Origin: an archaeon
GTDB lineage: Archaea; Methanobacteriota_B; Thermococci; Methanofastidiosales; NM3
DNA length: 64,000 nucleotides
Reading direction: 5' to 3'
Assembly: GCA_004212155.1 (NCBI GenBank)
Contig: RXIG01000001.1
Coordinates: 32,001-96,000, forward strand
This document shows positions 1-64,000 of the stretch, piece after piece (the stretch's first letter is position 1; every line of letters starts with the position of its first letter). A program made the translations under genes and the position numbers. The notes under the pieces are model-generated. The model ran no database searches. It had not been told where the DNA came from and saw only the letters and a list, made by a program, of their open reading frames with translations.

Positions 1-378
1 GAGGCAGACCCCTGCAGCCTGCACCGTCGTGAGTGATTGGCCAAAGACTAGGATACTTATCAGGAGCGTGACAATGACCCAACATGCCGAGATAGGGGTG
101 ATGACAGAGGTCTCTCCCACTTCGAGCCCACGGTAGAACATCAGATACGCAAGGATGCCAAGCACGCCGACACCGCCGGCCTTGAGGAGAGAGACTGGGG
201 TGACCGTCATGTCGCCCACCATCACGATATATGCCGATATGCACAGGACCATGCTGATCACATGGCTCCAAAGGAGGGTATTGAACGTGCCCTCCCTCCG
301 GATCGCCTGTGTGGCGATGAAGTCGGCGGTACCCCAACTCACCATGGCCATGAGACCGAACATGATCCCTAGCGACAT
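1..378 (-). CDS. EamA/DMT family transporter (3' end runs off the window)
   Basis: Manual translation MSLGIMFGLMAMVSWGTADFIATQAIRR...AYLMFYRGLEVGETSVITPISAC; GGAGGTGA SD upstream; absent from ORF track. Confidence 0.85.
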   Translation of the reverse strand, partial: MSLGIMFGLMAMVSWGTADFIATQAIRREGTFNTLLWSHVISMVLCISAYIVMVGDMTVTPVSLLKAGGVGVLGILAYLMFYRGLEVGETSVITPISACWVIVTLLISILVFGQSLTTVQAAGVCL

Positions 379-456
379 CCGTGTCACCTCCTTCCATCAG
401 TTTATCCCCCATTATAATGGCTTCAAGCGCTGGCTGGGCACGTCCCCCATACATGG

Positions 457-651
457 TCATTTTTTCCCATATGGGATGGTCTCTATCGTTCGTCGTGAGG
501 CGGAAGTGTCGTATTTTCTTACCAAGACTCCCCTTCCACAGTAGGGGCAGATGTGCTGTTCGTAGACCTCGCCTTTGCTCCCATGGTATGACCTATGGGG
601 CACCATCTGCACGAGACATAGTTCACAGTAGGGAATGTAGCTTTCAAACAT
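457..651 (-). CDS. Small zinc-finger protein (CxxC...CPYCG), 64 aa
   Basis: CELC and CPYCG motifs; GGAGGTGA SD; lies between hsp20 and the DMT gene on the same strand. Confidence 0.7.
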   Translation of the reverse strand: MFESYIPYCELCLVQMVPHRSYHGSKGEVYEQHICPYCGRGVLVRKYDTSASRRTIETIPYGKK

Positions 652-681
652 CTATTTCACCTCCACGCATGAAGGTCTGGG

Positions 682-1086
682 TCAGCGAAGGTCAACATGC
701 CTTCGTTCCCTTTTTGGGACGGAAAGAGTGGCGATGCCATTGTTGAACGTGGCTTTAACGTGTTCGCCGGCGGCTGGTTCGTCAAGGTGGATGGTACAGG
801 CATATCCCTTCCTTTTCTCGTCCAATGCGCCCGGCGCGGCAGCGGTCACTTCGATGTCGTCCCCTCGGACACGTATCGATACGTCGTCCTTACCTACGCC
901 AGGAAGTTCGATCATGATGCAGTACTGGTCTCCCTCGTCGAGCACGTCATAGACAGGCGTCTCATAGCGCTCCTCGGGCACAAGCGGCCGCCTTCGCATC
1001 CTGCGCTCACCATAACGGTCCTGGAAGTACCGATCGAGCTCCTCTTCCATCTTCCTGAACTCTTCCCATGGGTCGTCCCACAGCAT
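682..1086 (-). CDS. hsp20: Small heat shock protein (Hsp20/alpha-crystallin)
   Basis: WDDPWEEFRKMEEE N-terminus, IELPGVGKDDV, ATFNNGIATLSVPK; start moved to the ATG after a GAGGTGA SD. Confidence 0.9.
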   Translation of the reverse strand: MLWDDPWEEFRKMEEELDRYFQDRYGERRMRRRPLVPEERYETPVYDVLDEGDQYCIMIELPGVGKDDVSIRVRGDDIEVTAAAPGALDEKRKGYACTIHLDEPAAGEHVKATFNNGIATLSVPKRERRHVDLR

Positions 1087-1117
1087 GGCTTTCACCTCGC
1101 TTTATGGGTTATTATCC

Positions 1118-1130
1118 TTACTTATAGTTA
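1118..1130. promoter_or_regulatory. Putative heat-shock repressor (Phr/HSR1-like) operator TTAC-N5-GTTA
   Basis: TNAC-N5-GTNA core lying between the hsp20 TATA (about 1141-1150, minus strand) and its start codon. Confidence 0.5.
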
Positions 1131-1276
1131 AGTTAAGGAAGTATTTATATTTTTTGCCTTCCCTCATCACCGATCCGTTGATGATATCTCCCTGAAGTGT
1201 GTGCATGCACATATTAAACGCCATTTCGGAATCTTTATATTGCATCCAGACGATACTCTATCGGTGATTCACGATC

Positions 1277-1957
1277 ATGCATCCTATCATTGAGAACGCT
1301 CGAAAGGAGGGACGTCAGCTCCTCGAGTCAGAGGCAAAGGACCTCTTGTCGGAGTACGGGGTGTCGATCCCCCCTTACCGACTTGCAACGTCCGAGAACG
1401 AGGCCGCCTCCTATGCCCATGAGCTGGGATATCCCGTGGCGATGAAGATCGCATCGCCCGACATCCTTCACAAGACGGATGCAGGCGGAGTGAGGCTCAA
1501 CATCAAGAATGCGGCCGAGGCGCGCTCGGCGTTTTGCGGCCTTTACGACAGCGCTCATGACTACGATCCCGATGCGCGCGTTTCGGGAGTTCTTGTCACG
1601 CCGATGGTCCCACAAGGGGTGGAGGTCATCGTCGGCATGACGCGCGATCCCCAGTTCGGCCCCGTGGTCATGTTCGGCCTTGGGGGCATATTCGTGGAGA
1701 TATTCAAGGATGTCTCTTTTCGCGTGACCCCCTTTGAAAGGGAAGAGGCACGCTCGATGATCGAGGAGATCAAGGCCTACCCGATACTGAAGGGCGTGCG
1801 CGGCGAGAAATCAAAGGACATAGGGGCGATCAGCGAGCTCATCATGAAGGTCGCATCGTTTTCCGACGCATTCGACGAGGTGAGGGAGCTTGACCTCAAT
1901 CCCGTATTCGTCTACGAGGCCGGCGTGGCCGTGGTCGATGCCCGGATAGTCATATAG
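1277..1957 (+). CDS. acdB: Acetate/acyl-CoA ligase (ADP-forming) beta subunit
   Basis: ATP-grasp motifs GYPVAMKIASPDILHKTDAGGV, FGPVVMFGLGGIFVE, ELDLNPV. Confidence 0.92.
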   Translation: MHPIIENARKEGRQLLESEAKDLLSEYGVSIPPYRLATSENEAASYAHELGYPVAMKIASPDILHKTDAGGVRLNIKNAAEARSAFCGLYDSAHDYDPDARVSGVLVTPMVPQGVEVIVGMTRDPQFGPVVMFGLGGIFVEIFKDVSFRVTPFEREEARSMIEEIKAYPILKGVRGEKSKDIGAISELIMKVASFSDAFDEVRELDLNPVFVYEAGVAVVDARIVI

Positions 1958-1966
1958 CGACTGCAC

Positions 1967-2281
1967 TCACTTTTCCCTAAGGAAGTGCCACGTCATGATG
2001 CGGTAGTCATCCTCGCCCTTGATGTTGGTGGCTATCGCAATCTTGACATGGTCTGGCGATTCTGTATAGGCGCTTGCGAACTTGCCGATCTCGTGCCCTT
2101 CGAGATAGATCGATCCGTCCTCTCCGAATTCCTTCAGGATGGTGTGCCCGTCCTTGGTCGTAATCTCTATGCGCGGCTGGGCCGAGAGCATGAACTTGAG
2201 CACCTCGTCCATCTGGTCTTTTTCAAGCTGAAATCCAATGTTGTTGATCTTGTCGTACTGTTTTCGTGACATCTCCTTCAT
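1967..2281 (-). CDS. Hypothetical protein, 104 aa
   Basis: Clean ORF with protein-like composition; minus-strand TATA just upstream (about 2303-2311). Confidence 0.65.
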   Translation of the reverse strand: MKEMSRKQYDKINNIGFQLEKDQMDEVLKFMLSAQPRIEITTKDGHTILKEFGEDGSIYLEGHEIGKFASAYTESPDHVKIAIATNIKGEDDYRIMTWHFLREK

Positions 2282-2496
2282 ACGGAGTCACTCGGTTTGG
2301 TAATATTTAAACTTCATGTTGTCGGAACGGTGTGCTTCGCGCGCATGTGACCTGCCCTATACAATCGCATGCCAAAATCAGTTTTTTTTTAAATAAATTG
2401 ATTATAAAGCCATATTCTTCCTTTTTCATTGAAAAGATTTTTATTGTGCGCCATTAATATATAGTAATACATCTCAAAGCATATGGGAGGATTTAT

Positions 2497-3876
2497 ATGA
2501 GATTGGATTTAGTAGTAAAAAACGGAAAAGTGGTCACAGAATCGGATACGTTCACTGCTGACATAGGGATCAAGGGCAAGAAGATAGTGAAGATAGCACA
2601 GGAGATAGATGACGACGCAGAGGAGACGATCGATGCCAAGGGCAAGTACGTTATGCCTGGCGTCATTGACGCCCATACGCACCTTCACATGCCATTCATG
2701 GGCTCGCACTCTGTCGACAACTACAAGACAGGCACCATCGCGGCGGCATGCGGCGGCGTTACATCGGTCATTGACTACGATGTGCAACAGGAAGGCGAGA
2801 CTCTCCATGAAGCCGTTGAGCGCAAGAAAAAGACCGCGTTCGACCAGGGTGTCGCCATCGACTTCTCGCTTCACCCCGGAGTCACGCAATGGGGACAGGA
2901 GACCATCGATGAGATCCCCGACCTTATCAAGAACGGCGTTCCGTCGTTCAAGGTGTTTACCGTCTACGGCGCATGGCAGGTCAAAAACGAAACGCTGCTC
3001 AAGCTGCTCGATGTCACCAAGCGTTACGGCGGGCTCGTGAACGTCCATGCTGAAAACGACGATATCATACAGATGCTCAACAAGAAGTTCGAGGAGGAAG
3101 GCACCCTCGATCCGCTGCACCATGCGCTCTCCCACCCGCCCGAGGCGGAAAAGGAGGCCGTAGAGCGGCTCATCAATCTGACAAACTACATGGACTCGCG
3201 GCTATACATCGTACACCTCTCGTCGAAGATGGGCCTCGAGGCGATCAAGCACGCCCAGACACAGGGCACAAACATCATGTGCGAGACATGCCCGCAATAC
3301 CTGTTCCTCTCGACAGACAACTTCAAGGAACCAAACTTCGAGGGAGCGAAGTACGTTATGTCACCGCCACCACGCGAAAAGGAGGACCAGGAAGCCTTGT
3401 GGACCGGGCTCAAGTTCGGATTCGTCAAGACTATCGCCACCGACCACTGCCCCTTCAACTTCAACAAGGAAAAGCAAAACGGCAAGGACGACTACAAGAA
3501 GATACCCAACGGTGCGCCGGGCATCGAGACTTCGCTGATGCTGATGTACTCGGAAGGTGTCGCAAAGGGCAGGATAACGATCAACGACCTCGTTCGCATC
3601 ATGTGTACCAACCCCGCCAAGATATTTGGCATGCAGGACAAGGGAAGCATAGCCATAGGCAAGGATGCGGATATCGTGGTCTACGACCCCGATGCGAAGT
3701 GGACCATGTCGATCGACAAGCTCCATATGAACGTGGACTACACGCCGTATGAGGGCATGCCCATCACCGGCAAGCCAGAGGTCACCATCTCGAAGGGCCG
3801 CGTCGTCGCACGCGACGGCGAGTTCGTCGGCGACACGAAGTGGGGCGAGTTTGTCAAGCGCCACCTCGACTATTGA
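2497..3876 (+). CDS. hydA: Dihydropyrimidinase / D-hydantoinase
   Basis: PGVIDAHTH, SFKVF (carbamylated Lys), VHAEN, YIVHLS, ETCPQYL, TDHCPF, IPNGAPGIE; GGAGG SD. Confidence 0.93.
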   Translation: MRLDLVVKNGKVVTESDTFTADIGIKGKKIVKIAQEIDDDAEETIDAKGKYVMPGVIDAHTHLHMPFMGSHSVDNYKTGTIAAACGGVTSVIDYDVQQEGETLHEAVERKKKTAFDQGVAIDFSLHPGVTQWGQETIDEIPDLIKNGVPSFKVFTVYGAWQVKNETLLKLLDVTKRYGGLVNVHAENDDIIQMLNKKFEEEGTLDPLHHALSHPPEAEKEAVERLINLTNYMDSRLYIVHLSSKMGLEAIKHAQTQGTNIMCETCPQYLFLSTDNFKEPNFEGAKYVMSPPPREKEDQEALWTGLKFGFVKTIATDHCPFNFNKEKQNGKDDYKKIPNGAPGIETSLMLMYSEGVAKGRITINDLVRIMCTNPAKIFGMQDKGSIAIGKDADIVVYDPDAKWTMSIDKLHMNVDYTPYEGMPITGKPEVTISKGRVVARDGEFVGDTKWGEFVKRHLDY

Positions 3877-3960
3877 TCACCACCCCTCTTTTTCTTTTCT
3901 TATTTTCCTTGTTCATTTTTGCAAACCATTTTCTTTTCAGTCTAAACTATGCTAATTTTT

Positions 3961-3998
3961 TAAAAAATAAAAAAATAACCAAATTTTTTTATTTTTTA
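3961..3998. repeat. Perfect 16-bp A/T inverted repeat with 6-nt spacer
   Basis: TAAAAAATAAAAAAAT-aaccaa-ATTTTTTTATTTTTTA, about 25 bp upstream of a BRE/TATA. Confidence 0.8.
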
Positions 3999-4020
3999 GC
4001 AAAATAAATTAAAAATTATC

Positions 4021-4037
4021 AAGAAAAGCTTAAATAG
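4021..4037 (+). promoter_or_regulatory. BRE+TATA promoter for the small-peptide cassette
   Basis: AAGAAAAGCTTAAATAG; same pattern as other promoters here, e.g. CGAAAGGCTTAATAAG before gdh. Confidence 0.65.
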
Positions 4038-4088
4038 ACCTCATATCATATAGTGTATCAAGTCATTATCACGATGAGGTGAACAAGA

Positions 4089-4253
4089 ATGAACGCTGTG
4101 AAGAACTTCGGAAACGCCTTTGGCGGATTTGCATTTGTGAGAAAGGCCATTGGGCTGGCCAGTGAAAAGGACGAGAGGGACGAGCTTGGCAACTGCCAGG
4201 AACGCCTCGAGCCTTGCTACTGCGACAGGAACGTATTCAACGTATTGCATTAA
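4089..4253 (+). CDS. Small peptide 1, 54 aa: MNAVKNFGNAFGGFAFVRKAIGLASEKDERDELGNCQERLEPCYCDRNVFNVLH
   Basis: GAGGTGA SD 6 nt before the ATG; follows a promoter; C-terminal motif shared with the next ORF. Confidence 0.75.
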   Translation: MNAVKNFGNAFGGFAFVRKAIGLASEKDERDELGNCQERLEPCYCDRNVFNVLH

Positions 4254-4267
4254 GGAGGTACAGACAC

Positions 4268-4369
4268 ATGATACACTTTAGAAGGGACACATCACTCTCT
4301 GAGTCGGTCAACAACGACTTTGTCGACTGTTCGTTTTCCGGCCGCGCCACCTTCAACGCGGTCTTCTAG
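4268..4369 (+). CDS. Small peptide 2, 33 aa: MIHFRRDTSLSESVNNDFVDCSFSGRATFNAVF
   Basis: GGAGGT SD directly after the stop of peptide 1; C-terminus aligns without gaps to peptide 1. Confidence 0.72.
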   Translation: MIHFRRDTSLSESVNNDFVDCSFSGRATFNAVF

Positions 4370-4400
4370 ACCGGACGAAGGATTAACTGTCACCACGCAC

Positions 4401-4421
4401 GGGAGGGGGCCCTCCCCTCCC
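4401..4421 (+). other. GC-rich stem-loop (8-bp stem, 5-nt loop) between the peptides and the MFS gene
   Basis: GGGAGGGG-gccct-CCCCTCCC. Confidence 0.7.
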
Positions 4422-4446
4422 ACCATTCCCGCTACATGGTGTGTAC

Positions 4447-5706
4447 ATGGAAGAACGGAAGGTCACATTTCGCGAAGTGTTGGGGATACCATCCTTCAGG
4501 CTGCTCTGGGTGGGTCAGCTCATATCGAACTTCGGGGACCGATTCAGCTACATGGCCGTCATGGGGCTCATTCTATTCAGGTGGGAAGGCTCTGCGCTCG
4601 ACGCGGGGATGATGTTTGTCATCATGGCCCTTCCCTCGATCTTCATAGGCCCTGTTGCCGGCGTCTTCGTGGACAGGTATGACAAGAAGAAGGTCATGAT
4701 CGTTTCCGACCTTGTGCGGGCAGCCCTCATTGCGCTGCTATCGCAGGCACAGACGCTCATGCAGGTCTATGTTCTCATATTCCTCGTCGCCGTCGTATCT
4801 CGCTTCTTCTACCCTTCGCGCAGCGCTATGATACCCGCCCTCGTGGAGAAACGCCAGCTCATCGTGGCCAACTCGCTATCGCAGTCCACCTATCAGACAT
4901 CAGCCATCCTGGGGTATGCGCTTGGTGGCATGCTCGTTGCGCTCATCGGCCCTGTGGCGGTATTTTACCTTGACAGCGTCTCATTTCTCGTTTCAGCAGT
5001 GCTCATCGCCATGATATCGTACACGGCTGTCACATCCGCCGTTGCCGATATCGGCCTGTCCCCCCTCATGCGCATACGACGCGAGTTCGTCGATGGACTC
5101 GCATACGTATACAACGACAAGCGCATCCTGTTCATCACGACGCTTTTTTCCTCCGTTCTCCTCTTCTTCGGGGGGTTAAACGTCGTATGGCTCATCCTCG
5201 TGCGCGACGTGATGGGCCTCGGTGTTGAAGGCATGGGCATCGTCGAATCCGTGCTCGGCGGCGGCATGCTGGCAGGGACGTTTTTTGTGGGAATCATCGG
5301 CCAGCGCATGGGCATACGCCCGATGCTGCTTGGCGGCACCATCGTATTCTCGCTCGCGTTCTTCGCGATTGCGGCGTTCACTGTGCTCCCGAACGTCATC
5401 ATATGGCTCTTCATAGCCGGCATCTCCAACGAGGTCATCGTGGTGCCATGCATCACGCTGCTACAGGAGATCACGCCCGAGCATATGCTTGGTCGCGTAT
5501 TCAGTGCCTTTGGAACGGCGCTTGAATCAGCAAGCCTTATCTCCATGGGCGTTCTTGGATACCTTGCGAGCACTGTCCCCGTACACTCTTTGCTCTTTGC
5601 CATGTCGGCCTGTATCCTCATGGTCGTCCTTGTTGCCTCGCTTGTCCCCGTCTCGCTCGAACGGGTGCCCCTGGAAGATGCCGCTCCTGCGCCGGCGACG
5701 GGGTAG
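4447..5706 (+). CDS. MFS transporter, DHA3/macrolide-efflux (MFS_3)-like, about 12 TM
   Basis: FRLLWVGQLISNFGD, motif A GVFVDRYDKKKVMIVSDLVR, LLQEITPEHMLGRVFS; alternative GTG start at 4441. Confidence 0.9.
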   Translation: MEERKVTFREVLGIPSFRLLWVGQLISNFGDRFSYMAVMGLILFRWEGSALDAGMMFVIMALPSIFIGPVAGVFVDRYDKKKVMIVSDLVRAALIALLSQAQTLMQVYVLIFLVAVVSRFFYPSRSAMIPALVEKRQLIVANSLSQSTYQTSAILGYALGGMLVALIGPVAVFYLDSVSFLVSAVLIAMISYTAVTSAVADIGLSPLMRIRREFVDGLAYVYNDKRILFITTLFSSVLLFFGGLNVVWLILVRDVMGLGVEGMGIVESVLGGGMLAGTFFVGIIGQRMGIRPMLLGGTIVFSLAFFAIAAFTVLPNVIIWLFIAGISNEVIVVPCITLLQEITPEHMLGRVFSAFGTALESASLISMGVLGYLASTVPVHSLLFAMSACILMVVLVASLVPVSLERVPLEDAAPAPATG

Positions 5707-5738
5707 CTTTAATAAGAATTGCTGCTAAGAGGACCTAT

Positions 5739-6722
5739 ATGCTGCAATTGCACCTTGATGACCTTGCAGAGAAGGTCGTTGCCCGTGGCGCTCGCCGAGT
5801 CGGCGTACAGCTTCCGTTCGGCCTGAGGCGCAGGGCGCGCGAGATCGCCAAGATATTCGGCGATCGAGGTATCGAGGTCGTGTTCTCGGGCACGCCGAGC
5901 TACGGAGCATGCGACGTTGCCGATGCCCAGATGGCCCGTGCCGATGTCGATCTGCTCGTTCATTTTGGCCACAGCGCCATGCTTCCCGACAGCTCGATAC
6001 CCGTGCTTTACTGGGAGGTCGTCGATGATGTCGACATCATCAAGACAATCAGGCAGCATCGAGACGAGCTCCGTTCTCGCGGGCGTTCGGTGGGTCTCGT
6101 AACGACCGTTCAGCACGTCCACCAGCTGCCCTCCGTTCGTGACTATCTCGTCTCCGAGGGATTCAACGCGCGTATCGGCGATGCATCGATACGGGTCTCA
6201 TATCCTGGACAGGTGCTGGGATGCTCGTTCGAGACTGCATCATCGCTTGACGTCGACTTCTTCCTTTATGTCGGAACCGGTTACTTTCACCCTGTGGGGA
6301 TATCGCTTGCCACCGATCGCCCTGTGATGTATTGCGACCCCTATACGGAACAGTGCATCGATGTGACCCCTGTGCGCGACAGGATCGTAAGGAAACGTTA
6401 TGCCGTCATCGAGAAGGCGCGCGCTGCAACGCACTTTGCCGTTGTCGTATCGACGCGAAGGGGCCAGTATCGCATCGACGAGGCCTTGAACATCAAAAAG
6501 CTTTTAAGAGAGCACGGAAAAACATGCCACATCATAGTAGCAGAGGCTGTCGATGCGGCACTCGTGCAGGACTTTGGATTCGATGCATATGTCGTGGCAG
6601 CATGCCCGCGCATTGCGATCGACGATGCACCCTCTTTTGAGAAACCGGTGCTCACAGTCACCGAGGTGCCCCTTCTCTTTGATGATGGACCGTATCAGTT
6701 CGATGAGATACATAAACTTTAA
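5739..6722 (+). CDS. dph2: Diphthamide biosynthesis enzyme Dph2
   Basis: VQLPFGL, YGACD, HFGH, GQVLGC, ACPRIAIDD (three Fe-S Cys). Confidence 0.93.
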   Translation: MLQLHLDDLAEKVVARGARRVGVQLPFGLRRRAREIAKIFGDRGIEVVFSGTPSYGACDVADAQMARADVDLLVHFGHSAMLPDSSIPVLYWEVVDDVDIIKTIRQHRDELRSRGRSVGLVTTVQHVHQLPSVRDYLVSEGFNARIGDASIRVSYPGQVLGCSFETASSLDVDFFLYVGTGYFHPVGISLATDRPVMYCDPYTEQCIDVTPVRDRIVRKRYAVIEKARAATHFAVVVSTRRGQYRIDEALNIKKLLREHGKTCHIIVAEAVDAALVQDFGFDAYVVAACPRIAIDDAPSFEKPVLTVTEVPLLFDDGPYQFDEIHKL

Positions 6723-6759
6723 AAGAATATTTATTGCATGATAAAATGGAGTTGGAACA

Positions 6760-7344
6760 ATGAATAACGAAGGAGTTAAGTCTGGAGACTTCGTGATCCC
6801 GGGCGATGTGTTGGGAGTTGGCGAGGAGTTCATGCCCGGCATAGGTGCGTATGAGGAGGATGGAATCATCTACTCGTCGGTCGCGGGCATCGTTGATCTG
6901 GACATGCAGAAGAGAAAGGCCTCGGTCGAGGCACGAACAGACCTTCCCCCCGTACCGAGGGAGGGCGATGCAGTGATATGCGAGGTCGTTGACCTTCGCT
7001 CACAGATGGCGATGGTCGAGTTGCTCGCAAAGAGCGGCCAGTTGGATCGCGCGCTTTCTATCCCTACGAAGGGACGTGTCTACATATCTCAGTCGAGCAA
7101 GCGCTACGTGACGAATCTGCAAAACGAGTTCCGCATCGGCGACATCATACGAGCACGCGTACGCGATACCCGGAAATACCCTGTGGAGCTCTCGACAGTG
7201 GATGCCGATCTTGGAGTCATACTGGGCCTCTGCACGAAATGCAGGCACGTTCTCAAGAAGAAGGGATCCAAGCTTACCTGTCCGAACTGCGGTAGCGTTG
7301 AGACGCGCAAGATGGCCTCAGACTACGGAGAAGGGTCAATTTAG
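6760..7344 (+). CDS. csl4: Exosome subunit Csl4
   Basis: VIPGDVLGVGEEFMPG, S1 domain, C-terminal CTKC...CPNCG..ETRK zinc ribbon. Confidence 0.93.
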   Translation: MNNEGVKSGDFVIPGDVLGVGEEFMPGIGAYEEDGIIYSSVAGIVDLDMQKRKASVEARTDLPPVPREGDAVICEVVDLRSQMAMVELLAKSGQLDRALSIPTKGRVYISQSSKRYVTNLQNEFRIGDIIRARVRDTRKYPVELSTVDADLGVILGLCTKCRHVLKKKGSKLTCPNCGSVETRKMASDYGEGSI

Positions 7345-7354
7345 GTGAAGGCGC

Positions 7355-7624
7355 ATGGAAATTGAGGTGCTCACGGAAACGGAAACTCAGATGGAGCTCA
7401 TCATTCATGGAGAAGGCCATTCGCTCGTCAATTTGCTCAGGAGCTACCTCGAGGAGGATGAGCATGTGACCTTTGCAGCATACAACATAGCGCATCCGCT
7501 GCTTGACAATACGCGCCCTCGCCTTGAGATTCGTACGGACGGGACAAAGACACCTCGTCAGGCGCTTATCGAGGCAAACGAGCTCCTTCACACTCAGGTC
7601 ACCGAATTCAAGCAGGCGATCTGA
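7355..7624 (+). CDS. rpoL: RNA polymerase subunit L (Rpo11)
   Basis: GEGHSLVNLLR, FAAYNIAHPL; follows csl4. Confidence 0.93.
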   Translation: MEIEVLTETETQMELIIHGEGHSLVNLLRSYLEEDEHVTFAAYNIAHPLLDNTRPRLEIRTDGTKTPRQALIEANELLHTQVTEFKQAI

Positions 7625-7627
7625 ACA

Positions 7628-8002
7628 ATGGGTGGCCACTCCACGTTTGGCGATGTGCTCGTCAACTATGTATGTTCAGTAGCCAAGCTGCGAGTAACGG
7701 GCCTGTATGACGGCATTAAGGTATCAAATCATGTACTCATGCAGGCGCTCAATCATTCCAAGGTGGCATCGCCGCCACGGACCGACAAACACCAGAAGGG
7801 CGACTTCGTCGAGGCGCTCATCGCAGGTGCATGGGGTTCACTCTTTTCTACCGACGATATGATCGACATCATCAGCTCTTCGTTTGAGGGCAAAGACCTT
7901 TCCACGCGCGAATCGTTCATTGATGCCCAGATCAAGGCATTCAGCGTTCTTTTGGACCGGATACATGACTCCGGGCTCGATACAGAGCAGCGCAGGCTAT
8001 GA
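7628..8002 (+). CDS. Archaeal ribonuclease III-like protein
   Basis: FGDVLVNY and KGDFVEALIA match RNase III-type motifs; directly after rpoL. Confidence 0.75.
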   Translation: MGGHSTFGDVLVNYVCSVAKLRVTGLYDGIKVSNHVLMQALNHSKVASPPRTDKHQKGDFVEALIAGAWGSLFSTDDMIDIISSSFEGKDLSTRESFIDAQIKAFSVLLDRIHDSGLDTEQRRL

Positions 8003-8729
8003 TGGCAAACGTTATTCCCACCATCGCATAAAGGGGTAGCTCCCGCTCGTCCTCCTCTTTCATAGCATTGGCGTCCACCCATGCTGAATAGAGCAATGAT
8101 GCTAGCAGGTCTACGTACGACCCCAGCTGCAACGTAACGACCGGCCTGAGCGCATCCCACTCCTTTTCCTCGCCCAAGCGGATGGTCTCGTCATAGAGCG
8201 CGCTTGCCTCGAGGGAGCGTTCGGCTACGGCCTGTTGGACATCTTCGATATATGAAGTGTGCTGGCACGAAAGCTCCAGAGAGGCGACGATCTCATTGAC
8301 CCATGTCTCGACCGTTCCATGCGCCGGGACGTAGGGACCCGTATGGAGCGCGCAGAGCGCATCGCCCACATAGTGGCTCACGACGCCCGCATCAAAGGCT
8401 GCCTCATCATATTTCCCCTCTGCCAGGTCCTCGACGAGACGGTCATACCAGTAAGCGGCGGCCTGTGGCGCCTTGCCGTATCCGGAAGGGTATGAGAGAT
8501 GGTAGATGAGATCTCCTCGCGGATCGTCGCATGCGCGCCATAGGTCTGGCAGCGTCGACGTGTGCACGATCTCGTCGTGGTGCTGGAAATAGGCATCGCA
8601 TCCAACCCCATCGAGCGCAAGAATGGCCTCATGCGTCACCACCTCATGCGTGTGGCTGCCCCACGCAGAGGCCGGCGCGGCAAGCATGACCATCAAAAGT
8701 GGGACAATGGTCAGGTATATTCGATTCAT
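7941..8729 (-). CDS. Secreted, C-terminally anchored zinc-dependent phospholipase C / S1-P1 nuclease-like protein
   Basis: Signal peptide, mature N-terminus WGSHTH, PDLW, SHYVGDALCALH, C-terminal TM. Confidence 0.8.
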   Translation of the reverse strand: MNRIYLTIVPLLMVMLAAPASAWGSHTHEVVTHEAILALDGVGCDAYFQHHDEIVHTSTLPDLWRACDDPRGDLIYHLSYPSGYGKAPQAAAYWYDRLVEDLAEGKYDEAAFDAGVVSHYVGDALCALHTGPYVPAHGTVETWVNEIVASLELSCQHTSYIEDVQQAVAERSLEASALYDETIRLGEEKEWDALRPVVTLQLGSYVDLLASLLYSAWVDANAMKEEDERELPLYAMVGITFAIIACAALYRARSHVSGPKER

Positions 8730-8831
8730 ACATATTTTCGTTAATGTGCATATTTATTTTTTTATGCAATAATATGGTATTTTCTTGCCATATTCACTTT
8801 ATTGATTCACTTCGCAGTGCTCTTTGATACC

Positions 8832-9488
8832 ATGAAACAGATATTTTGTCTATGCATATGCATAATGGTCGTGGCAGCGCCTTATGCATTCGCGCTGGAA
8901 GCCGAACCAGAGGAGCCCATCATCGTGATCAATGAGGTCATGGTCAACCCCGATGCGGTATCGGACTCGCGAGGTGAGTGGATCGAGCTCTACAATACGA
9001 GCTCAAATCCCGTCTCGCTCCTAGGATGGACCGTGACAGATGGAAAACGGGACATGTTCATCATCGATGAGGATATTGCCATATCCCCTGATGGATACGT
9101 TGTCTTGGCCCGTTGCGGCGACCCATTGAGGAACGGAGGGGTGCATGCAGACTTCGAGTATAGTGGCATGTACCTTGCCAACGGGGGCGATGCCATCATG
9201 TTGTTCGATAAGATGGGCGCAGTTCATGATGCGCTCTTCTACTCGGAGGAACGCGGGTTCACAATCCCTTGCGGCGCATCGCTTGAGGTAAAGGACCCCT
9301 TCAAGACCAATACTCCTAGTTCCCAGTGGGCGCCAAGCACGAGCGTATTCGGTGATGGCGATTTTTGCACACCGGGAACTTGCAATAGCTGGTACGTCCC
9401 CCCGGACCCTGTTCAGAAACCTCCTCGCGGTGCGCTCTTTTTCCTGTTCAAGAAGGGTATCCTGCCTGTTGATGGGTTCCTGGAATGA
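8832..9488 (+). CDS. Secreted lamin-tail-domain (LTD) protein
   Basis: Signal peptide; IVINEVMVNP..GEWIELYN, LANGGDAIML, TPG. Confidence 0.85.
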   Translation: MKQIFCLCICIMVVAAPYAFALEAEPEEPIIVINEVMVNPDAVSDSRGEWIELYNTSSNPVSLLGWTVTDGKRDMFIIDEDIAISPDGYVVLARCGDPLRNGGVHADFEYSGMYLANGGDAIMLFDKMGAVHDALFYSEERGFTIPCGASLEVKDPFKTNTPSSQWAPSTSVFGDGDFCTPGTCNSWYVPPDPVQKPPRGALFFLFKKGILPVDGFLE

Positions 9489-9507
9489 ACCGGCATGAAA
9501 AGGGGCA

Positions 9508-9551
9508 TTGTCGTTCGTATCTTCCCACGGTGAATGGAATACGAACGGCAA
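9508..9551 (+). other. Stem-loop with 13-bp outer stem
   Basis: TTGTCGTTCGTAT...ATACGAACGGCAA, one G-U pair on the + strand RNA. Confidence 0.65.
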
Positions 9552-9824
9552 CAGACCGAAAGGTTTATATATGAGCCTAAATTTACTGGTATTAGCTGAT
9601 TTTAAGGCCTTTATAGGTCGCTTCCTCCGCATACGATGTGTAAATATCCAATACAGTTGTATTCATAAGGCGCTATCCCATGCCGTCTTCGTTTACTCTG
9701 TAGCTTTTGTCGGGGGGATGATAGAACCAGCTCGATCTTTAGAAAATATCGTATATGAAAGGAAATTATTTTCTAAAAAACATTATGGTCTTGATTCATC
9801 AAATGACTACGTAAGGGTGATGAA

Positions 9825-11750
9825 TTGTCTTCAGAAGAAATTTTAAAAAGTATTGAAAAGGTGGTCAATGAAACGATCCCTTCAGGTGCTACCATTACTC
9901 ACATCGACTTCGAGGGTCCCGAAGTAGTCATATACACTCGCAATCCTTCACTACTCGTTAGTGACGCGGATCTGATAAAGGATCTTGCCAAGAAGTTGCG
10001 CAAGCGTGTTGTCATTCGGCCCGACTCATCGATCATCATGCCTGAAGAGAAGGCAATAGAGAAAATCAAGGAACTCGTACCAAAGGAAGCGGAGATAACT
10101 GATATCACATTCGACCCGGGGATCTCGGAGGTCATCATAGAGGCAAAGAAGCCCGGGCTTGCGATTGGGAAGTCGGGGAGCACGCTGCGTGAGATCACAA
10201 AGAACGTCCGATGGGCGCCACGTATCGTCCGCACGCCGCCGATGTCGTCCACAACGGTCCAGGCCATACGTTCCACGCTCCACAGGGAGCACAATGAACG
10301 CAAACGCATCATGCGTGCGGTCGGACACAAGATCTATCGTGACGAGAACATACGTTCCGACTGGATCCGCATCACATCGCTTGGCGGATTCCGCGAGGTG
10401 GGGCGGTCCTGCCTGCTTCTTCAGACCAATGAGAGCAACATTATGCTCGACTGTGGCGTCAACATCGCCTCGGATGATCCCGCAAAGGCGTATCCCTTCC
10501 TCAGCGCTCCTGAGTTCAAGTATATCCTCTCCTCAAACGAGCTCGATGCGATCATCATAACTCACGCACACCTTGACCACTCGGGGTTCGTGCCCTATCT
10601 CTTCAAGTCACTTTATGATGGTCCCGTCTACTGCACGCCAGCGACACGTGACCTGATGATGCTTTTGCAAAAGGATTTCGTCGAGATCGCAAAACGAGAG
10701 GGAAAGCCTTGTCCCTACGGCATGAAGGAGATCAAGGATACGATCACACATACGATACCGCTTGATTACAAGGAAGTGCGCGATATCGCCCCCGATGTGC
10801 GCCTTACATTGCACAATGCGGGACACATACTCGGTTCTTCGATTGTGCATTTGCATGTGGGCAACGGTCTTCACAATGTCGCATATACGGGCGACCTCAA
10901 GTTCTCGAAGACACGCCTTCTCGAACCGGCAAACGTGCGATTCCCACGGCTTGAGACACTCATCCTTGAGAGCACGTATGGGGGTTCGAAAAACATCCAA
11001 CCTACCCGTGAGGATGCTGAACGCGACCTTCTAAAGACGATACGGCGCACCATAGAGCGAAAGGGAAAGGTACTCATACCTGTGCTCGCAGTGGGTCGTG
11101 CGCAGGAGCTCATGCTCGTGCTCGAGGAGGCCATGCGCCACAAAAAGCTCCCAGAGGTGCCCATCTACCTTGACGGCATGATATGGGAGGCAACGGCCAT
11201 CCACACTGCATATCCCGAGTATCTCTCAAAATCCGTTCGAGACCAGATATTCCATCAGGAACACAACCCCTTCCTCTCCAAGGTGTTTGACAGCGTGCCA
11301 AACTCTAACAGGAGGAAAGAGATTATGGAGGGCGACCCTGCCATCATCCTTGCAACGTCTGGCATGCTCGTCGGTGGTTCGTCGGTCGAATACTTCAAGA
11401 ACTTCGCTCCCGACAAGCGAAATAGCATCATTTTCGTGAGTTACCAGGCCGAGGGTTCGATGGGTTCGCGCGTCCAGAAAGGCTGGAACGAGGTCACCAT
11501 GAAGAACGAACTCGGGAGGACCGAGGCGATCAACATCAACATGGAGATTCGGACCATAGAAGGATTTTCGGGCCATTCGGACCGCAATCAGCTCATCAAC
11601 TTCGTGCGCAAGGTAAGCAATGGCACAGAAAAGGTGTTTACCAACCATGGCGAGAGCGGAAAATGCATAGACCTTGCATCATCGATCTACAAGATGTTCA
11701 AGGTCGAGACGCGGTCACCACTCAACCTTGAGACGATGCGCGTCTATTAG
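9825..11750 (+). CDS. fttA: aCPSF1/FttA KH-domain beta-CASP ribonuclease, transcription termination factor (TTG start)
   Basis: FEGPEVVIY, KH GLAIGKSG, LGGFREVGRSC, THAHLDH, AGHILGS, FSGHSD; GGTGA SD. Confidence 0.95.
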   Translation: MSSEEILKSIEKVVNETIPSGATITHIDFEGPEVVIYTRNPSLLVSDADLIKDLAKKLRKRVVIRPDSSIIMPEEKAIEKIKELVPKEAEITDITFDPGISEVIIEAKKPGLAIGKSGSTLREITKNVRWAPRIVRTPPMSSTTVQAIRSTLHREHNERKRIMRAVGHKIYRDENIRSDWIRITSLGGFREVGRSCLLLQTNESNIMLDCGVNIASDDPAKAYPFLSAPEFKYILSSNELDAIIITHAHLDHSGFVPYLFKSLYDGPVYCTPATRDLMMLLQKDFVEIAKREGKPCPYGMKEIKDTITHTIPLDYKEVRDIAPDVRLTLHNAGHILGSSIVHLHVGNGLHNVAYTGDLKFSKTRLLEPANVRFPRLETLILESTYGGSKNIQPTREDAERDLLKTIRRTIERKGKVLIPVLAVGRAQELMLVLEEAMRHKKLPEVPIYLDGMIWEATAIHTAYPEYLSKSVRDQIFHQEHNPFLSKVFDSVPNSNRRKEIMEGDPAIILATSGMLVGGSSVEYFKNFAPDKRNSIIFVSYQAEGSMGSRVQKGWNEVTMKNELGRTEAININMEIRTIEGFSGHSDRNQLINFVRKVSNGTEKVFTNHGESGKCIDLASSIYKMFKVETRSPLNLETMRVY

Positions 11751-11781
11751 AATCCAAAAATAAAGGGGAGTAACCATACGG

Positions 11782-12048
11782 TTACTCTATCACATCCTTT
11801 CTGTCGACGACCTTGCCACAGTTCATGCACTTGGCAATCTCCGTTCCGACAAGGTAGTCTCCAAATCCGCAGTCGCACGTAGGGCCGTTTTCTACGTATT
11901 CGACGACAGGCTCTTCCAGTTGAACCGAACCTCCGCAATGCTCGCATGTAAGGCTATCGTCGCCCACAAGCCAGTCTGCAAATCCGCAGTCGCACTTATG
12001 TGCGCCGGTGATGCGATCGTTTTTCTTGATTTTCCTAATCGTTCCCAT
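11782..12048 (-). CDS. Small protein with a duplicated zinc-ribbon unit
   Basis: CDCGFADWLVG..CEHCG and CDCGFGDYLVG..CMNCG; GAGGTGG SD. Confidence 0.8.
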   Translation of the reverse strand: MGTIRKIKKNDRITGAHKCDCGFADWLVGDDSLTCEHCGGSVQLEEPVVEYVENGPTCDCGFGDYLVGTEIAKCMNCGKVVDRKDVIE

Positions 12049-12117
12049 TGTTTCCACCTCATACACTATTTCTCGAAGAGATATTAAAATATTCCCTATT
12101 ATCGGGATTGAAAAGGC

Positions 12118-13068
12118 TTAATCGAGGATATCCCAGAGCGCATCGTGCTCGGGCATGTCAAGCGTACGTCCACTTTCAACGATCGAGCCTATGAACGCAT
12201 GTTCTATGTGGGCGCCTGCGAGGACATCGTGAACTGCGTTCACATGTGCAGGAGGCACGGTGGCGATGAGCGCACCTGAGCTGATGAGCTTCAGGGGATC
12301 GCATTCGAAATGCCTGCACAGCTTCTTCGTGACATCTGGTACGGGTATGGCCGCCGGGTCGACATCAAAACCGTATCCCGATGCCTCTGCCATCTCGTTG
12401 AGCGCCCCTGCGATCCCACCCTCTGTAGGGTCGTGCATGCTCGTTACGTACGATCGGATGAGGCGTGCTTCTGGAACGACGGATATGAGCGACGAGAATC
12501 CCTTTGCTATCGAGAGCTCATGCGTTGTGAGCACGCCTGCGAGCTCATCCTCACGTTCACTGGCCAGTATGGACGTTCCCTCAAGGGCGGCACCCTTCGT
12601 AAGCACGATGGCATCCCCTGGGCAGGCCCCGGACGTGGGTATGTACCGTGACGTGTAGCCAAACATCGTTCCGGCAATGATTGTCATGTCGATGGATGAT
12701 ACGAACTCGGTATGTCCGCCGACGACCGTCGCTCCGACCTCCTTGCAGGCCTTGCCGATCTGGCCCACGATGTCTCGTAGACCCTCTTCGCCAACCGAGC
12801 TCTTGAGCAGTATGGTCGGCATGAAGAACTGGGGGTCTGCACCCGTCACGGCCACGTCGTTGGCGTTCACGTGGACCGCGATATGTCCTATGTTCTTTTT
12901 GGCTCCCGTCACGGGATCGCTTGCCACGACGTGGTACGAATCGTCTATCTGCAATACGGCCGCATCCTCTCCAACTCCGGGACCCACCTTCACAAGAGAT
13001 GATGCGGGTCCGAGCGAGGAGAAGACGATCTTTTTCAGCATTGCTGGAGGGATCTTACCTGCATACAT
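12118..13068 (-). CDS. AIR synthase-related (PurM-like/HypE-like) protein
   Basis: GKIPP, GPGVGEDAAV, SDPVTGA, VNANDVA, GGHTE, MHDPTEGG. Confidence 0.85.
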   Translation of the reverse strand: MYAGKIPPAMLKKIVFSSLGPASSLVKVGPGVGEDAAVLQIDDSYHVVASDPVTGAKKNIGHIAVHVNANDVAVTGADPQFFMPTILLKSSVGEEGLRDIVGQIGKACKEVGATVVGGHTEFVSSIDMTIIAGTMFGYTSRYIPTSGACPGDAIVLTKGAALEGTSILASEREDELAGVLTTHELSIAKGFSSLISVVPEARLIRSYVTSMHDPTEGGIAGALNEMAEASGYGFDVDPAAIPVPDVTKKLCRHFECDPLKLISSGALIATVPPAHVNAVHDVLAGAHIEHAFIGSIVESGRTLDMPEHDALWDILD

Positions 13069-13172
13069 GGTCTCATCTACCGGTGTCTCTTAAAAGGGGA
13101 CTACAACAACCTAAAAATACTTTTCTCATAAACGGGCGCTTCTACCGCGGGTACAAGGAATCCTTACCTCAT

Positions 13173-14774
13173 TTACCCCTCTAAATCATCGGTCAATTGG
13201 TCGACGAGATGTCCGAACGGTTCGGTGGACCCTTTCATGGCGCCCTTGACAATATAAGGCATATGGGCGCGCACCATCTCGTAGAGCCTCTCGGCCTGTT
13301 CCTTGTTCGTTGAATGGATGTGTTTTGCTTTACGGTCTGCCGACACCATGTCGCCGCGTATCGTCATCTTGAAATCCGGAGTTCGCACCAGGGCGCGCCG
13401 TTCCTTGCGCATCCTGACCTCATGCTCGGGCATCTGCAAATGCTCTTTCTTGTCGTTTAGCACGTATGAGACTTCGCCAAGCTTGATCGAGACGCTGTTC
13501 TTGTCTATTGAGATGTCGCGAGCAGGCCCGTTTGCAACGGTCTTGTCATCGTCCTGTCGGATCACCGTCGTTCCCTCGGTGGTGAGAATGGATATTTCTA
13601 AACCCTCAGGCAACTCCAAGGCCGGGTATTCCTTGTCAACGAACTCCCGGGCCCCTATGCGCACGCGGGCTTGCTTTCCCTTCCGGTCCATGACTTCTAT
13701 GGGACCGAACTTTACATATTCCCCCTCCTCACCCTCAAAGACCTTGATGAACGGAAGGGATATGCGATTACCCCTTTCCTCAAGACGCGCCCGCAGCTGT
13801 TCGATCTCCTCTGCGGATGCATCCTTGTTCGTCGCAAGGATCCTTGCAAGTTCGCGAACCTCCTCCTTGTCGAGGCCGATGCGCTCAAAGTCGCTTGCCG
13901 TTGCTGCGGTGGCAAATTGTGTCGCTGCGACACTCGGCCACTCTGTTCCATAACAATAGCAGTAGCCCATGAATGGTACGTTCTCACGCTGCTTCCCCAT
14001 AGGTACCTCATACGAACCTTGCCCGAAGTAGACGGTGCCGACCATCACATCATCATCAAGGACATCGACGCAGATCGTGCCTTCCTCGATGGTAAGCGGC
14101 ATACGGCCGTCGACTACGAGGTCGTCCTCGATCACCTTCACTTCCTCTGCCACATCGAGTCGCCTCGTCGTGACCTCACGCATCGAATCTGTGATATGGT
14201 ATATTTTCTCCTCTATGAAGTCGAAGTCCTGGGTCTTGGTGAAGACGCCCGATACGTATCCCACAGCAAATGCGATGATGCCGGATATCAGCATCGTGTC
14301 CTGATAGTCCGGGTAGAGGCCAAGCAGTTTGAAGGTGCCCCATAGGACCACGATGACGATGCCCAATCCGTATAGTGTCGAGCGCGCTTGCCAGTATCCC
14401 CTTCTCGTCTTCATGGCTCTGACGGCAAATCCTACTGACACCGATATGATGGAGAGCGCGAGCGCGTAGATGATGTACTGGTCCCACCAAGGCTCCAACC
14501 ACCCCACCAGATCGAAGAAGAGAAGCAGTATCCACACGCCAAAGAGTGTGGTGCCAAGTTTCCTGAAGGCCGTTGAGATCTGCTTGTCGATGGGGTAGAT
14601 CTCCCTGAAACCATCGATGAAAGAACCGATTGCCCACAGGGCGAACATGATAAATAGAAACTGAACCTTGTATTCATACGACCCCAGCACGTCTGAGACG
14701 AGGCTCAGGGCCCACAAGAGGAAGAATACCACTCCTGCTTTGTGCATGATGTCCTTGATCGTATTGACGCTCAT
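13173..14774 (-). CDS. Hypothetical membrane protein (about 6 N-terminal TM plus soluble beta-rich domain)
   Basis: 533-aa ORF 4 nt after the ArsR gene; GGAGTGA SD. Confidence 0.75.
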   Translation of the reverse strand: MSVNTIKDIMHKAGVVFFLLWALSLVSDVLGSYEYKVQFLFIMFALWAIGSFIDGFREIYPIDKQISTAFRKLGTTLFGVWILLLFFDLVGWLEPWWDQYIIYALALSIISVSVGFAVRAMKTRRGYWQARSTLYGLGIVIVVLWGTFKLLGLYPDYQDTMLISGIIAFAVGYVSGVFTKTQDFDFIEEKIYHITDSMREVTTRRLDVAEEVKVIEDDLVVDGRMPLTIEEGTICVDVLDDDVMVGTVYFGQGSYEVPMGKQRENVPFMGYCYCYGTEWPSVAATQFATAATASDFERIGLDKEEVRELARILATNKDASAEEIEQLRARLEERGNRISLPFIKVFEGEEGEYVKFGPIEVMDRKGKQARVRIGAREFVDKEYPALELPEGLEISILTTEGTTVIRQDDDKTVANGPARDISIDKNSVSIKLGEVSYVLNDKKEHLQMPEHEVRMRKERRALVRTPDFKMTIRGDMVSADRKAKHIHSTNKEQAERLYEMVRAHMPYIVKGAMKGSTEPFGHLVDQLTDDLEG

Positions 14775-14778
14775 GATA

Positions 14779-15183
14779 TCACTCCTTCTCAGGGTACATT
14801 ACATTATAAAAGTACGATGCCATCTCGAGGGCACGCTTTCCCAGGTCCGTTATCCCGTATTTTCCTCTAAACCGTTCTTGTGATATGAGGCCCACATCCC
14901 TCAGCACGGTCAGATGAAATCGCAAGGGGCTGTGGTCAAGGGTCGTTGCCTCTACGAGTTGGGAAAAATACAGATCGTCGCTTTCAAGAACGACGAGAAG
15001 TTTAAGGCGCTCCTCGTTGGCGAGCGCCTTGAAGAGGTCAGCGCACGTACCGATGTCAAATGACGTAGGCTGGGCTGGTATATGCTGGACCTGGTGCACG
15101 TCGGTCACGACATGGCGTTTGATCTCCTCAATGTCCTTTTTCAATTCGGTGATCTGCACGTGTATGTCTTCATGAGATTCCAT
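14779..15183 (-). CDS. ArsR-family winged-HTH regulator with N-terminal coiled coil
   Basis: FKALANEERLKLL...FHLTVLRDVGLI..RGKYGITDLG. Confidence 0.85.
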   Translation of the reverse strand: MESHEDIHVQITELKKDIEEIKRHVVTDVHQVQHIPAQPTSFDIGTCADLFKALANEERLKLLVVLESDDLYFSQLVEATTLDHSPLRFHLTVLRDVGLISQERFRGKYGITDLGKRALEMASYFYNVMYPEKE

Positions 15184-15245
15184 GCTTTCACTATATATTA
15201 GTGCATTTGAAGTATATATAAATGTTTCTGAAAAGTAGAATAATG

Positions 15246-17321
15246 TTACCAGACTGCAGCCTGGTATACCCTCTTCGTTATCGGGTCCTGAACGAAGACC
15301 ACGACACCGCCATCCTCGGGAATGGTAAGCGCAAGCGACACGCTGCCCGTGGGATCGAACTGGCTTACGGTGCGCCTATGGCCCTCGATCGCGACGTGAT
15401 AGAACACCTTGGACGAGCCTGGCGGGGACAATCCGTTCTCATACACGACAAAGAAGACATTAAGTTCGGACGGCACGGTGTTGTCCAACGGTTTGATAAA
15501 CGCCTCGACATTCATCTTGCTTGGATCCATGACGGATGGAGTTACCGAAAGGTCGAGGCGCACCTTGAGCGTATCATCGAGAAGCGATTCGGTGGCGGCT
15601 TCGTACTGAGCATAGGTGGACCCGGAACCCCCCTTAATGTTCCTAATACCATCAAACATCGATTGTGGTGTGCCACCCATCGTGTAAAAGCTTGCCCTCT
15701 CATTTGAAAAGATGTTGTTGAACGAGTCGTTCAGATGATACTCGATCGCGACGACATCATCGGGATAGTTGTCCAAAAGGTCGTGTAGGGCGCTTTCAGC
15801 AGCGGGGCAGTACGTGCAATTCGCAGAAGTGAAGAGCTCAACGAACACCCTCTTCTGCTGGCGCTGTGCCGTCATGAGCTCAAACGATGCGTTCTGGGAA
15901 CGTTGGCTGCCCGATGAGATGACGGTCACGTTCACGACGCCTCTCTGATTGGGCTGGGCGCCTTCAGGTACGATGATCGTAACGCCGACGGTGACGTTGC
16001 CACCCGGAGAGACCGTTACCTCTCGTTTTGATATCTCATAGGTCCACCCTGATGGTAGCGAGGGAACAGGCTGTAGAGCATACGTATCGGCAGCATTTCC
16101 GTTGTTTTGGACCTGGAATAGATAGGTAGTGCTTGAGCCTGGCAAGACCACTTTGGAACGCTCTTCGATATTGAGCTCGAATCCGTACGTAGGGCTCACG
16201 ATAAGGGTGAATCGCTGTGTCTTGACATCTCCGGTGTCGTTTTGCGAGGTGACCTGAAGTATCGTTTCTCCCTGGGCATTCCCTTGGGCAGATGATGGGG
16301 ACTTGAGCGTGAGCACGATGTTTTTCGAACCGTTCGGTTCGACCGTTACCTTCTCGTGCAGGAGCGAACCAGACCAGCCCGCTGTGGTGTTTTTCAATTG
16401 AAAGTAATACGTATCCGTGCTCGAGCCGTTATTTTGCACCGTCGCGTTGAACGTCGCCGTTTCTCCGGCAGTCACGAACTTCTCAGTCGTTGCAGCGATG
16501 AGCTCATACGATGCAGTGGCCTCGGATGTGACATTGACCGTCAGCGAGTCGCGGTACTTACCGTCACTCGAGCGTGCCTCGATGCGGATCGTGGCCTCGC
16601 CCGGACCCGCGCTGGCCGATGTCGACACGCGAAGCACGAGCGACTCGTCTTGCTCCGGTTCTACAGATCCCGTATACTTATGCCCATAATCCGTCGTGGC
16701 ATCAAGCAGTGAGACGCTCCACCCCTGTGGCATCGACGTGCCTCCAGCAGCAACGGTAACATCGTAACGTGAGAGGATGTTGCCTGTGTTTTTTAGTGCG
16801 ACCGTGAAGTCTGTGGTCTGACCAGGTAACACGCTCTTTTGCGTCGTGTCGACCGATAGGTCCGGCGCATATCCGACATAGAGCGTCGATGCATAGAGCG
16901 TCGAAGCGAGCAAAAGGAGCACGATCACGAAGTTGAGCAACAAAAGCACCTTTCCACCACGCGGCCGCTTCGACGGCCCCCTCGGCGGATCCTCTTTATC
17001 TGGCCTCTCTGGAGGGGCACGCGGTGGCGGACGTTGTGTCGCCGCCGGCTTTTGCCTCATGGTTGGTGGCGGGGCAGAGGCACGAACGGGCGCTGAGGGC
17101 GTATACGATAAAGGGGGTGATTGGCGCACGCTGCGGCCACCTGGCGGAGCGCCGCGTTGGTAGTCAAACATCGATGTAGGATGGTAACAGTGAGGGCACG
17201 TCTTGTGCGAATAAAGGTGCTCGCGGACGCATTGCTGGTGAAATGGTGTCTTGCAATAGGTGCAGTGTACCATGTCCCGTTGTGTAATGGGTGCGTTGCA
17301 CAATTCACACGTATGCGCCAT
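15246..17321 (-). CDS. Single-pass membrane protein: C4HC3 RING-like finger, Pro-rich linker, TM, three NEW3/Ig-like domains, Omp28-like thioredoxin domain
   Basis: C5-C8-C20-C23-H28-C31-C42-C45; KRPRGGK then TM; NTGN/NNGS/NNGN repeats; VELFTSANCTYCP. Confidence 0.8.
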   Translation of the reverse strand: MAHTCELCNAPITQRDMVHCTYCKTPFHQQCVREHLYSHKTCPHCYHPTSMFDYQRGAPPGGRSVRQSPPLSYTPSAPVRASAPPPTMRQKPAATQRPPPRAPPERPDKEDPPRGPSKRPRGGKVLLLLNFVIVLLLLASTLYASTLYVGYAPDLSVDTTQKSVLPGQTTDFTVALKNTGNILSRYDVTVAAGGTSMPQGWSVSLLDATTDYGHKYTGSVEPEQDESLVLRVSTSASAGPGEATIRIEARSSDGKYRDSLTVNVTSEATASYELIAATTEKFVTAGETATFNATVQNNGSSTDTYYFQLKNTTAGWSGSLLHEKVTVEPNGSKNIVLTLKSPSSAQGNAQGETILQVTSQNDTGDVKTQRFTLIVSPTYGFELNIEERSKVVLPGSSTTYLFQVQNNGNAADTYALQPVPSLPSGWTYEISKREVTVSPGGNVTVGVTIIVPEGAQPNQRGVVNVTVISSGSQRSQNASFELMTAQRQQKRVFVELFTSANCTYCPAAESALHDLLDNYPDDVVAIEYHLNDSFNNIFSNERASFYTMGGTPQSMFDGIRNIKGGSGSTYAQYEAATESLLDDTLKVRLDLSVTPSVMDPSKMNVEAFIKPLDNTVPSELNVFFVVYENGLSPPGSSKVFYHVAIEGHRRTVSQFDPTGSVSLALTIPEDGGVVVFVQDPITKRVYQAAVW

Positions 17322-17407
17322 AACCGTTCACTTTGTTTCCCTATACATAAAAGTTTATTTATAAATATATAAATCATTGCACTACGTGTGGCGCCCTATT
17401 GCATCCT

Positions 17408-18025
17408 TCACTGCTGAGAGTTCACGTATTGTTCAAATGTCATTTCCTTGTACGAACCAGTGGACACATATTCGAGCATCAGTCTGAACTCGTACGGGGG
17501 TTTGTACCCCGGCACCACGTCATACCCGGGCACTACCTTGATCAACGAACCATCGGGCGAAAGGAAAACGGAGCTTGGCGTGCCCGGGACCCGATACTTG
17601 CTTTCGATGTATAGTCCTGTGATCTCCGGATTCTCATCAGATATCGGGTCTGATGACCATATGTTCACAGACACCGATTCGAAGTGCTCCCCGAGATAGG
17701 TTGTCACATCCTCGTCCATGAACGTGTCGCTTTGCATGAGGTCACAGTAGGGGCAGTTGCGCCTCCATAAGTAGATGTAGACGTATGTGTCGTTCTCTTG
17801 TGCCGCTCTGAGGGCGTCATCGTACGATTGCCACCCGATAGGCGACACCGGTGCTGCAGTCGTTGTCGGCGCCTGCGTCGTTGGGGGCGACGTGGTAGTG
17901 GGGGACTGCGTCGTTGGCGCCGCGGTTGTCGTTGGAGGGGGCGTCGTGGTGGACGTATCGTCTCCACCGACACATCCCGCGAGTAGCACCATCACTAGTA
18001 GGATCAATAATGCCTTGTATCGCAT
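17408..18025 (-). CDS. SoxW-like thioredoxin-fold lipoprotein with Thr/Pro-rich linker
   Basis: Lipobox LLAGC, TTTPPPTTT linker, IGWQSYDDAL, CPYC, VPGTPS. Confidence 0.85.
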   Translation of the reverse strand: MRYKALLILLVMVLLAGCVGGDDTSTTTPPPTTTAAPTTQSPTTTSPPTTQAPTTTAAPVSPIGWQSYDDALRAAQENDTYVYIYLWRRNCPYCDLMQSDTFMDEDVTTYLGEHFESVSVNIWSSDPISDENPEITGLYIESKYRVPGTPSSVFLSPDGSLIKVVPGYDVVPGYKPPYEFRLMLEYVSTGSYKEMTFEQYVNSQQ

Positions 18026-18042
18026 GGGAACACCGTGGAGCA

Positions 18043-18954
18043 TCAGTGGCGCTTCAGGTACCGAGCCACGTTGAGCGCCGCCTTGCATCCGTCGCCTACG
18101 GCAGTGGTCACCTGTTTGTACTTTTCGTTCGTGACATCACCGACTGCATAGACTCCCTTGATCGATGTCTCCTGCTTGTCGTTCACTCGAATATAGCCGC
18201 TCTTTGTAAGGTCGATGCCGGTCCCTGCAAGGAACTCCGTGTTCGGTTTCTTGCCTATGTTCACAAAGATCCCATCGGCCTCCAACACTTGTTCGGAGCC
18301 ACCATCGCCGTTGTATTCGATGACCACTCTTTCGAGCTTGTCGGATCCCTCGAGGCGCTTTACCTCCGCACTGGTAATGACCTCGACAGAACTGTCAAAA
18401 ATCTTGTCGAGATAGATGTCTTCCTTCGCCTCGAGCTCGTCCGTCGGTGTGACGAGCACGACGCTCTCGGCGATCTCCTCAAGGTAAAGTGCGGCGGTGA
18501 TACCAGGGATGCCCTTGCCCGCGACGACCGTCTTCTTGCCCCTGTAGAGCGGGCCGTCGCATGTCGTGCAGTACACGACGCCACGACCCTGGAATGTGTC
18601 CTCTCCTTCCACCTCGAGCTTCTTGTGGGTCAGTCCAAGTGAGAGTATGATGGTCTTGGCATCTACCTGTTCATCGCCCATATCGATCTTCATCGAATCG
18701 AAGTCGACGCTTTTTACCGTTGCGTATTTGATATCGACATCCGTTCTTTGCACCTGCTCGGCGATCCTCTGGGCAAGCTCCATGCCCTTGATGCCGTCGG
18801 GGAATCCCGGATAGTTCTCAATGACGCTCGCATACGCCATATACCCTCCGAGCATCTCCTTTTCTATGAGCAGTGTCTTGAGATTGGAACGGACGCAGTA
18901 GAGGGCGGCGGTCATCCCTCCCGGTCCACCGCCTATGATCACAACATCGTACAT
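18043..18954 (-). CDS. trxB: Thioredoxin reductase-like flavoprotein (CTTC)
   Basis: YDVVIIGGGPGG, IENYPG, GRGVVYCTTCDG, GVYAVGD; HRR motif absent. Confidence 0.88.
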   Translation of the reverse strand: MYDVVIIGGGPGGMTAALYCVRSNLKTLLIEKEMLGGYMAYASVIENYPGFPDGIKGMELAQRIAEQVQRTDVDIKYATVKSVDFDSMKIDMGDEQVDAKTIILSLGLTHKKLEVEGEDTFQGRGVVYCTTCDGPLYRGKKTVVAGKGIPGITAALYLEEIAESVVLVTPTDELEAKEDIYLDKIFDSSVEVITSAEVKRLEGSDKLERVVIEYNGDGGSEQVLEADGIFVNIGKKPNTEFLAGTGIDLTKSGYIRVNDKQETSIKGVYAVGDVTNEKYKQVTTAVGDGCKAALNVARYLKRH

Positions 18955-19023
18955 ATATCAAGTTCTTTGGAGGATGTTAAAAAAGATTTTGGAAAGGTGT
19001 GCCACATCAATTCATGCCTATTA

Positions 19024-21849
19024 TCACTCTATGTATATGGCCACCCTTCCCGGTTGGGCATGCTCCCTTTTGCTCTCGGGATCGTAGTCGGAGTCGATGG
19101 TCACGGGTGCTCCGACCTCCGTCTCGATGAACTGTTTGGCTTCGTTGAGGATGCCACATTCGTCGATGTCGTGGGCCGCTGACTTGTGTTTCATGACCGA
19201 CGCGAGGAACTTGGAGACCTTCTTGCCGTGCTTGCGCATGTCCTCGTCTTGCATGAGGCGCGCCATGGCACTTTTCATGTCGCCCTCTTCCTGGGCGACC
19301 CTCGCCGCTTCCCACTTCCACTGGGGGCTCGTGTAGATGTAGACGTTGCTTGGCTGTTCTATCTTTGCCACACGTATGATCTCCTTGATGTCATCGATGA
19401 CGCTTTTCAGGAATTCCTCGGCATATATCATCGTCTCGTCAGGTGCCTTCCACGGGGAGGTCCACTCGGAGACCGAGATGAATCCATCCATGCCGATTGC
19501 TTCCCAGATCTCCTCTGCGACATGGGGGCAAAAGAGCGAGAGTATTTGCGTCTGCACCTCTATGAAGCGGTCCATGAGCTCGCAGTGGTGGTCTGCCGTT
19601 CGGCGCTGATACCACTTCAGCGCGCGGTGGAGGTCGAAGTAACCGCGCTGTATGGCGCTGCGATACATCATGCCCTCGAGCGCCTCTTCCACGTCCTTCA
19701 TGATCGATAGCATCACCGTCTCGAACCAGAGGTCGATAAACTGCATCTCCCCTCGTCTTCCCGTGCCGTACATCGTCGTAGCGAAATGATACCACGACGA
19801 GAGCTTCTCACCCATCGTCTCGACGAAGCTGGTCTCCCAGTTGGGGTCGTCGACGCCTTCGCCGCTGTACATAAGCCCGATGCGCACGACGTCGGTGCCG
19901 TATCTCTCGCACACGTCGCAGGAGGTGTAGACGTTGCCCTTTGAGGAGCTCATCTTCTCCTTGTCGATCATGAGCCACCCGTTGACGCCCATGGCGCGCG
20001 GCCAGTGATGAGGCGGAAAGATGGCGGTATGATTGAAGAGGCAGAACGTAAGGTGGTTTTGGATAAGGTCCTTGCCCGATGTCCTCAGGTCAAACGGATA
20101 CCAGTAGTTGAACTCATCCCGCAGTCCCTCGACGAACGAGGCGTCCTTTTTAATACGTGAAGCGACGTCCTTGGCAGAGCCTATGCCAAGGAATACGTAG
20201 TCGAAGAACGCATCGTCCACGTCAGCAGGATCGATCTCATCGATCTTATGCGCTATGGTATAGTATGCCATGTATATGGTCGAGTCCGAGAGTGATTCTA
20301 TCATCCATTCCTCGTCCCAGGGAAGCGTCGTGCCAAGGCCAACCTTCCTGGTGCATGCCCAGTTGTTGAGCCAGTCGATGACATATTCGAACTGCTTGCG
20401 TATGAGGGGAGGGTAGAGTTCCATCCTGTCGAGAGCCTGATGCGTTTTCTCCTTCCATTCAGGGTCCCCATACGCGAGGAAGTATTGGTCCCTGACTATC
20501 TTGACCGTACAGGGCGAGAGGCATCTGCAGACGACCTCGCCCGACGGTTCGTACATCTTGTCCGCCCTGCCCTGGTCGATAAGCATTTGCTTGATCGCCT
20601 CCTTGGCATCCTCGACGCTCATGCCGGCGTACTCCCCGCAATTGTCGTTCATGACGCCCGTGTAGAATCCTGATTTGTATATTTCCTTCTTGGCCTTGGT
20701 GAGCTTCTCGCGATCGAGTTGCGACTCGATGCCCATCTTCTCGCATATCTCCTTGGCGGGCAGAGGCCCCCATCCCTTCGAACGGATGATCGCTATTGGT
20801 TCGATGGAAGCTATGTCCTCATGGCTCAGTCCGTATTTTTCCAGTTCCTCAGGATCGTTTTGGAGATCGTGCAGCCCTATCCAGTCGTCAGGCGCGTCGG
20901 AGGGGACACTCGTCACGATCCCCGTGCCCTTGCAGGGGTCGCAGAATGCCGATGGAAGGATGATGATGTTCTTTTCGATGGCAGGGGCGCGCGCAGTATG
21001 TCCGATGAGTTCGCGTCCTTTGACGGACCCTATCACCTCGACATCCTTTTCCTGGTCTGAGAGCTTCTCTGCGCATTCCCTGGAAATGATCCATTCCTCC
21101 CCGCCGACACGTGCGCGCACGTATTCGTAGTCCGGATCGACCCAGATATTCGTCTGGCCGTATACCGTTTCGGGCCGGAGCGTGGCAGCGATGATATACC
21201 CATCACCGAAGGCGAACTTGAGGAGCGTGAACTCCTGCGGCGTCTCACCTTCCCCCTCCAGGCGGCTGTGGTCGCTCACCGCATTCTGGCACTCCTTGCA
21301 CCATATGACCGGGTGGGCCCCTTTGATCACGAAGTTGCCCTCCTTTAGCTTCCTGAACTGCCACTTTATGAATGCATCATAGTGGGGATTGAGAGATGTG
21401 GTGATAAACGAGCGGCGCCAGTCTATGGACATGCCCATGGACTTGAGGTGTTCGGTGGTCTTTTCAGGAAAGTATTGGGTCCAGAACTCCGGGTCTGCGA
21501 ACCGGGGTATAAGCTCGTCTTCAACGCCCATGTTGCGCAGGATGGCGATCTGCTTTTGTTCACCGTTTGCTATCCTGCGTGCAGCGTTGACGATGGGGCT
21601 GCCAGTGCAGTGGAACGCGAAGGGGAAGAGCACGTTGTAACCCTTCATGCGCTTGTAGCGTGCAAGGACCTCCCCTCGAAGGTAGGTGAAGAGGCGTCCT
21701 ATATGAAGAAATCCGTTCATGTACGGATACGGGATGTTGAGAAAGAACTTTTCCCTTTCGTCCGGGGTTGCATCAAATACGTGCTCTTTTTCCCATTTTT
21801 CCTGCCATTTTTTCTCAATACGTTCAAAATCAAGTGGTTCTACGCTCAT
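19024..21849 (-). CDS. leuS: Leucyl-tRNA synthetase, archaeal type
   Basis: PYPYMNGFLHIGR, ATLRPET, GTGIVTSVPSDAPDD, ESLSDSTIYMAYY, SGKDLIQNHL, KMSSSKGN. Confidence 0.96.
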   Translation of the reverse strand: MSVEPLDFERIEKKWQEKWEKEHVFDATPDEREKFFLNIPYPYMNGFLHIGRLFTYLRGEVLARYKRMKGYNVLFPFAFHCTGSPIVNAARRIANGEQKQIAILRNMGVEDELIPRFADPEFWTQYFPEKTTEHLKSMGMSIDWRRSFITTSLNPHYDAFIKWQFRKLKEGNFVIKGAHPVIWCKECQNAVSDHSRLEGEGETPQEFTLLKFAFGDGYIIAATLRPETVYGQTNIWVDPDYEYVRARVGGEEWIISRECAEKLSDQEKDVEVIGSVKGRELIGHTARAPAIEKNIIILPSAFCDPCKGTGIVTSVPSDAPDDWIGLHDLQNDPEELEKYGLSHEDIASIEPIAIIRSKGWGPLPAKEICEKMGIESQLDREKLTKAKKEIYKSGFYTGVMNDNCGEYAGMSVEDAKEAIKQMLIDQGRADKMYEPSGEVVCRCLSPCTVKIVRDQYFLAYGDPEWKEKTHQALDRMELYPPLIRKQFEYVIDWLNNWACTRKVGLGTTLPWDEEWMIESLSDSTIYMAYYTIAHKIDEIDPADVDDAFFDYVFLGIGSAKDVASRIKKDASFVEGLRDEFNYWYPFDLRTSGKDLIQNHLTFCLFNHTAIFPPHHWPRAMGVNGWLMIDKEKMSSSKGNVYTSCDVCERYGTDVVRIGLMYSGEGVDDPNWETSFVETMGEKLSSWYHFATTMYGTGRRGEMQFIDLWFETVMLSIMKDVEEALEGMMYRSAIQRGYFDLHRALKWYQRRTADHHCELMDRFIEVQTQILSLFCPHVAEEIWEAIGMDGFISVSEWTSPWKAPDETMIYAEEFLKSVIDDIKEIIRVAKIEQPSNVYIYTSPQWKWEAARVAQEEGDMKSAMARLMQDEDMRKHGKKVSKFLASVMKHKSAAHDIDECGILNEAKQFIETEVGAPVTIDSDYDPESKREHAQPGRVAIYIE

Positions 21850-22115
21850 TTAACCCCACCATTTACAAGGAATAGAATATAGAATAGACGGTACTATAAG
21901 AAGATTGCTATCGTCGTGCCAAAAAGCATTCACCAGCATTGCTACTCGAACACATTGTACCAAGAAAATGGGGCTGTGTGTTTTATATATACTTTTCGGT
22001 TTTTTTGCGGGTGTGTTCGGAACGATGGGGCATCATATCAGCCCCATATAGCCCTATTTCACTATGGTCGTTGGCACGACATTATTTTTATACTACCCAC
22101 ATTCAATATCATACG

Positions 22116-22709
22116 ATGGAATCTCTGAATCGTTGTTGGGATACGGACAATCAGTTCTATATCAACTACCATGATAACGAGTGGGGCGTACCCACCACTG
22201 ATGACCGCACGTTGTTCGAGTTCCTCATACTTGAGGGGGCCCAGGCAGGACTCAGTTGGGAAACGATTCTCAACAAGCGCGAGGCCTACCGTGCAGCGTA
22301 CAAGGGATTCGACCCAAAGACGGTCGCTTCGTTTGGTGATGAAGACGTATCGCGCCTGCTAGCAGACAGCGGCATAGTCCGCAACCGCAGGAAGATTGCC
22401 TCGTCGATCCGCAATGCACGTTGTTTCCTTGACATACAAGAAGAGTTCGGATCGTTCTCGAAGTTCATATGGCAGTTCGTCGGAGGCAACCCCATCAATC
22501 ACGCGTGTTCGAGCATCGAGGGGGTGCCCGTGTTCACACCTGAGGCGGAGCGCATGAGCGCAGAACTCAAGCGCAGGGGATTCTCGTTTGTCGGCCCCAC
22601 CATATGCTACTCTTTCATGCAAGCAGTCGGCATGGTAAACGATCATCTGACGTATTGTTTCAGATACAATGAAATACGTACGCAATTTCATGACTTCAAA
22701 GCATTTTGA
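22116..22709 (+). CDS. tag: DNA-3-methyladenine glycosylase I
   Basis: RCW...YHDNEWG, LEGAQAGLSW, IVRNRRKI, FVGPTICYSFMQAVGMVNDH..C. Confidence 0.93.
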   Translation: MESLNRCWDTDNQFYINYHDNEWGVPTTDDRTLFEFLILEGAQAGLSWETILNKREAYRAAYKGFDPKTVASFGDEDVSRLLADSGIVRNRRKIASSIRNARCFLDIQEEFGSFSKFIWQFVGGNPINHACSSIEGVPVFTPEAERMSAELKRRGFSFVGPTICYSFMQAVGMVNDHLTYCFRYNEIRTQFHDFKAF

Positions 22710-22764
22710 AGCATCTCAAAACGTTTAATAACCCTTTGCTGCAAAGCCCCTAACGGTGATATAC

Positions 22765-23634
22765 ATGCAAAAACAGCATTACATAGGAGTTGGTCTTGTT
22801 TGCATCGTCCTCATCGGAGTCGTAGGATTCTGGATGACGAGTGGCGACGAGAACAAGACCCTGCAATTCTCTTTCGACTTCTCAGAGGACGACGCAGGAT
22901 GGGAACATCTGTTTGTCGACTACCCGGTAGGGGAAGAAGAGGACTATGAGCTCGAAGGAGGGCGCATGCTCCTCCCCGACACGTTAGGGCACGAATATGG
23001 ATACTACCTTTCGGGAGAGAACCACAGCGACGATCTCTCGATGTTGATCAAACGTTCGTTTGGGCCCGAGGACGGCCTCGATCCCAACACGACGTATCGC
23101 GTAAAGTTCTTCATTGAGATCGCCTCCAACGCGCCCTCTGGATGCGTTGGCGTCGGCGGTGCTCCCGGTGAGAGCGTATACTTCAAGGCAGGAGCGGCGG
23201 TAGCGGAGCCAACGGCCATCGTTGAGGGTGCGGGCGGCAATGAATACTATCGCTTGAGCATTGACAAGGGCAATCAGGCATCTGGCGGCAACGACTCCGT
23301 CGTGCTTGGTCACATCGGCACATCGAACAACGACTGTCATAATTGGGAGTTCCTCTTCAAGACGTTCCAGAGCACCGAGGGAGATTCTGATGCAACAAGC
23401 GACCAGAACATGTCCCCGGATGAGGCAGACGACATGACCAAGGAAACGCTTGACGGCTCTGTCAACGGAAGCGACGATTCCAATCTCCCACCACAGAACC
23501 CATCCACCATCATGGAGGTCACGACCGATGACTCGGGCCAGCTGTGGATCTTCATGGGGACCGACTCAGGATTCGAGGCGACAAGCAGCATCTACATCAA
23601 CGAGATACAGATCACCTTCGAACCTGTTGAGTGA
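22765..23634 (+). CDS. Membrane-anchored/secreted hypothetical protein with acidic low-complexity insert
   Basis: N-terminal TM; FDFSEDDAGW..FVDYP, NHSDDL, GGAPGESVYFKAGA, GTDSGFEA; GGTGA SD. Confidence 0.75.
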   Translation: MQKQHYIGVGLVCIVLIGVVGFWMTSGDENKTLQFSFDFSEDDAGWEHLFVDYPVGEEEDYELEGGRMLLPDTLGHEYGYYLSGENHSDDLSMLIKRSFGPEDGLDPNTTYRVKFFIEIASNAPSGCVGVGGAPGESVYFKAGAAVAEPTAIVEGAGGNEYYRLSIDKGNQASGGNDSVVLGHIGTSNNDCHNWEFLFKTFQSTEGDSDATSDQNMSPDEADDMTKETLDGSVNGSDDSNLPPQNPSTIMEVTTDDSGQLWIFMGTDSGFEATSSIYINEIQITFEPVE

Positions 23635-23692
23635 AATTACTTACTTCGTTTCAGCGCACATCTTTTTATAGTGCGCTTTCTATCCTTTTTTG

Positions 23693-24757
23693 ATGAAGAT
23701 CATAACTGTCGGCGCAGGCCCATCCGGGCTCTACGTTTCACAGCTGCTTTCAAGACGGGGTCACGAGGTGCTCGTGATCGAGGAACACGACACAATTGGT
23801 GAACCGGTGCAATGCGCTGGGCTCGTCAGCAGCACGTTCGCCGACACGTATGGGTCATCGTCCGTGCTCAATGTCATCGATGGGGCACATGTGCACTGTT
23901 GCAATGTCTCGTTTGACCTGGTGCGACCGGGCGTGGCGAGCGTCCTTGACAGGGCAGCCTTCGATGCCTCATTTTCCGACGGCATCGACATCGAACGCGG
24001 CAACAGGGCAGATGAGATACGGGTAGCGAGGGGATCGTACCTCGTGTCAACGCCGGCGGCGACCCACGAGGCGGATATCGTTATCGGGGCTGACGGACCT
24101 TCATCCTTCGTGCGGCGCACCTTGGGATTCCCATCCGAGATATCGTTTTACGGTGCATGTCAGCAACGAGTTCGTGTCAAAGGCGACGTGGACGATACTA
24201 TGGTCACGGTGGACCTCAAGCGTCCTTTCTTCTCATGGGCCATCCCCGAGGGGGACGGTGTCGTTCGCATCGGCACCGTCGGCACCGTGTCGTCCCTCGA
24301 ACGATTCAAGACTCGGTTTGGATTTGAGGGTTCCATCCTCGGCCGCACAGGGGGCATCATCCCCGTGGGAACGTGTTCGCTCATCCGCGGGGGTGCGTTT
24401 CTCCTGGGCGACGCTGCCGCGCAGACAAAGCCGCTCACTGGTGGTGGCCTTTCGTTCGGGCTGCGCGCCGCAGAGCTCCTTGCAGAGGCCATCGATCAGG
24501 GGGATCCGTGCCGTTACCACCACCGATGGAACGCCGAGTTCGGCAGGGAGATGTCGTTTGGTCGTTCGATACGGAAGATGTATGAGAACATGTCGGAACG
24601 CGACCTTGTCAAGGTCATGTCGATACTAGCCGAGAAGCGGGAGCGATTGGAACAGGAAGCGGACTTCGACATGCATGCCACGATTGCACGCATCCTCTTC
24701 TCGACACCACGGTTCTATCCCGTATTCGGAAAGGCGATGGCCACGCTCGTGGGTTAG
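23693..24757 (+). CDS. Geranylgeranyl reductase family FAD-dependent oxidoreductase
   Basis: VGAGPSG, PVQCAGLVS, IGADG, FSWAIP, GDAAAQTKPLTGGG. Confidence 0.85.
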   Translation: MKIITVGAGPSGLYVSQLLSRRGHEVLVIEEHDTIGEPVQCAGLVSSTFADTYGSSSVLNVIDGAHVHCCNVSFDLVRPGVASVLDRAAFDASFSDGIDIERGNRADEIRVARGSYLVSTPAATHEADIVIGADGPSSFVRRTLGFPSEISFYGACQQRVRVKGDVDDTMVTVDLKRPFFSWAIPEGDGVVRIGTVGTVSSLERFKTRFGFEGSILGRTGGIIPVGTCSLIRGGAFLLGDAAAQTKPLTGGGLSFGLRAAELLAEAIDQGDPCRYHHRWNAEFGREMSFGRSIRKMYENMSERDLVKVMSILAEKRERLEQEADFDMHATIARILFSTPRFYPVFGKAMATLVG

Positions 24758-26094
24758 AACTGGAAAAGCGACGTTTGCGAGTCCTTATCGTTTTTCGTGG
24801 ACTGCTTTTTTTGTGTTTGCTTCGTCGTTTGCTTACCTTCATCGTCACTCTTCACACGCTTGCTCTGTTTCTTTTTCGTCTCCTCTTCCCTTTTCATCAG
24901 TGTGACGATGGCCTTTGCGTTGTCGGGGCAGAGCACCTCGATCTCCTCGGGCTCGAGGTCGAAGTACCGCGCGACCGCGCGACCCTGCTCGGGATCCCTA
25001 CATGCATTGAGTATGAGCGTGTGATACTGGCGTGCGTCATAGCGTGACGTATGTGTCTTCCTTCCTACCTTCATCCACGCTTCCTTGAGCTTCTTGCGCT
25101 TCGCCTTGGTCCTCCCAAGGTGTTTGAAGTAGCTTGGCGCCTCGTAGCGCGTGAACGAGGCATGGTACCGGTGGCATATCGAGACCCCTCCTATCATGAG
25201 GTCTGTTGCATATGCCCAGAATCGGTAATACTGTCTGCGCTGCACCCGTCCGAGGAAGACGTCGGCGCGGGAGAGGTAGTTGTATGCGCAGGGCACGTCG
25301 CGGGGATCGTAGATCTTTGGCATGTTCTCGTCGATCCAGAACATGATCTCCTCGGGAGGTTTGTCAACATCGTAGAACGTCTTCCTGCACTCGGTGCTCT
25401 TTGACTTGAAGACGGCAGTAAGCCCTTCGAATATCGAGCGCTCGCTATCGCGCGGCTTGAGTCGTTTGACGTCATCGCCTCGCACAGTGTCGCCGAGTGA
25501 CTCGAGGTCGTTGATCGCCGCGCGCATGTCGCCTCCCGCCTGTCCGGCCAGCTGCTCAAGCGTGTCGTCGTCGACATCGATGCCTTCGGCATCGGCGATC
25601 TCCCTGAGCCTGTTTCGGATGCTCGCGGGGCGCAGCGTGTTGAACCGGATGGTATCGACCCTCCTTCGTATCGAATCGGGGAGCTTGTAGGGGTCGTTCG
25701 CAATGAGGATGATGGGGTTGTTCGTGTCATCGAGTATGCTGGCAAGAGCCTTCGTTCCGCCCATGTCGGACCTACCACCGATGTTGTCTGCCTCATCGAT
25801 GAGGATGAGCTTGCGACCCTGGAAGAGCGCAGAGGATCGCGCAGCGTTCCCGACCACCTTGTTGATGGCATCGGCATTACGCACGTCCGAGGTGTTGAGC
25901 TCGATGAGGTCATAGTTCATCTCAGACTTCACGACGTAGACGGCCGCCGTCTTTCCCGAACCCGGTGGCCCGTGTATGAGCAGCGCCCTGTTGTCTCCAG
26001 GCCACGTGTTGAGCCATGCGATGACTTCCTTCAATGGTTTGTTCTGGCCATGGATCTCCTTGAATCGCCGTGGCTTGTACGCTTCGTTGAACAT
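24754..26094 (-). CDS. rfcL: Replication factor C large subunit
   Basis: YKP, GPPGSGKT, ELNTSDVR, DEAD, GDMRAAINDL, WIDEN. Confidence 0.94.
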   Translation of the reverse strand: MFNEAYKPRRFKEIHGQNKPLKEVIAWLNTWPGDNRALLIHGPPGSGKTAAVYVVKSEMNYDLIELNTSDVRNADAINKVVGNAARSSALFQGRKLILIDEADNIGGRSDMGGTKALASILDDTNNPIILIANDPYKLPDSIRRRVDTIRFNTLRPASIRNRLREIADAEGIDVDDDTLEQLAGQAGGDMRAAINDLESLGDTVRGDDVKRLKPRDSERSIFEGLTAVFKSKSTECRKTFYDVDKPPEEIMFWIDENMPKIYDPRDVPCAYNYLSRADVFLGRVQRRQYYRFWAYATDLMIGGVSICHRYHASFTRYEAPSYFKHLGRTKAKRKKLKEAWMKVGRKTHTSRYDARQYHTLILNACRDPEQGRAVARYFDLEPEEIEVLCPDNAKAIVTLMKREEETKKKQSKRVKSDDEGKQTTKQTQKKQSTKNDKDSQTSLFQF

Positions 26095-26099
26095 GTCAG

Positions 26100-27056
26100 C
26101 TACCTGCTGGCCTTTGCTATACGCGCGAGGAGCGCTTCTAACTGTATGCGCTCGTTGGCACCCTCGACGAGCCTGAACTCGTGTTCTCCTATCTTGTCCA
26201 CGAGGTCGACCTTTACCGTCTCCGAGATGTCCTCGTGATTGAGTATCTCCTTGTGCAGCTGCGTGATGATGTCATCGCCGGATAGGCCCTTCTCGATGAG
26301 CAAGGAGTCTAGCAGCTTTCTCGAAGCGAGGAAGTTGCCGCCAAGCGCTGCAGAGATCATGTCGCCTATCTCCTCGGGTTTGGCGCGCGAGGAAACCTGG
26401 TAGACAAGGTCTTCATTTACCTCCTTTCCCAGGAACGCTGCGGCCTGCAGCGTGTTTTCCGCCTTGCGCATGTCGCCGTCGGCGATGTATTTGATGGCCT
26501 CCATGCCGTCCTTGGTGATGGTGAGGTCCTCGTTGCCGATGATGCGCCTGAGCTTCTCCTCGATCGCATCGTCGTCCAAGGGCCCGAACCTGAATATGGC
26601 GCAGCGCGACTGTATCGGGGCGATGATCTTCGATGAATAGTTGCACGAGAGGATGAATCTGCACGTAGACGTGTATATCTCCATCGTTCGCCGCAGGGCG
26701 TTTTGCGCATCGGGGGTCAATGCGTCCGATTCGTCGAGGAAGATGATCTTGAAGTTCCCGCCGATCGCCATGGTGCGCGCAAAGTCCTTGATGCGTTCCC
26801 GAACGACGTTGATGCCACGTTCGTCCGAGGCGTTGGTCTCTTGGAAGTTCTGCCTCCACGACTCGCCGAACATGTCCTTTGCCAGTGCGATCGCCGATGT
26901 CGTCTTTCCCACACCCGCCGGCCCGGCAAACAGGAGATGGGGCATGTTTTGTCGCTCTACGTATGAGCGGAGGCGTTCGATGATGTATGGCCGTCCCACC
27001 ACGTCTTCCAGTGTTTGCGGACGATACTTCTCAGTCCATGGTTTCTCAAAGTTCAT
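26100..27056 (-). CDS. rfcS: Replication factor C small subunit (no intein)
   Basis: WTEKYRP, GPAGVGKT, NASDERG, ALRRTME, IQSRC. Confidence 0.96.
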   Translation of the reverse strand: MNFEKPWTEKYRPQTLEDVVGRPYIIERLRSYVERQNMPHLLFAGPAGVGKTTSAIALAKDMFGESWRQNFQETNASDERGINVVRERIKDFARTMAIGGNFKIIFLDESDALTPDAQNALRRTMEIYTSTCRFILSCNYSSKIIAPIQSRCAIFRFGPLDDDAIEEKLRRIIGNEDLTITKDGMEAIKYIADGDMRKAENTLQAAAFLGKEVNEDLVYQVSSRAKPEEIGDMISAALGGNFLASRKLLDSLLIEKGLSGDDIITQLHKEILNHEDISETVKVDLVDKIGEHEFRLVEGANERIQLEALLARIAKASR

Positions 27057-27072
27057 AACATTGCCCTCTTGA

Positions 27073-27438
27073 TCAGTGGAGTTTTCTCATGTGCGTCTCT
27101 ACCTTCCCAGGGAACGTATCATTGAGCGATGTGAGTATCTTCGATACCACCTCGTCCTCAAAGTCGTTACGTGAGACGCGCACCTTGTAGACGTACTTGA
27201 GTCCGCCGCGACCCTTCTCGATGTTCTTCTCGATGAGGTTGCGCTCGCAGAGCCTGTTCATCATGATCGAAATAGTGGAGCGGCGAATGTTCTTTTTTTC
27301 GTCCCTGAGTATGTCATAGACACCACGCGCAGTGGTGGTGCCCTCGTTCCAGAGTATTTCCATGATGTCTGTCTCAAGCGGTCCAAGTATCTTTCGATAC
27401 CCCCTTTCAAAGGGCCTGTACTCATGCCAAACAAACAC
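27073..27438 (-). CDS. BlaI/MecI/CopY family transcriptional regulator
   Basis: LGPLETDIMEILW, STISIMMNRLCERNLI, GRGGLKYVY; GTG start after AGGTGA. Confidence 0.85.
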   Translation of the reverse strand: MFVWHEYRPFERGYRKILGPLETDIMEILWNEGTTTARGVYDILRDEKKNIRRSTISIMMNRLCERNLIEKNIEKGRGGLKYVYKVRVSRNDFEDEVVSKILTSLNDTFPGKVETHMRKLH

Positions 27439-27505
27439 GACATCACCTGTAAAGTGATTTACACGCACACTTTGTTTTTCATGCTACTAATATGTTACGT
27501 AGCCA

Positions 27506-28912
27506 TTAACCCTTAACAACGCCGAGTGGACGCAGGCGTGCGACCTTCTTCCCGATGCCAAGCGCATCTGAGACGTCTGCGACGCTGTCGATGTCCTTGT
27601 AGGCCCCGGGCGCCTCCTCGGCCACGGTCTTCATGCTTGCCGCACGGATAGAGATGTTCTTCTTGGCAAGTTCGTCGCGTATGGTCTCGCCGCGATAGCT
27701 CTTTGTTGCCTTGGATCGCGAGAGAAGCCGTCCGGCACCATGCGCCGTCGAGCCGAACGTGAGCGCCGATCGTTCCGTGCCGCAGAGAACGTAGGATGCC
27801 GTGCCCATGCTTCCAGGCAGGATAACGGGCTGGCCTATGTCGCGGTAACATGATGGCAACTCCTTGCGACCCTTCCACAATGCTCGCGTCGCCCCTTTGC
27901 GGTGCACGTAGTAATGTTTCTTCCGGTGTTCCTCAAGCTTTGCGATGTTGTGGGCCACATCGTAGAGGATATCGAGCTCCTCGTCACCATAGGTGTCCTG
28001 GAACGATTCCCTGCACCAGTGCGTGATCATCTGACGATTCGCCCAAGCGAAGTTTGCGGCGCACCCCATGGCCTGGATGTATGACTGCCCTTCCGTTGAC
28101 TGCACAGGGGCGCATGTGAGCTCCCTGTCGGGGATGGCGATGTGATACTTCTTCGTCGCCTTGTCCATCACCCGCAGGTAGTCGGAACAGATCTGGTGTC
28201 CGCATCCTCTTGAACCCGTGTGTACCATGATGGCGGCCTGCCCTTCATGGATGCCAAACGAGCGTGCGATACGCTCGTCATATACCTCCTCGACGTACTG
28301 GAGCTCAAGGAAATGGTTGCCAGAACCGAGGCTGCCAAGTTGTGTCGAGCCGCGTTTCTTCGCTGTTGTGCTCACAAGCGATGCATCAGCGGGCATGCGT
28401 CCCCCCTCCTCAAGGTGTTTGAGGTCGTTTTTTTCGCCATAATCGTTCTCACATGCCCATTCGGCGCCACGTTCGAGCATGGCATCCATCTCGCTTGACG
28501 AGAGACGAGCCATCTTGCCCTTTGAACCGAGACCCGAGGGAATGTTCTTGTAGAGGGCATCAAGCAGTACGTCGCGCCTTTCGATGATCTCGTCCCTCAC
28601 AAGCGATGAGAGCAAAAGGCGCACCCCGCAGTTGATGTCATACCCCACGCCGCCGGGAGATATGATGCCGTCGGTGGCGCTAAACGCTGCCACACCGCCG
28701 ATGGGAAATCCGTACCCCTGGTGGCCGTCAGGCATGACGAAGCTCGCATCGGCGATGCCTGGAAGCTTCGCTACGTTTACCGCCTGTTCGAGAGTCTTGT
28801 CCTGCTTCATCGATTCCAAGAGCGACTCGTTCGAACATATGCGCACAGGGACCTGCATGCCCGCTTCCTGGGATATCTCCCATAGGTAATCATCTATCTT
28901 TCGTATCTTCAT
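27506..28912 (-). CDS. rtcB: RNA-splicing ligase RtcB (no intein)
   Basis: PDGHQGYGFPIGG, GYDINCG, GSGNHF, HTGSRG, HRKGAT, HGAGR, EEAPGAYK. Confidence 0.96.
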   Translation of the reverse strand: MKIRKIDDYLWEISQEAGMQVPVRICSNESLLESMKQDKTLEQAVNVAKLPGIADASFVMPDGHQGYGFPIGGVAAFSATDGIISPGGVGYDINCGVRLLLSSLVRDEIIERRDVLLDALYKNIPSGLGSKGKMARLSSSEMDAMLERGAEWACENDYGEKNDLKHLEEGGRMPADASLVSTTAKKRGSTQLGSLGSGNHFLELQYVEEVYDERIARSFGIHEGQAAIMVHTGSRGCGHQICSDYLRVMDKATKKYHIAIPDRELTCAPVQSTEGQSYIQAMGCAANFAWANRQMITHWCRESFQDTYGDEELDILYDVAHNIAKLEEHRKKHYYVHRKGATRALWKGRKELPSCYRDIGQPVILPGSMGTASYVLCGTERSALTFGSTAHGAGRLLSRSKATKSYRGETIRDELAKKNISIRAASMKTVAEEAPGAYKDIDSVADVSDALGIGKKVARLRPLGVVKG

Positions 28913-29441
28913 ATGATCCAATCTCGCTCAAGCATAGCTGTGCCTGGCGCTGGAATGTGGCTATGCCGTTATCGTTGATCATCATGACGTCTGCGAGGGC
29001 GATCGCGTCACCGATGCCGAATCCCAGTTCCCGCCGATCCCGCTTTTCGAACTCTTCACGTGTCGACGGGTCGTCTTCCCGCCCTCGCGTGCGAAGTCTT
29101 TCGAATCGCGATGCGGGAGAGGAATGAATCGCGATGACGATACTGTCAAAATGCTGTTTAAACGTATCGACCTCGCTTATGCCTCGTATGCCGTCTATTA
29201 TATATCGTCGCCCCTTTTTTATCTTTGGGATTGTAAGATGTGCAATGGCATCGATACCGCTCTCCTTGCGGAGCTCCTGGGCGACTTCCCCAGACTTGGT
29301 GATGGGAAGCCCCCGTGCACGCGTTTGTTCGCGTATGATGTCGCCCATCGAGATCGATGCGTATCCGAAGCGCAATGCCTCCTCGATGAACGTGCTCTTG
29401 CCACACCCCGGCATGCCGACGACGAGGATGATCGGCGTCAT
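28890..29441 (-). CDS. P-loop kinase, COG0237/UPF0200 (dephospho-CoA kinase-like)
   Basis: VGMPGCGKS, SMGDIIRE, IDGIR, RGREDD, RDRRELGFG. Confidence 0.85.
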   Translation of the reverse strand: MTPIILVVGMPGCGKSTFIEEALRFGYASISMGDIIREQTRARGLPITKSGEVAQELRKESGIDAIAHLTIPKIKKGRRYIIDGIRGISEVDTFKQHFDSIVIAIHSSPASRFERLRTRGREDDPSTREEFEKRDRRELGFGIGDAIALADVMMINDNGIATFQRQAQLCLSEIGSYEDTKDR

Positions 29442-30145
29442 CGTGTCCCCTCTGTGTAGTCCCTTATCGTTGAGCATATGCGATCGGCGATGAGCCCATA
29501 GAGGGCACTACCCTTCTCTGCCGTCGCCCGTCGCGCATCCCCCGTCATGGCACCGGGCACGATGGCCCTGCGCGCTATGTGGGATATCTCGGCATACTCT
29601 GGCCACTCGGGACCCGCACCCGCCTTTTGCATCTCTACGATGTCGGCATCATGTGCGAGCACAAGCGACGTCTCATCCTCGCCCCCGTGTCCAGTGCCTG
29701 GCGTGACATGTTTGATATCTGATGCATACTCATCCCACCAGCTTATTACGCGCGTGCGCACACCCTCGTATGAGGCCGTCTCCCCCACCTCGTTGAGCGC
29801 CGCCGTGTTGCCGCCATGGCCGTTAAGAAAGATGATCGTCGTGATGCCGTTTCGCACGAGCTCACGTGCGATCGCGCACATATACTCCCTGAACGCGGGA
29901 AGGGGTATGTTGACACTTCCCGGCCACTCCTCGAGATAGTACGTGTGCCCGTATGCGACATGAGGGCATACGAGGAGCGAGTCGTGCATCCTCTCCTCGA
30001 TCATCGCGACGAGGCGGGCGGGGATGATGTTGTCGGTCCCTAGGGGAAGGTGTCGTCCGTGGGCCTCGATGGTGCCAACGGGTACGAGCGCCACTTTCAA
30101 CGCACGATCCCTGAAAAGATCGGTGGTCATATGTTCGAGATACAT
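29438..30145 (-). CDS. Creatininase family amidohydrolase
   Basis: PVGTIEAHGRHLPLGTD, NGHGGN, HGGEDETS. Confidence 0.9.
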   Translation of the reverse strand: MYLEHMTTDLFRDRALKVALVPVGTIEAHGRHLPLGTDNIIPARLVAMIEERMHDSLLVCPHVAYGHTYYLEEWPGSVNIPLPAFREYMCAIARELVRNGITTIIFLNGHGGNTAALNEVGETASYEGVRTRVISWWDEYASDIKHVTPGTGHGGEDETSLVLAHDADIVEMQKAGAGPEWPEYAEISHIARRAIVPGAMTGDARRATAEKGSALYGLIADRICSTIRDYTEGTR

Positions 30146-30198
30146 GACCTATCATCGTAGCAGACGTTATAATAATCTTATGATGTGGCGCTGGTCCC

Positions 30199-31854
30199 TC
30201 ACATGCTGACGGTGTTGTCAGTTTTTCGTATTCCGGAGATGTAGAGCGTGTAGAGGAAGGCGAATCCAAAGAGCATGAGCACCTCGTAGTCGACAAGGCC
30301 CGTCTCGATGCCAAGGATGAGGTAGGCAAGCGTGAGGGCATAAAGTGTGGTAGCATAGCAGCGCCTCCGTCCGGTCGTGGTGCGGGTATGGACGTGCATC
30401 CGGCTCATGAAGAATCCAACGATGCCCAGAGCGACGATGCTCCCGACGAATCCGAAGTCGACGGCTATCGGACCGAGCAGTGTCGATGTCATCGAGATGC
30501 CCCCCGCGCCGGCAAAGACGGCGATGTAGCGTCGCGGTGAGTAGGCGATCCCCGGCATGAGCGTGGCAAACTCCCGGATCGTTGCCATGTGCACCTGCCC
30601 TTTGGTGAATCCGAGATAGCCGCCAAGATGGGCCATCATGTCGTATATGTCAAGGGTAAGCCCTGCGCGCACTGTGAGCGATTCGATGAATCCCACATGC
30701 GCTCCGGTGGTGTATGTCCTAAGCACCGTCATGACGAGGAACACGCCGGCGATGGCGCCTGCCGCGAGGCCGACCTCCGTGATCGTTATGAGGTCCCACA
30801 TCAGTGCTACGAGCACTGCTGCAAGCAACGTGAGCAGCACCTGCGTACGGTAGCCGAGCAATGCCATGAGCACTGCAGATACGGCGATGGCCACCATGGC
30901 AAGCAACCGTGCCTTCCGGTACGATGCACCCTCTTGCGTTCTGAGGCCGAGCAGGGAGATGAGCAGCACCGTACCGATTGGCAGCATATGCGAGCGCATC
31001 GTGTACGTGGGGTCAAGCCCTTCCCTGTCGGTAAGGAGGGGTATCTTTCCCACGAGCGCTATGGAAAGCACCCAGTAAAGCGCGCCAAAGGCCATGAGGA
31101 GCACTGCGATGGTCGTTGCGTTGCGCTCGAGTATCAGGGCTATGCGCGGCGTGCGCAGTGTCATTGCCAAGCTTACCGTTCCGACGGCGAGGAAGGGAAG
31201 TCCCAGCGTCCACTGCGCCTGGCGGAAGAGCAAGGCTCCGGCCACGACCACGATTATAGAGACTGGCAGCCCCCATCGCGATGACGTGATGAACAAGAAA
31301 AGCGGTATGAGGCCGATGATGGCGGCATGCATGGATATGGGTGAAAGTGCGAACCCGGCGAGGGCGGCAACGAGGAGGGCACGACCCGTTCTTGTTCCGA
31401 TCGAGGGGAACCTCATGCGCCCTATAAGAACGCCAATGCCATATGCGAACAGCGATACGGTGATAGATAAGAAGGCGAACGTCGAGATGCCGTGGTCGCT
31501 CAGTCCTATGAAGGCGATGAATCCGACGATGAACATGAACGGGGATGTGAGGCGGCGAGCGTCCTCCTGGCGCAGACCCCGTACCGAGATGGTCGGGAGC
31601 CATGCAGGCGCCCTTTCGAGCATTGCATCGAAGATGCGTCCGCACAAGCGGCCCACACGGCTGTTGTATATCTCGTCGTTGACTGCGTCTAGAAGCCGGG
31701 CGAACAATGAGGCGAGAAGGCGCGCCGAGGTGGTAATGTCATACGGCGCTAGGATTGAGGCGTCCGCTGGGGTATGGGTTGTACCCCGTATCCGCGCAAT
31801 GCCTTTGCGCACAGCGTTGTAGGTCCATACCACCGCTTTATCGAGCATGATCAC
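30199..31854 (-). CDS. Polytopic membrane protein, oligosaccharide repeat-unit polymerase (Wzy)-like
   Basis: Many TM helices; LLGYRT, ISMTSTLLGPIAVDFG, LGIETG. Confidence 0.7.
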   Translation of the reverse strand: MIMLDKAVVWTYNAVRKGIARIRGTTHTPADASILAPYDITTSARLLASLFARLLDAVNDEIYNSRVGRLCGRIFDAMLERAPAWLPTISVRGLRQEDARRLTSPFMFIVGFIAFIGLSDHGISTFAFLSITVSLFAYGIGVLIGRMRFPSIGTRTGRALLVAALAGFALSPISMHAAIIGLIPLFLFITSSRWGLPVSIIVVVAGALLFRQAQWTLGLPFLAVGTVSLAMTLRTPRIALILERNATTIAVLLMAFGALYWVLSIALVGKIPLLTDREGLDPTYTMRSHMLPIGTVLLISLLGLRTQEGASYRKARLLAMVAIAVSAVLMALLGYRTQVLLTLLAAVLVALMWDLITITEVGLAAGAIAGVFLVMTVLRTYTTGAHVGFIESLTVRAGLTLDIYDMMAHLGGYLGFTKGQVHMATIREFATLMPGIAYSPRRYIAVFAGAGGISMTSTLLGPIAVDFGFVGSIVALGIVGFFMSRMHVHTRTTTGRRRCYATTLYALTLAYLILGIETGLVDYEVLMLFGFAFLYTLYISGIRKTDNTVSM

Positions 31855-32693
31855 AACCTGATATGTATGGCGTTCTCCTCGGCGTCGACGACATCTGAAA
31901 GGTGGTCCCTGACGTGTTCCTTGATCCAGTACTTGTCAAGCTCCCCTATCTCCGTTCCCGTGCGCACGAAGACGATGAGGTCGGAGGAGAAGACATTCCC
32001 TATGGCGATGTCCCTTTCTGCCAGGAACGTGTCGAGCGTGGCGAGCTCTGAGAGGCTTGCCTGCATGAATGATAAGGTCATGCCGTTGTCGTCGGTAAGC
32101 ACCGAGATGCCCTTCATATAGTAGAGCTCGTGCCTGAGCTCGGTCTCGAGCTGCTTTTCAAAAACTGCGGAAGGTGTGATGTCGCTGTCGAACGTGATGG
32201 AACCCGTGATGGCGATGTCGTCTATGGCGAACTCCTCAAGGAACGACGCCGTCTCGCCAACGGTCGTGTGCCATGCTTCAAACGATGCATATGTGGCAGC
32301 GTACATGCGGTAGTTGACCGTCGACTTGGTCCTGATGATGAGGCGGACCTCGTTTGCCCCGACCTGCTCCTTGTAGCTCATCCTCCCGCCGACGGTCACC
32401 ACCTGTCCGTCGGGCAGGAGCAGTGAGAACGATCCCTCGCCCGTGTCGACGACATACCCGGTCTCCTCGAACTTCAGGTAGTCTGCCCACCAGTAACCCT
32501 CGACATAGGTGTCGTAGAGGAATCCCTTCGAGTCGAGATAGTCCATGTAGCGCGTGGCCTTGTAGATCTGCGAGCCAGTGTAGGTATATTCGTCGACCTG
32601 GTCCTGAATCGGTTGGTCGTGGGTAAGAAAAGAATAGGCGGAAAGAAGAAGGATGATGACAACGAGCAGGTCGATGACGTTTATCCTTCTCAT
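31851..32693 (-). CDS. Membrane-anchored hypothetical protein
   Basis: RRINVIDLLVVIILLL anchor; GGAGG SD; overlaps both neighbours by 4 nt. Confidence 0.75.
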   Translation of the reverse strand: MRRINVIDLLVVIILLLSAYSFLTHDQPIQDQVDEYTYTGSQIYKATRYMDYLDSKGFLYDTYVEGYWWADYLKFEETGYVVDTGEGSFSLLLPDGQVVTVGGRMSYKEQVGANEVRLIIRTKSTVNYRMYAATYASFEAWHTTVGETASFLEEFAIDDIAITGSITFDSDITPSAVFEKQLETELRHELYYMKGISVLTDDNGMTLSFMQASLSELATLDTFLAERDIAIGNVFSSDLIVFVRTGTEIGELDKYWIKEHVRDHLSDVVDAEENAIHIRL

Positions 32694-33550
32694 GCGTTCC
32701 CTCCGCTGCTGCCCCCTCCTGAAGGCGTGATGAAGTTCGCAACTGCGCGACAGAGATTAGGGATGTTCTGGTAGTTTGGTATCTCGATGATGATGAGCCC
32801 GTCATAGGGGATGATGACGCGCGGTTTGTCCGCGCCGCCTGGCTCCGTCATGAGGTATATCACCGGATTGGTCGGAGTCGCTATCTCCCCTTTGTACATC
32901 TTGATGAAGTGCTCGTCCTCTATCTCGCCGACCTTCATGTGGTCTATATCGATCTCGTTGTTGGTAAGGCGCATCGCGACAGCCTTGGAGATCTCGGACA
33001 TGCCGTAGGCGAGTTGCTGGTTCTCTACCCCTTCATTCTCCCATGCGTCGAAGAGCAGGTAGATGTCGTTGATGTATTTGTACCCCGCTGTCTCGGGGAT
33101 GGCCGTGAACGGCCCCGTGTCGATATAGCTGAAGAGGTTGAAAAAGAGCACTATCTCTTCGGGGGACGACGAGACGTTCTCTCCCTCGAACTGTGCGTAC
33201 CATTGCATGGCACCGTTTTCTTCCTCTTGATAGAACGTCAGCTCATAGAGCTTGTCGTCACTTCCTCGAATCTCGTACATGTTCTCTCCAAGCTGGCTTA
33301 CCACCTCGAAGTTGTAGACTCGAGACTCGGTCATGTATGCAATGTACCAGTGCTCGAGCGACTGGTCGGGACCGGGCTTTAGTGCATTCTCGCGGGCAAA
33401 CTCGGCAGTGATCTCCTCATCTTGGGAATAAAAGATTGAGAGCGATGCTATCACTATAACAAGGGCAGCGATGATACCTATGAGCTTGATATTTCTTTGA
33501 AAGAATGAGCGTTGACCATCATTGGGGACGGAAGGACTGTCAGAATCCAT
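32690..33550 (-). CDS. Membrane-anchored acidic hypothetical protein
   Basis: Single TM near N-terminus; AGGTGA SD before ATG 33550. Confidence 0.75.
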   Translation of the reverse strand: MDSDSPSVPNDGQRSFFQRNIKLIGIIAALVIVIASLSIFYSQDEEITAEFARENALKPGPDQSLEHWYIAYMTESRVYNFEVVSQLGENMYEIRGSDDKLYELTFYQEEENGAMQWYAQFEGENVSSSPEEIVLFFNLFSYIDTGPFTAIPETAGYKYINDIYLLFDAWENEGVENQQLAYGMSEISKAVAMRLTNNEIDIDHMKVGEIEDEHFIKMYKGEIATPTNPVIYLMTEPGGADKPRVIIPYDGLIIIEIPNYQNIPNLCRAVANFITPSGGGSSGGNA

Positions 33551-33828
33551 GGTGTCACCTTCGTTACATCTTTTCCATTTCTTTTTAAACATTTCGTCAT
33601 TCGTTGGTTTTTTGCACCCAGCATCGTCCTTTGCCCTTCAAAGGAGTCCTTGTGCCGTGAGACCTATATTTTTGCTGTCACATCGGCGATGCTTCTCAAC
33701 GTAGTGTCTCGGTGCTATAAAAAAGTGACCCTTTTTGAACAAAAACCTGTCGTCATTCGTTGATAGCATCTTCTGCAAAAAGGCATTTTTTCAGGTCTCG
33801 GGTCATCGGAGCCCATGGGCATGTGCCA

Positions 33829-35736
33829 TCAGACTACGAGCCCCACAAGGCGCACTATGAGACCGACGACGATGGCGACGATGAATCCTATTGCGATGGC
33901 AAACACCGTATCGCGCCTGCCAAGCTCGCGTACCATGACGCCGATGGCAGCGATACATGGAACGTAGAAGATGATAAACATCGTAAACGTCATTATCTGG
34001 GTCTTCGAAAGGACCGATATCACGTTTTCCGTGCCGAGCGCCTGGAAGAGCATGATCATGGCAAGTTCCTTGCGAAGGATGCCGAAGATGAGCGTCGTAC
34101 CGACCGCAATGGGCAGCCCGAGGAGCAGGGTGATCGGGGAGAACGCCATGTTGATGTATGTGACGATGTCGTAATGTTCGAGCAGCGAGAGTGCAACGGA
34201 GCCCACGATGATGATGGTCCATGCCACGACGATGAACTCCTTGACCCGGAACCATGTCTTGAAGAGGACGACCTTTGCCGATGGGAGGTGGTACTTTGGT
34301 ATCTCAAGCATCATGCCCGGCGCCCTCTCAGGCATCAGCCGTGAGAGGATGTACCCCACTATGGCGAGCACGGCTATGTTGATGATGAAGACGAACAGTG
34401 CCCAGTTCGCGCCGAGGTAGAAGCCCACGAGGGCGAGGATCACCGTTATTCTGGCAGCGCACGGCACCATGGCTGTCAGGGTGATGACGATGAAGCGGTC
34501 GCGATGGGACTCGAGGATGCGCGCCCCCATGATGGCGGGCACACTGCAGCCGTATCCCAAAATGAGCGGGAGTATCGACTTGCCATGGAGGCCTATCTTG
34601 TGGAGGAACGTGTCGACGAGAAACGCGATGCGCGGAAGATAGCCGACGTCCTCGAGCAGCGAGAGCCCGATGAGGAACGGGACGAGGTAAGGGAGCACGA
34701 TGCCGATGCCGCCGGCGATACCGTCGACGACGCCCGATAGGAGCGTTGTGGCAAGCCCTTCGGGCACCAGCCCAACGATGTGTGGCTTGATGCCTGTGGA
34801 GAAGAAGGAAAGCAACGGTTCCTCTATCATCGTGCCCACCGAGAAGACGAGATTGAAAAATCCTAGCAGGATGGCGCCAAGGGCGATGTAGCCTACGACG
34901 GGATGCATGAGCAAGTCGTCGATCTTCTGTGACGTCGTTCGCTCGCTCTTGCTCACTTTTGCGACACGTTCGAAGAGATTGAGCGCCATCGCGTGCCGTT
35001 CTGACGATATGACGATATCGGAGGGCTGGCCGTGGTCGCGTTCAAGCGAGTCCCTCAGCCCCGCTATCTCACTTCTGATACGATCGTCGTCTATCAGTGT
35101 GTCATAATACTCGTCCTGCTCGAGGAGCTTGATGGCAAACAGGCGTTCCGGCAGGTTGTGCTGCCGCGCATAGTGCTGTATTGAGGGTATCAGTGCCGAT
35201 ATTTTGTCCTCGACATGTTTCGAGTAGGCGAGCTGGGGCGGCGGCTGTTTGCGACGCCCTTCCTCGACCGCGGTCCTGAGCACCTCGTTGATGCCGACGC
35301 CCTTGTTGGCGATCGACTCGACCACCGGAACACCAAGTTCACGCGAGAGCGCGTCGTTGTCTATGACAATCCTCTTCTTGCGAGCCTCGTCGATCATGTT
35401 GAGGGATACTATATGGGGCACCTGCAGCTCGTTGAGCTGGATGGTGAGCTCGAGGCTTCGGGCAAGCAGCGATGCGTCGATGACGTTGACGGTGACGTCC
35501 GACTCGCGTCTCAGGAGGTATTTTCGCGTCTCAAGCTCGGCAGGGTCAAGCGATGTGAGCGAATACGTCCCCGGAAGGTCGACTATGGTGTGGACCTCTC
35601 CGTTTATCGTGATCTTGCTCTCTGTATACTCCACCGTCTTGCCCGGAAAGTTGGCAGTGATGGTCTTGTATCCTGCCACATGATTGAATATCGTGCTCTT
35701 GCCGCTGTTTGGCTGTCCTGCCATCGCTATTATCAT
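33829..35736 (-). CDS. feoB: Ferrous iron transporter B
   Basis: GQPNSGKS, NFPGKTVE, DLPGTYSL, NMID, LEDVGYLPR, GYGCSVPA, YVPC. Confidence 0.96.
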   Translation of the reverse strand: MIIAMAGQPNSGKSTIFNHVAGYKTITANFPGKTVEYTESKITINGEVHTIVDLPGTYSLTSLDPAELETRKYLLRRESDVTVNVIDASLLARSLELTIQLNELQVPHIVSLNMIDEARKKRIVIDNDALSRELGVPVVESIANKGVGINEVLRTAVEEGRRKQPPPQLAYSKHVEDKISALIPSIQHYARQHNLPERLFAIKLLEQDEYYDTLIDDDRIRSEIAGLRDSLERDHGQPSDIVISSERHAMALNLFERVAKVSKSERTTSQKIDDLLMHPVVGYIALGAILLGFFNLVFSVGTMIEEPLLSFFSTGIKPHIVGLVPEGLATTLLSGVVDGIAGGIGIVLPYLVPFLIGLSLLEDVGYLPRIAFLVDTFLHKIGLHGKSILPLILGYGCSVPAIMGARILESHRDRFIVITLTAMVPCAARITVILALVGFYLGANWALFVFIINIAVLAIVGYILSRLMPERAPGMMLEIPKYHLPSAKVVLFKTWFRVKEFIVVAWTIIIVGSVALSLLEHYDIVTYINMAFSPITLLLGLPIAVGTTLIFGILRKELAMIMLFQALGTENVISVLSKTQIMTFTMFIIFYVPCIAAIGVMVRELGRRDTVFAIAIGFIVAIVVGLIVRLVGLVV

Positions 35737-35861
35737 GTTACGCCCTCGTCTCGTGCTTTGACATATGAGTTTATTATACTATATTTTATTATTAATAACA
35801 GTTCCTTGATGGACTATGCGGTGTCACGCGCTTGTGCGATGCCACGAACACATCCACTTTT

Positions 35862-35877
35862 TTTAGGTAACCCTAAA
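35862..35877. promoter_or_regulatory. DtxR-family-type operator TTTAGG-N4-CCTAAA upstream of feoB
   Basis: Perfect 6-bp arms, just downstream of a minus-strand BRE/TATA (GAAAAGTTTTTAAA, about 35891-35904). Confidence 0.7.
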
Positions 35878-35944
35878 TGTTAGTGTTTCATTTAAAAACT
35901 TTTCTTTTCAAAGGGCTTTTCAAAGAATTGGGCGGCCAAACGCG

Positions 35945-36169
35945 CTATTCGATGATGATCTTCTTTGCCAGGCCTCTTCCGATGGCGATGTGATGCTCGC
36001 CCACCCTGAGCATGAGGGGGCCTCCGAAGATGCCGGACTTCTCTATGCGTACCCGCTCCCCAGGATGGAGCCCAAGCTCGCATAGACGCTGACGAATGCC
36101 CACGCCACCCTCGATCGAGCGTATCGTTACCTCTACATCCGTGGATATGTCTGAGAGTCGTTTGGTCAC
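35945..36169 (-). CDS. feoA: Ferrous iron transport protein A (GTG start, probably leaderless)
   Basis: RQRLCELGLHPGERV, GGPLMLRVG..IAIGRGLAKKI. Confidence 0.92.
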   Translation of the reverse strand: MTKRLSDISTDVEVTIRSIEGGVGIRQRLCELGLHPGERVRIEKSGIFGGPLMLRVGEHHIAIGRGLAKKIIIE

Positions 36170-36170
36170 A

Positions 36171-36190
36171 AAATTAGGTTATCCTAATTT
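36171..36190. promoter_or_regulatory. DtxR-family-type operator AAATTAGG-N4-CCTAATTT in the feoA/atwA divergent promoter
   Basis: Perfect 8-bp arms, between the feoA TATA (36191-36200) and the feoA start; same core as the 35862 box. Confidence 0.75.
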
Positions 36191-36262
36191 GTTTAAAAAG
36201 GTTTGGGAATAGTTTTATAAGTTACAATATCTGAGAAACGAAAAAACGAGGGGGAAAAACTC

Positions 36263-37870
36263 GTGCAGCATAGTCTTCTTTCAGTAAGAGGCGTTACAAA
36301 GTCATTCAATGGCAACACAGTACTCGAAGATGTCAGTTTCGAACTCGAACCAGGGCAGGTCATGGGCATCATAGGTAAGAGTGGGGACGGAAAGTCGGTC
36401 CTCATACACGCACTTCGCGGAACAGATGAATATCGTCCTGACGCCGGCACGATCATCTATAATTTTGGGCATTGCACAAAGTGCGGTACCCACGTCATGC
36501 CGGACAAAATCGGCACCGCATGCGAATGCGGAGGTGAGTTTGAGCTCACGTCATACGACCTGTGGGCGCTCGGACCACAGGAGAGGAAAAAGGTAAAGGC
36601 CCTGATATCCATCATGCTTCAGAGGACGTTTGCACTCTTTGGTGAGCTTAGCGTCTATGAGAACATACTTAGAGTGCTCGAGGAGCACTACTATCCCGAG
36701 CAAAAACGCATCAAGCGCGTTAGCGAGTTGCTCGATATGGTGCGCATGGGGCACAGGATGCTCCACATCGCAAAGGACCTGTCGGGCGGTGAGAAGCAGC
36801 GCATCGTTCTTGCACGCCAGCTTGCGATGGAACCCCTCATCCTCCTCGCTGACGAACCGACGGGCACGCTCGATCCCCGTACGGCGGCAGTCGTGCTCAA
36901 CGTACTCAAGGACGTTACCGAGAAAACGGGCATGCCCATTATCATAACATCCCACAATCCGTCCGTCATCGAGGAAATATCAGACGTCGTGCTTTGGCTC
37001 GAGGACGGCAGGGAGAAAGACATGGGCGCCCCTTCCAAACTTGTTTCAGAGTTCCTCAAGGACATGCCCAGCGTGGAGGAGGACGAGTACGAGGGCAAAA
37101 ACGACACCAAGATCATCGCCAAGAACGTCAAGAAATACTTCTACTCCATCATGAGGGGATTGGTAAAGGCCGTCGACGACGTGTCGCTTGAAGTGTATGA
37201 GAACGAGATCTACGGCTTGCTCGGCACAAGCGGAGCCGGCAAGACGACGCTCTCGCGGCTCATCGGCGGGGTCACGGAGCCGACCGAGGGAGAGATCAAC
37301 GTGCGCATAGGCGATGAGTGGATAGACATGACAATACCAGGGTTCCTCGACCGCGGCCGCGCAAAGCGTCACATCGGCTTCCTTCACCAGGAATATTCGC
37401 TCTATCCTTCCCGTTCTGTCTTCGAGAACCTCACCGACTCGATCGGCATCACGCTCCCGAAGGAACTGGCGCGCATCAAGGCCATGCAGGTGCTCACCTC
37501 CATAGGCTTTGAGGACGAAAAGGCAAAGCGCATCCTCGACAAGTACCCCGGCGAGCTCTCTGTGGGGGAACGCCACCGTATCGCGCTCTGCCAGGTGCTC
37601 ATACGCGAACCAAGCGTTGTCATCCTCGACGAGCCGTCGGGCACGATGGACCCCATCACACGAAACAAGGTGGCGCTCGCCATCAAGAGCGCACGTAAGA
37701 ATCTAGAGGAGACGTTTGTCATCGTTACCCATAATATGGAGTTCGCGCTCGAGGTCTGTGACCGCGTCTCGTCTATGGAGGACGGCAAGATCACAAGCAC
37801 CGGCTCGCCCGAGGAGATCACCGAGGCGATCCGGCGAAACGCCAACGATGATAAAAAGGTGCTCGCCTGA
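36263..37870 (+). CDS. atwA: Methyl-coenzyme M reductase system component A2 (dual-ABC ATPase with zinc insert)
   Basis: [16 protein letters not shown] insert, [57 protein letters not shown]. Confidence 0.93.
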
Positions 37871-38487
37871 TGGAACGCAAGACGCATGTAGTGAACTGCC
37901 GCGCTGCCATGGGCATGGGCCTTGGTGGCGGGATGGCACAACGGGGCACGATCGCCATGTGCGGCGGCGATGTCGTCGCCGTTGCCATGTCTCCGGGCCG
38001 CAGGCACATCACCAAGCCCGTCTGCGAGATCACGTATGCGCTCCGAGAGGAGGAGATCGACACATCCGTTCTCGTTCTCAACGCCGGCACGGGCGTGCCA
38101 GGCGACTGCCCGTTCGGCAAGATGGGCGCGCGATTTGGCCTTGAGGACGAGGAGATCGAGAAGATGCGCTTCTTCAAGCTCGCACTTATCCACCACGGCA
38201 ATGTGAAAAATCACCTCATTTACAAGGCGCGATTCATACTTTCGCGCGTCAACATCCCTGCCATCGTGGTGTGCCAGGTCCCTGTCGACTTCGAGGACTT
38301 CGCACGCGTCGGCGTCAAGACGCGCGTGGTGCGTCCCGCAGAGGAAGCGACGAAGGGGGAGCTCCTGGACATCGTGACCGGCGTGACGCGCGGCGTGTCT
38401 GTCGACCAGTCCAAGCTTGATGAAATAGTTTTTAAGGTCAGGGGAGCATTGCAAACGATAGAGAACAATGAACGCGATCGTCTTTGA
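37870..38487 (+). CDS. mcrC: Methyl-coenzyme M reductase protein C
   Basis: [73 protein letters not shown]. Confidence 0.93.
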
Positions 38488-39277
38488 CAAGTCGGGCACC
38501 GTCGTCGACACGCTCCGCGTGGCCTGCGATGTCGCCACACACGAGATGATGGTCAATGTCTCATCGACAGCGCTCGTGGACAGGATGGTACACGGCGCGC
38601 TGCTCATCCTCGAGAACAGCGAGGGCGAGCGCCTCCTCGCCTCGGACGATGAGATGAATTTTTTGGAGTTCTGCAAGAGGCACGCCCTCTGGCTCCGGTG
38701 TGTCTACACGAACAATCCTGCGCCCTTTTCACTCTCTGACGCGCTCTCGCACTGCGACACGATCACGTTGAAGTGCTTCAGGCGCACGCTCAAAACGATC
38801 GAGGACGAGATAGGGGGCGTCTACACGAACAACGGCGTCATCTACGATGTAGCTCACAAGGCGCCGCGCTATGTGCTCAGCACCGGCGGCAGGCTCTTCC
38901 CCGGCGTCACCGACCTTTTTTCCTATCTTTCAAAGAGCGGATGGGACATATTCTTTGCCACAGGCGACTCGTACGAGGGCATGCGCGAGTTCACGCACCG
39001 TCTCGGCGTTCCCTCAGAGAACGTCTTTTGCTTCCAGACCGAGGAGAAGAAGGCGCATGCTGTGCGAACGCTCAAGCAGCATTACGACCGCGTGGTCATG
39101 GTAGGCAACGATTCCAACGATCGTGCGGCGTTCAGGGAGGCGGATGCTTCCGTGCTGGTGCTTCAGGACGGCCATGAAAAGCACCCAGAGATATATCTGG
39201 AAGCGACGCACATCATCGAGAACGTAATTGATTTAAAGGACATACTCGATGTAGGGGAATGGAAAAGCGTGCGATAG
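38468..39277 (+). CDS. HAD-superfamily hydrolase, soluble P-type-ATPase-like (methanogen-type)
   Basis: [29 protein letters not shown]. Confidence 0.8.
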
Positions 39278-40119
39278 CGCTCCTGGTGTTCGCTTCGGCC
39301 ATATACGGCCTCAACATCATCACGGTTAAGGAAGGCCTCAATGAGGGGCTCTCACCGCTCACGTTCTCGTTCCTCCGCACGTTCTTTTGCATGCTCTTTA
39401 CTCTCCCATTCTTCATACGGTCGCGTTTTGAACTTGCCAAGCTCAACCGTGCTGACGTGCGAAACGTCGCCATAGTCGGCCTTGTGGCAGAGGCCATCGT
39501 CATCGTGCTCCTATTCGTGGGGCAAAAGAACACGTCTGCTGTCAACGCCGGGTTCCTCATCCGTCTTACCTTCCTCTTCACCTTTCCCTTCGCCTACGTC
39601 ATCGTCAGGGAGCAGGTGGGACGCATCATAGGCCTCGTCGCCGTCCTGATGCTGGGGGGCGCGTTCCTGATATCCACCGGAGGGAGGCTTACCGCACCAA
39701 TGTTCGGTGACATATTCGTCGTTTTAGCAGCGTTGGGACTTGGATTCACCAATGCGTTTGCGAAATGGTCGATGAAGACGGTTCCCGCCGACATCGTCAC
39801 ATGGGGGAGATTCTTCTTTGGGGCCATTTTCCTCAGTGCGTTCCTCGTGCCTTTCATATACGGGGACTTCACCATTATCAACGCACAGCAGTGGTCGCTC
39901 ATCATACTCGCGGCCGTCTTCTACGCCAGTTTCGTCCTGACGTTCTACCGCGGCATATATATGGCCGGTCCGAACATCGCTGCACTATTCTTCACGGCAG
40001 GCGCCGTCTTCTCGGCGTTGTTTGCGGTATTGCTTCTAGGGGAAGCGATCACACTGGAACAAATAGTCGGTGCAGCACTGCTCATCGGAGGGGCCGCGCT
40101 GCTGACATTTAAGAAGTAG
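39259..40119 (+). CDS. EamA/DMT family transporter
   Basis: About 10 TM; SPLTFSFLR, TSAVNAGFL, GDIFVVLAA, LLGEAIT. Confidence 0.88.
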   Translation: MEKRAIALLVFASAIYGLNIITVKEGLNEGLSPLTFSFLRTFFCMLFTLPFFIRSRFELAKLNRADVRNVAIVGLVAEAIVIVLLFVGQKNTSAVNAGFLIRLTFLFTFPFAYVIVREQVGRIIGLVAVLMLGGAFLISTGGRLTAPMFGDIFVVLAALGLGFTNAFAKWSMKTVPADIVTWGRFFFGAIFLSAFLVPFIYGDFTIINAQQWSLIILAAVFYASFVLTFYRGIYMAGPNIAALFFTAGAVFSALFAVLLLGEAITLEQIVGAALLIGGAALLTFKK

Positions 40120-40125
40120 TGCGCG

Positions 40126-40359
40126 TCAGTTCATCTCGAGCGCGCCGTTTTCACATGCATCGATGCACAGCCCGCACTCGTCGCACAGGTCCTGGTCGAT
40201 CATGATGCCGTTTATGTCCTTTATCGCATCGGTGGGGCATGCTTCGACGCATGGTTTCGTGCTACAACATTGTGCCTGTGACTTCTCGCATTGGCACCCT
40301 GTACAGTTACATGTGCCCGTATAGGTACAACATTGTTCCTTGTTCACAACGATTGCCAT
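40126..40359 (-). CDS. Cys-rich ferredoxin (77 aa, 14 Cys)
   Basis: CDECGLCIDAC canonical 4Fe-4S motif, CVEACP, N-terminal CC..CNC.GC.C..CC; AGGTGA SD. Confidence 0.85.
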   Translation of the reverse strand: MAIVVNKEQCCTYTGTCNCTGCQCEKSQAQCCSTKPCVEACPTDAIKDINGIMIDQDLCDECGLCIDACENGALEMN

Positions 40360-40417
40360 TGTCTTCACCTGTGTGGGATGATGGTGGGCGCATATATAAA
40401 CGTTGTTGTAGGGCTTC

Positions 40418-41206
40418 CTACGTGCGTCCCCATCGCTTGAGGGCCCGAAGTGCCTCGACGGTGATGAGAGGATAGCATCCCTTGCCGTCTGCCGTCGTCC
40501 AGCAGCCTTCGCTTGTCTGCTTCGATTCGAGGAGGTCGAGCAGCTCGCCGGCAAGCACGTTTTCCATCTTCGCCTTCCAGAGACAGTCAAGCGCCCATAT
40601 GATGAGCTTGGTGTCCTTTTCGATGTGTGTGCGTACGTAGGGAAGCAGATTCTGGGCCGCCTCGCTCATACCAAGCTGCGCATACAGCGACATCATGATC
40701 CAGTTGGTGATGGAATACCCCTTGAACGTGCCGTCGTCGCGTTTGTGCTGGTGCATGAAACGAAGCGCCTTCTGGGCTGCGTACTCCTCCTTCTCGTAGA
40801 AGAGCAGGTCGTTTGCCGTCTGTGCCGTGAGCCAGAGCTTCGTGGACAGAGCATGCGGGATGTACAACTCCTCAGGATGGAGGCTTGCGATATCGTCAGG
40901 CTCATCCCATACCCCCTGCTCTTGGTGTTCGAGCAAGAATCGGACACATCGCTTGTATGAACCCGTGTAGGTGATCTCGAGCTCGTTGTACCACTCAAGC
41001 ATTGACAGCGTCGTGGCGACGGAAGAGGGATTGCCCTTCTCCATCTTGAACGCGAATCCGCCATCATCGTTTTGATGTGACGTGAAGAAATCGAGTGGGA
41101 CCCGGTCGTCCCTCCCCAGGCCCAGCATGAACTCCATCTTGTACGTGTCGAGCACGTTGCCGTTCTCCATGATGTAACTGAGCGCCTTGTCCTTGTTGTA
41201 GCTCAT
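40418..41206 (-). CDS. Prenyltransferase/squalene-oxidase repeat (alpha/alpha toroid)-like protein
   Basis: HQNDDGGF, FLLEHQEQGVW, HKRDDGTF, LESKQTSEGCW repeats. Confidence 0.7.
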   Translation of the reverse strand: MSYNKDKALSYIMENGNVLDTYKMEFMLGLGRDDRVPLDFFTSHQNDDGGFAFKMEKGNPSSVATTLSMLEWYNELEITYTGSYKRCVRFLLEHQEQGVWDEPDDIASLHPEELYIPHALSTKLWLTAQTANDLLFYEKEEYAAQKALRFMHQHKRDDGTFKGYSITNWIMMSLYAQLGMSEAAQNLLPYVRTHIEKDTKLIIWALDCLWKAKMENVLAGELLDLLESKQTSEGCWTTADGKGCYPLITVEALRALKRWGRT

Positions 41207-41325
41207 CTTCTCTCCATCCCCTGTTATTATGATATGTATGCAAGTATTATAATTTTAACGCCCCTGACGCATGTCCAATAGGTTTATATTGTGCCATTCC
41301 GCTCTCAGACAATGAGGAGAATGCT

Positions 41326-41757
41326 ATGGAGTTCACATGGGTTTCCCGATTGATACGCGTTGCAGACCTCAACCACCATGGGACGCTCTTTGCCGGAGAG
41401 ACGGCGAAATGGATGGTGGAGGCATGTTTCATCGCTGCTGCCAAGAAGAACAAACGTACCGACAACGTGGTATGTGTCAACATACAGGGTCTGCAGTTCA
41501 AGCGGCCGATAGAGAATGGGGACGTCGTCGACATCGAGTCGTTCGTTGCTCACGTGGGCACGACGAGCATCACGGTCGTGGGCCGCATACACTGTTCCCG
41601 TTATGAGGACCAGGCGATACTTGAGACAGCGGTCACGTTCGTCACGGTCGATGACAAGGGCAAGCCAACGCCACACCACATAGCAATGGAGCGGCCAGAG
41701 GATCCCGGGTTGCAGGCATACTGGGACCGGTTCGAATCGTACAAGAAGAGCCGGTAG
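41326..41757 (+). CDS. Hotdog-fold acyl-CoA thioesterase
   Basis: DLNHHGTLFAG, FKRPIENGD, VGTTSITV, TFVTVDDKGKP. Confidence 0.88.
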   Translation: MEFTWVSRLIRVADLNHHGTLFAGETAKWMVEACFIAAAKKNKRTDNVVCVNIQGLQFKRPIENGDVVDIESFVAHVGTTSITVVGRIHCSRYEDQAILETAVTFVTVDDKGKPTPHHIAMERPEDPGLQAYWDRFESYKKSR

Positions 41758-41768
41758 GATCGGGGGCA

Positions 41769-41909
41769 TGGTGGCGGGGAAGGGATTTGAACCCCTGAAC
41801 CTCTACAGGAATGGATTTCCCATCACACCCCTTGCAAGGCGATTTTTGCGTCCCGTTTCGGGCCTGGATCTTGAGTCCATCGCCTTTGACCAAACTCGGC
41901 AACCCCGCC
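41769..41909 (-). tRNA. tRNA-Leu(CAA) with 53-nt canonical intron (41817-41869), CCA encoded
   Basis: Acceptor GGCGGGG/CCCCGCC-A-CCA, anticodon arm ATGGA-CTCAAG^A-TCCAT, long variable arm, T loop TTCAAAT; bulge-helix-bulge at 37/38; mature length 88 nt. Confidence 0.95.
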
Positions 41910-42378
41910 TTTTTTCCCCTTAAGGGAGTGAGTTGTGCATTCGATTTTCTATATAAAAAGTTATCGAAAAGGAAGGCTTTGAACATTAGGCACGCATAAA
42001 ACATAAAATTCAAATGAAAAGAACACAATTGCACTCATTTCTTTCACGTGTCTGTGTATCCATTCCAATATTCCTCCATACTCTTTTAAACGTGTTTGCG
42101 CATCGCTTGCTTCAGGCAATACTGTAAAACATCCGTTTTTACCAGCGCGTGCTATCATGCATTTCAACATCATGTGCGGCAGTTCCCTTCTTTCCAAGGC
42201 ACCCCTAGCGTTGTCGTACAATGACGCATTTTTGAATCAAATTCCTATTTTTTATTATTTTAATGAAAAATAATACTTATATTACTTTTTTTCAGGTAAA
42301 ATATCTAAATTATGATACCGAAAGGCTTAATAAGATGATATGAGATGGTAGGACTACCTACATAGATGGGTGATTATT

Positions 42379-43626
42379 GTGGCCGAGGAGTTAAATCCAT
42401 TTAAAATAGCTCAAGCTCAGCTTGAGAAATCCGCTAAGGTCTTGGGCCTTGACCCCGACGTGCTGGAGATGCTTCGCGAACCCATGCGTACGCTTGAGGT
42501 CCGCATACCAGTGCGTATGGACGACGGGAGCACCAAGACATTCACGGGATTCAGGGTTCAGTATAATGATGCAAGGGGTCCGACCAAGGGCGGCATCAGG
42601 TTCCATCCGGATGAGACGATAGACACGGTCAAGGCGTTGGCCAGCTGGATGACATGGAAATGCGCTGTTGTTGGCATCCCCTACGGCGGTGGAAAGGGTG
42701 GCGTCATATGCAACCCCAAGGAACTATCCGAATCAGAGCTTGAACGGCTCTCGAGGGGCTACATCCGTGCCATCGCGCAGTTTGTCAGTCCGCTCAAGGA
42801 CGTTCCAGCGCCCGATGTCTACACAACACCGCAGGTCATGGCCTGGATGATGGACGAGTACTCCAAGATCGTCCAGTACAATGCGCCTGGGATCATCACC
42901 GGCAAACCGATACCTGTGGGGGGTTCTGTCGGCCGCGGCGCAGCCACGGCACAAGGTGCCGTCTACTGCATACGCGAGGCGGCCGGTGTACTCGATATGG
43001 ACCTCTCGAAGTGTACGGCAGTTATACAGGGATATGGCAATGCTGGTCATCACGCCGCCCGCCTTCTCAACGAGATGGGCGTCACGATCATCGCCGTATC
43101 CGACTCGAAAGGCGGCGTCTACAAGAAGGACGGCATCGATCCCGATGCGATGTTCGAGTTCAAGCAGAAGACGCGCTCGGTCCGCGACTTCGAGGGGGCT
43201 AAAAATATCACCAACGATGAGCTGCTCGAGCTCGAGTGCGACTTCCTCCTCCCCGCGGCACTCGAGAATCAGATAACGGGAGCTAACGCAGACAAGATCA
43301 AGGCAAAGGTCGTGGCGGAGGTCGCCAACGGTCCCGTGACGCCTGATGCGGATGCGATCTTCAAGAAGCGTGGCATATTCAGCATACCCGACTTCCTCTG
43401 CAACGCGGGAGGCGTGACGGTGTCGTACTTCGAATGGGTACAGAATCAGACGGGGCTCTACTGGACCGAGAAGGAGGTCGCAGACCGACTTGACAGGATC
43501 ATGACCGAATCGTTCCATGCAGTCTACGACACATCAGGGGAAAAGGACATCGACATGCGCACTGCAGCCTACGTCCTTGCGGTGGCCCGTGTCGTCGAGT
43601 CGATGCGCCTGCGCGGCTGGTGCTAG
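42379..43626 (+). CDS. gdhA: Glutamate dehydrogenase
   Basis: [53 protein letters not shown]; GTG start after GGTGA; BRE/TATA at about 42319-42334. Confidence 0.96.
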
Positions 43627-43627
43627 A

Positions 43628-43647
43628 TCCTCTCTTTTCTTCCTTTT
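43628..43647 (+). terminator. Pyrimidine/T-rich archaeal terminator after gdhA
   Basis: TCCTCTCTTTTCTTCCTTTT between convergent gdhA and hisS. Confidence 0.5.
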
Positions 43648-44928
43648 TTACTCTTTTAATGTTTTATAGAATTCGTCCATGGGGACCTGCTGCTGGTCTC
43701 CCGTCTCCATGTCCTTTACCGTGAACACGTGCGACTTCACGTCACGCTCGCCAACGATGATGACGCGTCGTGCGCCGATGCTGTTGGCAAGGTTCATCTG
43801 ATTCGAGAGATTCTTGCCCGAGAGGTCGTACTCCACGGTGGTTTTCGCGCGAAGCGCCCGTATGAGGCTGAACGCTTCGCGTTCAACATCGCCGATGGTG
43901 ACGACGAAGTAGTCGGGCCCGAAGGACGGCTCCGGCCACGTGCCCTCCTCCCTCATGAGCAATTCGAGCAGCGGCATTCCGATGGCGAACCCGACGGCGG
44001 GCATCGGCTGGCCCCCCAGCAGCTCGATGAGGTTGTCGTAGCGCCCTCCTCCGAACAGTGAGCGCATGCTGCGCCTCTTGTCGAAAACCTCGAACACCAT
44101 GTCGGTGTAGTATGCCAGACCGCGAACGATGGAGAGGTCGAGCGTGCAGTGCTCGTCCATACCGTAGCTTTCCAGCAACGACCCGATCTCCTCGAGCGTC
44201 GTCAGCGCATCGTCCGCGTGGGCTCCGCATGCGCCGAGCGTCTCCTTCACTTCCGGCAGCGTCTCGTGAATGGGGCCGTTGAGCGAGAGCAATCCCTCGA
44301 GTTGCTCATAGCACTCGTCGCCCACGCCGATCCCAGAGAGCATGTCCCTGAACTCGCCTTCATTGACCTTGGTGCGCTTGTCGACGATGGAGAACGCCTG
44401 CGATGCATCGATGCCGTGGGACGTAAAGAACTGTTCGATGAGCGTCCTGTCCGAGATGTGGAATCTGAAGTTGTCGAGACCGAGTGACAGCATGCAGTCG
44501 ATGCCGCAGGCGATCGTCTCGAAGTCGGCACGGCTTGAGCGGACACCGAGTATGTCGACGTTGAACTGGTAGAACTCGCGCTGTCGTCCGCGCTGAGGGC
44601 GCTCGTAGCGCCAGTGGCGCGAGAGAGAACACCACTTCACCGGCTTGACGAGCTCCTTCTGGCGCGATATCACCATCCGTGCGATGCTTGGCGTGAGCTC
44701 GGGGATGAGGCATATGTCGCGGCCCCCCTTGTCCTGGAACGCGTAGATCTCGTTTACGATCGCATCGCCTGACTTCTTCGTGATGAGCTCGAGCGGTTCG
44801 ATCGAGGGAGTGGTTACCTCCTTGAAGCCGTACGAGCGGGCCGTGGCATAGAGCGCATCATGCATATGCCGTCGTCCGATGTGGTCCTCGGGGTAGAAGT
44901 CTCGTACGCCGCGCAGTTTCTCATACAT
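43648..44928 (-). CDS. hisS: Histidyl-tRNA synthetase
   Basis: RGVRDFYP, PELTPSIAR, WRYERPQRGRQREFYQ, RGLAYYT, GGGRYD. Confidence 0.96.
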   Translation of the reverse strand: MYEKLRGVRDFYPEDHIGRRHMHDALYATARSYGFKEVTTPSIEPLELITKKSGDAIVNEIYAFQDKGGRDICLIPELTPSIARMVISRQKELVKPVKWCSLSRHWRYERPQRGRQREFYQFNVDILGVRSSRADFETIACGIDCMLSLGLDNFRFHISDRTLIEQFFTSHGIDASQAFSIVDKRTKVNEGEFRDMLSGIGVGDECYEQLEGLLSLNGPIHETLPEVKETLGACGAHADDALTTLEEIGSLLESYGMDEHCTLDLSIVRGLAYYTDMVFEVFDKRRSMRSLFGGGRYDNLIELLGGQPMPAVGFAIGMPLLELLMREEGTWPEPSFGPDYFVVTIGDVEREAFSLIRALRAKTTVEYDLSGKNLSNQMNLANSIGARRVIIVGERDVKSHVFTVKDMETGDQQQVPMDEFYKTLKE

Positions 44929-44936
44929 GGTCCCAC

Positions 44937-45488
44937 CTACTCGATCTCGCGCAACAGATTGTCCCTCGTGACGATGCCCACGTACTCGCCCCGGTCCTCG
45001 ACGAGCACGGCGTCGCGTTCTTCAAGCAGCCGTGCAACCGCGCGAAGCGATATGTGCTTGTCGACTGTCGGGAACGGATCGCCCATGTGGTCCGACACGA
45101 GCTTGTTCTGCCAGCCCTTGACGTCGTTGAGGATGAGGGAGGTGATGATCTTGTCGGTGATCGAACCGATGATGTTGCCTTTCTTTCCCACGACTGGCAA
45201 CTGGGAGAAGCCCTTCTCATGCATCTCCTGGGATGCCTCGAGGAGCTTGCTCTCCGCATGAATGTAATGGATCTCGGTGGTAAGGATGTCCTCGACCTTC
45301 TTCGAGGATGTCTGCTCCATCTCGGTAAGCGTGTCGAAAATACGCTTTGCCTTCTCGAAACTGAGATTGAGCTGGTCACGTTCGACCTTGGCGATGACGG
45401 ATTGGGAAACGCCCGCTCGCTTTGCCAGCTCCTTCTGGGTGATGCCCAACCGTTTTCGTATTGGTTTTATGTCGCTTAACTCCCTCAT
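44937..45488 (-). CDS. XRE-HTH plus CBS-pair transcriptional regulator
   Basis: RKRLGITQKELAKRAGVSQSVIAKVE; GFSQLPVV; GIVTRDNLL. Confidence 0.9.
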   Translation of the reverse strand: MRELSDIKPIRKRLGITQKELAKRAGVSQSVIAKVERDQLNLSFEKAKRIFDTLTEMEQTSSKKVEDILTTEIHYIHAESKLLEASQEMHEKGFSQLPVVGKKGNIIGSITDKIITSLILNDVKGWQNKLVSDHMGDPFPTVDKHISLRAVARLLEERDAVLVEDRGEYVGIVTRDNLLREIE

Positions 45489-45623
45489 CGGCACCTAGAA
45501 AGGAGCATGCATTTATAATTGTTTTGTTTAAGTGTGGTTTTAGGAATAAATATATTCCTTTATCGCTCCCTGATGCGGGGTAGCCTTTTATGCCCGGAAC
45601 CACGTATCCTATCTTGTGATACC

Positions 45624-45941
45624 ATGGAGATACGTGATGCCCAACGGAAGATAGAAGCATTCTGCAAGGAGCGCACGTGGGACGAGTTTCGCCCTTCGCT
45701 CGTATATGTGCACCTCATGGAGGAGATATCCGAGATCGGCGAGGAGATACTCTTCGAGGAGGGCTACAAGAAGGAGGGTGCGGGCCACGAGCGCTCGAAC
45801 CCCGACGTGTCGCGCGAGTTCGCTCAGACGTTCTCGCTTCTTTTGCAACTCGCTTCTCACTTCGATGTCGACCTTGACGACGCCCTCGCCCGCGAGCTCG
45901 ATGTGATGAGGGAACGTTTCCCCCCTGAAAGATGGCAATGA
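45624..45941 (+). CDS. MazG-like nucleotide pyrophosphohydrolase
   Basis: HLMEEISEIGE...EFAQ..LA..FDVDL. Confidence 0.75.
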   Translation: MEIRDAQRKIEAFCKERTWDEFRPSLVYVHLMEEISEIGEEILFEEGYKKEGAGHERSNPDVSREFAQTFSLLLQLASHFDVDLDDALARELDVMRERFPPERWQ

Positions 45942-45975
45942 TAAATGTTATATTCATGCGCGTGCATGTCTTCAC

Positions 45976-47406
45976 ATGGACCTGCGTACCCATGGATGGC
46001 TCATAGCACTGTGTTCGGTGCTCATCCTCGCATGCGTGCTCATGGCGGTGGCGGTCGTTTCCCATCAGCTGCCGTTCTCCTGGGACATATGGTACCATAT
46101 ACGATTGGGTGAGGCGTTCAAGGATGGGCTCGTGTGGTGGGACTGGGGTTCGTTTGGCCCACAGGGCCGGCCGCATCTCTATCCGCCAGGATTCCATATT
46201 CTCCTTGCAGCGCTTTCCATCGTTGGCCGCGTATCGGTCCAGACCATCGCACGCTACATGCCCCTCGTGGTCTTTCCCGCCACAATCGGCCTCTTCTACC
46301 TGCTCATGCGACAGTGGTTCGAACGGGACGTCTCGTTGCTCGCCGCAGCCCTTGCCGTGACGATACCGGTCTCCTACGACCGCGGCATCATATCTTCCCC
46401 CCAGGCGATCGGTACACTGTTCATGCTCGCCTCGTTCATATTCTGCGCCAGGATGCGAGGGCGCCTCGCATACGCAGCGCTCGCCGGCGCCTGCCTTGCC
46501 GTCGTCATTCTCACCCACGGACTCACGCTGATCGTGACCGTGACGATGCTGTGCCTCTACATCGCGCTCATAGCGTTCATGACACGAAGTGACAGGGAGG
46601 GGCTCAGGCGCTATGGCATCGCCGTGCTCGTACTTTCCGCCGTTGCGGTGCTCATACCATCCTACTGGCTCTACTACCTCTTCGACCACGGCGTCTATTC
46701 GACCATACCCGAGAGTGATTCCCTCCCCTTGAAGATGATCCCCAGCAAGCTAGGGGCGCTTCACCTGGGACTCGCCTTCCTTGGCATCGGGGGCGTGCTC
46801 ACGCGAAGGGACGAGGGGGGCACGTTTCTCGTCATGTGGCTCGTGGCTACGTTCTTGTTCTCCTCTGCGCTCTTCTGGGTGCTCCCATCGCGCTTCATCG
46901 AGTTCATGGCGCTGCCGGTCGCTGGTCTTGCGGCCATCGGCATCAGCGAGGTCGTACGTTCACGGCGCATCGTCACCGCCGTGGGCGTCGGTGGCATCGT
47001 GCTCGTCTCGCTTGCCGCGCCATACATCTACATGCACGCCATATCACCTGTCATCTATCCGGACGAGGACGCCGCGTTCGAGTGGCTCTCAAAGGGTTCT
47101 GCAGAGGGTGGGCAGGTCATGACAGGATGGTTCTTCGCACCTGTCGGCGCCGCGCTGTCGCCAGAAGTGCCGATCAAGGGCGCCTATTATTCGGGTTCGT
47201 ACAACTACATGGAGCGGACCAACGACACCGATGATTTCTACGGCGGTAAGCTCAGTGTGCTCTACAAGTACGGTGTCGACCACGTCTTCGTGGGGCGCAA
47301 GGAGCGCTTCGACTATCCTTCCCACGTTCTTCTCGACAGGAGCGACCTCCTCAACAAGACATATGATGGGACGCGCTCATCGTTGTATGCTGTCTGGGAG
47401 GATTGA
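45976..47406 (+). CDS. GT-C fold membrane glycosyltransferase-like protein (STT3/AglB- or PMT-like)
   Basis: WDIWYH, YPPGFH, many TM, RFIEF, AAFEWL, KYGVDHVFVG. Confidence 0.7.
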   Translation: MDLRTHGWLIALCSVLILACVLMAVAVVSHQLPFSWDIWYHIRLGEAFKDGLVWWDWGSFGPQGRPHLYPPGFHILLAALSIVGRVSVQTIARYMPLVVFPATIGLFYLLMRQWFERDVSLLAAALAVTIPVSYDRGIISSPQAIGTLFMLASFIFCARMRGRLAYAALAGACLAVVILTHGLTLIVTVTMLCLYIALIAFMTRSDREGLRRYGIAVLVLSAVAVLIPSYWLYYLFDHGVYSTIPESDSLPLKMIPSKLGALHLGLAFLGIGGVLTRRDEGGTFLVMWLVATFLFSSALFWVLPSRFIEFMALPVAGLAAIGISEVVRSRRIVTAVGVGGIVLVSLAAPYIYMHAISPVIYPDEDAAFEWLSKGSAEGGQVMTGWFFAPVGAALSPEVPIKGAYYSGSYNYMERTNDTDDFYGGKLSVLYKYGVDHVFVGRKERFDYPSHVLLDRSDLLNKTYDGTRSSLYAVWED

Positions 47407-47407
47407 G

Positions 47408-48649
47408 ATGCTCAAAAAGACGGCATTCGCATCTGTGCTTGCACTCGCCTTTCTTGTGCGTGCCGAACCATATCTCGTACACTCCTCGATCATGGGCGTG
47501 GATGCATACTACCATATGCGCATCATCGAGGACTTTTTCATACGCGACGCCCTCTACGCAGGCGGCAGGACAACGATATATCCTCCTCTGTTCCACCTCG
47601 TCATGCACATCATCCCGCTTTCCGTCCAGACACTCGCGCGCACCGTGCCGCCGCTCCTCTCGACATCGGTCATCTGCACGTTCGCATATATGCTGAGACA
47701 GCGTGCCGACGTTGCCATCGTCGGCACGTTCATGCTCGCGCTGCATCCCGCGCTCATCGCTCGCACCTACTTCATCCCTGAACTGCTCGCGATCGCCGTG
47801 GCGCCGCTGCTCTATGCATGGTTCGTCGATGGGCGCCCATTGCGAACGGCCGTCATGGTGGTGTTCCTCTCGCTTACGCATGTGTTCTCAGCGTTGATCT
47901 ACCTTGGTACGCTCGTGACAGTCTCCGGACGCGACAGGCGCGTGCGATTCGTTGCTATAGCGGCCTTGGTGACACTCGGTGCGTTCGTTGCGTTGCAGGG
48001 GCCGCGGATCCAGTATGCGCGCCCCTCGTTCATTGTGCCCCTGTTCATGACAATCGCGGTCTACCTGCCATTTGCCGTTCTTGGCCGCCCTCGCGGGCTG
48101 AAGGGGCGCACACTGCTCATCGGGACGATGGCGACTGTCGTTCTCTCCCTACTACTGCCCAGGGAGGTGGCAACGAGTCGGATAGGCGCCATCGGCGCCC
48201 TTTTTGTTTGCGGCACCGCTTCATATGGGCTCGTGCGCGCCTTCGAGCGCGACCGAAATGCCTTCTATGCGGCACTTGTCCTCTTCCTCGCACTCGGCCT
48301 CTCTGTCGGCCTTGCTCGCACGCCCGTTTATACACAGCCGGACATAGAAGCTGCAGGCCATCTTGGCGGCATGTCCGCATCGCCCGTCATGACGACGGCG
48401 GGCCATCTCGTGACATATCACGGGGCGTCCGTGCTCATCGATGAATATGCCGAGTTCTCCCCTCATCACGACAAGCGGAGTGAAGCGCTCTATGGGATCG
48501 TGCTACACGGAAGCACCGATTACCGTGTGCCCTCTGAAGCAGGGGTACGCTACCTCCACGTCGAGCGCTCAGTCTCGTTTTCGCGTGAACTGGGATTCTC
48601 ATGCCTCTACGACGACGGCGCGCGCATCTATCTTCTCACATCTAGATAG
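47408..48649 (+). CDS. Second GT-C fold membrane glycosyltransferase-like protein
   Basis: GVDAYYHMR, YPPLFH, many TM, LSLTH; starts 1 nt after the first paralog. Confidence 0.65.
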   Translation: MLKKTAFASVLALAFLVRAEPYLVHSSIMGVDAYYHMRIIEDFFIRDALYAGGRTTIYPPLFHLVMHIIPLSVQTLARTVPPLLSTSVICTFAYMLRQRADVAIVGTFMLALHPALIARTYFIPELLAIAVAPLLYAWFVDGRPLRTAVMVVFLSLTHVFSALIYLGTLVTVSGRDRRVRFVAIAALVTLGAFVALQGPRIQYARPSFIVPLFMTIAVYLPFAVLGRPRGLKGRTLLIGTMATVVLSLLLPREVATSRIGAIGALFVCGTASYGLVRAFERDRNAFYAALVLFLALGLSVGLARTPVYTQPDIEAAGHLGGMSASPVMTTAGHLVTYHGASVLIDEYAEFSPHHDKRSEALYGIVLHGSTDYRVPSEAGVRYLHVERSVSFSRELGFSCLYDDGARIYLLTSR

Positions 48650-48681
48650 CTTTTTAAGTGGGCACACGGTGAGATTTTCAC

Positions 48682-50391
48682 ATGTCAGATGATGTCGAGA
48701 CCCATATACGCGAACTGGCGCTCAAGAATGCCGTCTCGCATGGGGGCAGTGCGGAGAAAAAGGCTGTCATAAGCAAGCTCCTTGGTTCCCGCCCCGACCT
48801 TCGTGCGCACGCTCGGAAGGTCATACCCGACGTGGAACGCATCGTTGGCGAGGTGAATGCACTCTCCGAGTCGGCCCAGCGCGACGAGCTCGTTTCCATC
48901 GATCCCTCGTTTTTCGAGGTAGAGAAGAAGGAAAAGCGTTCGCTTCCCCCTTTGCCCGATGCGAAGGACGGCGCGGTCGTCACGCGTCTTCCACCCGAAC
49001 CGAACGGATACCCTCACATCGGCCACGGACTCTCGTTCTTCTTCAACCACTATTATGCGCGACACTATGATGGCAAGGTCATACTGCGCTTCGATGACAC
49101 GAATCCCCGCGCAGAGAAGGCAGAGTTCTATGAGGCCATACGCTCAGACCTGCGCTGGCTCGGGCTCGACTGGGAGAGAGAGCACAATATGTCGGATGAC
49201 ATGAAGGTCTATTACCAGTATGCTACGAAGCTCGTGGAACAGGGCGATGCCTATGTTTGCGACTGCGATCAAGAACGCGTGTCTGCGCTGCGCTACAAGG
49301 GCGAGGCCTGTCCCTGCAGTCAGAGGAACATCGAAGAGAACACATCGATGTGGGCTGCGATGTTCGATCGCGGGGAGGGCGAGGCCGTGCTGAGATTGCG
49401 CGGCGATGTCGCCTCGCAGAACACGGCCATGCGCGACCCCACGCTCTTTCGCGTCATCGACCACCCACACCCCATTCACGGCGACCGCTACTCGGTCTGG
49501 CCCGTCTACGACTTCGCATGTGCCATCGAGGATTCGATACTTGGCATCACCCATGTGCTTCGCTCAAACGAGTTCGCGCTTCGTATCGAGCTCCAGGACT
49601 TCATCCGTAGGCGTCTTGGCCTGCGCAGCCCCGTCACGCTCCAGTACTCCCGCTTCACCATCCGGGGATCTCCTACGTCCAAGCGCCTGATACGCCCTCT
49701 GATCGAGGAGGGCGTCGTCTCCGGGTATGACGACCCTCGACTCGTCACGCTGCGCGCACTGCACAGGCGCGGCATCGTGCCGGAAACAGTGGGCGAGCTC
49801 GCCAAGGAAATCGGGCTCTCGACGTCAGAGCCTGAGATCGACTGGTCGCTTGTCGAGTCGATCAACCGAAAGCTCATAGATCCGGTGGCGAAACGGTACT
49901 TCTTCGTTGAGGATCCGGTGCGCCTCGAAATTGAGGGCCTCGCCCCCGGAGAGGTCACGCTGCCCCTCCATCCGACCGCCGACCTTGGAACGCGCACGAT
50001 ACCAGTGAGCACCACCCTTTTCATATCAAAGGAGGATGCCGCCGCCCTGGCCCCGGCTGACAGGATCCGCCTCAAAGACCTGTGCAACATCGATATCCTT
50101 GAAGCGGGCGACACCGTCACGGCTCGCGTCACCGAAGAGAAGGTCGACTTGCGTTCGATCCAGAAGATCCAGTGGGCCCCCGAAGGGGGGGTTGCGATCG
50201 AGATGACCGTCCCATCCCCCCTCTATGTCGACAAGGAGCTCCAGAGGGACAGCATTGCTTACGTCACGGGCATCGCCGAGCCTGCCTTCGGAGCATGTGA
50301 GGTCGACGACATCGTGCAGTTCGAGCGGGTCGGATTCGCGCGCGTCGATACAAAGGGGGAGCCCGTGCGCGTCATATTCGCACACCGTTGA
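48682..50391 (+). CDS. gltX: Glutamyl-tRNA synthetase (probably non-discriminating, given gatDE)
   Basis: ALKNA..HGG.A, RLPPEPNGYPHIGH, RFDDTNP, WPVYDFAC, THVLR, DDPRL.TL, VQFERVGF. Confidence 0.95.
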   Translation: MSDDVETHIRELALKNAVSHGGSAEKKAVISKLLGSRPDLRAHARKVIPDVERIVGEVNALSESAQRDELVSIDPSFFEVEKKEKRSLPPLPDAKDGAVVTRLPPEPNGYPHIGHGLSFFFNHYYARHYDGKVILRFDDTNPRAEKAEFYEAIRSDLRWLGLDWEREHNMSDDMKVYYQYATKLVEQGDAYVCDCDQERVSALRYKGEACPCSQRNIEENTSMWAAMFDRGEGEAVLRLRGDVASQNTAMRDPTLFRVIDHPHPIHGDRYSVWPVYDFACAIEDSILGITHVLRSNEFALRIELQDFIRRRLGLRSPVTLQYSRFTIRGSPTSKRLIRPLIEEGVVSGYDDPRLVTLRALHRRGIVPETVGELAKEIGLSTSEPEIDWSLVESINRKLIDPVAKRYFFVEDPVRLEIEGLAPGEVTLPLHPTADLGTRTIPVSTTLFISKEDAAALAPADRIRLKDLCNIDILEAGDTVTARVTEEKVDLRSIQKIQWAPEGGVAIEMTVPSPLYVDKELQRDSIAYVTGIAEPAFGACEVDDIVQFERVGFARVDTKGEPVRVIFAHR

Positions 50392-50435
50392 TAAAAAACC
50401 GAAAGCGTTAAAGTCATCCCATGTGATGAAGTGGT

Positions 50436-50969
50436 ATGGAACAGCCGATGACAACACTCGTGGAACTGGAAAAGCGACACCTGCCCTTTCTCGATTCACT
50501 GTGGAAGGACCCCAACGTGACGTGCTACACTGGTATCCCGTCCGGAGGCATCGACGTCTACGCCTGGTACGAGCGATACGCACGCACCAGCGACAAGCAC
50601 GAGGGGGACACGGGCCACTTCATGATCTACGCAGACGACACACCGATCGGAGAGACCGCATACGGCATGCTTCCGCGCGAGTTCATATTCGGTTCGTGGT
50701 CAAAGGACGTGAAGCGGCCCTGCGCCCTGGCCGACATCAAGCTTGCCACCGACCACTGGGGAAGGGGGTATGCGACCGATGCGTTCCTGCAGCTCATCGA
50801 CCACGTCTTCACGAACACACGCGCCGTAGACATCATAGCACTTCCCCACGAGGCGAACGAACGTGCATTGCGGCTCTATGAGCGATGCGGCCTTGTCTCG
50901 ACAGGCGCGTCCAACCCATATGGGATGCTCGTATTCACCATCACGAAAGAGATGTGGAACGATGGTTAA
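50436..50969 (+). CDS. GNAT family acetyltransferase (RimJ/RimL-like)
   Basis: HWGRGYAT, NERALRLYERCG. Confidence 0.85.
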   Translation: MEQPMTTLVELEKRHLPFLDSLWKDPNVTCYTGIPSGGIDVYAWYERYARTSDKHEGDTGHFMIYADDTPIGETAYGMLPREFIFGSWSKDVKRPCALADIKLATDHWGRGYATDAFLQLIDHVFTNTRAVDIIALPHEANERALRLYERCGLVSTGASNPYGMLVFTITKEMWNDG

Positions 50970-51474
50970 GATCGTCATTTACCATGCGCGTCAGTGCCAT
51001 CCCAAGAAGTGCACGGCCCGGCGATTGGGCAAGTTCGGCCTTGCAGCGATCGTCGAACGGGTCGATGCGATCCCCTACGGATCGATCTACCTCAACCCGT
51101 TCTCGGCAAAGGCGCTCTCGCCCGCTGACAGGGAGCATCTCAATCAGGGCATCTCGGCGCTCGACTGTTCGTGGGAGACGGCCTCGCTGCTGTTCAAGCG
51201 CATCTCACCGCGCGTGGAGGACAGGTGCCTCCCGTACCTCGTCGCCGCCAATCCGACAAACTTCGGGAAGCCCACCAAGCTCTCGACCGCAGAGGCCGTC
51301 GCAGCAGCTCTTTATATCCTTGGGGAGAAGCCAAAAGCTTTAAATATCATGGATAGATTCAAATGGGGTAAAACATTTATCGATCTTAATCGTGAGCTCT
51401 TGGAGCGCTATTCCGAAGCACATGATAGCAGCGAGGTCGTAGAGATCCAACGCGAATACATGACGGGGGACTAA
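50962..51474 (+). CDS. tsr3: rRNA aminocarboxypropyltransferase Tsr3
   Basis: [49 protein letters not shown]. Confidence 0.94.
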
Positions 51475-51475
51475 T

Positions 51476-51619
51476 ATGAGATCACAGATAGCCGAGTTGA
51501 GACTGTTCAAGACGAAAATTTGTATGAAGTGCAATGCGAGAAACGGTTGGAAGGCGAAGAAGTGCAGAAAGTGCAATTCATCCTCATTGCGCTACAAGGC
51601 TAAGGAAAAGAGGGCCTAA
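51476..51619 (+). CDS. rpl40e: 50S ribosomal protein L40e (47 aa)
   Basis: Manual translation [47 protein letters not shown]. Confidence 0.95.
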
Positions 51620-51690
51620 TCCTCCCTCATTCCCGTATTTTTTCAACCAACATTTTTATACTGTTCTCTTAATTCTGAATAGGTGCTTAC

Positions 51691-52425
51691 ATGACAGGTC
51701 GCGTTGAGACGTCGATATTGGACATGCTTGCTCGCGGCAAGCTACACTTCACGTTGCTCGATCCTGACGATGTCACTCCCGAGCGCGCAAGGAATATAGT
51801 CACGAAGGCGGAGGAGGCGGGCACGTCAGCGATCATGATCGGCGGCTCCACCAACGCTGCCGGACCGAACCTTGATGCGGTCGTGCAGGCGATAAAGGCT
51901 ACCACGTCGTTGCCGGTCATACTGTTTCCCGGCGGCGCCTCCGCGATCACGCCGCATGCCGACGCTATCTTCTTCATGTCGATCCTCAACTCACGCAACC
52001 CGTACTTCATCACGAAATCGCAAGCTCTCGGCGCCATCCCCGTCAAACAAGCAGGGATCGAGCCGATCCCAATGGCATATCTCGTCACCGAGCCCGGGAT
52101 GACCGTGGGATACATCGGTGAGGCCGACCTCCTCCCGCGAAACAAACCTGCGATCGCAGCGACATATGCGCTGGCAGGCCAGTACATGGGCATGCGCTTC
52201 GTCTATCTTGAGGCAGGGTCCGGGGCCGATGCACCAGCGCCCGCCGAGATGATCGGCGTCGTAAAGCGCGTCATCGATGTGCCCCTCATCGTGGGCGGAG
52301 GCATCACGACGCCCGAACAGGCGCGCACCGCCGTGACGGCAGGGGCCGACATCATCGTCACCGGCACGCTGGCAGAGAACGACCCCGACATGCTTGCGTC
52401 AATAATCAAGGCCATAGACGTGTAG
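51691..52425 (+). CDS. Geranylgeranylglyceryl phosphate synthase
   Basis: HFTLLDPD, IMIGGS, ILFPG, FFMSILNS, YLEAGSGA, IVGGGI. Confidence 0.93.
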   Translation: MTGRVETSILDMLARGKLHFTLLDPDDVTPERARNIVTKAEEAGTSAIMIGGSTNAAGPNLDAVVQAIKATTSLPVILFPGGASAITPHADAIFFMSILNSRNPYFITKSQALGAIPVKQAGIEPIPMAYLVTEPGMTVGYIGEADLLPRNKPAIAATYALAGQYMGMRFVYLEAGSGADAPAPAEMIGVVKRVIDVPLIVGGGITTPEQARTAVTAGADIIVTGTLAENDPDMLASIIKAIDV

Positions 52426-52428
52426 GCA

Positions 52429-53547
52429 ATGTCTTTGATAAGCGAGGTCAACGGATTCCTTGACAACGTGCGGTATGAATACCCTTCCTCCTGCAGCGGG
52501 CTTCCCGACTTCTTCGAATCGCTGCATACCAACTACGAGCGTCTTCGCTCGTACAAGGATGAGATGGAGTTTTACGGGTTTCGCAACCCGTACTATGTCA
52601 TCAAGGGCGTACGCGATTCGTGGAAGGACCCGTTCTTCCGCCAGACCGCGACGAAGAAGAAGATCACCTTTGACAGGATACAGTACTCGCTCGCCGCACA
52701 TCGCATCGCACTCGCCCACGCGACCGAGGCCATCGAGGTGCACAATGGCAAACGCCGCATCACCGGCGAGCAAGCGTTCCTAAATGCGTCCGAGGGCGAG
52801 ATCGGATGCAATCCGGACGGCGTCTACAATCTGTCCGTCCTTCCATACCTTCCGTATCGCGGGGAGTACATGCTCTTGCTCTCGAATCTGCCAAAGCGTG
52901 ACCGATATACCTACCGAAAGATCGTGGGCGCGCTGGGGCAGGGCAAGGCAGACCGCCCTCATACACGCCCGATACGGCCGTCGCGTCCCGCATCTTCGCG
53001 CACCATCCCGACCGTGCCCCTAGGCAGCGAGTTCGAATCGCTTTTGAGCAAGAAGGCGCCGCGCAGCGACGCGGCCGAGCGTTCATCACGCCATCACGAC
53101 GGCCTCATCATCGACAAGTACGTGAGAAAGTGTGTCGGCATCGGGTATGCACAGCTCTCGTATGGCGAGTTCATCCATGACCTGCTCAACTACTACCTGA
53201 AGAAGTCCCGTTACGAGCGTGAGCGGTATACATCGATATTTCCCGGTATCTCCGTCGATGCTCCGCTGCACCTCTTTGGGAAGTTCTCCCGGTCCATAGA
53301 GAAGAAGGAGGAGCTTGAGGGCAAGCTCGAGGACCTGAAGATACACGAGAAGACGACAGTTATCGGTGCGGTAGCCTATTATCTCGTCAGCAACGATGAG
53401 CAGGGGACGGCGGAAATGTTTAATATGCCGTTTTCCATAGTATCTCGGGCCCTTGAACGGTTCCGCACGCTTGGCATCGTCGAGGGAAAACAGCTTATCA
53501 GTAAACGAACAAGGGATTTCCTTGACTATCTAAAGGCAGAACGATGA
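52429..53547 (+). CDS. Conserved archaeal protein, DUF530-like
   Basis: LISEVNGFLD, L..NYERL...MEFYGF..PY, AAHRIAL, YLPYRG.Y, Y.LKKSR.ER; family recalled, not verified. Confidence 0.65.
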   Translation: MSLISEVNGFLDNVRYEYPSSCSGLPDFFESLHTNYERLRSYKDEMEFYGFRNPYYVIKGVRDSWKDPFFRQTATKKKITFDRIQYSLAAHRIALAHATEAIEVHNGKRRITGEQAFLNASEGEIGCNPDGVYNLSVLPYLPYRGEYMLLLSNLPKRDRYTYRKIVGALGQGKADRPHTRPIRPSRPASSRTIPTVPLGSEFESLLSKKAPRSDAAERSSRHHDGLIIDKYVRKCVGIGYAQLSYGEFIHDLLNYYLKKSRYERERYTSIFPGISVDAPLHLFGKFSRSIEKKEELEGKLEDLKIHEKTTVIGAVAYYLVSNDEQGTAEMFNMPFSIVSRALERFRTLGIVEGKQLISKRTRDFLDYLKAER

Positions 53548-53945
53548 AGGTCTTCAAGGCGAAACGGAAGGAGGATATGATAGCCCATATACGTGAGGGA
53601 TTCACCGACGCGGAGGTCTACATAACCTTACGCCCCTGCATCGACATCGTCGTCGAGCTGCTCGAGAATGGTCCAAACCTTGCAACGATTTACTGCCCTC
53701 CGTCGCTTTACAAGCTTACCTCCGACAGGGTGCGCCACGCGCTCGAGAAGGTCGGCATAAGTCTAGAACCGATGGGTGGCGGTGCCGGTCGTCCGCGCGT
53801 CTATTCTGAAAACGACGTGGTCGAGATAAGAAAATTGCAAAAGCTTGGCCACTCCATCACGCGCATATCCAAGGAGCTTGGCATACCGCGCCGCACGATA
53901 TATTACCTTCTCCGTGATGAGGACCTTGGCACGCGTCAACCGTAG
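53544..53945 (+). CDS. DUF1699-like protein with C-terminal HTH
   Basis: ITLRP, CPPSLY, GRPR, ISKELGIPRRTIYYLL; ATGA overlap with upstream gene. Confidence 0.7.
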   Translation: MKVFKAKRKEDMIAHIREGFTDAEVYITLRPCIDIVVELLENGPNLATIYCPPSLYKLTSDRVRHALEKVGISLEPMGGGAGRPRVYSENDVVEIRKLQKLGHSITRISKELGIPRRTIYYLLRDEDLGTRQP

Positions 53946-54844
53946 AGCGATTCGAGCTTCGCGACCCGTTCATTAACCTCTTTTGGTGTCATGTCCAGAT
54001 GTTCGAGCACCGTTTCGGATACGGTATCACCGAACGTCTTGTCCTCTATCGCAGACATGTACGTCTCGAAGTCGGAGAACAACTCCTCCTGGATCTCAAG
54101 GCCCATTCCAGGGAAGAGAAGGGAAATATATGCGTCAAACAGATAGTAGCGGTAGCTGCGGTCGGCAACATCATCGAATCCCTCCGGGAGACCGAGCGCC
54201 TCCTGCCATGCATCGGGGCGTTTGGGCAGCACGGGCATGCCGTAACGCGTTCCGATCTCGAACGACCCGTAGAGGAACCCCACCGCGTATGTGTCGATCC
54301 TCCCTTTGGCGGAAAGCGTGGCAAACGAGCACAGCATCGAGCGCGCCATGCGCATGCGTTCGCGTACGACCGCTGACACATGGGCGTCATCGATGCCGGG
54401 CACAGTGTCGATAAGCGACGAGAGCGCCCGAACATCGTTTATGGCGTGGTATGTGCCGTCGAGCTGGTCGAGGGAGCTGATTGTCGCGCCACTATCATCG
54501 CGCCCCTGGCGTGTTGCCCCCATTGCTGCCTTGGCGGCGGGCACGAGCCGGGTGAAAAACGATCGTGCACCCTCCGGCGCCCCTGCGGCATTTTCGTTGA
54601 ATTCAAGCATTTCCAGCGTTCCGTGGTCAATGACGAATCTGACCGTTATCTGGCCGCCGTCTCGAAACGAGAGGGGAAAGTAGGCCTTCCCGTTCTTGCA
54701 CAACGTTGCGTGGGCCGCGCGCAGTTCGTCCTGCGCCATTCCTTCGGGGAGCGGCGCCTCAATCAGGACGGGCGCCGGCATGAACTCGCTCGATCCCGTC
54801 CGCACGGCATTTTTCAACGCGGAAAGTGGCCCTCCAGAGTCCAT
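53936..54844 (-). CDS. Hypothetical protein, 302 aa
   Basis: Long ORF filling the gap; minus-strand TATA upstream (about 54868-54875). Confidence 0.65.
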   Translation of the reverse strand: MDSGGPLSALKNAVRTGSSEFMPAPVLIEAPLPEGMAQDELRAAHATLCKNGKAYFPLSFRDGGQITVRFVIDHGTLEMLEFNENAAGAPEGARSFFTRLVPAAKAAMGATRQGRDDSGATISSLDQLDGTYHAINDVRALSSLIDTVPGIDDAHVSAVVRERMRMARSMLCSFATLSAKGRIDTYAVGFLYGSFEIGTRYGMPVLPKRPDAWQEALGLPEGFDDVADRSYRYYLFDAYISLLFPGMGLEIQEELFSDFETYMSAIEDKTFGDTVSETVLEHLDMTPKEVNERVAKLESLYG

Positions 54845-54987
54845 ACATCATTGTGGGAGCAGTATGATTTAAATATTGTCCTTTGACAAAACACCATGGC
54901 AATGTATTTAAGTGCGTCACCGTCAAGTGAGGTATATCATCAGCGCATCGTGCTTTTTTTCGATCGGCATGCAAGAACGTGACAAGT

Positions 54988-55419
54988 ATGAACGTGAGGC
55001 CAATAACTCCCTCTGACATCAATGAAGTCTTGAAGATAGAATACGAATGCTTTAAGTATCCCTACCCTCCATCGCTTATCAACTTCCTCTATGCCAACTT
55101 CCGCGAGAGCTTCCTCGTGGCCGAGGTCGATGCGATCGCCGGTTATGTGATCGGCATAAGCGATGATGTCGAGGGACACATCATCTCGATAGGTGTGCGT
55201 GAGGGATATCGCAACCTCGGCGTCGGAAAGACGCTCATGGACCACATCCTCGACGTGTTCATCGGACGCAACCTCTCATACGTTCGCCTCGAGGTGCGCG
55301 AGGGCAACAAGAAGGCGATACGGTTCTACTACCGATTGGGATTTCGCAGGCGCGAGGTGCTTCGCAACTACTACGAGGACGGGGAGAACGCTTACGTACT
55401 CGTGAAGCGCTTGAAGTGA
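54988..55419 (+). CDS. rimI: RimI/Ard1-like N-terminal acetyltransferase
   Basis: IEYECFKYPY, GHIISIGV..YRNLGVG, LEVR..N..AI.FY, YYEDGENAY. Confidence 0.9.
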   Translation: MNVRPITPSDINEVLKIEYECFKYPYPPSLINFLYANFRESFLVAEVDAIAGYVIGISDDVEGHIISIGVREGYRNLGVGKTLMDHILDVFIGRNLSYVRLEVREGNKKAIRFYYRLGFRRREVLRNYYEDGENAYVLVKRLK

Positions 55420-55423
55420 TATC

Positions 55424-55930
55424 ATGGAATGGAAGTCGCATCTTGCAGGGGGACTCATCGCAGCGGCGATTGGTATGGCCGTAATCGGGGGCACAGGGCC
55501 GCTTGAGATGGTGGACGCCTTCGTATTGACGTCGTTTTTTGCAGTCGTACCCTGTGTGCCAGACATATTCTCAAAGCACTTTCGAACGCCACTTACCCAT
55601 TCGCTTTTCGTGCCCCTTGCTGCCTTTTTGTTCATATCGGTCCTTGCCATCCTTCCAACACCGAACCTCTACGGCCTTATATCCCTCGAGGGTGCGTTCT
55701 TTGTGGCCCTTGGGCTCGCATCCCATGCTCTGCTCGACTCGTTCACCTCGGCCGGCGCCCCCCTTCTCTACCCGCTGGTGGGAAGGCGCCATCTTCACTT
55801 CCCATGGTTCGGGGCCCGGATGCGTTATGAGGACGGCACCTCCCACAACACGCTGCAGGCCGTTGGGGTGATCGTATGTGCTGTCGCGCTGCTCATCGAG
55901 CTCATCGGGCGCCTTGCCGGGGCCCTTTGA
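55424..55930 (+). CDS. Membrane metal-dependent hydrolase (YdjM-like)
   Basis: WKSH, VPD, THS, SHALLDSFT..G.PLLYP. Confidence 0.8.
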   Translation: MEWKSHLAGGLIAAAIGMAVIGGTGPLEMVDAFVLTSFFAVVPCVPDIFSKHFRTPLTHSLFVPLAAFLFISVLAILPTPNLYGLISLEGAFFVALGLASHALLDSFTSAGAPLLYPLVGRRHLHFPWFGARMRYEDGTSHNTLQAVGVIVCAVALLIELIGRLAGAL

Positions 55931-56028
55931 ATGCTCGTCGTTGTCGGCGGCTGCATTCACCGACGAAAGGATTGAATCAACAAAGAAAGATTTAAATTGT
56001 ATTAAAACAAGTGTATAGTGGTGGAATA

Positions 56029-56262
56029 ATGGTTGAAGCATATGTTTTGGTAACGGTTGGCATTGGAAAAGTGCATGATGTTGTTGAGGAATTGAAGTCG
56101 CTTGACTGCGTAAAGTACATCGATGCTGTTACGGGCCCCTATGACGTTATCACGCGCATCCAAGCCAGGGATCTGGGAGAGCTCACGAAGACCGTTATCC
56201 AACAGCTTCACAAGATCGACGGCGTCATCGACACCACCACGGCGATCGTCATCGATCTTTGA
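56029..56262 (+). CDS. Stand-alone Lrp/AsnC ligand-binding (RAM) domain protein
   Basis: AYVLV, VTGPYDVI, IDGVIDTTTAIV. Confidence 0.9.
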   Translation: MVEAYVLVTVGIGKVHDVVEELKSLDCVKYIDAVTGPYDVITRIQARDLGELTKTVIQQLHKIDGVIDTTTAIVIDL

Positions 56263-56301
56263 CGACATAGCTTTTTTAAGCGTAACGACGTTGTCACAAC
56301 G

Positions 56302-56886
56302 ATGCGTACGCCTCCCTCGTTTTCATCCCTCATTATAGAGCGTGATGGGGTCTATCCCGTATCTGAGGACACGCGCTTGCTCGCACGTTCTATTGACATA
56401 TCATCCGGCGAGCGGATGCTCGAGGTCGGATGCGGCACCGGCTATGTGTCACTTTGCGCGGCATCATGGGGTGCACTTGTCACTGGTGTTGACATCAGTG
56501 AGGATGCAGTGGAACTCTCGCGAGAGAACGCACGACGTAACGGAATGCATGCAACGTTTCATCAGGGCGATATGTTCGATGCCGTCTCCGGCAAGTTCGA
56601 TGTCATCGCATGCAATCCACCCTACCTCCCATCCGAATCGTTCAAGTCCACCGACTACGACCGGTGCTGGGACGGCGGTGCGGGTGGTCGGTCGTTCACA
56701 GACAGATTCATCGACGGGGTAGATCATGTGGTTGCCCCGGGTGGACGCATCTATTTGCTGCAGTCGTCGTTATGCGACCCGCATCGTAGCATTACACGGC
56801 TCATCGAACATGGGTACAATGTTACCATCACAGGATGTACAAAGCTCTTCTTCGAACAGCTGTGTGTGCTATGTGCCCACGAATGA
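56302..56886 (+). CDS. HemK2/PrmC-family release-factor glutamine methyltransferase
   Basis: VYPVSEDT.LL, LEVGCGTG, NPPYLP, WDGG..GR. Confidence 0.9.
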   Translation: MRTPPSFSSLIIERDGVYPVSEDTRLLARSIDISSGERMLEVGCGTGYVSLCAASWGALVTGVDISEDAVELSRENARRNGMHATFHQGDMFDAVSGKFDVIACNPPYLPSESFKSTDYDRCWDGGAGGRSFTDRFIDGVDHVVAPGGRIYLLQSSLCDPHRSITRLIEHGYNVTITGCTKLFFEQLCVLCAHE

Positions 56887-57113
56887 GCGTCACAGTATCC
56901 GTGCACAGACGTTCTACCCCCATACATGCCTTGTACAATAATCCGTGTGCATGAAATAATAGTATTATTCTATCTCAAAATAGATCAAGAAAATGGCATG
57001 ATTAATTATTACTCCGGCCTCGATGGAGCATTCCACCACTCGTATAAGCTGAGAATGATTATAAATTTCGTATAAGATATCTAATACTGAAAAAGAATGT
57101 TCGAGAGCGGGAG

Positions 57114-58073
57114 TTGAAAGAGATGGGCATTAAAGGTGTAGATCTCCTTGTATCTTTCACATGTAATTCCCATTGTATGCACTGCAGCTATAATTGTGGC
57201 ATCCGCAGGAAGGGTATCATGGACGCCTCCGACGGCAGATGCTACATACATGCATTATGTAAGCAACATGATATAGAGTGGCTCAGCGTAATTGGTGGTG
57301 AACCGCTCATGGTTCCAGACCTTACCAATGAGTTGATCAGATGTGCAAAGGAGAATGGAATACCTCATAGGGGGGTCATAACCAACGGATTTTGGGGACG
57401 AGAGGCAAAGGGGGCACAAAAAATACTCAAAGACCTCAAAGATGTTGGAATGAATCAGATAACATTTAGCGTTGATGCGTTCCACCAAGAACATATCCCA
57501 TTCTCCCATGTGAGAAATGCAATTATGGCTTCGACAGATATTGGATTTGATAAGGTGTGGGTCGATGGCTATTATTTGAAATATGAGGATTCAAGCAATC
57601 GTTTTGACAAGCAAACGAAGGCATTGCTGAATGAATTAAGGGGCACGGAAGGAATCGATATCAACACCTATCGCTTGAGGATGTGTGGAAGGGCAGTTGG
57701 CTTACAGGACCATTTTGATGACAAATCTGTTCCTCATGGCATCTGCACACCACCCTTCTGGATGGGAGGTGGCTTTGATAATCCCTCCACAATAGAGATA
57801 GACCACAGGGGAAATGTCACGCTTTGTCCAGGTATCTCAATAGGGAACGCAAAAGAAGACGAAATCACTGCCATTGTACAAACCTACGATGTATGCGAGC
57901 ACCCCATATTATCCATTATCAACGAAGAGGGACCCATTGGCTTGGCGAAGCTTGCCGATAATTTCGATCTCAGTCGTGGATTCGTCGATCATTGTCATCT
58001 TTGTTATGAGCTAAGAAAACACCTTCGACCTCTTTATCCACGTTACCTTACTCCAGCTGATGTCTATCAATGA
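57114..58073 (+). CDS. Radical SAM enzyme, EpeE/YydG-like, with C-terminal Cys motifs
   Basis: CNSHCMHC, IGGEP, ITNGFWG, SVDAFH, LCPG, CHLC; start is TTG 57114 or ATG 57123. Confidence 0.85.
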   Translation: MKEMGIKGVDLLVSFTCNSHCMHCSYNCGIRRKGIMDASDGRCYIHALCKQHDIEWLSVIGGEPLMVPDLTNELIRCAKENGIPHRGVITNGFWGREAKGAQKILKDLKDVGMNQITFSVDAFHQEHIPFSHVRNAIMASTDIGFDKVWVDGYYLKYEDSSNRFDKQTKALLNELRGTEGIDINTYRLRMCGRAVGLQDHFDDKSVPHGICTPPFWMGGGFDNPSTIEIDHRGNVTLCPGISIGNAKEDEITAIVQTYDVCEHPILSIINEEGPIGLAKLADNFDLSRGFVDHCHLCYELRKHLRPLYPRYLTPADVYQ

Positions 58074-58187
58074 GCATGTCGTTTCATGCAATGATTTTAA
58101 TGTAGGGGGATACAAAAACAAAACATTTAAAGATTGACCATCGAAAGTGGTACATGTCTTACTTTTCCCATTTTTTTGGTCAGGTGA

Positions 58188-59468
58188 ATGATTGTGAATG
58201 TTGGAGATAGGGTACGTATCACGCATGGGTCCAATGTGTATGAAGGCATATTGATGCCTCTTGAGGGGACCCTCAAGGAAACTTACGTTTCAGTGAAACT
58301 GGACAATGGTTATAACGTCGGGTTCAGCCGTGACGACGTCTCGATAGAGCTTCTGTCCAAGGGACGTTCGTTCAACGCGATCATGCCCGAAGTTGATATC
58401 CCCTACAACGAGGACTTGCCAGACGTTGCCATCCTCGGCACGGGAGGGACGGTGGCGTCCAAGATCGATTACATGACGGGAGCTGTCTATCCCGCATTCT
58501 CCCCTGAAGAGCTCATGCAGCTTGTCCCAGAGCTAGGAAGGATTGCCAACATCGAGGGCAAGGAGATCCTCTCCATCGTGAGCGAGGACATCACGTTCTC
58601 CGACTGGAAAGACATCGGCCGAGAGGTCGTACGGCAGTACGAGCGCGGGTGTGATGGCATCGTCGTTACCCACGGCACCGACACGTTGCACTTCACATCC
58701 TCGATGCTCTCGTTCATGCTGAAAAACATCCCTCATCCGCTCGTACTCGTCGGTGCGCAGCGTTCCTCGGACAGGCCCTCGTCGGATGCAGCCCTCAATC
58801 TCATATCTGCCGTGAACTTCGCAGGCACCGATTGCAGGGAGGTCACCGTTTGCATGCACGCCGACATGAACGACGACTACTGCTATGTCCACCGTGGCAC
58901 GCGCGTGAGGAAGTTCCATACTTCGCGAAGGGATGCGTTCGCAACGATCAATGGGCGGCCGCTTGCCAAGGTGCCGGGGTCTGGGCCCATCGAATATCTG
59001 TCTGCATATCGCAGGGATTCGAACTCCAAGGAAGACCTGTCGCTTGACACAGACCTCGAGGAACACGTTGCGCTCGTCAAGACGTATCCGACCTCTTCAG
59101 ACATCGTCGCGCACCTCGTTGACAAGGGATACCGCGGCATCATACTCGAGGGCAGCGGCCTTGGGCACACCCCCCATACGCTCCACGAGGAGATACGCAG
59201 GGGCGTGGAAGAGGGCGTCGTGTTCGGCATGACGAGCCAATGCGTCCATGGCCGTGTCAACATGAACGTTTATCGTGGTGGGCGCATCCTCAAGGAAATG
59301 GGCGTCATACCCCTGGGCGACATGCTTGCGGAGACCGCCTGGTGCAAGCTGAGCTGGGTGCTGGGACACGCTAACGATTATGAAGACGTGCGAAGCGAGA
59401 TGCTGCGCGATGTGGCAGGCGAGCTCGAATCCGTCTCGCGCATCGACGCATACAACGTTTGCAGGTGA
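58188..59468 (+). CDS. gatD: Glu-tRNA(Gln) amidotransferase subunit D
   Basis: VKLDNGYNVG, GTGGTVASKIDY.TGAV, HGTDT, GAQRSSDRPSSD, RKFHTSRRDAF. Confidence 0.96.
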   Translation: MIVNVGDRVRITHGSNVYEGILMPLEGTLKETYVSVKLDNGYNVGFSRDDVSIELLSKGRSFNAIMPEVDIPYNEDLPDVAILGTGGTVASKIDYMTGAVYPAFSPEELMQLVPELGRIANIEGKEILSIVSEDITFSDWKDIGREVVRQYERGCDGIVVTHGTDTLHFTSSMLSFMLKNIPHPLVLVGAQRSSDRPSSDAALNLISAVNFAGTDCREVTVCMHADMNDDYCYVHRGTRVRKFHTSRRDAFATINGRPLAKVPGSGPIEYLSAYRRDSNSKEDLSLDTDLEEHVALVKTYPTSSDIVAHLVDKGYRGIILEGSGLGHTPHTLHEEIRRGVEEGVVFGMTSQCVHGRVNMNVYRGGRILKEMGVIPLGDMLAETAWCKLSWVLGHANDYEDVRSEMLRDVAGELESVSRIDAYNVCR

Positions 59469-59474
59469 CCACTG

Positions 59475-61328
59475 ATGGACTACGATTCTATAGGACTGAG
59501 GGTCGGGCTCGAGATACACGCACAGCTCGATACGGGCAAGCTGTTTTGCAGGTGCCCCTCCGTGCTTTCCGACTCGCAAAACTTTGGATTCAAGCGCCAG
59601 CTGCGCCCTACTATGAGCGAGCTGGGGGAGATCGACCCTGCCGCCAAGGAGGAGTTCACGAAGGGAATGATGAATCTCTACAAGGCCTCCACCGACGGGA
59701 ACTGCCTCGTCTACTCAGACGAGGAGCCGCCTCACGACCCCGATGATGACGCGGTCAAAACCCTGCTCCAGATATCACTTATGCTCAACGCCGACATCGT
59801 CGATGTCATCCACTTCATGCGCAAGATCGTCATCGACGGCTCGAACGTGAGCGGATTCCAACGCACGGCGATGGTCGCGCTCAACGGGGAGGCGTACTCC
59901 CAGTTCGGCAATGTGCTGATCCCCACCATATGTCTCGAGGAGGATGCGGCACGCCTCATCGAGATGGCAGGCAAGACGAAGATCTGGAACATCGACAGGC
60001 TGGGCACGCCGCTTGTCGAGATCGCAACAGACCCGTCCATGCACCATCCTCAGCAGACGCGCGACATCGCGCTCTATCTCGGCCAGGTCATGAAGGCAAC
60101 GGGGAGGCTCAAGCGTGGCATAGGCACCATACGCCAGGATGTCAACATTTCGATCGAGCGGGGAGCGCGGGTGGAGATCAAGGGTGTCCAGGAACTCAAT
60201 ATGATCTCTGAGTACGTTCATAACGAGTGCCTACGGCAACTCGCACTGCTCGACATAGCCAGTAAACTCAAGGAGCGGGGAATTAGGACCTGCGACCCCG
60301 CCATCAAGGACCTCTCATCGATCTTCGAGGACACCGCGTGCAAGATCATCAAGGGCAACGTCTTCGGGATACTGCTCGAGGGATTTGCAGGGCTCATCGG
60401 CATGGAGGTCCAACCGGGCAGGCGATTCGGGACCGAGCTTGCCGATTACGCCAAGAAGTATGTGCGGGGCATATTTCACAGCGACGAGCTTCCCGCCTAT
60501 GGCATCAGCGCAGAGGAGGTAAAAGCGGTCCGCGCTTCGCTTGGAGGGGGCGACGATGACGCGTTCGTGCTCGTTGCAGCAGAGCAGCCAACGGCCTCGC
60601 GTGCGCTCGAGGAGGTCATACGCCGCTCGCGCCTGGCTATCGAGGGGGTCCCCCATGAGACGAGGAGACCCATGCCCGACGGCACCTCCCAGTACATGCG
60701 TCCGCTTCCCGGCAAGAGCCGCATGTATCCCGAGACCGACATTTATCCTATCGTCGTCGAGGACGAGATGCTCGAGCGGCTGCGCTCAACGCTTCCGGAA
60801 CTTCCTGCCGAACGTATCGATCGCCTGTGTGAGAATTACGGCATCGCAGAGGACAACGCACGAAAGATACTCGAGTGGGACGTCGAAGAGGCGTTTATCG
60901 AATCGCAGGAGCAACACGGGATGAACCCAGGGCAGTTCCTTCGCCTCATGGAGACGCTCACGATGCTCAAAAAGGAGGGATTCACACATCCAAGCGACGA
61001 GGAAGCTCTGATCGCCTCGTTCATGGGGGCGCATGAGGACATACCGCTTGAGAGCTATGAGGCTGTGCTGCGCCAAATGATCTCAACATCGGCCGACGCC
61101 AGGGAGGCCGCGCGTGCCCTCGGCATCGAGCGTGCTTCGAGCGATGAACTGCGCGACGTTGTGGCTTCAATCGCCGAGGACAATGCACAGCTCATCGAAC
61201 AACGTGGCGATGGGGCGTTCAAGCCGCTCATGGGAAAGGCCATGGCGGCGCTGAAGGGCAAGGGCGACGGCAGTCAGATAAGTGCGCTCCTCAAGGAAGA
61301 GATTGAGCGAAGGAAGAACACGAAATGA
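59475..61328 (+). CDS. gatE: Glu-tRNA(Gln) amidotransferase subunit E
   Basis: GLEIHAQL, MRKIVIDGSNVSGFQRT, CLEEDAAR, RGIGTIRQDVN, RMYPETD. Confidence 0.96.
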   Translation: MDYDSIGLRVGLEIHAQLDTGKLFCRCPSVLSDSQNFGFKRQLRPTMSELGEIDPAAKEEFTKGMMNLYKASTDGNCLVYSDEEPPHDPDDDAVKTLLQISLMLNADIVDVIHFMRKIVIDGSNVSGFQRTAMVALNGEAYSQFGNVLIPTICLEEDAARLIEMAGKTKIWNIDRLGTPLVEIATDPSMHHPQQTRDIALYLGQVMKATGRLKRGIGTIRQDVNISIERGARVEIKGVQELNMISEYVHNECLRQLALLDIASKLKERGIRTCDPAIKDLSSIFEDTACKIIKGNVFGILLEGFAGLIGMEVQPGRRFGTELADYAKKYVRGIFHSDELPAYGISAEEVKAVRASLGGGDDDAFVLVAAEQPTASRALEEVIRRSRLAIEGVPHETRRPMPDGTSQYMRPLPGKSRMYPETDIYPIVVEDEMLERLRSTLPELPAERIDRLCENYGIAEDNARKILEWDVEEAFIESQEQHGMNPGQFLRLMETLTMLKKEGFTHPSDEEALIASFMGAHEDIPLESYEAVLRQMISTSADAREAARALGIERASSDELRDVVASIAEDNAQLIEQRGDGAFKPLMGKAMAALKGKGDGSQISALLKEEIERRKNTK

Positions 61329-61414
61329 TACCGATAATGCTTTATACAATAAGATATATAAAGGAAAAGAAGACTTATTCATAAAGGTAGCGTTTTATGA
61401 AAAGGTGTTATTAG

Positions 61415-61555
61415 ATGAAAAATATTACATTCAAAAACATCCCTGATGAGCTTTACTTCAAGGCCATCGAAGTGAAGGGAAAGCTACGAGCGAAGAACTG
61501 GCAAGAGTTCCTTGAGAAGTTGATTGAAGAGATGGAGAACGAGAAGGTGAAATAA
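61415..61555 (+). CDS. Ribbon-helix-helix-like microprotein, 46 aa: MKNITFKNIPDELYFKAIEVKGKLRAKNWQEFLEKLIEEMENEKVK
   Basis: Beta-strand then IPDELY helix then W.EFL..LI helix; AGGTG SD; stop abuts the next ATG; absent from ORF track. Confidence 0.75.
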   Translation: MKNITFKNIPDELYFKAIEVKGKLRAKNWQEFLEKLIEEMENEKVK

Positions 61556-64000
61556 ATGGACACAAGACGTCTTTTTCGCATTTTTCTGTTCTTCGTGCTC
61601 GTCGGTTCGTTAGGCGTTGCCATGTTCACTGTAGCGCCCGTTGCTGCCGATATTACCGTTGATGCCGTCTCACTGCAGAACGGCGACATCGAGATCTCAT
61701 GGGGATCGGTGAGCGGGGCTGCTACGTATGATATCTATCGCAGCTCTACGAACTCCCAGCCCGGGACTGCTTCAAAGACCGTGACAGCACCCACCACGTC
61801 TGTTACGTTCACGATACCTGAAGATGGCCTCGTTTCTGGGCAGACATGGTACTTCTGGGTCGAGGCATATGACAATACGGACACACTCATTGAGGGTACG
61901 ACCTCCCCGGGAACGGCCATATGCGATGCTGAGGGTCCTCAAACCCCATCGTTGAGCTCTCCAGCGGACGGAAGCTACGTAATCGTGAATCCTCCAACCC
62001 TCACTTGGAGCTCTGTTCAGGATGAACCGCAAGGTGAGGACAATACGGGCATCGATTCATACACACTGCAGTACTCGACCTCATCGACGTTCACGCCCAG
62101 CAACACGACGACTGTTTCCGACATCTCATCAACATCCTACACATTTTCGTTCTCGCTTGCGAACAACACGTATTACTGGCGTGTGAAGGCGGTGGACAAC
62201 GCGGGAAATGAGGGAAACTGGTCGAGTGCTCGCTCGTTCACGATCAATCTTGAATCACCGACACTCCTGAGTCCCGCCAACGGAGCATCGTTTAACAGCG
62301 ATGACATCCCCTTAACGTTCTCATGGAGCGAGGTATCGGGCGCATACGGGTATCTGCTCGAGATCGATGACCAGCAACCTATCAGCTCGAGTCCCATTTA
62401 CTCGCAAGTGGTGTCTGGTGAGAGCACGACATCGTTTGAGGTCCCTGTCTCGTTCACTGACAACACATATTACTGGCGCGTGTCCGCGGTGGACAGCGAG
62501 GACAATACCACCGGTGTCTACTCGTCCGTCCGAAGCTTCTCGGTCGACTCCACGCCTCCGGGAACCCCATCACTTACCTCTCCTGCCAACAACGCTACCA
62601 TCGGCGATACGTCGCCCACCTTTTCTTGGCAGTCGGTAAGCGATGCAGAATCGTACAAGATCGAGATAGCGACAGCATCAGACCTTGACGTCGATGGTTC
62701 CTTTGTCGGCGCAAACGTCGTTTACACATATCCCACATCCGGCCAGCTCACATCGACGACCCACTCGATCGGGACAGACCTTGATGACGGGGAGGAGTAC
62801 TACTGGCATGTAGTGGCATTCGATGCCGCAGGCAATGAAGGCGACTGGTCTTCAATACGTTCATTCGAGATCGATACCTCTCTTCCTACGGCTCCGACCC
62901 TCAACTCCCCTGGTAACGGGACAACTCTAGAAGACACTACGCCTACGTTTTCATGGAGTTCTGTTAGTGGTGCTTCAGAATACACGCTGCAATACTCGAC
63001 ATCAAATTCTTTTACTTCATCAACAACAGTTGAAGAAACGGTAACTGGTACCTCATATACCGTTCCCTCAGATTCTGAACTGTCTGAAGACACATATTAT
63101 TGGCGTGTGAAGGCTAATAATACAGGGTCTTGGTCGGACGTATGGTCTTTTACTATTGACATTCCCGCACAGCAGGTCAACTTCCAGGTGCGAGTCCTTG
63201 CGGGCGCCACGGGAAGTGCGGTTGACAATGCGACAGTATCGCTTGTCCAAGGCCCGAACACCATTGACACCGAACAGACCAACTCGTCGGGAAACGCGAC
63301 GCTTAGCTCCGAGACCGGCACCTATACGCTGCAGGTCACGAAGAGCAGCTGGGACTCTGGCGATGGCACGGCATATTCGCGCACGCTCCAGGTGACCGCC
63401 AACATGGACCCTGTACAGGTGCTACTCTATACGGAGGGCAGGGACCTCATCGTCGCTCGCGTGAAGTACAATGACAACTTCTCATCAACACCTCAGTCGA
63501 TAGTCATCTACCGCAACGATACAACATACCAGACGGTCACTTTACCTCGCGTGCCACCAGGTATCATGCCGCAGAATCTCCGGACTGCACAGACCAATCT
63601 CGTCATCGAGGTACCCACATCTGGTACGTATTCAATCGCATCGTCTGAATACACGTCGCAGCGGGTTTCGGTGACGAATCTCTCCCAGTCGCTTGCAGAC
63701 GCATACAACAACGTCATCACGCTTGACATCACGTCCTCCCTTAGCGGGGTCGTCGTCGACGACGCCGACGAGATCATCACAGGGGCAAGCGTCATGCTGA
63801 TCCGTTCAGATGACGAAAGCGTCATCGGGGCAAAGGAGACATCGGCCATAGGATTCACTTTTGACAACATCCTTCCCGGATCGTACTACCTGCGCATACA
63901 AAAGGAAGGATACGGGGATGTGACGACCGACCCTGTCGAGATCGGCGCCAACGAGGACAGGAACATTGGCATGATACCGCTCACGCAACCCAAGGGGACG
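61556..64000 (+). CDS. Large secreted surface protein (815+ aa, runs off the window): about five FN3-like repeats plus carboxypeptidase-regulatory-like domains
   Basis: Open from MDTRRLFRIFLFFVLVGSLG (signal peptide) to the window end; repeated P.L.SP.NG..PTFSW..V..A..Y and YYWRV.A.D..GN...WS..RSF; AGGTGA SD. Confidence 0.9.
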   Translation, partial: MDTRRLFRIFLFFVLVGSLGVAMFTVAPVAADITVDAVSLQNGDIEISWGSVSGAATYDIYRSSTNSQPGTASKTVTAPTTSVTFTIPEDGLVSGQTWYFWVEAYDNTDTLIEGTTSPGTAICDAEGPQTPSLSSPADGSYVIVNPPTLTWSSVQDEPQGEDNTGIDSYTLQYSTSSTFTPSNTTTVSDISSTSYTFSFSLANNTYYWRVKAVDNAGNEGNWSSARSFTINLESPTLLSPANGASFNSDDIPLTFSWSEVSGAYGYLLEIDDQQPISSSPIYSQVVSGESTTSFEVPVSFTDNTYYWRVSAVDSEDNTTGVYSSVRSFSVDSTPPGTPSLTSPANNATIGDTSPTFSWQSVSDAESYKIEIATASDLDVDGSFVGANVVYTYPTSGQLTSTTHSIGTDLDDGEEYYWHVVAFDAAGNEGDWSSIRSFEIDTSLPTAPTLNSPGNGTTLEDTTPTFSWSSVSGASEYTLQYSTSNSFTSSTTVEETVTGTSYTVPSDSELSEDTYYWRVKANNTGSWSDVWSFTIDIPAQQVNFQVRVLAGATGSAVDNATVSLVQGPNTIDTEQTNSSGNATLSSETGTYTLQVTKSSWDSGDGTAYSRTLQVTANMDPVQVLLYTEGRDLIVARVKYNDNFSSTPQSIVIYRNDTTYQTVTLPRVPPGIMPQNLRTAQTNLVIEVPTSGTYSIASSEYTSQRVSVTNLSQSLADAYNNVITLDITSSLSGVVVDDADEIITGASVMLIRSDDESVIGAKETSAIGFTFDNILPGSYYLRIQKEGYGDVTTDPVEIGANEDRNIGMIPLTQPKGT

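Follow-up and report, generated by a model that had tools for sequence, protein, structure and literature searches.

The window, a 64,000-nucleotide stretch of an archaeal contig, carries on its forward strand two tandem genes for very small proteins, P1 and P2, followed by an MFS transporter gene (Table 1). We refer to the genome carrying this pair as G000; G001 is of the same genus, and G004 and G005 represent other genera. That two open tandem frames of 54 and 33 codons, each preceded by a Shine-Dalgarno (SD) sequence, lie here had been proposed from the sequence only and is confirmed; P2 starts at the ATG at 4268, inside the listed frame 4214-4369, and its peptide ends at 4369. P1 consists of an N-terminal aromatic and basic segment, a variable linker and a C-terminus ending in ...ERLEPCYCDRNVFNVLH, while P2, which ends in ...GRATFNAVF, has kept only the C-terminal motif of the family. 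As the sequence-only reading had noted, the last 12 residues of the two peptides can be aligned without a gap right up to the stop, with three identities (R, F and N) and conservative pairs besides. Scored against the P1 tail (ungapped BLOSUM62), the P2 tail ranked 27th among 38,909 tails, and the loose tail motif R..[FLIVM]N.[LIVMF].$ was found in 12 of the 85,508 stop-to-stop frames of the genome, three of them being P1, P2 and P3, a third family copy on contig C23 of the same genome. The motif is found elsewhere as well, relatives carry the ORFs intact, and the pairing is seen again in other genera. A looser upstream pattern (F.R...L.SE....D...C) that both peptides had been said to share fits them only with a one-residue shift, and is absent from the orthologous pairs of G004 and G005.

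Table 1. Features of the P1-P2 region (coordinates of the window)
Feature	Position	Strand	Remarks
AT-rich upstream block TAATTTTTTAAAAAAyAAgAAAATAA	3953..3978	+	kept in 10/10 aligned peptide loci
26-nt promoter block AAAAATTATCAAGAAAAGCTTAAATA	4011..4036	+	two identical genome copies
BRE-like purine run	4022-4029	+	inside promoter block
TATA box TTAAATA	4030-4036	+	inside promoter block
P1 Shine-Dalgarno GAGGTGA	4076..4082	+	6 nt 5' of P1 ATG
P1 small protein, 54 aa	4089..4253	+	open ORF, homologues, frame and selection tests
P2 Shine-Dalgarno GGAGGT	4254..4259	+	abuts P1 stop codon, 8 nt 5' of P2 ATG
P2 small protein, 33 aa	4268..4369	+	open ORF; orthologues in G001 and G004
GC-rich 8-bp hairpin GGGAGGGG / CCCCTCCC	4401..4421	+	between P2 and transporter gene
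DHA3-type MFS transporter gene	4441..5706	+	MFS_1, MFS_3 and TIGR00900 matches

P1 and P2 are conserved genes rather than chance ORFs, members of an orphan family that occurs in one archaeal family only. Profile searches found the peptides in all seven genomes of this taxonomic family, which comprises uncultured, mcrA-bearing archaea, and in none of 27 genomes from the other three families of the order. Sequence searches returned four matches among 1.84 billion representatives and 14 among 5.8 billion proteins, all of 53-65 aa; scans of public genome contigs and of metagenome contigs added one and two loci, respectively, and a search for fused or longer forms of the family found none. Full-length members measure 48-59 aa from the first ATG, and database gene calls reach 65 aa. 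One member is labelled 'Candidatus Methanofastidiosia archaeon' by one database source. The peptides had been described as unannotated, which is correct in part: P1-type proteins are already public as unnamed or 'hypothetical' entries. Pfam yielded nothing for P1, P2 and P3 except a chance-level match to DUF3452 (E 0.13), and neither NCBIfam nor PADLOC matched any of the three; a profile search of the PDB with the peptide family gave no match at E up to 1, and the ESM Atlas, which holds the P1 sequence without a model, offered no usable look-alike. The accessible portions of the literature on Toastrack/DUF4097, small proteins of Methanofastidiosa, PIP motifs and arrest peptides contained no description of the family.

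Two parts of the sequence are conserved, separated by a linker that evolves freely. The N-terminal segment, F..VFSFVRK-like and predicted to be helical, is conserved across paralogs also. The tail follows the pattern R-x-E-x(4)-[DE][RK]x[TV][FL]Nx[LIV]-hydrophobic, its last residue forming the free carboxyl terminus; in the alignment, only R/K, T/V, F/L and N are near-invariant. P2-type members are, judging from sequence, truncated paralogs that keep the tail only: when the P2 profile was compared with the family profile, just the last nine columns aligned (E 0.0083, probability 4.8%). The P2 orthologue of G001 carries two amino-acid changes (pN 0.026, pS 0.185), while that of G004, from another genus, is 35% identical with RATF conserved; in G005, of a third genus, the second ORF is a looser analogue, and in G002 P2 has decayed.

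Selection acts on the peptides. The + frame is the only one open in all 12 gene copies, each of the other frames having stops in some of them, and all three types of stop codon are used after the tail. Over the last nine codons of the 12 copies, pS is 0.83 and pN 0.235 (ratio 0.28), whereas in the linker (codons -30 to -18) the pN/pS ratio is 0.92. Between the P1 genes of G000 and G001, pN is 0.039 and pS 0.123, and all replacements within the genus fall in the linker. The codons of the Arg shared by the P1 and P2 tails differ (AGG versus CGC), an observation from which selection on the peptide had been proposed at the outset. A GAGGTG-like SD stands at the equivalent site in eight of 10 aligned peptide loci, and in G000, G001, G004 and G005 the P2 SD adjoins the P1 stop codon or overlaps with it. 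Because of this abutment, we infer that P2 is translationally coupled to P1.

The ORFs had been placed behind 'their own' BRE/TATA; a single BRE/TATA (4022-4036) serves both, for P2 begins a mere 14 nt after P1 and has no promoter to itself. The promoter block occurs exactly twice in the genome, 5' of P1 and 5' of P3. Its 16-nt core, AAGAAAARCTTAAATA, was searched with zero mismatches in the seven family genomes, and all eight matches precede family peptide genes; the promoter architecture is conserved in all 10 aligned peptide loci. Archaeal promoters conform to a BRE/TATA consensus, and the match of the block to it suggests that the block acts as a promoter. A sigma-70 and terminator scan remained at chance level. 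The upstream region is 85% identical over 84 nt to that 5' of P3, and its AT-rich block, which includes a T6A6 palindrome, is probably where a regulator binds the peptide promoter.

The setting of P3 is constant. In six of the seven family genomes, the order is winged-helix (wHTH) regulator, peptide, Toastrack; in the remaining genome, G003, the contig ends just 5' of the peptide, such that only peptide and Toastrack are visible. The regulator gene, of ArsR type, is divergent from the P3-Toastrack side. Its product matches HTH_5 (PF01022, E 3.3e-7) and, below the cut-off, an SdpR-family NCBIfam model (E 1.5e-4), while the Toastrack/DUF4097 protein matches PF13349 (E 2.5e-19). The N-terminus of the latter has a SHOCT-like match that falls short of the threshold (E 0.0047; 17 bits, cut-off 27); a search for a SHOCT-like module in the wHTH tail found nothing, and the inspected loci of ~3 kb contain no PspC, LiaI-LiaF-TM or PspA genes. 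A TATA-like element, ATTAAT(A/G), is conserved in the stretch from the stop of P3 to the start of Toastrack, and P3 therefore need not be a mere leader. Outgroup families have the wHTH/Toastrack pair, counted at four outgroup loci, with a gap of 155-225 nt, a similar AAAAGCTTAWAAAT promoter and no family peptide. The P3-type gene appears to have originated between the regulated promoter and the Toastrack gene that this promoter first served. We also considered that the tail might be a copied rung of the Toastrack beta-helix; the idea is unsupported, because the peptide and Toastrack profiles are unrelated (profile-profile probability 0.1%). A complex prediction for Toastrack (7-row alignment) with the peptide (20-row alignment), run without controls, returned 'no answer' (score 0.00).

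The surroundings of P1-P2 vary. The transporter gene has strong Pfam matches (MFS_1, 5.5e-43; MFS_3, 1.8e-24) and an NCBIfam match to TIGR00900 (1.9e-67) that lies below the cut-off of that model. In three genomes (G000, G002 and G005), a P1-type gene or P1-P2 pair precedes this MFS gene or its orthologue, but the MFS gene is missing at the P1-P2 site in G001 and G004, and is never found 3' of P3. In G001 and G004, the pair is intact although no transporter follows, and a hairpin and then an unrelated gene come next. Since no promoter-like AT-rich stretch was seen in the 71-77 nt behind P2, nor a promoter-like gap in the 35-77 nt before the MFS gene in G000 and G005, the MFS gene is probably co-transcribed with P1-P2 where it is present.

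None of the peptides has a predicted transmembrane segment (maximum KD19 < 1.0), and their helical hydrophobic moments are modest (0.43-0.67). AF2, given the 20-row alignment, predicts one N-terminal helix (residues 7-26) with the rest as coil, at low confidence (pLDDT 55), a model that fits a disordered protein with linear motifs. From the observed genes, the selection on them, the limits of the family, the shared promoter and the gene contexts, we arrive at a reading that we hold to be evenly poised between right and wrong: the peptides are trans-acting small proteins that make up the output of the wHTH-Toastrack module. The founding copy, of P3 type, would have been inserted behind the regulated promoter, ahead of the Toastrack coding sequence; the promoter and the AT-rich block would then have been copied to the P1-P2(-MFS) locus, and P2 would have arisen there by a later, partial tandem duplication. 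Given such copying of the promoter, all family genes would form one small regulon, most likely under the ArsR-type wHTH regulator, which the position of the regulator gene links to the promoter. P1 and P2 would be coupled small cytoplasmic or membrane-peripheral proteins. Their N-terminal segment may provide membrane proximity, as its composition suggests, and their free C-terminal motif may dock on a partner, be it the Toastrack platform, the regulator or the MFS transporter. In this way, the peptides might modulate or report the output of a putative envelope-stress module. An early suggestion that P1 and P2 are 'paralogous regulatory microproteins' is borne out as to paralogy, coding selection and a dedicated common promoter; regulation beyond these would be part of the role proposed here.

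Two observations count against a role in trans, namely that P1-P2 lies directly 5' of the MFS gene and that conservation ends at the stop codon; a leader or arrest peptide would match them too. According to such a cis-acting reading, the ORFs are uORFs whose conserved C-termini stall the ribosome in the exit tunnel at or near termination, the stall setting P2 reinitiation and the expression of the downstream MFS or Toastrack gene, while the N-terminal segment could be the sensor. We consider this unlikely. It would account for the conservation of amino acids rather than nucleotides in the last 9-17 codons, for the fact that P2, which shares the tail alone, ends with it too, and for the contact between the P2 SD and the P1 stop in four genomes. 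The MFS gene following closely without a promoter-like gap in G000 and G005, and the origin of the P3-type gene 3' of the ancestral Toastrack promoter, in what was formerly a 5' leader, are likewise in its favor. So is the MFE fold of G000, in which P2 codons ~20-26 pair with the first MFS codons (z -2.26); this long-range pairing, however, is not conserved, with just a 7-bp analogue in G005 and none in G002. Moreover, the downstream genes differ from locus to locus (Toastrack, MFS, Dph2, NrdD), P1-P2 persists, hairpin-ended, in the two genomes where no transporter follows, and a TATA-like element separates P3 from Toastrack. The conservation of the N-terminus across paralogs, the strong SDs and the dedicated promoter fit a protein that is made. 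In peptides of the SecM or MifM type, membrane engagement acts as a sensor, and the boldest form of the cis-acting reading, which we find improbable, would make the family the first set of arrest or 'monitoring' peptides from archaea: the tail would block termination, the N-terminus would engage the membrane to relieve the block, and the ribosome would set expression of P2 and of MFS or Toastrack. If true, this would be a translation-level sensor of membrane status, born de novo in the Toastrack 5' leader. The available parts of the literature on archaeal arrest peptides yielded no archaeal example. The family resembles TnaC and, as far as the available text on the latter goes, PepNL (PMC11890864) in being a short ORF 5' of a regulated gene with residues conserved up to the stop; it differs from them in that there is no sequence likeness, its N-terminus is conserved and some copies have no regulated gene downstream.

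The earlier reading had favored precursors of a RiPP or signalling peptide. Extended to the present data, this would make the peptides precursors of an exported, possibly modified product (a RiPP, a signal or an archaeocin-like pair), with the MFS protein as exporter or immunity pump, and we regard it as quite improbable. Two coupled peptides beside an efflux-type DHA3 MFS gene in three genomes, Cys pairs in the Toastrack-linked members and a narrow, fast-evolving family are what it would lead one to expect. The inspected neighbourhoods, however, contain no maturase (radical SAM, YcaO or lanthipeptide-type), leader peptidase or ABC/peptidase exporter; the peptides have neither signal peptide nor transmembrane segment, and no double-glycine-type site is visible in the alignment. 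The conserved Cys/Ser pattern read from P1 and P2 does not extend to the family, as members P0006 and P0008 and the P1-types of G004, G005 and G006 lack Cys. A conserved extreme C-terminus with a variable remainder is, furthermore, not the usual pattern of conserved leader and variable core. What accompanies the universal copy, P3, is a transcription factor and a Toastrack protein of cytoplasmic type rather than a transporter, and MFS pumps, which usually move small molecules, are a poor fit for peptides of 50 aa.

We think it very unlikely that the tail is a degenerate PIP-like (PCNA-binding) or other hub-binding element through which the peptides inhibit or adapt a housekeeping machine. The hydrophobic spacing of [RK]xT[FL]Nx[LIV]-hydrophobic does resemble QxxhxxAA, and a lineage-restricted small PCNA binder has a precedent in the 64-aa TIP protein of Thermococcales (both as given in the available part of PMC4929162). 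As a PIP-box proper the tail was rejected: none of the 20 aligned members has Q at position 1, and the aromatic pair is mostly missing, positions 7-8 being L/I/V followed by L/H/F/Y/M. The conserved T and N sit on 'x' positions, the gene context is unrelated to replication, and the family shows no sequence relation to any solved structure. Finally, it is scarcely credible that these frames are open by chance within a region of regulatory or non-coding RNA: the ORFs are short, blank in Pfam and NCBIfam and predicted with low confidence as to structure, but this reading is contradicted by the frame conservation and selection seen in the 12 copies, by the contrast between tail and linker, by the conserved SDs and by an Rfam scan of window positions 3500-5000 that was blank at E up to 1.

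For the role in trans that we prefer, the SdpC-SdpI-SdpR system of Bacillus subtilis, in which the activity of an ArsR-family autorepressor is set by a peptide and a membrane-proximal partner, serves as a working analogy for the interplay of peptide, Toastrack and wHTH regulator. Neither the secretion and processing of SdpC nor a polytopic membrane protein such as SdpI is seen here, and the peptides are not homologous. AcrZ, MgtS and SgrT are small proteins (~30-50 aa) encoded near, or co-regulated with, the transporter that they bind; AcrZ and MgtS, however, are single-pass membrane proteins, unlike this family, whose universal copy (P3) is moreover not next to a transporter. PqqA and MftA, very short RiPP cofactor precursors, likewise have invariant residues at the extreme C-terminus. 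To our knowledge, these are always clustered with a radical-SAM maturase, whereas no such gene adjoins the peptide loci. According to the text available of PMC11237479, the Toastrack domain has been proposed to serve beneath the membrane as a docking platform that is coupled to wHTH regulators and feeds a transcriptional output. The neighbourhoods of Toastrack, wHTH and PSP partners described in that text resemble the P3 locus in having Toastrack adjacent to a winged-helix regulator; as described there, they have no small-protein gene as a component, and their regulators are of the PadR or GntR type or two-component systems rather than ArsR-type.

With these peptides, the Toastrack-wHTH modules, presumed sensors of envelope stress that are poorly understood, gain a new and very small component. 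Archaeal small proteins are largely uncharted, and the family offers a clean, computationally well-supported case: a family-restricted gene with an apparent birth near Toastrack, followed by duplication with its promoter and then by partial tandem duplication. Should the tail work inside the ribosome tunnel instead, it would open the question of archaeal nascent-chain regulation. Because the organisms are uncultured methane-cycle archaea, practical impact will be limited until heterologous tests; the short, sharply defined C-terminal motif can be synthesised as bait.

The genes inspected as neighbours of the peptide loci encode an amidohydrolase, MFS, Dph2, Csl4, wHTH, Toastrack, PEP-synthase-like and NrdD-like proteins. 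The hairpin between P2 and the transporter gene forms in the centroid structures of G000 and G001 (z -0.73 and -1.95), and G004 has an unrelated 11-bp hairpin 3' of P2 (z -3.73). Dph2, the housekeeping enzyme of diphthamide, is encoded downstream of P1-P2 in G000, G001 and G004; an NrdD-like gene replaces it in G002, and rather than a functional link to Dph2 we consider this arrangement to be inherited synteny.

P1 (54 aa) and P2 (33 aa), the tandem small ORFs of the window, lie 14 nt apart. As the sequence-only reading had claimed, their C-terminal 12-mers (CYCDRNVFNVLH and SFSGRATFNAVF) align without gaps up to the stop codon, with three identities plus conservative pairs, and the codons differ (Arg AGG versus CGC). 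The strong SDs it described were also in place, but not a BRE/TATA for each ORF: SD positions and ORF limits indicate one common promoter-like region, AAAGCTTAAATA, which ends at 4036, upstream of P1. Its looser upstream pattern had to be given up, as this needs a shift to fit both peptides and is missing from the orthologous pairs found later.

Coordinates of features in the window and at two further loci
Feature	Position	Strand	Remark
P1 SD, GAGGTGA	4076-4082	+	6 nt upstream of P1 ATG
P1, 54 aa	4089-4253	+	ORF read from sequence
P2 SD, GGAGGT	4254-4259	+	abuts P1 stop; 8 nt upstream of P2 ATG
P2, 33 aa	ATG at 4268, end 4369	+	inside frame listed as 4214-4369
DHA3-type MFS transporter gene	4441-5706	+	within segment 4422-5738 compared with genome G001
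Csl4 exosome subunit gene	6760-7344		
FttA/aCPSF1-type transcription termination factor gene	9825-11750		domains KH_TffA, Beta-Casp, RMMBL
23-aa ORF of genome G002	L020 (contig C47) 1677-1748		after sole P1-like gene
Promoter core with one mismatch, AAGAAATGCTTAAATA	L063 (G000:C22:65856-65871)		~25 nt upstream of ATG of unrelated hydrophobic ORF

The genome-wide search suggested earlier for the tail pattern, run with a loose version of it (R..[FLIVM]N.[LIVMF].$), returned 12 of the 85,508 stop-to-stop frames of the 1.49-Mb genome, three of them being P1, P2 and an ORF on contig C23, here called P3. Among 38,909 tails compared with that of P1 by ungapped BLOSUM62 score, the P2 tail ranked 27th, which alone lends modest support, yet P2 is the immediate neighbor ORF of P1. 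The decisive evidence that their likeness exceeds chance comes from the relatives. Across 12 gene copies, drawn from seven genomes plus a metagenome contig, the + frame alone is open in every copy, and in non-redundant pairs the last nine codons had a pS of 0.83 and a pN of 0.235 (ratio 0.28), against a ratio of 0.92 for codons -30 to -18; chance ORFs were thus ruled out. The two closest genomes differ by five replacements in P1, all of them in the linker, the variable middle part, and their pN/pS values, from small counts, were 0.039/0.123 for P1, 0.026/0.185 for P2 and 0.008/0.085 for P3. Judged from the open frames, these ratios and replacements, and the alignments, selection acts on the peptide, mainly on the tail and the N-terminal segment, bearing out the coding selection first proposed from codon divergence.

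Full-length members comprise 48-59 aa counted from the first ATG. They begin with an F..VFSFVRK-type segment at the N-terminus, continue with a linker that differs among members in sequence, length and charge (whole peptides carry net charges from -1 to +9), and finish with a tail of the consensus R-x-E-x(4)-[DE][RK]x[TV][FL]Nx[LIV]-hydrophobic-COOH. No 19-residue window reached transmembrane hydrophobicity (maximum < 1.0), and AlphaFold2 gave a helix at residues 7-26 with the remainder coil (pLDDT 55). A two-sequence profile had convincing matches in five of the six other genomes of the taxonomic family and only noise (E > 0.02) in 34 more distant genomes; an 11-sequence profile detected the peptides in all seven genomes of the family and in none of 27 from the order's three other families. 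As MAGs, the genomes are 77-96% complete, and failure to find a gene in one does not equal absence. Searches of 1.84 billion cluster representatives gave four matches (E <= 1e-3), and of 5.8 billion proteins 14, every one 53-65 aa long and unnamed or "hypothetical" (one bears its source's label "Candidatus Methanofastidiosia archaeon"), and no fused or longer forms were found; scans of public contigs added one and two loci. From that label and general taxonomy, the order is probably Methanofastidiosales, with Thermococci as the class of the more distant relatives. The window's genome contains mcrA. Together these comparisons show a lineage-specific, selected small-protein family.

P3, a 55-aa ORF ending in ...CCERFTLNTLL with the SD spacing of P1, lies behind an 84-nt stretch that a DNA search of the genome found to be 85% identical to the window intergenic region. 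A 26-nt block (AAAAATTATCAAGAAAAGCTTAAATA) is identical before P1 and P3 and has just these two copies in the genome; the coding DNA has diverged, and protein identity is 24%. Ten peptide loci could be aligned across ~130 nt upstream of the ATG, with three conserved blocks (TAATTTtTTAAaAAAyAAgAAAATA, TTTTTtAgyAAAATTAA and AAGAAAAaCTTAAATA), and the eight exact copies of the last in seven genomes all precede family peptide genes, showing a predicted dedicated promoter common to them. The near-copy at L063 is probably an ordinary leaderless promoter outside the regulon.

P1-type genes occur in six of the seven genomes, and a coupled second ORF in four, with one probable remnant. A P2 profile matched the window's genome (G000), its congener G001 and G004, of a different genus, at E <= 1e-18, with a best E of 0.24 in the other four. 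In G004 the SD of a 31-aa ORF (end ...ARATFSMVL, 35% identity to P2) overlaps the stop of a P1-like gene. In G005, a 56-aa P1-like gene (L069, contig C161, minus strand; tail HERDTFMVMY), missed by the family profile at E <= 0.01, was found by reading upstream of the orthologous MFS gene; behind it come a coupled 35-aa ORF with a GTG start (end ...APFTSALL) and, ~35 nt later, the DHA3 gene. This locus is read as a P1-P2-MFS operon from a second genus. The 23-aa ORF of G002 has retained P2's GACACATG start context as well as a GRAF remnant (end ...NNGRAFR); it probably represents a decayed P2. The G006 contig breaks off within the P1-like gene. By these comparisons P2 is a genuine second class of the family.

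The founding copy stands in fixed association with a wHTH-Toastrack gene pair. P3-type genes are flanked by a divergent 160-aa ArsR-type winged-helix gene (wHTH; PF01022, E 3.3e-7) and a ~400-aa Toastrack/DUF4097 gene (PF13349, E 2.5e-19; N-terminal SHOCT match below threshold, E 0.0047); both flanks are present in six family genomes, and in G003, whose contig breaks off shortly before the peptide gene, the Toastrack side is visible. Two further families of the order also have Toastrack orthologs, and at four outgroup loci (L046, L047, L048, L050) a wHTH gene of the same type is their partner, only 155-225 nt away and with no family peptide between. There the Toastrack promoter (AAAAAAGCTTATAAAT) is similar to the peptide promoter, and the near-perfect palindromes upstream of it (CGGTTTCGCGAAACCG, CGTTTTCGCGAAAACG) probably serve as operators for the ArsR-type regulator; the matching site in the peptide-bearing family, GTTTTGAAAAAAC, adjoins the regulator's own TATATATA box. 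In what we infer to be the simplest history, the ancestor of the taxonomic family would have gained a peptide gene, newly arisen or inserted, downstream of the regulated promoter and ahead of the Toastrack gene, peptide gene and promoter would then have been duplicated to a second site, and partial tandem duplication there would have given P2.

In a published comparative study (PMC11237479), the role put forward for Toastrack is that of a docking platform beneath the membrane, coupled to wHTH regulators. Because of that proposal we favor, at about even confidence, trans-acting small proteins: the wHTH-Toastrack module would drive their regulated production, and their free C-terminal motif would dock on a partner. 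A cis-acting arrest or leader peptide, the main rival, seems unlikely. It would account for a conserved stretch that stops precisely at the stop codon and is the sole part shared by P2, for a P2 SD located on the P1 stop, for the lack of a promoter-like gap before the MFS gene and for a family origin within a 5' leader; however, the N-terminus is conserved too, and P1-P2 persists where no transporter follows. The MFS gene comes after P1-P2 in G000, G002 (there followed by an NrdD-like gene) and G005, and Dph2 directly in G001 and G004. At the G001 site (L019, contig C175) identity with G000 is lost immediately 3' of the post-P2 hairpin. Dph2 is next in both genomes, and the MFS difference is a clean one-gene indel. 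Also against arrest, a conserved (A/G)ATTAAT(A/G) element located 3' of the P3 stop, ~40-50 nt ahead of the Toastrack start codon, is read as a putative TATA box of the Toastrack gene itself, and no RNA switch is conserved: in the MFE fold (246 nt, z -2.26) window 4320-4345 pairs with 4445-4465, P2 codons ~20-26 with the first MFS codons, and G005 has a 7-bp analog, G002 none. GC hairpins 3' of P2 (8 bp in G000/G001; 11 bp in G004, z -3.73) are unrelated in sequence. The exported or RiPP precursor suggested earlier is improbable: membership tests for a maturation enzyme and for conserved modifiable core residues came out negative, and nothing similar to a maturase lies within ~8 kb in the window or at the other inspected loci. 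A PIP-like tail, for which such tests were likewise negative, is scarcely credible.

By eye, the Toastrack beta-helix repeats (E-x-G-[NS]-I-x-[IL]; L005 1735-2931 and orthologs) resemble the tail motif [DE]-[RK]-x-T-[FL]-N-x-[LIV]; kinship was unsupported (profile-profile probability 0.1%). Cys, written earlier into the tail motif as an alternative to Ser, is not a family feature, as several P1- and P2-type members lack it. Every Toastrack-linked member has one or two (CC, YC or C-x6-C), including the P3-types of L005, L007, L008, L009, L010 and L025, each adjoining an ArsR-family gene. ArsR-family proteins are known metal or redox sensors; given the constant Cys and this neighbor, a thiol-based role confined to the P3-type subclass is conceivable. 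The FttA/aCPSF1-type and Csl4 genes are ordinary housekeeping neighbors.
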